34,696 bases of DNA from a virus (lineage: Duplodnaviria > Caudoviricetes), in the IMG/VR virus record IMGVR_UViG_3300030095_003569, positions 1-34,696 of that record. The stretch is one strand, 5' to 3'. This document shows, one piece after another, positions 1 through 34,696 of the stretch; the first letter of the stretch is position 1; each line of letters opens with the position of its first letter. The translations under genes and the position numbers were made by a program. The notes below the pieces were generated by a model, which ran no database searches, was not told the origin of the DNA, and saw only the letters and a program-made list of their open reading frames with translations.

Positions 1-2
1 TG

Positions 3-2372
3 GTTTACGAAGGTAATGGTGGTGGGCAACGAGTGGGTCGTTTTGTACCTTTTACTGGAAATCCATCTATTGCTAATAGTGTTATATTTAATTCTGCTGA
101 TAGTGCTAAATTAGAAAGAACACCTAGTTCAAATGGAAGTGGTACAACTTTTACGATTAGTTTTTGGTTTAAACCAACTAAATTAGCAACGACTTATTCT
201 TTTTTTGATAATGCTCCTGGAGGAAGTGCAGTTAATATATTTAGTATAATTTATAATAGTGATAATACAATTTTAATACATGGTTTTGATAGTGGTGGAA
301 GTTTTAGTTTAAACTTAGCAACTAATAGAACATTTGAAGATACATCAAAATTTTATCATTTTCTTGTAGCTGTTGATACAACACAAGGCACATCAACAAA
401 TCGTGTTAAATTTTATGTTGATGGAGACCAAGTAACTTCTTTAAGTAGCACAACTTATCCAGCTCAAGATGCAACTTATGGAACAAATCAAACATCAGTA
501 AAACAAGCTGTAGGTTATTATCCTCATAACAGTACAAGATATTTAGATGGCTATATAGCAGAGTTTAATTTAATAGATGGCACAGCATTGACACCATCAA
601 CCTTTGGACAAACTGATACCTCAACTGGCAGATGGATTCCAAAAACTATAACAGGTGTTACTTATGGAACAAATGGAGTAAGACTAACCTTTGCTGATTC
701 CAGTGCATTTGGAGATGATACCAGTGGTAATGGAAATGACCTAACTGCTACAAATTTAGCTAGTACAGACCAGACTACCGATAGTCCGACACAAAACTCT
801 AACACATTTGGAAGTATATCTTCTGGTGTTACATTAAGTGAAGGAAATCTTACAGTGAACACAGGGACGAGTGGTTCTTATATACAAGCTGTAGGACAAC
901 CAGCATTTGGAGTAAGGTCTGGGAAATGGTATTGGGAAGTAAAAATAACAACTCTTGGAGCAGCAGTTTATGGTTGGAAAGATGATGGTGCAACTGGTGG
1001 TTCACAAGCTAATGATGGTGGTTCATCACAATCAGCTGGTTTATCAACTGGTAGTGCTGGGTCATTTAGTGCAGGTTCTTGGTTTATAGACTTAGATTAT
1101 GATAATGAAGTAAATTACACAACAGTATCTACTAATGATGTTTTAATGTTTGCTATGGATTTAGATAGTGGCAAAGGTTACTGTGGTAAAAATGGCACTT
1201 GGTTTAATAGTGCAAATCCAGCTAATGGTACCGGTGCTATTGGTGGGTGTCATAGAGCAAATGGAACTAATAAATTTTATCCTTGTGTTAATAGGTTAGA
1301 CTCAGCAAGTGTAGGAGAATTTAATTTTGGTCAAAGAAGTTTTGCATATACAGCACCAACTGGTTTCCTTACTTTACAACAGGACAACCTACCAGAAACA
1401 GATAAAGGTTTATCTGATTTCGTATGGGCAAAATCAAGAGATAACACTGAGTCTCACACTATATATGACTCTTCAAGAGGTCCACAAAAACAATTAAGTT
1501 CTAATCTTACAGCTGTAGAAAATACACAAACAGATGGTTTACAAAAGTTTTTAAAAGGTGGTTATTCGTGTGAAGACCACGAAAGAATTAATCAATCTGA
1601 TATTAGTTATGTAGCATGGAACTGGGTAGCAAACAAAGGAACTACTGCAAGTAATACTGATGGTTCAATTAGCTCAACTGTCCAAGCTAATACAACTGCT
1701 GGATTTTCTATAGTACAATATACTGGAACTGGTAGTGCTGCAACTATAGGTCATGGATTATCTACTGCACCTACATTTATTGCAGTTAAAAATTTAGATG
1801 ATACTGCATCATGGTATGTTTACATGAATGCAACACGAGCCAATAATGCTAACACATATTATATGAGATTTGACAGTGATGATTCACAAAGTGATACTGG
1901 TGCAGTATGGAATGACACTACACCCACTTCTACTGTTTTTTCTGTAGGTGGCGAGGACACATCTAACAAAGCAAGTACAAGTTTTGTAGCTTATTGTTGG
2001 ACAGATGTAGATGCTTTTTCAAAAATTGGTCAATATTCAGGAAACAATAATAATAATGGACCTTTTATTTATACAGGTTTTAAACCATCATTTGTACTTA
2101 TAAAAGGATTAGATATTGGTAATCACTGGGTTATTTTAGATTCTACACGAAGCACTATAAACCCAGTACAAAAAGCATTAAAACCAAATCTTACTCAAAC
2201 AGAAGATGATGATGCAAATATGGCTATTGATTTTGTAAGTAATGGTTTTAAAATTAGAGGTGGACCTAGTGGAGATGGTGGTAATATAAATGGTTCATAT
2301 ATTTATGGATATATGGCATTTGCTGAAGCACCCTTTATTGGTGATGGTGTATCTCCAGTAACTGCACGATAA
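3..2372 (+). CDS. Tail fibre / receptor-binding protein with LamG(ConA)-like and SPRY-like domains (5'-truncated by window edge)
   Basis: The frame is open back to base 3 (VYEGNGGGQRV), so the GTG at 33 is not the true start. LamG-like motifs TISFWFK, FYVDG, YLDGYIAEF. SPRY-like GKWYWEVKI...MFAMDLDSGK...GKNGTW. C-terminal GFSIVQYTGTG / YSGN..GPFIYTGFKP repeats seen in marine phage tail fibres. Ser/Thr/Gly-rich. Confidence 0.8.
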   Translation, partial: VYEGNGGGQRVGRFVPFTGNPSIANSVIFNSADSAKLERTPSSNGSGTTFTISFWFKPTKLATTYSFFDNAPGGSAVNIFSIIYNSDNTILIHGFDSGGSFSLNLATNRTFEDTSKFYHFLVAVDTTQGTSTNRVKFYVDGDQVTSLSSTTYPAQDATYGTNQTSVKQAVGYYPHNSTRYLDGYIAEFNLIDGTALTPSTFGQTDTSTGRWIPKTITGVTYGTNGVRLTFADSSAFGDDTSGNGNDLTATNLASTDQTTDSPTQNSNTFGSISSGVTLSEGNLTVNTGTSGSYIQAVGQPAFGVRSGKWYWEVKITTLGAAVYGWKDDGATGGSQANDGGSSQSAGLSTGSAGSFSAGSWFIDLDYDNEVNYTTVSTNDVLMFAMDLDSGKGYCGKNGTWFNSANPANGTGAIGGCHRANGTNKFYPCVNRLDSASVGEFNFGQRSFAYTAPTGFLTLQQDNLPETDKGLSDFVWAKSRDNTESHTIYDSSRGPQKQLSSNLTAVENTQTDGLQKFLKGGYSCEDHERINQSDISYVAWNWVANKGTTASNTDGSISSTVQANTTAGFSIVQYTGTGSAATIGHGLSTAPTFIAVKNLDDTASWYVYMNATRANNANTYYMRFDSDDSQSDTGAVWNDTTPTSTVFSVGGEDTSNKASTSFVAYCWTDVDAFSKIGQYSGNNNNNGPFIYTGFKPSFVLIKGLDIGNHWVILDSTRSTINPVQKALKPNLTQTEDDDANMAIDFVSNGFKIRGGPSGDGGNINGSYIYGYMAFAEAPFIGDGVSPVTAR

Positions 2373-2432
2373 GGTTGTATAAATGAAACAAATGTTGAAT
2401 AATAGAATTATATTAAAAAGGAGTTTTTCATA

Positions 2433-3023
2433 ATGTCTTGGGCAATCGTAAAAGCAGATCAAGTAATTAAAATTATAAATGGAGCACAGGGAATTACACT
2501 TAACGGTATACATCATCCGGCGAGTATATTTAGTGCATGGTCTTTAGAAGAATTAAAAGCTATTGGTATTTACCCAGTTGTAGAAACAAGTACACTTGAT
2601 GGAAGAACACATAGACAAACAGGAGGAGTTACGTATACTGTTAACACAGATGATGTTTCAGTACATTACAATAAAGTAGCTCATACATTGGAAGATGTAA
2701 CCACAGACGGAATTGTAACACCCGGTTTAAAAACTAGATTACTAGAACAAGTTGATGATAATGCTTACAAAGTATTAGCACCATCAGATTGGATGACGGT
2801 TAGGCAAATTGAAACAGGTGTAACTATTGCTGATAATTGGAAAACATATAGAGCAGCTGTACGAACACAAGCTGCGGCAATGACTACAGCTATTAATGCT
2901 GTAACAACCATTACCGATGTACCTAGTTTATATGTTACATATGCTTCGGCTTCTGACGGAACACGTACGTCCGTTTCAAGTGGATATTTATGGCATTGGC
3001 CGTTAAGTCCTGATGAGGCATAG
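2433..3023 (+). CDS. Putative tail-fibre assembly chaperone
   Basis: SD AAGGAG upstream. LAPSDWMTVR...WKTYRAAVR motif typical of tail-fibre chaperones. Lies directly after the fibre gene. Confidence 0.6.
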   Translation: MSWAIVKADQVIKIINGAQGITLNGIHHPASIFSAWSLEELKAIGIYPVVETSTLDGRTHRQTGGVTYTVNTDDVSVHYNKVAHTLEDVTTDGIVTPGLKTRLLEQVDDNAYKVLAPSDWMTVRQIETGVTIADNWKTYRAAVRTQAAAMTTAINAVTTITDVPSLYVTYASASDGTRTSVSSGYLWHWPLSPDEA

Positions 3024-3043
3024 GGAAAGGTGGGTACAGTAGT

Positions 3044-4888
3044 ATGTCCACTGATACTATTTTATTTGATGTTAATTTCAGACCGGGAGTAGATCGTGAA
3101 TCAACTGAATATGGTTCTAAAGGTGGTTGGTACAATGTGGACAAAGTTCGTTTCCGTGCTGGCAAACCTGAAAATATTAGAGGGTATGAAAAGAAAGTTC
3201 AGCAAAGCTTTCTGGGTACAGGTCGATCAGCACATTCGTTCGCAAGTAATGAAGGCACTAAATATCATGCCTTCGGAACCCCTAGCCATTTATACGTTTA
3301 TAGTGGTGGTGTTAATTCTGATATTACTCCTATAAGGTCATCAATAACTTCAACAGTAACGTATTCAACTGCGGCTTCTCAAACAAGAATATTAGTATCA
3401 GCTACAAGTCATGGTGCTCAACAAGGCGATTACTTTATTATTGTCTCAGCTGCAACCGTAGGGGGTAATCACAGATTTTTAAATAGTCAATTTGAAGTTG
3501 TATCCGCAGCTAGTAATTCATTTACATTTAATACAACCGTAGCTGCTTCTGCAACCACAACCATATCAACACGATCTAAGTTTCAGTTTTATATTAATAC
3601 TGGAGGTAATAGTAATATTACAGAACTTGGATATGGTATTGGAGTTTATAATGCAGGTGTTACTGTATCAGGAGCCAGAGCATGGAATCAACCAGCTAGT
3701 GTATCTCCGGGAGAATCAACTGAACCGTTACGACAATGGTCACTAGATGATTTTGGAGAAGATATGTTGGCTGCTCCAACGGGTGGTCGTTTATATGTTT
3801 GGGATGAATCGGTAGGAACTGGAAAAAGAGCACAAGTTATACCAACAGCTCCAAGTGTTTCTAATCATATGTTTGTCTCACAACAAGATAGACACGTTAT
3901 TTGTTTAGGTACAAATGGAATTGGTGGTGCTTTTGATCCTATGTTAGTTCGTTGGTCTGATCAAAATGATTATACCAATTGGAGTGTTAACGTTAGTAGT
4001 ACATCGGGTGAGAATCAATTAGGTGATGGTAGCCGATTAATTACAGCTTTAAATACAAGAAACCAATCATTAATTTGGACAGACAATGCTTTACATTCTA
4101 TGGAGTTTGTAGGACCACCATTTATCTTTCAGTTTAGACAACTTGGATCTAACTGTGGTATTACAGGAAAACATGCAGCTACAGAATTAGATGGTAGAAT
4201 ATTTTGGATGGGTGCTAAAGACTTCTTCTTGTTCGATGGTTCGGTTCAATCTCTTCCTTGTACAGTTCGTCGTTATGTCTTTGATGATTTTAACTTTGAA
4301 CAAAAAGAAAAAGTGTATGCAGGAACCAATCAAGAATTTAGAGAAGTTACATGGCTCTATCCTTCAGCTAATTCAGCAGAATGTGATAAGTATGTAACCT
4401 ATAACCCTATAGAAAACTATTGGACTTTTGGTACAACCCTCTTTACAACATGGAAAGATCGTTCTATATTCAGTAATGTATTGACTACTGGTCAAGAAAC
4501 AAGCACAACAAATTATCTTTACGATAATGAACCCGAAGGAATTTTTACAGCCGATGGACAAAAACAAGAATCATTTATAGAATCATCTGAATTTGACACG
4601 ACTCCTCCAGCTTACGGGGCAGGAGATAACATTATATACTTGGATAGAATCATTCCAGACTTTACAATAGGTACTAGTGGACGAGTAACTGTAAAGTTAA
4701 AGACAAAGAATTTTCCAAATGGAACACCGATAGAAAAAGGACCGTTTTATGTTAATCCATCCACACAATTTATAAGAACACGAGCAAGAGGCAGACAGGC
4801 AATTGTTAGAATATCAACATCAACAGCAGGAACAAACTGGAGACTTGGGTCTTTTAGAATGGATGTCATGCCAGATGGGAAAAGATAA
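3044..4888 (+). CDS. Tail nozzle / packaged-DNA stabilization protein (P22 gp10 / T7 gp12 analogue)
   Basis: 614 aa, beta-rich. VRWSDQ, QLGSNCG and EVTWLYPS motifs, C-terminal WRLGSFRMDVMPDGKR. Positioned ahead of the internal virion genes. Confidence 0.65.
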   Translation: MSTDTILFDVNFRPGVDRESTEYGSKGGWYNVDKVRFRAGKPENIRGYEKKVQQSFLGTGRSAHSFASNEGTKYHAFGTPSHLYVYSGGVNSDITPIRSSITSTVTYSTAASQTRILVSATSHGAQQGDYFIIVSAATVGGNHRFLNSQFEVVSAASNSFTFNTTVAASATTTISTRSKFQFYINTGGNSNITELGYGIGVYNAGVTVSGARAWNQPASVSPGESTEPLRQWSLDDFGEDMLAAPTGGRLYVWDESVGTGKRAQVIPTAPSVSNHMFVSQQDRHVICLGTNGIGGAFDPMLVRWSDQNDYTNWSVNVSSTSGENQLGDGSRLITALNTRNQSLIWTDNALHSMEFVGPPFIFQFRQLGSNCGITGKHAATELDGRIFWMGAKDFFLFDGSVQSLPCTVRRYVFDDFNFEQKEKVYAGTNQEFREVTWLYPSANSAECDKYVTYNPIENYWTFGTTLFTTWKDRSIFSNVLTTGQETSTTNYLYDNEPEGIFTADGQKQESFIESSEFDTTPPAYGAGDNIIYLDRIIPDFTIGTSGRVTVKLKTKNFPNGTPIEKGPFYVNPSTQFIRTRARGRQAIVRISTSTAGTNWRLGSFRMDVMPDGKR

Positions 4889-5169
4889 TGGCTGATTATC
4901 CAAAATATCCAAACAATGCTACGGCTGAACAATTAAATAGATGGGCTAATGTCTTAACAGATAAGCTTGGATCTGATGCTGTGAGTAATCGTAATAACGT
5001 TAAACTTGATGTTGATGAGTCTATTTCTATAAACGGTAGAATACAACTTAATGCAAACTTTACAAACCCAGATACAACAGGAGCTTTTCAAAAAGGGCAA
5101 ATACGATTTAATACTAGTACCAATAAGTTCCAAGGGTATGATGGCACAGCATGGAGGGACTTTCACTAA
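4888..5169 (+). CDS. Small virion protein (hypothetical)
   Basis: TAATG-coupled at both ends. GQIRFNTSTNKFQGYDGTAW motif resembles fibre neck segments. Confidence 0.55.
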   Translation: MADYPKYPNNATAEQLNRWANVLTDKLGSDAVSNRNNVKLDVDESISINGRIQLNANFTNPDTTGAFQKGQIRFNTSTNKFQGYDGTAWRDFH

Positions 5170-7112
5170 TGGGATTCTTTAAAGGATTAAAAAACTTTGT
5201 TTTAGATTATGCAGTGCCTATTGGTTTAAGTTTTATTCCAGGTGTTGGTATTCCTTTAGCCGCAGCTTATTCTGGTATTAAAACAGGTATTGAGACTGGA
5301 AGTGCTCTTGCTGGTCTTGGTGCTGGTGCTTTATCTTTTGGTTTAGGTCATGCTGCAAAAGGTATTTCAGGAGGTATTCAAGGAGCTGCTCCAGGGATAG
5401 GAAGTTCGGCTGCACAAAATGCTGCAAAAGCTGGAACAACTTCATCATTTATGGCTCTTTCAGACAAGGCTGCTCAACAAGGCATCACTTCAGGTATAAA
5501 AACAGGTGTATCTCAAGGATTTGCTAATATATCACCTCAAGTAGCAAAAAATATTGGGTATACAGGTGCTATAAGTCCTGTAAGTAATAATATAATTGGA
5601 AGCACTGCAGGAAGTGGTTCTTTTTTACAAGGTTCAAAAGGATTATTAAGTGGAGCTGTTGGTAGAGTTGGTCAGGGTAGCACTTCGTTAATTGACAAAG
5701 TAGCATCTCCTATATCAAAAACTTTTTCAGGAGCTTCTGGAGGAATAGATGCTTTACAAAATCTTCAACCAATATCTTTAGATCCAACAGGAATAATAAC
5801 TGATAAAAAAGTAAATCCATTAGTTATGGCAGGTTTAGGATATACTTTAAAAGAGGCAGCAACCCCAATACCTCCTCCAGATTCTTCACAATTTAATCCT
5901 CCTAAAAGAGACTTTAGTAAATATGCTTATAAAGGGCCGTTAAACCGTGGCGAATATACATATGCAGATCCAGAAGATATTGCTTATGGTAGAGTTAGTC
6001 CAACTTCTTATGGTTATTTGGGAGCTAAAGAAGGAGGTAAAATTAATTTTGCTATGGGAGGATCTTCACCAGCTTATATGGATCCTGCTGGAGGAATGGG
6101 TGTAAATATTATGGATCCTGCAGGAGGACGTACAACACAAGGCCAAGGATTTGTGCCCCCTCAACCTGGAAAAACTGTAGGAGTTTCTTCAGGTATTTCA
6201 AAAATTATGTCACAAGCTCAAAAACCTTTTATTAATCCTTCACAAACATTACAAGGTTTAACACAAGTTATGTCACCATCTACTATGCCTCCACCTCAAG
6301 CACAAAATATACCTCAACCACAAATGCAACAACCTATGAATAATATTGGTAATAAAAACATGGAACAATTGTTACAATCTATACCTAGAAAAGAAATAGA
6401 TGTGGCTATTAATACATTAAGAGGAGGAGTTGGTATGGCTCAAGGTGGTAATGTGCCAGGATTAGCTAAAAATACTGGACAACAAATTACAGGACAAAGT
6501 TCTGGTATTGGCTCGGGAGTATATAATAATCCTATGAGTGAAAAACAATTTATAGACAGTTATTTGAGTATTTTACCTAATAATCTTGCAGGGAATGTTG
6601 TTCGTGAATTAGGCCTTGGAGAACAAATAGGTCAACAAATGTATCAACAATATAGTGATTCTAATAAAAAACAAATGGCTCAAGGTGGTGAGGTTGAAAC
6701 CGATAAAAATCTTCAAGAGAATGCTTTTGTAATTCCAGCAGATGTTGTTGGCCACATTGGAGATGGTTCTTCTGATGAGGGAACTAGACAATTACAAAGT
6801 TATTTGGGCATGAACCCGCAACAATATCAGGCGGGTGGGATTTTGGCTGGGGAAATTCAAGGACCGGGTGGAGGTATGGATGATCTTATTCAAACTACCA
6901 TTGAAGGAAAAAGAGCTGCTGCAGTTAGCCCACAAGAATTTGTTGTTCCTAGAGATATTGTTGCAGAATTAGGAAATGGAAGTTATGATAAAGGCTCTAA
7001 TAAATTATATGCTTTAATGAAAAATGTACGAAAAGAAAAAACAGGAACAACTAAACAACCCGCAGAATTACAAAGAGGATTAGGACAGCTTATGAGGACA
7101 GCAGCTGCTTAA
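5169..7112 (+). CDS. Putative internal virion (ejection) protein
   Basis: Probable start is ATG 5169 (TAATG overlap, GGAGG at 5153-5157). Hydrophobic Gly/Ala-rich N-terminus, AxGG motifs, duplicated C-terminal module (AFVIPADVVGHIGDGS / EFVVPRDIVAELGNGS). Confidence 0.6.
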   Translation: MGFFKGLKNFVLDYAVPIGLSFIPGVGIPLAAAYSGIKTGIETGSALAGLGAGALSFGLGHAAKGISGGIQGAAPGIGSSAAQNAAKAGTTSSFMALSDKAAQQGITSGIKTGVSQGFANISPQVAKNIGYTGAISPVSNNIIGSTAGSGSFLQGSKGLLSGAVGRVGQGSTSLIDKVASPISKTFSGASGGIDALQNLQPISLDPTGIITDKKVNPLVMAGLGYTLKEAATPIPPPDSSQFNPPKRDFSKYAYKGPLNRGEYTYADPEDIAYGRVSPTSYGYLGAKEGGKINFAMGGSSPAYMDPAGGMGVNIMDPAGGRTTQGQGFVPPQPGKTVGVSSGISKIMSQAQKPFINPSQTLQGLTQVMSPSTMPPPQAQNIPQPQMQQPMNNIGNKNMEQLLQSIPRKEIDVAINTLRGGVGMAQGGNVPGLAKNTGQQITGQSSGIGSGVYNNPMSEKQFIDSYLSILPNNLAGNVVRELGLGEQIGQQMYQQYSDSNKKQMAQGGEVETDKNLQENAFVIPADVVGHIGDGSSDEGTRQLQSYLGMNPQQYQAGGILAGEIQGPGGGMDDLIQTTIEGKRAAAVSPQEFVVPRDIVAELGNGSYDKGSNKLYALMKNVRKEKTGTTKQPAELQRGLGQLMRTAAA

Positions 7113-7527
7113 AGTAGAAGAAATCACTTCATTTAGTGACATTGACGAATTGTTTGAAATGTTTAAAGAGGAAATAAAAAGAATGCCGTATAACAATAAA
7201 TATACACCTGAAATATTAAAAGATCATATTGAATCTGGAAAGTTAGGTTTGTTAAAAATAATACACAATGATAAAATATTAGCAGGTTATGTTATACGAA
7301 TAAATACATATCCCACCAACAAAAAATTATTAGAACTTTTGTTTGTTTTTGGTAAGGGATTGTCTTTTAAATTAGGTAAACAAATATTTAAAAAACTAGA
7401 GGAACTCGCAAAAAAACTACGGTTGCATGGTATAGAGTTAACGGGTAGGTTAGAATGGAATATGATTGCAGACCGATTAGGATTTAATAAACAACAATTT
7501 ACACAGAGAACTAAATGGCTGACTTAA
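7105..7527 (+). CDS. Small virion-morphogenesis protein, possible GNAT-fold acetyltransferase
   Basis: Track start is TTG 7150, but the frame is open to CTG 7105 with GAGGA 6 nt upstream. AKKLRLHGIELTGRLEW...LGF motif and position between ejection genes fit phage GNAT-like proteins. Confidence 0.5.
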   Translation: MLKVEEITSFSDIDELFEMFKEEIKRMPYNNKYTPEILKDHIESGKLGLLKIIHNDKILAGYVIRINTYPTNKKLLELLFVFGKGLSFKLGKQIFKKLEELAKKLRLHGIELTGRLEWNMIADRLGFNKQQFTQRTKWLT

Positions 7528-9461
7528 TAAAAAGATTACAACTTTCAGAAAAACAATATGGTGTAGGATTAGAAGAAAATCCTTTTTCAGATAAATCTCC
7601 AACAGAATGTATGACTCTTAATTTTGGTGGTGGTGGCTCCCCTCCTCCACCTCCTCCTCCAATGCAATCATCTCAAACTGTTTCTAACATACCTGAGTAT
7701 TTTCAACCTTATCTTGAAAGATTATTTGAAAGAGGCGAAGCAGTAACTACAGAACCGTTTCAACGATATGAAGGTCAAAGACTAGCTGAATTTACTCCTG
7801 AACAACAAACTGCTTTTGCTGGTGTTAAAGATGCATCGGAATCATATCAACCTTATTTACAAGCATCTACAGCTTTAACGGGAACGGCTGCAACTCAATC
7901 TACTGATCCTAATGCTATTGCTTCTCGTATGAGTCCTTATCAACAAGCTGTTATTGATATACAAAAAAGAGAGGCTTTACGAGATGCTAATAAAATACAA
8001 CAACAAATTGGAGCTTCGGCTGTAGGAGCTGGTGCATTTGGTGGATCAAGACAAGCTTTACAAGAAACAGAATTAGCTAGACAACTAGGACAAAGAACTG
8101 CTGATATTCAAGCTACTGGTTCTCAACAAGCTTACAATGTAGCTATGCAACAACTCGCAGCTGATAGAGCAGCAGCTTTAGCATCTGGACAACAGTATGG
8201 TCAATTAGGTGCTCAATCTCAACAACTTGGTTTGTCTGGTCTAGGAGCACAAGAGGCTGTTGGTCAAGCACAACAAGCACAACAACAAAAAGCTTTAGAT
8301 ATTGCTTATGAAGATTTTGCTAGAGAAACAACATTACCTTCTCAACAAGTTCAAGAAATGTCTTCTATTTTACGTGGTTTTAATTTACCAACTTCAACTT
8401 ACAAATCTGATGCTTTATATCAAGCACCTCCTTCTACAGGACAACAACTAATGTCGGCAGGTTTAGGTGTATATGGATTAGGAGCTAAAACTGGATTGTT
8501 TGCTGGAGGTGGTGAAGTTAATCCTGGTATTAAAGCATTAGCTAAAGAGTCTCCTGAAACAGTAACTAAAATGGGGTATGATCCACAAGAAGTTTTAAAT
8601 GCTTATATTGGTGGTCGTATGAGTTTTCAAGGAGGAGGTTCTTCACCTGTTGGTGGTATTAGCTCAATTGAAGATAGAAATATTTTTTTAAAACTTCCTT
8701 TTAATGAAAAGATAGATATTTTAAATCAAGAAAAACAAGATAAAAGAACAGCAAGAAATAAAAAAATGAGAGAGGATATGGCAGAGGATAAAAGAATTTT
8801 GGAAGAAAGACGTGCTAAAGCAAATCCTAGTGAAGAGAACGTTGAACAAAACGTACAGGATGTAATCACAGGTGGTCAAACAGGTGGTCAAACAGGTGGT
8901 CAAACAGGTGGTCAAACAGGTGGTCAAACAGCTAAAGGTAACACTAAAGTTACACCTTTGAAGTATTCAATTCTTGACCAAATTGGTAAGGATAATTTTA
9001 ATCTTGGTTCAGTAACTAAAGATGAGTTTGAAAAAGCTTATGGACCTAAAGAAACAAATTATTCTGATGCAGCTTTAGCAGCTAGTGAAGCTATATTACA
9101 AAATCCTGAAATGGGTAATTTTAATGCTATAATTAGAGGGGTTCAAGCTGCTGGTAAAACATTAGGAAAAGATGAAACAGAAGCAGAAAAATTAGAAAGA
9201 GATCGATTAGGTGCTAGAGTAGGCTTCCAAAAAGGTGAGGCTGATATTGAAAAAACAAGAGCAGAAGCAGAATATTATCGAAAAAGAGATCCTTACATGA
9301 CAAATTTATTAACTGAATTAGAACTTGTTCAAAAGTCACTTCTAGACGTAAGAAACCTTGATTCAAATGCAACTCAAAGATTACTTCTTAAAGCCGAGAA
9401 GATAAGATCGGAAATTGACAACCATAAACTAAGTAAAGTAAGAACTTTACCTAGCCAATAA
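7515..9461 (+). CDS. Putative DNA-transfer / internal virion protein
   Basis: FGGGGSPPPPPPP near the N-terminus, Gln/Ala-rich helical region with GAFGGSRQ motif, (TGGQ)5 linker. Confidence 0.6.
   Translation: MADLIKRLQLSEKQYGVGLEENPFSDKSPTECMTLNFGGGGSPPPPPPPMQSSQTVSNIPEYFQPYLERLFERGEAVTTEPFQRYEGQRLAEFTPEQQTAFAGVKDASESYQPYLQASTALTGTAATQSTDPNAIASRMSPYQQAVIDIQKREALRDANKIQQQIGASAVGAGAFGGSRQALQETELARQLGQRTADIQATGSQQAYNVAMQQLAADRAAALASGQQYGQLGAQSQQLGLSGLGAQEAVGQAQQAQQQKALDIAYEDFARETTLPSQQVQEMSSILRGFNLPTSTYKSDALYQAPPSTGQQLMSAGLGVYGLGAKTGLFAGGGEVNPGIKALAKESPETVTKMGYDPQEVLNAYIGGRMSFQGGGSSPVGGISSIEDRNIFLKLPFNEKIDILNQEKQDKRTARNKKMREDMAEDKRILEERRAKANPSEENVEQNVQDVITGGQTGGQTGGQTGGQTGGQTAKGNTKVTPLKYSILDQIGKDNFNLGSVTKDEFEKAYGPKETNYSDAALAASEAILQNPEMGNFNAIIRGVQAAGKTLGKDETEAEKLERDRLGARVGFQKGEADIEKTRAEAEYYRKRDPYMTNLLTELELVQKSLLDVRNLDSNATQRLLLKAEKIRSEIDNHKLSKVRTLPSQ
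8868..8927 (+). repeat. Perfect 12-bp tandem repeat (ACAGGTGGTCAA)x5 encoding (TGGQ)5
   Basis: Directly visible; five identical units in frame. Confidence 0.97.
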
Positions 9462-9475
9462 AAGGAAAACAGTAA

Positions 9476-12400
9476 ATGCCTAGACTTGTTGATCTTGAAG
9501 GTTTTGGTAGAATAGAGTTTCCAGACAATGCTACCAATGAACAAATTGATTCTTATTTAAAAGAAAATCAAGACAAATACTTTCCTCCTACACCCGATCC
9601 TTCTGTAGAAACTTCTCTACCTACCGAACCTCTTAGTTCTGGTTTGGGAGAAGATGATGGTAATATTTTAGCTTCTCTAACATTTGATCCTTTAGAACGT
9701 GGTATTCGTAATGCTCAAATTGCTTATAATGTTTTTCAAGAAAATGTAGGTCTTAATACTCCAGAAGAGGCGGCTGCTGATATTAAAAGATATCAAGATA
9801 GAATTGCAGAAATTCCAATGGGAGAAAGAAATGCAAAAACTTTAGAAACAATTGTTAATGCTAAAGGTTTAAAAGAAACTATGTCAGCTTTGGCAGACAA
9901 CCCAGCTGTTCTTGGGCCTGTAATTGCTGAATCTTTTGGTACATATTTACCTGCTATTTTAGGAAGTGCTGCTGCAGCTTTTGTTGGGGCTCCTACATTA
10001 GCTACTGTAGGTATTTTAGCAACAGTAAGTGGTTCTACAGAATATGGTGCTTCTTTTTTAAATTCTTTTTCAGACATGGGTATTGATGTTACAGATCCAG
10101 CTATGTTAGCAAGAGCCTTAGATAATGAAATAGTTTCTAATAAAGCAAGACAATATGGACTTAAAAGAGGTATTCCAATTGCAGCTTTTGATGCTTTATC
10201 TTTTGGTATGGCTGGTAAATTAACAGGTTTGTTTAGAGCAGGTGCAAAAGAATCTGTAAAAAAAAATATAGCTAAAGGTGCAGGTGAGATTGTTCAAGCA
10301 GGTACTTTTGGTGCATCGGGTGAGGCAACAGCTCAATTAATAGCTGATGGTAAAATATCATCTATTGGTTCAATTGTTTTAGAAGGTGTAGCTGAAGGTC
10401 CAACAGGTGTTATTGAAGCTAGTCTAAAATCACTTAAGAAAAAAGTTGAAGATCAAACAAGCACAGAAATAAAAGATTCAACGACTAAAACAAATGAAGA
10501 AATTTCTGAAAAAATAGGATACAAAACAAAAGAAACTATTGGTTTAAAAGGTCAAAAAATAAAAGAACTTGATAAAAGAAGTAACTTTATTCGTGCCTCT
10601 GTTGTTGATGAGTTTATTAAAAAAAGTCCTAAAAAATCTATTGTAACTCCTAAGAAAATTGAAAACTTTTTAAATAAAGAATTTGGAGTAGATTTAAATG
10701 TTAAAGAACTATTAGATTCAAAAGTTGAAACAGGTATTTTAGTTAAAGATGGAAGAAGTTATCGAATAGCTGATGTTGATGGAGCTATAGCTTCTGGTAT
10801 AGGAAGTAATGAAGATCAAGTAAAAAATAAAAAAATAATAAAACCTAAAATTAAACTTAATAAAAAGAGAACAAAAGAAACTGGTGTAAAAGTAGAAAGT
10901 ATTATTACTAATAAACAAGAAGTAGGCACAATACAAGAAACACAAACAGTAGTAGAAGAAAAACCTAACTTAACAAAGGCAAATATAAACAGATTAAATA
11001 ATTTAAATCAAAAAAGAAAAGAATTAAACAACCAAAGAAAAAGCATTCTTAAAGAACAAAAGATAGCTAAAAATAAAAAAATATATGATAACAGAATTAA
11101 AACTGTAGATAATAAATTAAACAACATTACAAAACAAGAAGATCAAATTAATAAACCAAAAAAAAGAAAAGAAAAAAATTTTATAGTTACCGTTGATCAA
11201 AATATTTTTGAAACTCCTAGTAGATCAGAGGCTATAAAAAAAATTAATGAATTTGTTAATATACAACCCAAAAGTGTTAAACCATCTATGGGTACAAACG
11301 AGTCTTTAGAAACTGAAAATAAAAAAACTACTAAACAAATTAAAAAAGAAATTAAAGATGCTGTTAGCACTAATTTAGTTAAAGATTATGTTTTGCCTCC
11401 TCAAGAAGAAAAAAGTGAACAAGCTCAAAATTCTGATGATGTAGAAACAATATTAGAACAAGCAACAGATGAAGAAGGTGTTAATCCTAATACAAAAGAA
11501 GGCAGAAAAGCTTTAAATAAAATTAATAAAGTAACTCAAAATATTAAAGGATTTGATAAAAACGATTCTCAAATAAGTTTACTTAAAGATAAATTTTTTA
11601 GTGATCTTTACCAATTAGCTACTAAAAGCAAAGCTATTGCTAGATATTTTAATCCTGTTTTAAATCAAGAAGATTCAAGAGTAATGTTAAATAATCAACA
11701 AGCTAAAATTATTTCGGATGCTTTTTTAAAATTACCAAATAATAAAAAAGTAGGTGAAGTTATAATGGCTGCTACTTATGCTAGAAGAAATAAAAGAATT
11801 TTATTAGCTAATGACGACGGTAAAATTATAATTACGGAAGCTGAATTAAGAAATGATCCAACTAAAGAAGAAAGTTTAAAAATAAATCGTAAAAAGGTTT
11901 TAGGTATTGCAGATTTATATTTTGGAACTGAATTAACAATTGAAGGTGATTTAGTTTTAGATGAATTGCAAGTTAATGCTTTAAATAAATTAGTTGAATT
12001 AGGTCAATTTCAAAAAGATAATGCAATAAAACTTCATATTCAACAGTTAATTGAAATGTTAAATCCAGAAGATTTTAGATTAATTGACGTTACAAATCCT
12101 GTGGGCATTAAAGATATTTTAACAAAAAAATACGAACTAGCATCAGAAGAATTAACAGATAAACAAAAAAAACAATTAATTAATGATATCGATGCTATTG
12201 AAAAAGTAGCTAATTCAATTTTAAATTTAAAAAAAAATAGAGATACTTCTACTTATGTTCCTTTAAGCAGACAAGGTAATGAATATCTTTCTGTTATTGA
12301 AAACCAATTAGAATATCCAAGAGATAAAAACGGTAAACCTGATTTAACAGCAGAGCCATCAGTTATAAAAAGAACTATAATGTGGAAAGCTTTTAACACA

Positions 12401-14734
12401 AAAAATATTAATTCTTCTCCAATTTTTAAAAGCACTAGAAAAGCTAGAAAAAATAAAAAAAAGGCTATTCAAATAGAACAAAAATTAAAAGAAAAATTTA
12501 ATCCAAATGAAAAATTAACAGATGAAAATAATGTAATCATAAAAGATAAAAATGGTAAACCTATTTTAAAATATGTTCATAGTGGTTTAAAAGAAAATAA
12601 TTACAATGAAATTGTTAAAAGTTTAGATAAAGGATTTGCTCAAAATTTAGATAATTTTTTACAAGTTACTCCAAGCATAAGTTCTTTATCTGAACCTGAA
12701 AAAGAACAATTAGTTAAAAAAGCTAAAGATGTAGAAGTTTTTCAAAAAAGACCTTCTTTTTTTAAAGAGTCTAAAGTAATAGCTGGATTTGAACCAACCG
12801 ATGGTATGGAAATGTTAGTTAATCAAATACAAGCATTTTCAAATTGGTCATCAACAACAGAATTTAAACCTAGAATTAAAGAAGTTGTAGATGATGTTGA
12901 CAAAGATGAAACAATAACAAAACAAGAAAAAAACTTAATAAAAACTCATCAAAAATATTTGCAAGAATTTCCTAATGAGCATAATAGTTTTAGAAATTTA
13001 GGATTTATGTGGTTTTTAACAGATGCTAGTGCTGCGGTTGTAAACCAACTTCAAGTTGTTCCTGCTATGATTTTTAATAGTCAAGTATTAGGAGGTGGTT
13101 TATTGAACTCTATGAAACTACATTCTCTTGCTATGAAAGATGTTATTAAATATGGTTTTAGTCCTTTAAAAGGAACAACAGAATATGGTAATGCAATTAG
13201 TGTAGAAAAAATTGCTAATTCTCCTCTTGCTAATAGAATTAAACCTTTTAAAGACCTTAATTATTTAATTTCAACTTTTATAAACAGTAGTAGAACTAAT
13301 CAATTAATAGGTGCCGAAAAAGAAGAGTTAATTCAAAATGAAACTAAAACTATAGCTGAAGCAGCTAAACCTATTCCGACTAAAATTAAAAATGTTTTAA
13401 CAACTATGTTTAGTAGTTCTGAGGCTTTAAATCGTTTTGGAACTTATGTTTCTGCATATGATATTTTAAATTCAGATGTATCTTTACAAAGAATGATTAA
13501 AAATCTTTCTGCAAATCCTTTATTTATAGAAAGAGTTAATCAAAAAGGAATTGATTTAAGCACTGATGTAGGCTCTATGACTCAAGATCAAAAAGATGGT
13601 TTAAAAGAAATAGGTGCTCGAATGTCTGTTGAAGAAACTCAACATTTATATGGAAGGCTTAGTAAACCGGGCTTAACTAGAGGATTCGGTGCTCTTCTTT
13701 TTCAATTTGCTGATTATGCTGTTAATCAAATGAATTTAGTTAATAGAATGGCTAGATATTATGGTCCAGATGGAAAAAAAGCTGCGGCTTTATATGCTAC
13801 TGCTTTAGTAGGAATGGGTGGTTTTTTAGGACTTCCTTTCTTAGATGATTTTCAAAAAATTGTAGAAGCAACTTATAATCAATTTGCAAAAGTAGATATT
13901 AATGTTGAAAAAACTATGAGAGAATATATAGCTAAAACAACAAATCCTGAGTTTGCAGATATGTTAGCAAGAGGTTGGTTAAGTCAAGCTGCTAGCACAG
14001 ATATTGGAAGACGTGTAACATTAGGAACATTTCCTATAACAGGTATAATTGCTGATTTTTTAACTGGACGAACAAGTTTAGTTGACTTAGGTCCTCCTTC
14101 TTTAGGTGTTCTAGATGGAATGGCGATGGCTATAAAGAATGCTGCAAAATATGAAGATAAAAGAGAATTAGTTAAACTTTTACCAAAACCTTTTGCATAT
14201 ACATATAAATCTTATTTTGAATATCCTGAAAAAGGAATAAGAAGTGAAAGAGGAACATCTGTTTTGCCAGTACCAACTCCTTCTGTGATTGATCAAGAAA
14301 ATAAAGTATTAACAGCTGGTGAAAAATTTTTATATGCTTTAGGTTTTACTCCAAAAAAAATAGCTGATGCAAGAAGAAAAACTTATTATACTAATTTTTC
14401 TAAAAATGCATCTAGAGAACTACAAGAATTTTTTACAAATGAAATAGTAAGAACTAGAGTTGCTTTGTATAACTTAACTACACAACAAACAAAAAGACAG
14501 TATTCTCCACAAGAAATTAATGATATGAGAAAAGAGTTTGCAAGAGATTTAGAAATTATCAGACAAAAAATAATTGAACATAATAAACAAGCAAATTTAA
14601 ATGAAGATTATCATTTAATAGTTAACCCTCAAAATACAACTATTGAGAAAAAAGTTGATGAAGCAATATTTGGTTTTAAAAAATATCCTAAGAAACTACA
14701 ACAAGAGATACGAGATATAGAAGGTTCTAATTAG
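9476..14734 (+). CDS. Large internal virion / ejection protein (gp16 analogue)
   Basis: 1752 aa, SD AAGGA. Hydrophobic Ala/Gly segments near the N-terminus, Lys-rich middle, helical C-terminus with LLFQF. Last and largest gene of the structural run. Confidence 0.6.
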   Translation: MPRLVDLEGFGRIEFPDNATNEQIDSYLKENQDKYFPPTPDPSVETSLPTEPLSSGLGEDDGNILASLTFDPLERGIRNAQIAYNVFQENVGLNTPEEAAADIKRYQDRIAEIPMGERNAKTLETIVNAKGLKETMSALADNPAVLGPVIAESFGTYLPAILGSAAAAFVGAPTLATVGILATVSGSTEYGASFLNSFSDMGIDVTDPAMLARALDNEIVSNKARQYGLKRGIPIAAFDALSFGMAGKLTGLFRAGAKESVKKNIAKGAGEIVQAGTFGASGEATAQLIADGKISSIGSIVLEGVAEGPTGVIEASLKSLKKKVEDQTSTEIKDSTTKTNEEISEKIGYKTKETIGLKGQKIKELDKRSNFIRASVVDEFIKKSPKKSIVTPKKIENFLNKEFGVDLNVKELLDSKVETGILVKDGRSYRIADVDGAIASGIGSNEDQVKNKKIIKPKIKLNKKRTKETGVKVESIITNKQEVGTIQETQTVVEEKPNLTKANINRLNNLNQKRKELNNQRKSILKEQKIAKNKKIYDNRIKTVDNKLNNITKQEDQINKPKKRKEKNFIVTVDQNIFETPSRSEAIKKINEFVNIQPKSVKPSMGTNESLETENKKTTKQIKKEIKDAVSTNLVKDYVLPPQEEKSEQAQNSDDVETILEQATDEEGVNPNTKEGRKALNKINKVTQNIKGFDKNDSQISLLKDKFFSDLYQLATKSKAIARYFNPVLNQEDSRVMLNNQQAKIISDAFLKLPNNKKVGEVIMAATYARRNKRILLANDDGKIIITEAELRNDPTKEESLKINRKKVLGIADLYFGTELTIEGDLVLDELQVNALNKLVELGQFQKDNAIKLHIQQLIEMLNPEDFRLIDVTNPVGIKDILTKKYELASEELTDKQKKQLINDIDAIEKVANSILNLKKNRDTSTYVPLSRQGNEYLSVIENQLEYPRDKNGKPDLTAEPSVIKRTIMWKAFNTKNINSSPIFKSTRKARKNKKKAIQIEQKLKEKFNPNEKLTDENNVIIKDKNGKPILKYVHSGLKENNYNEIVKSLDKGFAQNLDNFLQVTPSISSLSEPEKEQLVKKAKDVEVFQKRPSFFKESKVIAGFEPTDGMEMLVNQIQAFSNWSSTTEFKPRIKEVVDDVDKDETITKQEKNLIKTHQKYLQEFPNEHNSFRNLGFMWFLTDASAAVVNQLQVVPAMIFNSQVLGGGLLNSMKLHSLAMKDVIKYGFSPLKGTTEYGNAISVEKIANSPLANRIKPFKDLNYLISTFINSSRTNQLIGAEKEELIQNETKTIAEAAKPIPTKIKNVLTTMFSSSEALNRFGTYVSAYDILNSDVSLQRMIKNLSANPLFIERVNQKGIDLSTDVGSMTQDQKDGLKEIGARMSVEETQHLYGRLSKPGLTRGFGALLFQFADYAVNQMNLVNRMARYYGPDGKKAAALYATALVGMGGFLGLPFLDDFQKIVEATYNQFAKVDINVEKTMREYIAKTTNPEFADMLARGWLSQAASTDIGRRVTLGTFPITGIIADFLTGRTSLVDLGPPSLGVLDGMAMAIKNAAKYEDKRELVKLLPKPFAYTYKSYFEYPEKGIRSERGTSVLPVPTPSVIDQENKVLTAGEKFLYALGFTPKKIADARRKTYYTNFSKNASRELQEFFTNEIVRTRVALYNLTTQQTKRQYSPQEINDMRKEFARDLEIIRQKIIEHNKQANLNEDYHLIVNPQNTTIEKKVDEAIFGFKKYPKKLQQEIRDIEGSN

Positions 14735-14763
14735 TTGACATTGCAATTTAGATTCATTATAAA
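14735..14763 (+). promoter_or_regulatory. Sigma70-type promoter for the glycosyltransferase operon (probably leaderless mRNA)
   Basis: TTGACA (14735-40), 17 nt, TATAAA (14758-63). ATG 14770 is 6 nt downstream and has no SD. Confidence 0.75.
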
Positions 14764-14769
14764 TTAAGT

Positions 14770-15573
14770 ATGGACCACATTCATGTTGTTATTGGCTGGG
14801 ACTCACGAGAAATAGATGCATATAACGTAGCTGAACATTCGGTTATTCGACGTTCATCTATTCCTGTTACTGTTACAAAACTTATGCATAATTCATTACG
14901 ATCTGCTGGTTTATTTAAAAGGGCTTGGAAGATTGATAAGAATGGACAACATTATGATGTTTTAGACAAAGCTCCTTTTTCTACAGAGTTTAGCCACACT
15001 CGATTTCTTGTTCCTGAATTAGCTAGATTAAATTCTATTAAAGGATGGGTTATTTTTTGTGATTGTGATTTTTTGTGGCTTGAAGATATTAAAAAATTAG
15101 TAGATGGTTTAGATTCAGAATATCCTGTAATGTCTGTGCATTTTAATTATAATCCAAATGAAGAGTATAAGATGGACAACAAAATACAGACCAAGTATAA
15201 TTGTAAGTTGTGGTCTTCGTTAATGGCTTTTAATATGGATCATCCTGACAATAAAAAATTAACTGTAGACATGGTAAACAAAGCTAAAGGACTAGACCTT
15301 CATCAATTTCAATGGTTAAAGAACGGTCCTGGGAGTGTGGGTGAGATTAATCCCTATTGGAATTATGTTCCTGACATAACTGAATATAAAACAACTCAAC
15401 CCAATGCTGTGCATTTTTCATTAGGAGGTCCTTGGTTAGAAGGATATGAAGATTGTCCGTTTTCAAAAGAATGGTATGCAGAAAAAGCACACATGGATAA
15501 TTCAAACATACGAACATTAAAACAAATGTTTTTAAATATAGGAGAATACAAACCGTCATGCCTAATAAATTAG
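14770..15573 (+). CDS. GT-A fold glycosyltransferase (GT8/CDI-like nucleotide-diphospho-sugar transferase)
   Basis: IGWDSRE, STEFSHTRFLVP, DxD motif (FCDCDF), WSSLMAFN, WNY, VHFSLGGPW. Confidence 0.8.
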   Translation: MDHIHVVIGWDSREIDAYNVAEHSVIRRSSIPVTVTKLMHNSLRSAGLFKRAWKIDKNGQHYDVLDKAPFSTEFSHTRFLVPELARLNSIKGWVIFCDCDFLWLEDIKKLVDGLDSEYPVMSVHFNYNPNEEYKMDNKIQTKYNCKLWSSLMAFNMDHPDNKKLTVDMVNKAKGLDLHQFQWLKNGPGSVGEINPYWNYVPDITEYKTTQPNAVHFSLGGPWLEGYEDCPFSKEWYAEKAHMDNSNIRTLKQMFLNIGEYKPSCLIN

Positions 15574-17183
15574 CAGTAGTAACATCGTTTCGAGGCGACC
15601 ATTGGAATATTTATGCTAAAGAATGTATCGATAGTTTTGTAAAGAATTGGCCTGAAGATGTTAAGCTTTATGCTTACTATAATGATTGGCCAGAAGTCGG
15701 TCTTCAAAACTATGATAAAAAAAGAGTTAAATTTATTGACCTTACCGATAATGATAATGGCTTATGTAAGTTTTTAGAAACTCATAAAGACAATCCTAAC
15801 AAATCTAACTGGCGAACAGATGCAAATCGTTGGGCTTATAAAGTTTATACTGAATACGATTTCTTTGTTAAGAGCCCACCAAAATGTGATATAGGTATTT
15901 GGTTAGATGCTGACACAGTAACCTATAATAAAATTACACACAAAGAATTATCAGAGTGGCTACCAGAAGGACAAGATATTTGTATCCTAGATCGTACAGC
16001 AACCAACTATGCAGAAGCTGGTTTCTTTATGTTAAAGATGAGTGACTTAAATCAAGCTGTAATCGCAGACCTATATGGAACTTGGAATACTGGCGAAGTC
16101 TTTAACTATAAAGAGTGGCATGATGCTTTTGTCTTAACTCGATTGTTAAAACTACACCAAGCTCATGGTATGAAAATATATAATTTATCTCCTTATTGTG
16201 CTGACCTTAATGCTTTTGAATGTTCTCCTTTAGTAAGATATCTTTACCATAATAAAGGAATGTTAAAGTTTAAACAGAACGAACAAGAAGTAGCTAATAT
16301 AAAAACAGATGTGCAGCATCAACCAAAGAATAGCAATAAAAAACCAATTATTGTACAACCTCAAGATTGTATGCCTGTAGAAGAGATTCGTACAAACATC
16401 TTGACAAATTCAAAACGAATACCTTCTATGTTAAAAAAGTGTCAGTGGAATAACGAAGAAGTTGCTATTGTCTCTGCGGGTCCCTCATTAAAAAATAATT
16501 TAGAAAATATTCGGATTGAACAAAATAACGGTGTTAAAATTATATGTGTTAAACATAGCCACAACATACTTCTTGAAAATGGTATACAACCTTGGGGCTG
16601 TACAGTTTTAGATCCTAGACCTTTTCACGAAAAGTCTACCCATGGTTTTGTAAGAAAAGAATTATTAGCTGAACCACATCCTAGTATTAAATACTTTGTA
16701 GCTACGATGTCTAATACAGATGTTGTAACTCATTTACTTGATAAGAAAGCTAACGTTATAGGATGGGATGCTTATTGTAATGCGATTGAAGGTTGGGATT
16801 ATTTTAAAGATAGATTGTTAATAACCGGAGGAACCTGTGCTGGTATGAGGTCAATTGGTTTAGTCCATACTCTTGGTTTTAGAACGGTTCATCTTTATGG
16901 GTTTGACTCTTGTAACGATGGACCACCTAAAGATAAGAATGAACTAGGAGAAGATGGTACAAAAAAATGGTTAAAGGTTTCTGTAGGTGAAGACAATAAA
17001 CCATTTTGGACAACAGGAGAACTGTTAGCTCAAGCTCAAGACTTTGAAAAGTTGATGCAAAATGAAGAAGTTGATTTACAAATCAATGTTCATGGCACTG
17101 GTTTAATACCAGCTTTATGGAACGACGGTTTAAATAAAAAAAATAATACAACAACGTATAGGGAATTGTTTGATGAAGAATAA
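15558..17183 (+). CDS. Two-domain protein: GT-A glycosyltransferase fused to a MAF_flag10/DUF115 (MptE-like) domain
   Basis: N-half: WLDADT (DxD), EAGF, EWHDAFV, HNKG. C-half: AIVSAGPSL, ITGGTCAG, LGFRTVHLYGFDSC. Confidence 0.7.
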   Translation: MPNKLAVVTSFRGDHWNIYAKECIDSFVKNWPEDVKLYAYYNDWPEVGLQNYDKKRVKFIDLTDNDNGLCKFLETHKDNPNKSNWRTDANRWAYKVYTEYDFFVKSPPKCDIGIWLDADTVTYNKITHKELSEWLPEGQDICILDRTATNYAEAGFFMLKMSDLNQAVIADLYGTWNTGEVFNYKEWHDAFVLTRLLKLHQAHGMKIYNLSPYCADLNAFECSPLVRYLYHNKGMLKFKQNEQEVANIKTDVQHQPKNSNKKPIIVQPQDCMPVEEIRTNILTNSKRIPSMLKKCQWNNEEVAIVSAGPSLKNNLENIRIEQNNGVKIICVKHSHNILLENGIQPWGCTVLDPRPFHEKSTHGFVRKELLAEPHPSIKYFVATMSNTDVVTHLLDKKANVIGWDAYCNAIEGWDYFKDRLLITGGTCAGMRSIGLVHTLGFRTVHLYGFDSCNDGPPKDKNELGEDGTKKWLKVSVGEDNKPFWTTGELLAQAQDFEKLMQNEEVDLQINVHGTGLIPALWNDGLNKKNNTTTYRELFDEE

Positions 17184-18084
17184 AAAAATAGTTGGAGTGT
17201 TTATTAACACGGCCGTACAAGATCCACATTTAAATTGTTTAACAGCTTTCTGTCATGGAGTTAGAACAACAACAGATCATTTAGTTTTTTTGTCAAACTC
17301 TCCACATTACATGCAGTGTGATGTAGCTGTTATGTTTGGTTCTTGGAAGAATAGAGACAATCCACATCATGTTTTAAAAAATGATATACGAGAAAAACAT
17401 AAAGGAGACTTCTTGGTTCTTGAAACACCTTTATTAGGTAGAACAATAACAGAAGATCATAAATACTATCGAGTAGGAAAAAATCATTATATGGATACAT
17501 TAGGTGGTTTTAACAATAAGAATAGTGAAAAAGAACGTTGGGGTATTCTAAGAACCGATTTAAATATAGAGGTTAAAGAATGGAGAAAAGATGGTAAACA
17601 TATATTATTTCTTATGCAACTTCCAGGGGATGCTTCTACTTTAGAAACAAATATATTACAATGGTTACAAGATAATATAATTGAATGCCAAAAACATTCT
17701 AAACGTTTAATAAAGGTTCGTATGCATCCATTGATTTCTGGTTATGATTTATCAAAGTTTGAAAATTTTATTAAGGAGAAAAAGAATGTTGAATTGGTTA
17801 AAGGAAACACAACAAAAATTGAAGAAGACCTTAAAGATTGTTGGGCAACAGTTAGTTTCACAAGTGGGGGATCGGTGGATAGTATGCTTAATGGTGTCCC
17901 TGTTATTACACCTAGTAATCTTAATTTTACTTATCCAATCTCTAGCCATAGTTTAAAAGATATTGAGAAACCAATGATGGAAGACCGACAACAGCTATTA
18001 CAAGACTTAGCTTTTACACAATGGACTGTTACAGAAATAGCTCATGGTTTGCCTTGGAAACATTTAATGGAGGACAATGACTGA
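17170..18084 (+). CDS. Putative GT-B glycosyltransferase (capsule-synthesis KpsS/KpsC-like)
   Basis: LFLMQLPGDAS, KVRMHP, TVSFTSGGSVDSMLNGVPV motifs. Overlaps both neighbours, consistent with an operon. Confidence 0.6.
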   Translation: MMKNKKIVGVFINTAVQDPHLNCLTAFCHGVRTTTDHLVFLSNSPHYMQCDVAVMFGSWKNRDNPHHVLKNDIREKHKGDFLVLETPLLGRTITEDHKYYRVGKNHYMDTLGGFNNKNSEKERWGILRTDLNIEVKEWRKDGKHILFLMQLPGDASTLETNILQWLQDNIIECQKHSKRLIKVRMHPLISGYDLSKFENFIKEKKNVELVKGNTTKIEEDLKDCWATVSFTSGGSVDSMLNGVPVITPSNLNFTYPISSHSLKDIEKPMMEDRQQLLQDLAFTQWTVTEIAHGLPWKHLMEDND

Positions 18085-18391
18085 TAAAAAAGATAAAGAC
18101 GTAGTTGTAAATTTATTTAAACACGGTGAGCCACAGTTTTTTGATAAGACTGCTGCTTTACAAATACCTTCTGAAGAATATCAAAAAATGGTATTAGAGG
18201 GTGTTAAAAGAATAGAAAATGATGTTCCTAAATTAAAAGCTACAGGCATGATTACTATTTTAATGGATGATAAAGGTCCTCTAATTGATTACTTTGTAGG
18301 CAGTATAAATTTAAGTCAAGCTTATGTTTTGATGGACCAAATAAAGAATGTTATAATAGATAAACTTAATGGAGTAGAGGAAGAAGAATGA
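18077..18391 (+). CDS. Hypothetical protein
   Basis: GGAGG SD; overlaps both neighbours. Confidence 0.6.
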   Translation: MTDKKDKDVVVNLFKHGEPQFFDKTAALQIPSEEYQKMVLEGVKRIENDVPKLKATGMITILMDDKGPLIDYFVGSINLSQAYVLMDQIKNVIIDKLNGVEEEE

Positions 18392-18786
18392 TTGCTAACA
18401 GTGTTATCGGAGTAGCCGGAAAAATCCTAGACAAGTTTGTCGAAGACAAAGATTTAAAAACTAAGATTAATGGCGAGTTAAGGAAGCAGACATTAGCCCT
18501 TGCTCAAGAACAAGCTAAAGCCAATACAGAACAAGCCAAGCATCCTAGCATATTTGTGTCAGGAGCTAGACCAGCCATAATGTGGGTAGCTTGTTTGGGT
18601 TTATTTACAAATTTTTTTATTCTTCCCCTAGCCGAGTGGGCCTGTGCTATATGGGCCCCCGGTGTTTCTTTGCCTGATTTACAAACGGATGAACTTTTAT
18701 CGTTAGTCATAGCTTTGCTCGGGCTTGGTGGCATGAGGTCATTCGAGAAGGCTCGTGGTGTAGCTAGAGACAATCTTAAAAAATAG
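18388..18786 (+). CDS. Holin of 3 TMs (GTA_holin_3TM-like)
   Basis: KILDKFVEDKD, SIFVSGARPAIMWV, ALLGLGGMRSFEK signature; hydrophobic helices. Confidence 0.8.
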   Translation: MIANSVIGVAGKILDKFVEDKDLKTKINGELRKQTLALAQEQAKANTEQAKHPSIFVSGARPAIMWVACLGLFTNFFILPLAEWACAIWAPGVSLPDLQTDELLSLVIALLGLGGMRSFEKARGVARDNLKK

Positions 18787-18788
18787 TA

Positions 18789-18817
18789 TTGTTTATCTAA
18801 ATAAGTGTTATTATAAT
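18789..18817 (+). promoter_or_regulatory. Sigma70-type promoter of pqqA
   Basis: TTGTTT (18789-94), 17 nt, TATAAT (18812-17), immediately after the holin stop. Confidence 0.65.
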
Positions 18818-18823
18818 CATCTA

Positions 18824-18870
18824 TAGTGGCTGCGGTCTTTGACAACCAGCACTAATGTTAACCTTTAACA
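18824..18870 (+). promoter_or_regulatory. Structured 5' leader of pqqA
   Basis: TAGT(G)GCTG...CAGCACTA stem with inner GTC-TTT-GAC (18824-18854), then weak TGTTAA-CCT-TTAACA (18856-70), just before SD GGAG (18873-76). Confidence 0.5.
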
Positions 18871-18881
18871 ATGGAGTTGTT

Positions 18882-18962
18882 ATGTCAATATGGACACAAC
18901 CTAAAATCACTGAAATATCTGTTGGTCTAGAGATCAATAGCTATGCTTGTGCTGAAAAATAA
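18882..18962 (+). CDS. pqqA: Pyrroloquinoline quinone precursor peptide PqqA (26 aa)
   Basis: Translates to MSIWTQPKITEISVGLEINSYACAEK*. Has the W-x-x-P...E..vG.E-x-x-x-Y pattern of alphaproteobacterial PqqA, with core E-I-N-S-Y. SD GGAG 5 nt upstream. Below the ORF-track size cutoff. Confidence 0.9.
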   Translation: MSIWTQPKITEISVGLEINSYACAEK

Positions 18963-18969
18963 TTGAGGC

Positions 18970-19024
18970 AAAAAAAATCCCTAGAGTCTTACGGTATCTA
19001 AACACCTTCCCAACTCTAGGGATT
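18970..19024 (-). terminator. Intrinsic terminator-like stem-loop where the two genome arms converge
   Basis: 12-bp perfect inverted repeat AATCCCTAGAGT (18976-87) / ACTCTAGGGATT (19013-24) with a 25-nt loop, followed by a U-run on the - strand. Confidence 0.75.
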
Positions 19025-19046
19025 ATATTGACGACGTTGTTTCAAT
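18970..19046 (-). ncRNA. Candidate ~75-nt small RNA
   Basis: Minus-strand promoter TTGAAC (19073-78), 16 nt, TATACT (19051-56); short ATTGA...TCAAT hairpin, then the terminator; no ORF. Confidence 0.35.
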
Positions 19047-19058
19047 TAACAGTATATA

Positions 19059-19487
19059 CTATTTACAAGCTTGTTCAAGAAATTTCTGAGCAATTTCTGA
19101 AGAGGAGGTAACTTTATTTCCTCCAAGATTAAATATCATCGGTATTTCATTTTCCATACAAAAAGAAACTTCAGGAGTATTCGTTGGAATCCTATCCCCA
19201 CCATTAGCAAACACAAACGGAATCTTTTCTTTATGAATCACTTCTAAATTAGAAACGATTGTATTGTCTTTATCTTTGGCAGGAATTACTTTATCAACAT
19301 ACTGATTAGATTGTATAATACTTTCCCTTTGATCATAGTTCATTAGATTAAATCCTTTCTTTCTAATTAACCACTCATCAGAATTTACAATTGCCCAAAC
19401 GGTTCCAAGTTTATTTGCTTGTCGAAACATTTGAATATGGCCCGAATGTATTGGATCGAACCCTCCACTAACTATTATAATCATCAT
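19059..19487 (-). CDS. HxGH-family cytidylyl/adenylyltransferase (TagD / RfaE domain II-like)
   Basis: SGGFDPIHSGH, IVNSDEWLIRKKG, FANGGDR, KVTSSS. Confidence 0.85.
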   Translation of the reverse strand: MMIIIVSGGFDPIHSGHIQMFRQANKLGTVWAIVNSDEWLIRKKGFNLMNYDQRESIIQSNQYVDKVIPAKDKDNTIVSNLEVIHKEKIPFVFANGGDRIPTNTPEVSFCMENEIPMIFNLGGNKVTSSSEIAQKFLEQACK

Positions 19488-19809
19488 ATACCCTTATTAT
19501 ATCGTTTTCGTCTAATTTTTCACCGTTCCAAACCTCGAATATCCTTATATGGCCCATAGAGGCTCGTACACAATGAATTGTTCTTTTTGGGATATAAACC
19601 CTAGCTCCAGGCATAAAATCCCACCACCGGTCATCTATGAGGACCGAACTTTGGCCTTCTAGTATTTTCCAATGCTCTTCTCTAAAATTATGGTATTGAA
19701 CAGACATTGATCGTCCCGCATAGACATGAAGAATTTTTGCCACCATTTTTGGAGTTCTTTTTAATACTCTGTAAGTACCCCAAGGTCGGAAAACAATATC
19801 TTCTTTCAT
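19468..19809 (-). CDS. Cupin, mannose-6-phosphate isomerase type II C-terminal-like
   Basis: RPWGTY, MSVQYHNFREEHW, IPKRTIH, EVWNG..LDENDIIRVYD. Confidence 0.8.
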   Translation of the reverse strand: MKEDIVFRPWGTYRVLKRTPKMVAKILHVYAGRSMSVQYHNFREEHWKILEGQSSVLIDDRWWDFMPGARVYIPKRTIHCVRASMGHIRIFEVWNGEKLDENDIIRVYDDYNS

Positions 19810-19811
19810 AA

Positions 19812-20381
19812 TTACCTAAACGGTTGTCCCATAAACCAACAAACTAAACTGTGACGTGTTCCTTCTGTCACTGCCTTTATTCTATGAAGATTAAAAGAAG
19901 GAAACATAATCATATCTCCTTTATTTTTAAAACCTTCTATTGGTTCTATTTTACCATCCATATTCTTAACTTGTAAGATCCCTCCTTTATAATCTTCAAA
20001 ATTAGATAACTGAATACACATCGATAATTTTCTTATTAATCCCGGATAAGGACCATCAGGTTCTGGTGGATAAATGTCTCGATGCCATTGGTAGTGTTGT
20101 CCTTTTTTATATTCGGCAAACTGAGGACACTGTAAATTAGAAATATCAAATCCATAATATTCTTTATTAATTTCTGCTGCAATTTCACAAAGTTTAGGAA
20201 CAACCCAATGATCTATAGGATAGAATCTAATTTTAGAATTTCTATCTTTTTTTAAGTCTGCTTCTTTTTTCCACATAACACCAGCCAAATGCTCATCATA
20301 CGATGATGACTCTTCAATCATAGTATCGCATAGTTTTTTTGGAACAACTTCTGGTAACGTTAGGTATGTTTTATACATCAA
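19812..20381 (-). CDS. 2OG-Fe(II) oxygenase (PKHD / prolyl-4-hydroxylase-like)
   Basis: HxD (WHRD), RKLSMCIQLS..YKGG, FPS..LHRIKAVTEGTRHSLVCW. Confidence 0.85.
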   Translation of the reverse strand: MMYKTYLTLPEVVPKKLCDTMIEESSSYDEHLAGVMWKKEADLKKDRNSKIRFYPIDHWVVPKLCEIAAEINKEYYGFDISNLQCPQFAEYKKGQHYQWHRDIYPPEPDGPYPGLIRKLSMCIQLSNFEDYKGGILQVKNMDGKIEPIEGFKNKGDMIMFPSFNLHRIKAVTEGTRHSLVCWFMGQPFR

Positions 20382-22308
20382 CTACTTCACAAACTCCTGC
20401 GGTACAAGCCAATGTTTGAGATGATTTAGTGTGGTCTTCTTTTTCATAGTTCATTAACTCTTTCCAATTAATTTGTTTTGGCTGTTCTTTTTTTAACTTA
20501 TTATATGTGTCTTTGTCAATATCTTCATAAGGTGCTTGTTGATACACATGGCCAAAATTAGGTAAAAAAGAAACTCCTGTTAAATCTTCAAAGTTTCTCC
20601 AACACCAATCAGCTACACCAAGCCACTCATCATCATTAACCGAAACAGTTATACTTGGTTTATGTTCACACCAATGTTCAGCATAAATTAACCAATGTTC
20701 TAATTGTTCAATAGCCGTTCTAGCATGTCTGGTAATGCCATTTGACGGTGCTTTTTCTACAAAACTAAACACCGATGTAGAATCTGGTTTCATTACACAA
20801 CTTTCTGTAGGTATGTTTTGAGACATAAGAAACTGTGTTAGTGGATCTTTTTTATCTCCACGAACTCTTCTTATGTAATAATCATTGTGTCTTGCATGAA
20901 TACCCGAAGCTGCATTAACAAGTTGTGATACAGTACCAGATGGTTTTACACAAGTAATTGCAGTTGATTGATTAATGTTAAATTTTTTTGCCCATTCTTT
21001 ATTTGTTTCAATTGATGCTTGTTTCATTCTTACAAGCAAATCTTTTAATACTTCTTTATTAAAAATATCCCCACTTAATATTTTATGATCCATAATTCCT
21101 GTTAAAGAAACACCAAGCAATCTTTCTTTTTCAGTTGCCTCTTTCCAAGACTTACGAAGATACTTAAAAGAAGTTAACGTAGCCTGCATGGTTCCAAGAA
21201 TAGTTGCTGCTTTAACTTTATCTATCAAAGTCTGTTCACTATCATCATTTCTTACTACGATTTCACTGAGATTGCACACTTGGTGTGGTCGTAAAATTAT
21301 CTCTGAACAAGGATTGGTTCCAAACTCAAAATCAGTATCTCTTCGTTTGTTTTTGGCTGCAACTTTTTTACTTGCTTGTCTATTAAAGATTCCTCGTTCA
21401 CCACTACCTGATTTGTAGAGAGATAACCACTCTTCCATAAACACACCAATATTTTCTGGTTTGTTTTGATAAACAGCAGAGTTGTTGGATAAAGCACGTT
21501 GACTCTCGATACGGTACCACTCCCCTGATTTAGCATCTCTCATTTCTCTGTCATTTAAATCGGAGAGACTAATCATAGCTGATCGTCTTACTCCTCCGAC
21601 AACAACGATTTCTCCGACCTTACACACCAAGTCGTGGCATTCGAGAGAAGTGAGTCGTCGTCCTTGTGCTTTAGTAAACATCTCCGTGGCAAAGTTAAAG
21701 AGGTCGACAAGAGGGGCGGGACCAGAAGCTCGCCCACCGAATGTGTGAAGCCTTTCTCCAGCTCCTCGTACGTTAGAGATATCCCACTTTGGTATTTGCC
21801 CGGCATATAATAATGTAAGGATTTCCCGAAATGCTTTTGCCCACCCGAGCTTAGAATCTCGAACGACGATAGTAGTTTCAGTTGGATGCATATTATCAGC
21901 AACAATAGGCAAACTTTCAATGTACTTTTTTTCAACACTAAACCCCACTCCTGTTCCACACATTAAAACATATAATATTTCATCAAAAGCTTTGGGATGA
22001 TCAACAGGTATATAGGAACAATTATATCCTGCAATATTTTCTTTTTCCAAAGCTGGTCCTGCGGTCATCAATGCTCTCATTGACGGCATAACTTCTAAAT
22101 TTAAAACTTTATCTTCTAGGTATTCCCTAGTCTTTTGGTCAAGAATATAATTACAATTCTTTTTTAAATGTTTTTCAAAAAAATTAAAATATCGTGCAAC
22201 TGTTTCATGCCATTCTTCTCTTCTATTTTCTTCGGGCAGCCATCTAGCATATCGAGATTTGTGAATGAATTGTTGATATACAGATGGAAGTTCTTTAGTT
22301 GTCGTCAT
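20371..22308 (-). CDS. nrdJ: Class II (adenosylcobalamin-dependent) ribonucleotide reductase
   Basis: MPSMR, YNCSY, VVVGGVRRSA, GTNPCSEI, TCVKPSGTVS, C-terminal CTAGVC; no beta-subunit gene nearby. Confidence 0.92.
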   Translation of the reverse strand: MTTTKELPSVYQQFIHKSRYARWLPEENRREEWHETVARYFNFFEKHLKKNCNYILDQKTREYLEDKVLNLEVMPSMRALMTAGPALEKENIAGYNCSYIPVDHPKAFDEILYVLMCGTGVGFSVEKKYIESLPIVADNMHPTETTIVVRDSKLGWAKAFREILTLLYAGQIPKWDISNVRGAGERLHTFGGRASGPAPLVDLFNFATEMFTKAQGRRLTSLECHDLVCKVGEIVVVGGVRRSAMISLSDLNDREMRDAKSGEWYRIESQRALSNNSAVYQNKPENIGVFMEEWLSLYKSGSGERGIFNRQASKKVAAKNKRRDTDFEFGTNPCSEIILRPHQVCNLSEIVVRNDDSEQTLIDKVKAATILGTMQATLTSFKYLRKSWKEATEKERLLGVSLTGIMDHKILSGDIFNKEVLKDLLVRMKQASIETNKEWAKKFNINQSTAITCVKPSGTVSQLVNAASGIHARHNDYYIRRVRGDKKDPLTQFLMSQNIPTESCVMKPDSTSVFSFVEKAPSNGITRHARTAIEQLEHWLIYAEHWCEHKPSITVSVNDDEWLGVADWCWRNFEDLTGVSFLPNFGHVYQQAPYEDIDKDTYNKLKKEQPKQINWKELMNYEKEDHTKSSQTLACTAGVCEVVDV

Positions 22309-22550
22309 TTTTGTCTCCTTTTCATTGCAGTTAAGTTTCTAATATGGGTTACGGTCATAAAAACATTTAGGGTCATCATAAAATAAAAATTATTTTCAAT
22401 AACCCACAGCCACCAAAAAACTTGAGAAAATAATCCTATCCAAGGTGCTTTTAAAGAGCCATTTCCATAAAAATAAACAGAAACACAAGCACTTATTGCA
22501 GCACATATTTCAAGTATTGGGATATCACCGTAAGTTAATGAGTGTAGCAT
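22305..22550 (-). CDS. Small membrane protein (~3 TM)
   Basis: Three hydrophobic stretches, APWIGLFSQVFWWLW; overlaps the nrdJ start. Confidence 0.6.
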   Translation of the reverse strand: MLHSLTYGDIPILEICAAISACVSVYFYGNGSLKAPWIGLFSQVFWWLWVIENNFYFMMTLNVFMTVTHIRNLTAMKRRQK

Positions 22551-22980
22551 TTTTTATTGGAATATTAAAGAACAATTCTCCTTTTGCTTTAAATTTATTT
22601 GGAACTTCAGCAACTACTTCGTTTTTACATTCAGATCCTTTAATTGTCCATGCTTGTTTTAAATCTTTTCTTAAAATATAAAAAGTTAATTCATCTTTAT
22701 TTTTCATCATATCTATTAATCTTTTTTTTCTGTAAGGAATGTGTACTGTCTTCCAAGAAGAGGGCCACTCTTCTTTCCATCCTAGTTTTACTTCAACCTC
22801 GTGATAAGATTTAATTGGTTGTACTACCATTATATCGGCATCATAACTTTCAACATCAGGAAAAAGTTCACAACCTAAACTTTCTAAAAAACTACGAACA
22901 GCTAATTTTGCAACGTTATCCCACTCTTTATAATTGTTGTAATCAAATTTTCTTTTATTATTTTTTAAAGTATTTTCCAT
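22525..22980 (-). CDS. Putative PD-(D/E)XK-fold endonuclease
   Basis: YDADIMV...HEVEVK pattern; VHIPYRK. Confidence 0.5.
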   Translation of the reverse strand: MENTLKNNKRKFDYNNYKEWDNVAKLAVRSFLESLGCELFPDVESYDADIMVVQPIKSYHEVEVKLGWKEEWPSSWKTVHIPYRKKRLIDMMKNKDELTFYILRKDLKQAWTIKGSECKNEVVAEVPNKFKAKGELFFNIPIKNATLINLR

Positions 22981-23207
22981 TATTTTTTTGTTAGTAAATT
23001 AATATAACGATTTAAATACCACTGAGCTTTTTGTAAATCTTCTAATCGTTTACCTTTATAATTACATCTCCACGTGTATTTCATAACTTGTCCACGTAGA
23101 TACCCACGGTATTCTTCAGGTGTAAGTGCAGCCTCGATAGCTTCAATACACTCGATACCTTTTTCGTTATATTTATAATGAGTTGGGCTATTTATTAGGT
23201 CTTCCAT
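22980..23207 (-). CDS. DUF3310 protein (T7 gp1.7-like nucleotide kinase family)
   Basis: INSPTHY, IECIEAI, GQVMKYTWR..YKG..EDLQKAQWYL. Confidence 0.8.
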   Translation of the reverse strand: MEDLINSPTHYKYNEKGIECIEAIEAALTPEEYRGYLRGQVMKYTWRCNYKGKRLEDLQKAQWYLNRYINLLTKK

Positions 23208-23219
23208 TGTCGTCTCCTT

Positions 23220-23609
23220 TTAATCATCGATAACTTCATCGAGGGTTTTCATATTTAATAATACATTTAATCTTTTTCTTTGAAAATTAGTATCTTTAGG
23301 TTCTGTAATAAGTTTTTTAGCAAATGTTCTAACTTGTTGGTAATTAAGATTGGCAAGATCACATACATCAACAAACCAAGATGCAGTAACCCCTGTTTGT
23401 TTTGTAAACCAACGTACTGCATCGTGTTTAAAAATAAAACTTTCTTTAGATAAAACATTAGGAGAAGAGGCATCCAACAAAGCTTGGTAAATAACGGCTC
23501 TAAATAAAGTTCTTTCATTTTCGCCTTCCTTTGCTGTTGATTGATCTCCTTCCGATGAATCCACTGTGTATTTTATGTGTGTCTTGTATGTTGTTTTGTT
23601 GTTTTTCAT
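23220..23609 (-). CDS. Hypothetical phage protein
   Basis: LFRAVIYQALLDA...FVDVCDLA; overlaps the endonuclease 3' end. Confidence 0.6.
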   Translation of the reverse strand: MKNNKTTYKTHIKYTVDSSEGDQSTAKEGENERTLFRAVIYQALLDASSPNVLSKESFIFKHDAVRWFTKQTGVTASWFVDVCDLANLNYQQVRTFAKKLITEPKDTNFQRKRLNVLLNMKTLDEVIDD

Positions 23610-23988
23610 TAATCCACTCTATAGGTACGTATTTTTCAGCCCATAAAAAATTATTTTTACTTAGCCACTGAGCATAAGTTGTTTTACTTCCTTTGTAAAG
23701 TTTTGATTTAGAGTTTTGTAAAATAAAACGTATATCTAAATGTGGTAGTTGTTGTTTAATTAATAAATGTTTTTTTCTATCTTCTTTTACAAACCTACCT
23801 TTTATCTCTATGATAATTCCATTCTCTAATAAAACATCAGGAGTGTATGTATGATTAGATTCTGGAATGATATAATGAATTTTAATAGTTTCGTATTTAT
23901 AAGGAACTAATTTTTTTGTGAGGTGTTCACACACATTAGCTTCAAACTTAGACCTAAACTTTTTATTTTTTTTTAATTGTGGAACCAT
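23515..23988 (-). CDS. T7 gp3-like endonuclease I (Holliday junction resolvase)
   Basis: FRSKFE, YTPD, IIEIKGRF..EDRKKH, LDIRF, KTTYAQW. Confidence 0.9.
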   Translation of the reverse strand: MVPQLKKNKKFRSKFEANVCEHLTKKLVPYKYETIKIHYIIPESNHTYTPDVLLENGIIIEIKGRFVKEDRKKHLLIKQQLPHLDIRFILQNSKSKLYKGSKTTYAQWLSKNNFLWAEKYVPIEWINEKQQNNIQDTHKIHSGFIGRRSINSKGRRK

Positions 23989-24845
23989 TATGGAATATCC
24001 TCAGAAACATTTGGTTCTTTTTTTATCTCAGTAAACCATCTCGGTCCGTTGCTATAAATAAATTTTCTTAATCCTTTTCCATCGTTTGAATCATCCCAAC
24101 AATCTACCTTAAAAGAACAATAACTACATTCAACAGATAGTTTACGATTACCACTCATACCGTCCTCTATATCCTCGTAACATCTTGGTGGTATTTTATT
24201 TTTATCTGATAAACTTTTTTTTAATTTTTTTATTTTTTCTTTCATGTTGGGTAGGTCTTCAGTGTTTGGTGTTGCCAATGCAATTGCACCACTTGTTTTA
24301 TCGATAGCTAAAAAAGCTAATTTATCATTTGATTGAGCTTCTCCGTATGCTTTTATTTGAGACAAATAGCCAAAAGAATCATTTTCTTTTGTTATATTAT
24401 TTGCTTTAAATTTTTTAAACCCATATTGTGATGCAGACTTAACATCAACGACCCATCCATCTATATTTGCATCTTGATGTCCAACAACCTCTTCTAATTT
24501 TAATTCTTTCTGTTCATCAGACACTGTATGTCCTGCTGTTTTAGCAAAAAGCAACAACAGTTCTTCTAAAATATGTCCATATAAAAATTTTATTTTAACA
24601 TAAGGAGGGAGATGTTCTTTTAATTTTGGTTTATGATATTCGTACCACAACTGTCTAGCTGGCTTTCCTAAACCAGACATCCTTAATTTTCTTGGTTTTC
24701 CTTCTGAATTTTCTGTTAATGCAGTTAATATTGATTGGCTAACATTTTTACAAAATATATCCATATCTTTTTGAGTGGGTTTCTTTGAGTTTTTATCAAA
24801 GAGTCCATAAATATCAGATACTAAGGTTTGAATGTTAGCCATCAA
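23988..24845 (-). CDS. PD-(D/E)XK (Cas4-like) exonuclease
   Basis: LRMSGLG..RQLWY, GHQD, VDVKS, Q..AY, CSYCSFKVDCW. Start may be ATG 24842. Confidence 0.75.
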   Translation of the reverse strand: MMANIQTLVSDIYGLFDKNSKKPTQKDMDIFCKNVSQSILTALTENSEGKPRKLRMSGLGKPARQLWYEYHKPKLKEHLPPYVKIKFLYGHILEELLLLFAKTAGHTVSDEQKELKLEEVVGHQDANIDGWVVDVKSASQYGFKKFKANNITKENDSFGYLSQIKAYGEAQSNDKLAFLAIDKTSGAIALATPNTEDLPNMKEKIKKLKKSLSDKNKIPPRCYEDIEDGMSGNRKLSVECSYCSFKVDCWDDSNDGKGLRKFIYSNGPRWFTEIKKEPNVSEDIP

Positions 24846-24848
24846 TTA

Positions 24849-24900
24849 TTCCTTTTAGGAGTGTTTGTTAATAATACTAGGAGACAAACCTAAAAAGGAA
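24849..24900 (-). promoter_or_regulatory. Hairpin joining the ssb 3' end to the exonuclease SD
   Basis: On the - strand, TTCCTTTTTAGG pairs with CCTAAAAGGAA (one bulge); inner GTTTGT/ACAAAC stem. Confidence 0.55.
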
Positions 24901-25384
24901 GTTCATCGTCGAGTTCGTCTGTAGCACCTTTAGTAGACGTAGCTTTAAAACCTCCGTCAACATTTGGCAAGTCATCTGTATCTTTCTTATATTCTACAAG
25001 ATCAATAACTTGAACTGCTTTTAGACTAGCCCCAACACCTTTTTTACCACCATATGTCCAATCATAGACGTCAAATAAAACATTTACTTTTGAGCCGTTA
25101 CCAATTAATACTGTATCAGGAATTGGATTCTTAGTAGAATCAACAACTCTTACAGAAGTATTGATTGTTCCGTCTTTCTTCTTATGGTTTCTTTTAATTT
25201 TAATATAATCTCCTCGATCATCTCCATCATTCTTAACTCTTGGAGTTAGTCCTAAACTATCTAAAGTTTTTTTAGTTTTTGAATCAATGGCTACGTCGAT
25301 TGAATAAATTCCATCGGGATTGTATTGGTCGATGGCAGGTTTATGAACCTTTGCCCAATGTGATATACCAGAAATCATTGGCAT
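24890..25384 (-). CDS. ssb: Single-stranded DNA-binding protein (T7 gp2.5-like)
   Basis: WAKV, IGNGSKVNV, LKAVQVIDLVEY, acidic tail ending DDELPF; SD AAGGAG. Confidence 0.85.
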   Translation of the reverse strand: MPMISGISHWAKVHKPAIDQYNPDGIYSIDVAIDSKTKKTLDSLGLTPRVKNDGDDRGDYIKIKRNHKKKDGTINTSVRVVDSTKNPIPDTVLIGNGSKVNVLFDVYDWTYGGKKGVGASLKAVQVIDLVEYKKDTDDLPNVDGGFKATSTKGATDELDDELPF

Positions 25385-25442
25385 AATTATCTCCTTTTTT
25401 TAAAGTTGTGCCTTTAATTAATTAAAAGCTTTTCAATTATAA

Positions 25443-25471
25443 TTAATATAGTATTCAATACAATCTGTCAA
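25443..25471 (-). promoter_or_regulatory. Sigma70-type promoter for ssb operon
   Basis: TTGACA, 17 nt, TATTAA on the - strand. Confidence 0.7.
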
Positions 25472-25475
25472 ATGT

Positions 25476-27197
25476 TTAATGGGTTTCTGACCAATTATTT
25501 CCAATTGAATACTCACTGTCTAGTGGACAGTTAAAGTCTAATTGTTTTTCTACATCTTTCATTGCCTCCTTTGTTAAGTTACCAAATTCTTCAGCTTGTT
25601 CTTTTAAAACTTCAAACTGAACTTCATCATGGACATTAGCTACAGGTCTAGCATCCAAATTCTGTTGCCTTAATTTACGTACAATATTAACTAACCACAT
25701 TTTACAAACAATACTACCAGCTCCTTGTAATAGAACGTTTAACGCAGAATGTTGATTACGTACTGTCAGATATCTTCCGTCTACGGCTTTTATTCTTCCT
25801 GTTTTAGCCGATTGATCTACATAGTGTCTTAATCTTTTTAATGCAGGTATAGCATTTAAAAATCTTTCTCTTAACTGTCTTCCTCTTTGTATACCACCCC
25901 CAACAATAGATCCTATTTTTGCATCTCCAGCTCCATACAACCATGCATAAATAAATGTCTTTGCCGTAGGTCGGTCAGGAAGTTCAGCTAACTTTTGATT
26001 ATAAGTATGTATGTCTCCATGCACTACTTCTTGAGTATAGTCTGGATCATCAATATAGTGTGCAAAACATCTTAATTCTAAAGATGCTGCATCACTTCCT
26101 ATTAAAACATATTTATCTTGGTCTTCTATTGTCCAACACGATCTGCATTCTTTACCATAAGGTGAATACCCAGCTGGAATTTGAGCCATGTTGGGACTGT
26201 AATGACTCATTCTATGAGATACACAACCAAGTGTTATAACTTTGCCGTGAACTCTTCCGTTATCTTTTACAATATCGAGCCACGATTTAATTTGTGAAGT
26301 TCGTTTGTTCAATAATAAATAACGAGAAATTTTTTTTGCTTCAGTTAAATCAATTTTAGATAACACAGCTTCGTCAACAATTGGTCGTTTAGTTGGTGTA
26401 AATTTTTTTGGCTTCCAACCTAAAGATATAAGTCTTTCTGCAATTTGTTTACGAGAGCCTGGATTAAATATTTGTATTATATCTTTTAAAGAATTGCCCG
26501 TTTTTTCTGATATTCTTTTATGAGTAATGGGTGGAAATATTTCTTGTAACTCTTGTTTAATAATTTCAGACTCATCTGTAAGAGTCGCCACTAAAACATT
26601 AGCTTTTCTTTGGTCTAAATAAAATCCATTTCTTTCTTGCCAATTAATAATTGATCTAACTTTATGTTCAAGACTAACACTTTTTTTAGAAAAATCTTTA
26701 AGTTTTGTAGCCAAATATTTACAAACTCTACGTGTTAAGTCTACATCTGCCCTACAATATATAAGCATATTGTTACTGTAAGACTCAAAACTATCATCAA
26801 ACTCAATCTTTCCCTCTCCGTTTAATCTTTTGCCCCATGCCTTTAAACTATGTCCACCATCAATGTGTGATTGATACATTTGAGACAATAATAATGTGTC
26901 AATAATTTGATTAAATTTAATTTTAAGATTTAATAATTTATTTAAAACAGGCACATCAAAACTAATGCCATTATGCATAATATATTTTCTATTTGGATTT
27001 TCATTAACAAAATCAACAAACTTTGTATAACACTCGTCTTGTACAAAATCTAACATTTCTTCTGTTTCATAGTCTTGAACACAAATACAATGAATTAGTT
27101 TTGCATCCAAGCCGTCTGTTTCTATATCTAAAACAACTTTATTAAACGTTGAAGTCTTCATCATCATTTTTCTTTGTCTTAGATTTAGGGTCTTCAA
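25476..27197 (-). CDS. polA: DNA polymerase family A (T7 gp5-like), 3'-5' exonuclease + polymerase
   Basis: ExoI LDIET, HNGISFD, YCRADV; motif A DAASLELR; motif B RPTAKTFIYAWLYG; motif C VHDE. True start is probably one of the ATGs at 27161-27167. Confidence 0.95.
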   Translation of the reverse strand: MKTLNLRQRKMMMKTSTFNKVVLDIETDGLDAKLIHCICVQDYETEEMLDFVQDECYTKFVDFVNENPNRKYIMHNGISFDVPVLNKLLNLKIKFNQIIDTLLLSQMYQSHIDGGHSLKAWGKRLNGEGKIEFDDSFESYSNNMLIYCRADVDLTRRVCKYLATKLKDFSKKSVSLEHKVRSIINWQERNGFYLDQRKANVLVATLTDESEIIKQELQEIFPPITHKRISEKTGNSLKDIIQIFNPGSRKQIAERLISLGWKPKKFTPTKRPIVDEAVLSKIDLTEAKKISRYLLLNKRTSQIKSWLDIVKDNGRVHGKVITLGCVSHRMSHYSPNMAQIPAGYSPYGKECRSCWTIEDQDKYVLIGSDAASLELRCFAHYIDDPDYTQEVVHGDIHTYNQKLAELPDRPTAKTFIYAWLYGAGDAKIGSIVGGGIQRGRQLRERFLNAIPALKRLRHYVDQSAKTGRIKAVDGRYLTVRNQHSALNVLLQGAGSIVCKMWLVNIVRKLRQQNLDARPVANVHDEVQFEVLKEQAEEFGNLTKEAMKDVEKQLDFNCPLDSEYSIGNNWSETH

Positions 27198-28797
27198 CCT
27201 CGGTCATTCTGCCTGTTTCTTTGTTCCATTGCAGCCAACAACAAGGACCGGTTTCTCCAGAAAATCTATTCTTTAAAACTCTTATGCTCGTTGTATTTCT
27301 AACTTCTTCTTTTTGATGTTGTCCGTTTCGTTCTAAAGAAAACACCATATCACTTAACTGTGCAATACCTGCTGAACCTCTTAACTGTGAGAGACTAACT
27401 GTTGCCCCCTCTTCATGTCCAGAATCAGAAGTACCTCTTCTTAAATGAGAGACAATCATAAGATGAATCTTTTGTTCTTGTACAAGCATTCTTAATTTAG
27501 TCATACATTCATCAATGGCTTTTCTTTCATCTCCATTCTCCATTGCAGAGACTACCATAGATAAATGATCAAGTATAATATATCTACAATCCAATCCACT
27601 AGCTAGGTATTGAACCTTTGAAACAATGTTTGATATATCAGTAGAACCAAAATGATCCCACAATCTAACTCTTCCTGTTCCTAATGTTTGTTCCCAAGAA
27701 ATCCTTTTCTCTTCTTCGGTAGCTTCACAAGTAGGTAGATGATAAGGTTTACATCCATGTACAGACATTAAACCTTTAGCCGTTCTCTCTACAGACTCTT
27801 CAAGAAATAAACATCCTACAGATTCTGTTGTGTTTTTAATAATGTGATATGCTAACTCTCTCATCACACTTGATTTACCAATGCCTGATCCTGCCGTAAA
27901 AGTACACAGTTCTCCAAGTCGCATACCATAAGTAATCTTATTCATACCCTCCCAAGGATAGGAAAGACTTACAATTTCTTTTTCGTTCTTTACTAACTCC
28001 CAAGTTTCTTCTCCGAGAATAATACCCTCTGGAGTAAACACTTTGGCATCCCACCACAGATTAACAAATTCTTTTCTTTTATTGTGTAAAAGATATTCGT
28101 TTGCATCTTTAAGATTCATGCTCATAATCTTAACTTTTTTAGGAGGAAACAATTCAGCAACTTTTCTAGCTGCCTCTTGTCCTTGACTATCCATATCAAA
28201 ACAAAGAGTAATGTTTTCAAAACTATTTATAAATTCAAAGTTTCGTTTACAATCATTTACGGCTCCTTGAGAACCTGTCTTGATACTGACATGAGAATAC
28301 TTCTGTCCAAACATTTCATAACAAGCCATGGCATCACACTCTCCCTCAGTAATGGTTAAGTATTTACCTCCCTCGTTAAAGATGTTCTGACCAAACAATA
28401 TGCTTTTAGGTAAACTACCCTCGGCATGAAATGTTTTATCTTCTGTTCTTCGAATCTTTTTTGCAATCGGTCTATTGTTTCTATCAAAGTATGGATAGAT
28501 GTGGTGAGTAATATCTCTGCCACTTCCTCTAACTGTTACTCCGTATCTCATTGCCGTTTCTCTAGAGATACCTCTGTCAAACAAATCACTAAAGTGTGAG
28601 TTGTTCGGACTTGGGTTAATGGGTGGTTGAATTTTAGATGTTACAGTTCCAACTTCATTCGGATCAATCTTGGCATATGTATTACAACTAAAGCAATAAC
28701 TTGTGTTGTCATCATATATAGCATTGGCATCCGAAGAACCACAATTATTACATGAGGTATGCTCTACGAATCGGGCTTTGGGTTTATTTGTATTCAT
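27142..28797 (-). CDS. Primase/helicase (T7 gp4-like)
   Basis: Zn finger CNNC...CFSC, TOPRIM TEGECDA and CFDMD, Walker A AGSGIGKS, ILDHL, LRGSAGIAQLSD, KNRFSGETG; SD AGGAG. Confidence 0.95.
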   Translation of the reverse strand: MNTNKPKARFVEHTSCNNCGSSDANAIYDDNTSYCFSCNTYAKIDPNEVGTVTSKIQPPINPSPNNSHFSDLFDRGISRETAMRYGVTVRGSGRDITHHIYPYFDRNNRPIAKKIRRTEDKTFHAEGSLPKSILFGQNIFNEGGKYLTITEGECDAMACYEMFGQKYSHVSIKTGSQGAVNDCKRNFEFINSFENITLCFDMDSQGQEAARKVAELFPPKKVKIMSMNLKDANEYLLHNKRKEFVNLWWDAKVFTPEGIILGEETWELVKNEKEIVSLSYPWEGMNKITYGMRLGELCTFTAGSGIGKSSVMRELAYHIIKNTTESVGCLFLEESVERTAKGLMSVHGCKPYHLPTCEATEEEKRISWEQTLGTGRVRLWDHFGSTDISNIVSKVQYLASGLDCRYIILDHLSMVVSAMENGDERKAIDECMTKLRMLVQEQKIHLMIVSHLRRGTSDSGHEEGATVSLSQLRGSAGIAQLSDMVFSLERNGQHQKEEVRNTTSIRVLKNRFSGETGPCCWLQWNKETGRMTEVEDPKSKTKKNDDEDFNV

Positions 28798-28820
28798 TCT
28801 TTTGTCTCCTAGTTGTATAA

Positions 28821-29072
28821 ACTCTTGGTTCCCGGGGTTGGTTAACCGAGAGTCTAATCCCTATATTAATAATTTAATTAAGGGGGGTTGTCAATATGTT
28901 ATTCTCGTGTTATCTTCGGTTTATTAACCGAGGGGGAGTAATATATTAATATATATATTAATGTATGTATTAATGTATGTATTAACTGTTTATTAACTGT
29001 TAACTTAATATATATATTACTACCTATATTACTACCTATATTACTATCTATATTATATAATATATTAATTAA
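28821..29072. other. Putative replication origin region
   Basis: Non-coding. Two hairpins sharing AACCGAG (28821-53, 28914-33), then ~130 nt of very AT-rich DNA with short tandem repeats. Confidence 0.5.
28866..28894 (-). promoter_or_regulatory. Sigma70-type promoter for primase-polymerase operon
   Basis: TTGACA, 17 nt, TATTAA; same hexamers and spacing as the ssb promoter. Confidence 0.7.
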
Positions 29073-29602
29073 TTTACCTCTTCCTGTTTGTGTTTTTTCT
29101 TGTTCAATCCTTTAAAATTGACAGTTACTCCATGACAATTACGACATCTGATTTCAACATTGCTTAATCTGTTGTTGCAAGGGTTTCCGTCAATATGATG
29201 TATCTCATGCGACACCTTATGACCCTCTTTGGTCATCGTGCCTAACTTACAAACTGTACAAAACCATTTATCCATTTTTTTAAAGTAACGAATTAAAGTT
29301 CTTTTTGCACCAACAGAGCTTCCCATAAGTTCATCGTTTTCAATCGATTCTTTACGAAGTTTCCATCTATGGTTTTGATTGCAAGTCATATTACAATACT
29401 TGTTTAAGGTGTTAGATTTTTTAGAATTGATTTTCCCACACGATAAACATTGAAATGTACCACGATCCATCTTTTTTCTTTTCGGATTCTTATGGTTGTT
29501 CACAATCGCAGAACATCGGTTAGAACAATATTTTTTTTGGTGTCGTTTAAGCAACAGATTATCACACCCATCCCTAATACAGACTTTAATGTTTAATACC
29601 AT
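29069..29602 (-). CDS. HNH endonuclease with N-terminal Cys-rich repeats
   Basis: HEIHHIDGNPCNNRLSNVEIRCRNCH; KYCSNRC and KYCNMTC repeats. Confidence 0.85.
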   Translation of the reverse strand: MVLNIKVCIRDGCDNLLLKRHQKKYCSNRCSAIVNNHKNPKRKKMDRGTFQCLSCGKINSKKSNTLNKYCNMTCNQNHRWKLRKESIENDELMGSSVGAKRTLIRYFKKMDKWFCTVCKLGTMTKEGHKVSHEIHHIDGNPCNNRLSNVEIRCRNCHGVTVNFKGLNKKKHKQEEVN

Positions 29603-29617
29603 AGTGCTAACAATCCA

Positions 29618-29818
29618 TTATTCTGTATCACAAGGTTTTTCAACATCACGATTTCGATATGAATCTAATCCAATTAATCTGGATTCATAGTTGGATGCAT
29701 TCGTTTCTTTAAGGATATTCGCAGCATCCTTACGATTGATATACCCTTGGACATACCGAGAGTATGTTTGTTCAATTAATTCGAGTCGTTCTTTTGGATT
29801 TAAATCTTTTTTAACCAT
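29618..29818 (-). CDS. Hypothetical protein
   Basis: GAGG SD; overlaps upstream gene. Confidence 0.6.
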   Translation of the reverse strand: MVKKDLNPKERLELIEQTYSRYVQGYINRKDAANILKETNASNYESRLIGLDSYRNRDVEKPCDTE

Positions 29819-30140
29819 ATTTTTTAACCTCTGTCACAACACGATTCATTAATTTATGGTCATAACCTTTAACAATCCAGGATTTAACATCTTTTATAAA
29901 AGTATTAAAATAATGAGAATCCTTAGAACAGATAACAACTTGGCTAAAAAGACTCGTGGAGTCGAATTGTATTCTCCAATGGTTATCTGAGTTAGGAGAG
30001 CCAAAAACTCTCTCCAAGGTCTTATAATCGGCTTTTAAAGTACCTAATAATGTATGACTATGTCCAATCATCATAACATCGTTATGAGTTACAAAATTAG
30101 CTTTATCATGTTTGTGTATAATCTTTCTTATTTTTGTCAT
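29811..30140 (-). CDS. Hypothetical protein
   Basis: AAGGAG SD; TAATG-coupled. Confidence 0.65.
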   Translation of the reverse strand: MTKIRKIIHKHDKANFVTHNDVMMIGHSHTLLGTLKADYKTLERVFGSPNSDNHWRIQFDSTSLFSQVVICSKDSHYFNTFIKDVKSWIVKGYDHKLMNRVVTEVKKYG

Positions 30141-30340
30141 TAGTGAAGCTCCTTTTTAAGTAATGGGTTTCTAAATATATTATCAAATAATTGATCAACT
30201 GTCTCAGAAAAATCATCTTGTGACTTACATTTTATAACTTGAATTTGACCTACAAGTAATCTAAACTTGTGAACATTAGCAATTAACTCTAATTGTTCAA
30301 CTTCACTTAGTATCTCGTAATCGTAATCTGCTTTAGCCAT
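30140..30340 (-). CDS. Hypothetical protein
   Basis: AGGAGGT SD; TAATG-coupled. Confidence 0.65.
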   Translation of the reverse strand: MAKADYDYEILSEVEQLELIANVHKFRLLVGQIQVIKCKSQDDFSETVDQLFDNIFRNPLLKKELH

Positions 30341-30504
30341 TAGTCACCTCCTTTCTTTATCATGGTGTAATAATCTAAATAATCTTTAGGCACTTTAATA
30401 GTCGCACCACTACTTGTAGTAGCCTTATGTCCATTCACATCACAGATGTAATGATCCTCTGTAATGTATTCTATTTTACTAGGTGGTGTTAATCCCCATT
30501 TCAT
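30340..30504 (-). CDS. Hypothetical 54-aa protein (not in ORF track)
   Basis: MKWGLTPPSKIEYITEDHYICDVNGHKATTSSGATIKVPKDYLDYYTMIKKGGD*; GAGGAGG SD; TAATG overlap at both ends. Confidence 0.7.
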   Translation of the reverse strand: MKWGLTPPSKIEYITEDHYICDVNGHKATTSSGATIKVPKDYLDYYTMIKKGGD

Positions 30505-30716
30505 TAGCCATCCTCCTCTATAAATAAGTGTCCTCCGTTATTACCCTCTTCGTCTTGGCTAACAGATACTTTAATTGTCTTCCCTGCTTTCTTCATAGTA
30601 AAAGTTGGAAATATAATATCATCATCATATGGATCACTTTCTAAATTAAAATCAATCACAGTATATCCTCTTAACTGATTATAATATTTCTTTGCAAATT
30701 TTTCGTAAGGTGTCAT
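30504..30716 (-). CDS. Hypothetical protein
   Basis: AAGGAG SD; SQDEEGNNGGHLFI. Confidence 0.65.
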   Translation of the reverse strand: MTPYEKFAKKYYNQLRGYTVIDFNLESDPYDDDIIFPTFTMKKAGKTIKVSVSQDEEGNNGGHLFIEEDG

Positions 30717-30997
30717 TAGTCGTCTCCTTTTCTTGGGTTAGGTTTAGGTGTTGGCATGTTACAACTCTTAGTCAAGATTCGTTCATCACATTTGTGATTC
30801 GGCTGCCGATGTTTCCATACCTCATTCGTGATACAGATATATCCTTGGTTATTAGTGATACCTAATTTATCTACGGCTCTTTCGATAACATCTTCAGCAT
30901 GATCGATACATGAGGGAATCTTGCCTATGTATCGTTCAGAATAAGATCCATCTGGATTGCCTAAGAGCATGAGTAAAACAAAGCTTTCATTAATCAT
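30716..30997 (-). CDS. Hypothetical protein (93 aa, start revised to MINESF)
   Basis: AAGGAGAC SD precedes ATG 30997; the upstream part of the track ORF is occupied by a different-frame gene. Confidence 0.6.
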   Translation of the reverse strand: MINESFVLLMLLGNPDGSYSERYIGKIPSCIDHAEDVIERAVDKLGITNNQGYICITNEVWKHRQPNHKCDERILTKSCNMPTPKPNPRKGDD

Positions 30998-31106
30998 TAG
31001 TCGTCTCCTTTTCTTTACTACAAAGTTCACATAGATCGTATCCATCATAAGGTGGTTCATCTCTGTGAAATAAATCGTTACAGTTAATACATTCATAGTC
31101 ACCCAT
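30990..31106 (-). CDS. 38-aa zinc-finger-like microprotein (not in ORF track)
   Basis: MGDYECINCNDLFHRDEPPYDGYDLCELCSKEKETTND*; two CxxC pairs; AAGGAG SD; TAATG-coupled to upstream gene. Confidence 0.7.
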   Translation of the reverse strand: MGDYECINCNDLFHRDEPPYDGYDLCELCSKEKETTND

Positions 31107-31330
31107 TACTCACTCCTTTCTTCGCATTGTTGTTTCCACATAACATAGTCTTGTCCATTAGGGTCTGTCAGCTTAAACAGAGTTGGATCTGTAATGGTCG
31201 TTCTCTTGCCATACTCCCAAGTACAATCAAAGTTATGATTCATATAATCTTTTTGTACATAGAAGTCTTTGTTAAAGAACTCAATCGTTCCTTTAACAAT
31301 CGATACGGCAGTTATTAGTTCTATAATCAT
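31106..31330 (-). CDS. Hypothetical protein
   Basis: AAGGAGAC SD. Confidence 0.65.
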   Translation of the reverse strand: MIIELITAVSIVKGTIEFFNKDFYVQKDYMNHNFDCTWEYGKRTTITDPTLFKLTDPNGQDYVMWKQQCEERSE

Positions 31331-31349
31331 TAGTTGTCTCCTTTTAAGG

Positions 31350-31436
31350 TTAAAAAATTAAAGTTAGTAGTAAAAACCATATTATTGATATGGTTAAAAC
31401 AAAGAGAGTTATTTTTTTTAAAAACTCCATCGTCAT
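31350..31436 (-). CDS. 28-aa single-TM microprotein (not in ORF track)
   Basis: MTMEFLKKITLFVLTISIIWFLLLTLIF*; AAAGGAG SD; directly downstream of the 34-bp element. Confidence 0.6.
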   Translation of the reverse strand: MTMEFLKKITLFVLTISIIWFLLLTLIF

Positions 31437-31448
31437 TTCTCCTTTCAT

Positions 31449-31482
31449 TTGCTTACTTACTTAATTAACTATCATCAAAAAA
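31449..31482 (-). repeat. 34-bp dispersed repeat, copy 1
   Basis: TTGCTTACTTACTTAATTAACTATCATCAAAAAA (+ strand), identical at 34589 and 34656. Confidence 0.95.
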
Positions 31483-31501
31483 TATTTTTGAAATTGAAGC
31501 T

Positions 31502-31723
31502 TCAAATTTCATCATCTTTTTTAAAAACTTCTAAAAAACGAATTTGAGATTTTACAAGCAAATCAACATTATCTTTTCTCAAATATTTTTTTGTGATTCT
31601 CCAAGTATATCCATACTCTTTACTAAACCTTTCAATTAATTCTTTGTTATCTTCAATAACACGAGAATCTGAATTTAATATCTTTTCTAAACGAAAAGGT
31701 AAAAGATCAATTATTTTTGTCAT
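31502..31723 (-). CDS. Hypothetical protein
   Basis: AAGGAG SD; ATGA overlap with the MTase stop. Confidence 0.6.
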   Translation of the reverse strand: MTKIIDLLPFRLEKILNSDSRVIEDNKELIERFSKEYGYTWRITKKYLRKDNVDLLVKSQIRFLEVFKKDDEI

Positions 31724-32781
31724 AGTTCTCCTTTCTCTAATTTATAAATTCTAGTACCAATCCATTTCATAACATTGGTTGTCATTGAATTACCTAATGC
31801 TTTATATCTAGGACTCATTGGACAATCTTCTTTAGATTTTCCTTTATAGGGAATCTGAGTGTAATTATCTTCAAAACCTTGAAGTCTTTCACACTCTATT
31901 GGAGTTAACTTTCTAACTCTCCAATTTTCTTCTGTAACTAAAGATTGATTGTTACCCCCTACACCCCAACTTGATGTAATGGTTTGACCTACTCCGTTAA
32001 GTTCTTTGAATCTTGTATCTTGACCATGATTCTCATAAACTTTTTTTTCACAAATTAAATTACCATGATTAGGTAGGTTGTCTGTTGCTACTCCTTTGTA
32101 GTCTCTTGCACAGAGGGTGTTGGCAGTTGTTGAGCCATGAATTTCAAAGCTTTCTCCAAATTGTTTGGAATCGTTTTTCCTCTCTTTTTTGCTCTTTTTA
32201 ATATTCCCACACAAGCTTTCTGACTCAAATAATATTTGGGTTGCACTTCTGAAGTCGTCTCCAAGACATCCAACAACAAAGACTCTTCTTCTTCGTTGGG
32301 GTACTCCAAAGTATTGAGAGTCAAGAATTCTCCACGACAAACCATACCCCCATTCTGCCAACGATGTGAGGAAACATTGGAAGTCTTTCCCTTGGTTACT
32401 TGTAAGGACTCCTCCGACATTTTCCCATACGACATATTTGGGTTTAATTCTTTTAATAAGTTGAACAAATCCAAGACAGAGATTTCCTCTTGGGTCTTCA
32501 AGCCCTTTTCTAAGTCCACTAACTGAGAAACTTTGGCATGGGGTTCCTCCCACAAGAATGTCAATTGCTCCATATTCTTCTCCTTTAATTGTTGTAAAAT
32601 CTCCATGCAATGGAACATGAGGATAATGATGTTTTAAAACTTCTCTAGGAAATTCTTCAATTTCACTAAAAAATTTAGGTTTAAATAAATCTTTCCAAGC
32701 AACACTTACAGATTCAATTCCACTACATACTGACCCATAGGTTAAAGGTTTATCTTTATACATATTCATCACTATTTTCAT
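31720..32781 (-). CDS. DNA (cytosine-5)-methyltransferase
   Basis: Motif I variant SVCSGI, IV GGTPCQSFS, VI WENV, VIII QRRRRVF, IX RKLTPIECERLQGF, X YKALGNS. Confidence 0.93.
   Translation of the reverse strand: MKIVMNMYKDKPLTYGSVCSGIESVSVAWKDLFKPKFFSEIEEFPREVLKHHYPHVPLHGDFTTIKGEEYGAIDILVGGTPCQSFSVSGLRKGLEDPRGNLCLGFVQLIKRIKPKYVVWENVGGVLTSNQGKDFQCFLTSLAEWGYGLSWRILDSQYFGVPQRRRRVFVVGCLGDDFRSATQILFESESLCGNIKKSKKERKNDSKQFGESFEIHGSTTANTLCARDYKGVATDNLPNHGNLICEKKVYENHGQDTRFKELNGVGQTITSSWGVGGNNQSLVTEENWRVRKLTPIECERLQGFEDNYTQIPYKGKSKEDCPMSPRYKALGNSMTTNVMKWIGTRIYKLEKGEL
32088..32573 (-). CDS. Nested alternative-frame gene, M.EcoHK31I beta-polypeptide-like (161 aa)
   Basis: AAAGGAG SD 6 nt before ATG 32573. 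Long stop-free alternative frame in AT-rich DNA. RWQNGGMVCRGEFLTLNTLEYP..EEES.L.DVLET and YYLSQKAC.GILKRAKKRGK.IP motifs. Confidence 0.75.
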   Translation of the reverse strand: MEQLTFLWEEPHAKVSQLVDLEKGLKTQEEISVLDLFNLLKELNPNMSYGKMSEESLQVTKGKTSNVSSHRWQNGGMVCRGEFLTLNTLEYPNEEEESLLLDVLETTSEVQPKYYLSQKACVGILKRAKKRGKTIPNNLEKALKFMAQQLPTPSVQETTKE

Positions 32782-32938
32782 ATTTAGTTTTATAAAATGT
32801 TAATGAAGATTTTATTAATTGATAACATAAATTAAATTCTTCATCTTCTTGAAAAAGATGTAAATTATTTTTCATTACATTTAATTGATTTTTTAAATTT
32901 TGATATTCTGTAATATCATTTATTAATCTAAAATTCAT
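32756..32938 (-). CDS. Hypothetical protein
   Basis: TAAGGAG SD supports ATG 32938 (MNFRLI) rather than the track start 32995. Confidence 0.55.
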   Translation of the reverse strand: MNFRLINDITEYQNLKNQLNVMKNNLHLFQEDEEFNLCYQLIKSSLTFYKTKYENSDEYV

Positions 32939-32970
32939 TTTTATACTCCTTATATAATTGTTGTTGATAA

Positions 32971-33162
32971 TCAATTTTTCTTTATCTGAATACAAGTAAC
33001 TTGTTCATCAATGATGTCAGTAGGCAAACCTTTATTTAACTCTTTATAATCGCCATCAATCCATTTTTCTTCTACTTCAGATGGATCATATGCTTTAACT
33101 TCAAACTTCCACTCTGCACGAGCCAAGGTTGTAACGATAAAAGTTTTTAATTGTTTATTCAT
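32971..33162 (-). CDS. Hypothetical protein
   Basis: Tightly packed in the early operon. Confidence 0.6.
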   Translation of the reverse strand: MNKQLKTFIVTTLARAEWKFEVKAYDPSEVEEKWIDGDYKELNKGLPTDIIDEQVTCIQIKKN

Positions 33163-33164
33163 TT

Positions 33165-33458
33165 TTACTCTCTCGGTTGGGGGTTTAATTTTTCAAGTAA
33201 TTCTAAAACTACATTAAAATTATCAGTTAGTAAAAGAGGGTTAACACCTTCTCCATATTCTTTTTCTTTTGTAACTGCAAATCTGTAAGTATCTTGTCCA
33301 TTTTCTCTTTGTTGATAATCTATATGGTCTATCCAAATTTGATAACCTTTATAGGCAAAACTTGGACAAACATCATTTGAATAAGAGATGTCCTCCCATT
33401 TTTTTGGAATTTTTAGATCACTTACACAATCATCAAAAAATGTAATTGTATGCACCAT
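33165..33458 (-). CDS. Hypothetical protein
   Basis: GGGGAG SD; WEDISYSNDVCPSF. Confidence 0.65.
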   Translation of the reverse strand: MVHTITFFDDCVSDLKIPKKWEDISYSNDVCPSFAYKGYQIWIDHIDYQQRENGQDTYRFAVTKEKEYGEGVNPLLLTDNFNVVLELLEKLNPQPRE

Positions 33459-33610
33459 TATTCTCCCCTTTCTTCAAAAAGTTCTACTACTTTATTATTT
33501 ATAAATTCAAAAAATTCTTTTGAATTTTCTTTTAATCCTTGTTCAAGTGCTAGGTCGTATGCTTGTTCGCCGATCTCTTCTAAAATTTGATCATTTATTG
33601 GGTGACTCAT
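33458..33610 (-). CDS. 50-aa acidic protein (not in ORF track)
   Basis: MSHPINDQILEEIGEQAYDLALEQGLKENSKEFFEFINNKVVELFEERGE*; ATGA and TAATG overlaps fill the gap exactly. Confidence 0.7.
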   Translation of the reverse strand: MSHPINDQILEEIGEQAYDLALEQGLKENSKEFFEFINNKVVELFEERGE

Positions 33611-33918
33611 ATTCCTAACCCTCCACTTACATAATTACCATCATCTTCTTCAGAGTTATCTTCACATAGTGTTTCCATAGTTACAACTTCTGTATCTAAT
33701 GTATTAGAAACTTCATCTATTTCACATGATAAGTCTAGCAAACTGTCATTAATTGATTCAGTGGCACTTTTAATGTTTTCAATTTTTTCATCTCCTAAGT
33801 TACTAAGATTAGAACGAACAGAATCTAAACTTAAATAAATTCTGTCTAATTCATTTCTAACTGTTCTACATAAATCTATGTAGTTTTTTCTTTCTTGGTT
33901 TATTATTTTAATGCTCAT
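33607..33918 (-). CDS. Acidic coiled-coil hypothetical protein
   Basis: AAGGAGAC SD; heptad-like pattern; D/E-rich C-terminus. Confidence 0.65.
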   Translation of the reverse strand: MSIKIINQERKNYIDLCRTVRNELDRIYLSLDSVRSNLSNLGDEKIENIKSATESINDSLLDLSCEIDEVSNTLDTEVVTMETLCEDNSEEDDGNYVSGGLGI

Positions 33919-33959
33919 AATTAGTCTCCTTTATGATGTTAAGTATTATTAATATATTC

Positions 33960-33987
33960 AGTATAAATCATTAAATCGTTAATTCAA
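33960..33987 (-). promoter_or_regulatory. Sigma70-type early promoter
   Basis: TTGAAT, 16 nt, TATACT. Confidence 0.6.
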
Positions 33988-34004
33988 GAGTTATTTTATT
34001 TTCT

Positions 34005-34041
34005 AAAAAAATCCTCATCAAAATTAATCAATGAGGATTTT
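34005..34041 (-). terminator. Intrinsic terminator
   Basis: AAAATCCTCAT (34008-18) / ATGAGGATTTT (34031-41) with U-run on the - strand, just after the 34065 stop. Confidence 0.7.
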
Positions 34042-34064
34042 AGGGGAGGAACTTTGAATTACTT

Positions 34065-34478
34065 TTAAGCTACCTTTTCTTTTTTTCCAAAAAGTTCTTG
34101 GGCATTTTCTTTTGATATTACATAGTGTTTACCATTTCTTTTATCTTCCATAACAAAAGGATTTTTTCTTGCTCTTCTTCTGTAACCTATAATTTTATAG
34201 GTTGGGTTCTCTTTATTAATATCTAAATTATATAATTTAGCAAAAGCTTTTAAATCTCTTAATTCACGAGAATCTGTTCCTTTTATTTTAAATTCAACTT
34301 TAAATGTAGCTAATCCGTTTGGATCATATGTACAATTACCAAATTTAATATCAAATTGTTTGAGTAACTCTCTATCTTCTTTTGCTTGGTGTTGTTGTTC
34401 ACCTAATTGAGCTAAAGAAAATAAATTATTAGAAATCGTTCTAAGTCTTTTTAATGTTGTATTGTTTAAAGTTTCCAT
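34065..34478 (-). CDS. Hypothetical early protein
   Basis: TAAGGAGAC SD; YKIIGYRRRARKNPF; own promoter and terminator. Confidence 0.7.
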   Translation of the reverse strand: METLNNTTLKRLRTISNNLFSLAQLGEQQHQAKEDRELLKQFDIKFGNCTYDPNGLATFKVEFKIKGTDSRELRDLKAFAKLYNLDINKENPTYKIIGYRRRARKNPFVMEDKRNGKHYVISKENAQELFGKKEKVA

Positions 34479-34524
34479 AATATTGTCTCCTTATATGAAA
34501 TTATTTAGTATTATTAACACTTTC

Positions 34525-34554
34525 ATTTTAACATTTTTTTTATAAATTTTTCAA
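34525..34554 (-). promoter_or_regulatory. Sigma70-type early promoter (extended -10)
   Basis: TTGAAA, 18 nt, TAAAAT preceded by TGt. Confidence 0.55.
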
Positions 34555-34588
34555 GTCTTTTTTATCTTTTTTTTAATTATTTTTTAAC

Positions 34589-34689
34589 TTGCTTACTTAC
34601 TTAATTAACTATCATCAAAAAAATTTAAAATGCACTTCAGAAGCTCCGTAATGACTTGCTTACTTACTTAATTAACTATCATCAAAAAA
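34589..34689 (-). repeat. 34-bp dispersed repeat, copies 2 (34589-34622) and 3 (34656-34689)
   Basis: Identical to 31449-31482; separated by 33 nt. Confidence 0.95.
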
Positions 34690-34696
34690 AATAAAA

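What the first reader, a model, noticed from the sequence alone, without database searches (positions are those of the whole stretch)
18789..18962. Phage-encoded stand-alone pqqA (PQQ precursor peptide) with its own promoter
Seen: an unannotated 26-codon ORF MSIWTQPKITEISVGLEINSYACAEK with an SD, a TTGTTT-17-TATAAT promoter and a downstream stem-loop; no pqqB-E in the window. Established: PqqA is the ribosomally made substrate whose Glu and Tyr (E-x-x-x-Y) are cross-linked by the radical-SAM enzyme PqqE with PqqD and processed to PQQ. One peptide is consumed per cofactor, and PQQ serves periplasmic methanol, alcohol and glucose dehydrogenases. The W..P...E..VG.EI..Y..AE pattern is the alphaproteobacterial type. 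Inference: the phage supplies the consumable substrate to the host pathway to raise PQQ-dependent respiration during infection, or acts as a decoy for PqqD/E. This would be an 81-nt auxiliary metabolic gene that gene callers miss. I know of no functional description of one, but cannot exclude existing annotations.
Basis: partly seen in the sequence, partly recalled or inferred. Interest (0 to 1): 0.92.

Follow-up and report, generated by a model that had tools for sequence, protein, structure and literature searches.

The report
Phage pqqA with shared RNA leader
A marine phage carries an intact 26-codon gene for the peptide that bacteria use up to make the cofactor PQQ, likely to keep a methanol-eating host's energy supply running, and it sits behind a small conserved RNA hairpin that unrelated phages and one host lineage's heat-shock regulator gene also carry.

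Summary
Confirmed. The ORF 18882-18962 passes the curated cut-offs of Pfam PqqA and TIGR02107, is bridged by independent assemblies, and is under purifying selection (Glu and Tyr in 67 of 67 cores selected without using the peptide). No pqqD or PQQ dehydrogenase was found in 26 viral records, and no pqqE in 19, so the gene is stand-alone. Viral pqqA is not new: it is in print (Lake Baikal 2020, reservoir 2026), this scan found it before on other DNA, and about 550 plus 2,700 IMG/VR stretches match two patterns. What this locus adds: (1) a likely host, the methylotrophic order TMED127/Methylaequorales, whose genomes hold 1-5 near-identical pqqA copies; (2) a 31-nt covarying hairpin at 18824-18854 with no Rfam match, 6-9 nt behind a conserved promoter, found in front of pqqA in 120 of 120 viral matches from unrelated phage groups; (3) the same hairpin, spacer and ribosome site in front of rpoH in one host lineage, while cellular pqqA genes lack it. 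Best reading: a precursor-supply gene with a 5'-terminal RNA element that likely raises peptide output. Processing, transcription and the hairpin's role are untested.

The parts
18388..18786 (+). 3TM holin, last large gene of the rightward (virion) arm; context
   Evidence: PF11351 42.8 bits, phrog_3427
18789..18817 (+). sigma-70-type promoter-like site (-35 18789-18794, -10 18812-18817), predicted
   Evidence: positional conservation 67 of 106 vs 4.7 shuffled; not listed by generic scan
18824..18854 (+). covarying leader hairpin with invariant GCGG/CAACC internal loop, no Rfam family
   Evidence: model R1 38.1 bits; Rfam blank
18856..18881 (+). spacer with short inverted repeat and Shine-Dalgarno GGAG (18873-18876); closest in sequence to the spacer of the host rpoH leader
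18882..18962 (+). pqqA, 26-aa PQQ precursor peptide with E-x-x-x-Y
18971..19029 (.). stable stem-loop where the two genome arms converge; terminator-like, U-run on the - strand
19059..19487 (-). cytidylyltransferase-like gene, last gene of the leftward (replication) arm; context
   Evidence: PF01467

Best explanation
The phage encodes an intact stand-alone PqqA, which host PqqD/E/B/C would likely turn into PQQ to keep the methanol and glucose dehydrogenases of a likely TMED127 host supplied during infection, from a predicted short transcript whose conserved 5' hairpin likely raises peptide output. Steps: a host sigma-70 promoter would start the RNA 6-9 nt before the hairpin (inferred from conservation); the hairpin folds (shown by covariation) and would protect the 5' end or bind a host factor through its invariant internal loop (inferred); the peptide is made from a Shine-Dalgarno site (selection shown); one peptide is used per PQQ (established knowledge), so the precursor is the part that runs short when host transcription falls (inferred).
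For: Profile hits above cut-off. In 67 distinct cores picked by the RNA motif alone, Glu and Tyr are 67 of 67, pN/pS 0.17 over all pairs, 0.07 in close pairs, 0.03 in the core. No PQQ dehydrogenase or PqqD in 26 viral records, 7 of them at least 90% complete, while 6 of 6 host genomes have both; no PqqE over cut-off in 19 viral records. Nearest cellular peptides match 20-21 of 23 residues; those ending like the window's peptide lie in one order that holds MED657 and TMED13, which PMC12542740 places in TMED127, where xoxF5 is 16-57% of transcripts of one genome. 39 of 42 genomes of the order have pqqA, 30 of 42 two or more copies. Hairpin: 97.6% of cells paired, 7 of 11 pairs compensatory, U-G in 10 rows; 120 of 120 viral matches precede pqqA; promoter spacing; the 19 upstream stretches that end in a tmRNA 3' end have no promoter, which fits a hairpin that becomes the 5' end after processing.
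Against: No experiment shows processing, PQQ gain or benefit to the phage. RNA-library contigs cover the gene but also 24 of 30 bins of the region and cannot show strand or level. No infected TMED127 genome was found (0 of 42 with the primase); the nearest cultured phages by DNA polymerase infect SAR11 (47%). 83 of 120 alpha-type and 120 of 120 Methylophilaceae-type viral copies lack the hairpin, so it is dispensable. The window's hairpin alone is not unusually stable (z -0.66).
Confidence: 0.62

Rival explanations
1. The hairpin is a sensing element: its invariant internal loop binds PQQ, a pathway protein or a stress factor and tunes pqqA, and in one host lineage rpoH.
For: Loop bases are invariant while stems covary; coupling to pqqA is 120 of 120 in viruses and 106 of 113 in metagenomes; in the window the 3' arm can pair with the ribosome site instead.
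Against: Locking the hairpin hardly changes predicted ribosome-site access (0.38 to 0.44 in 28 leaders, 0.34 to 0.34 in 54); only 31 nt, variable loop, no terminator platform seen; cellular pqqA genes lack it.
Confidence: 0.15
2. Extra PQQ serves something other than respiration, such as redox protection or occupying a PQQ import receptor so that other phages cannot adsorb.
For: PQQ blocks a PqqU-targeting phage in E. coli (PMC12124388, passages); other redox and Fe-S genes neighbour pqqA in T4-like loci.
Against: A PqqU-type receptor was not looked for in these hosts; the hosts depend on PQQ dehydrogenases (PMC12542740), the simpler sink.
Confidence: 0.12
3. The peptide is a decoy that ties up PqqD/PqqE and lowers PQQ.
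For: None found here.
Against: Core residues equal those of cellular copies and Glu/Tyr are invariant; viral types track host types in two host groups.
Confidence: 0.05
4. A neutral recent pick-up or an assembly chimera.
For: The gene sits at a junction between arms, where insertions are tolerated (inference).
Against: Contigs of two runs not marked as source bridge it without differences (776 nt and 597 nt); strong purifying selection; found at many positions in unrelated phage groups.
Confidence: 0.03

Closest known systems
Viral PqqA of Lake Baikal population VP_266 (Coutinho et al. 2020, PMC7678222; section 9 read)
   Same: Phage-encoded PqqA proposed as an auxiliary gene that boosts PQQ in methylotrophs.
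   Different: T4-like, freshwater, Methylophilaceae host, with a viral methanol dehydrogenase; here a marine podovirus-type genome, alphaproteobacterial peptide, no dehydrogenase found, and an RNA leader that section does not mention.
Virus-encoded pqqA/pqqD/pqqE in reservoir sediments (PMC13188868; passages)
   Same: pqqA listed as a viral auxiliary gene.
   Different: Read as phosphate solubilisation; passages seen give no anatomy, host or selection.
Cellular PqqA (PF08042, TIGR02107), including dispersed extra copies
   Same: Same core; Hyphomicrobium has five copies, three separate from operons (PMC9851590, passages); TMED127 genomes have 1-5.
   Different: Cellular copies lack the hairpin (126 of 127 rows).
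Unannotated pqqA in cultured Methylophilales phages (P19250A, MEP301, Venkman, MEP401/402, Melnitz)
   Same: Stand-alone viral pqqA, unannotated or 'hypothetical' in 9 records.
   Different: Other peptide type; the hairpin core is absent from 120 of 120 viral loci of that type.
PhotoRC-II and similar phage leader motifs ahead of auxiliary genes (recalled, no call)
   Same: Short conserved hairpin ahead of a phage auxiliary gene.
   Different: Other sequence and gene; no Rfam match for this one.

Membership tests
PqqA | Score above curated cut-off of PF08042 and TIGR02107 | tested here: met
   32.1 vs 21.1 bits; 37.5 vs 20 bits
PqqA | E-x-x-x-Y core in a 22-30 aa ORF with ribosome site | tested here: met
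   invariant in 67 of 67 cores
PqqA | Cross-linked by PqqE/PqqD and converted to PQQ | not testable with these tools
   needs assay
pqqABCDE operon | pqqB-E next to pqqA | tested here: not met
   none among 43 window proteins or 130 neighbour representatives; the one radical SAM neighbour scores 26.7 vs cut-off 381 for PqqE
Auxiliary metabolic gene | Host-type metabolic gene inside a real viral genome, flanked by viral genes | tested here: met
   holin, T7-like replication genes; bridging contigs
Auxiliary metabolic gene | Expressed in infection and changes host flux or phage yield | tested here: inconclusive
   RNA-library contigs cannot show strand or level
Known Rfam RNA family | Match at gathering score | tested here: not met
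   window 18600-19200 and 20 short loci: no match on the hairpin
Structured cis-regulatory RNA | Covariation and fixed position 5' of one gene class | tested here: met
Riboswitch or RNA thermometer | Expression platform that changes ribosome-site access | tested here: not met
   predicted access barely changes with hairpin locked or from 15 to 37 C (mean 0.27 to 0.32); prediction only
HTVC103P-type phages | Close DNA polymerase, two convergent arms, about 55 kb | tested here: inconclusive
   best hits at 47%; similar layout; no tree or whole-genome clustering done

The most novel reading that the evidence does not exclude
A new small RNA element, spread among unrelated marine phages as a cassette with pqqA, senses PQQ or a host stress factor, and one lineage of the ocean's most active methanol oxidisers has captured it from its phage to control the heat-shock sigma factor RpoH.
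Probability: 0.12. Interest if true: 0.88.

Novelty: new variant of a known kind. Interest (0 to 1): 0.58.

Why it matters
Phages of several unrelated groups independently carry the one consumable part of the PQQ pathway, which points to precursor supply as the bottleneck of marine methanol oxidation during infection. The peptide is a marker that links unassigned marine phages to TMED127, an abundant uncultured methylotroph order for which the paper read names no phage. The leader is an undescribed structured RNA, and its presence ahead of a host rpoH is a case of a regulatory leader shared between phage and host core gene. Cultured Methylophilales phages make the gene's role testable now.

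Tried and rejected
Searches of 50,697 GenBank phages with the peptide and with the 166-nt cassette found nothing. No primase/helicase match in 42 host-order genomes. Class-wide search with the RNA model: 1 weak hit in 151 genomes, inside GC-rich coding-like DNA, and only 41 candidates scored per genome, so it has little power. A loose pattern in the 2 genomes of G006's genus gave 7 matches against 5 for the control; G007's rpoH leader is off its contig. Switch and thermometer models not supported by folding. CIRCE-like DNA operator (consensus recalled) rejected: variable loop length and strand-specific U-G pairs. Radical SAM gene near pqqA in L068 is not PqqE. The one cellular pqqA row with the hairpin, L260, is a phage contig with portal and GroES in a MAG. 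Raw-read run X22 laid 0 reads, no test. RNA contigs could not rank or orient transcripts. No structure or complex job was sent: the peptide is under 30 residues. Literature: 8 searches; none showed this hairpin or a TMED127 phage; in PMC10690425 six supplementary files had no hit but three (files 1, 2, 4) were not searched, so the motif may be among its candidates; subscription papers are not in the library.

Full report
Observation. The ORF runs from ATG 18882 to TAA 18962 and gives the quoted 26-aa peptide. It scores 32.1 bits on Pfam PF08042 (cut-off 21.1) and 37.5 on TIGR02107 (cut-off 20); no PHROG matches it. The generic scan did not list this promoter or the downstream stem-loop, but the stem-loop folds with z -5.0.

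Setting. The window is an IMG/VR virus record, about 59% complete. Virion genes and a 3TM holin run rightward; primase/helicase, family A polymerase, endonuclease I and class II ribonucleotide reductase run leftward; GC skew flips at the junction. pqqA is the last gene of the rightward arm. The best polymerase matches among cultured phages are HTVC103P, 104P and 115P at 47%. Contigs from two runs not marked as possible source span holin end, pqqA and the next gene with no differences, so this is not a chimera.

Prevalence and selection. A pattern from the peptide matched an estimated 550 viral stretches; 119 loci were fetched, giving 83 distinct peptides in 120 rows with the window's own. Of the 80 loci with long flanks, neighbours place the gene in several unrelated groups: the window's group, a portal-GroES-capsid group, T4-like phages with gp59/gp33/gp32, and others. 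None of 130 neighbour representatives (of 200 selected clusters and singletons) is PqqB-E. No PQQ dehydrogenase or PqqD was found in 26 viral records, 7 at least 90% complete, nor PqqE in 19. In 67 distinct cores chosen by the RNA motif alone, Glu and Tyr are invariant and pN/pS is 0.07 in close pairs. A second pattern for the Methylophilaceae type matched about 2,700 stretches; all 120 fetched are short ORFs (neighbours not checked), and 9 records of cultured Methylophilales/Methylophilaceae phages carry the gene unannotated or as hypothetical.

Host. A scan of GTDB contigs gave 121 loci, 127 rows. The nearest peptides match 20-21 of 23 residues. Of those ending like the window's peptide, the mapped loci fall in the order of G001, except a 2.5-kb low-GC contig in a gammaproteobacterial MAG (L285) and a phage contig (L260); L284 was not mapped. 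The order includes MED657 and TMED13, which PMC12542740 (first part and passages read) assigns to TMED127/Methylaequorales, small-genome likely obligate methylotrophs with very high xoxF5 transcription. 39 of 42 genomes have pqqA and 30 have two or more copies; 6 of 6 tested have PqqD and a PQQ alcohol dehydrogenase. No infected genome was found, so the host is inferred; I put it near 70%.

The leader hairpin. A motif lies upstream of pqqA in 36 of 120 rows, against 3 background hits in 1.16 Mb; the model adds one. Searching viruses with the motif alone gave 120 loci of about 160; 118 have a full pqqA downstream and 2 are cut after a pqqA start. In 49 distinct copies 97.6% of cells pair, 7 of 11 pairs have compensatory changes, 0 of 500 shuffles reach this, and slid controls pair 24-53% (relatedness inflates the shuffle test; the window and L082 rows are shifted by one base in the alignment); RNAalifold finds 10 of the 11 pairs by itself. 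U-G pairs work only on the mRNA strand. The motif occurs in 4 of 9 loci of the window's group, 7 of 33 portal-GroES loci, 12 of 18 T4-like loci and 0 of 13 of another group, and goes mostly with the host-matched peptide type (27 of 32 vs 4 of 76). Rfam has no match. A promoter-like pair ends 4-11 nt before it in 67 of 106 upstream stretches (shuffles 4.7); 19 others follow a tmRNA end and have none. So the hairpin is likely at the RNA's 5' end. Folding predicts no switch at the ribosome site.

The rpoH link. Cellular pqqA genes lack the hairpin (126 of 127 rows; 93 of 94 loci by model). One of 42 host-order genomes has it (at most 149 candidates scored per genome): in G006 it lies between rluD and rpoH, directly ahead of rpoH. 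Of 113 metagenome matches, 106 precede pqqA (4 cut short), 4 precede rpoH and 3 are GC-rich matches without a gene start. Among 26 rpoH leaders of the order scanned without filters only G006 has it, and the motif-bearing RpoH proteins form one side of a branch (85/74 support, inside a 100/99 group with G007). The spacer and ribosome site of this leader are most like those of the window's phage group. Since the element is diverse in phages and confined to one host branch, phage-to-host transfer is my preferred reading (about 60%); host origin with later spread among phages is not excluded. Either way it ties the window's group to TMED127.

Mechanism. Established: PqqA is consumed, one peptide per PQQ, while the enzymes are reused; methylotrophs keep extra separate copies (PMC9851590, passages). 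Shown here: intact selected peptide, no partner genes, structured leader, matching hosts with the full pathway. Inferred: transcription by host polymerase, processing by host enzymes, more holo-dehydrogenase and energy during infection, and a leader that stabilises the RNA or binds a host factor. RNA-library contigs cover the gene but prove nothing about transcription.

Novelty. Viral pqqA as a candidate auxiliary gene is in print (PMC7678222; PMC13188868), and this scan's notes list at least 8 earlier cases, one in a marine phage with conserved hairpins; none held the words rpoH and TMED127. My eight paper searches showed no description of this hairpin or of TMED127 phages; three supplements of PMC10690425 were not searchable. 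Verdict: real and well supported, a new variant of a known kind; interest 0.58.

Noticed in passing
L094, L212, L120, L090, L227, L116, L100: T4-like phage loci carry a permuted alphaproteobacterial tmRNA directly upstream of pqqA (7 of 20 loci scanned), with or without the hairpin between.
   Followed up: partly
L362 (G006:C2:10939-10985, -); L422, L426, L433, L472: Host rpoH preceded by the phage pqqA leader, spacer and ribosome site, in one lineage only.
   Followed up: yes
KX815270.1:28085-28153, MW452941.1:3316-3384, MT375522.1:9977-10045, OP830906.1, OP830907.1, MZ577095-8: Unannotated or hypothetical pqqA in cultured Methylophilales phages.
   Followed up: partly
L260 (NZMJ01000006.1): A phage contig with portal, GroES and pqqA is binned in a Maricaulis MAG.
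   Followed up: yes
L004, L053, L067, L065, L052, L068: Other host-type genes near viral pqqA: SoxY-SoxZ fusion, Fe-S assembly genes, ammonium transporter, peroxiredoxin, fatty acid desaturase, coproporphyrinogen oxidase, ring-hydroxylating subunit, Na/Pi transporter.
   Followed up: no
window 14770-20381: Cluster of likely surface-glycan genes around the junction: MptE-like protein, cytidylyltransferase, mannose-6-phosphate isomerase domain, 2OG-Fe(II) oxygenase; order kept in L062, L069, L070.
   Followed up: no
window 10500-13000: GC drops to 24% with strong A skew inside the 1752-aa ORF 9476-14734, which has no PHROG match.
   Followed up: no
window 31720-32781 and 32088-32618: The C-5 cytosine methyltransferase (353 aa, -) overlaps a 176-aa same-strand ORF in another frame.
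   Followed up: no
L266, L276, L283, L302: Cellular pqqA in close duplicates or triplicates, some with repeated upstream regions and some back to back.
   Followed up: partly
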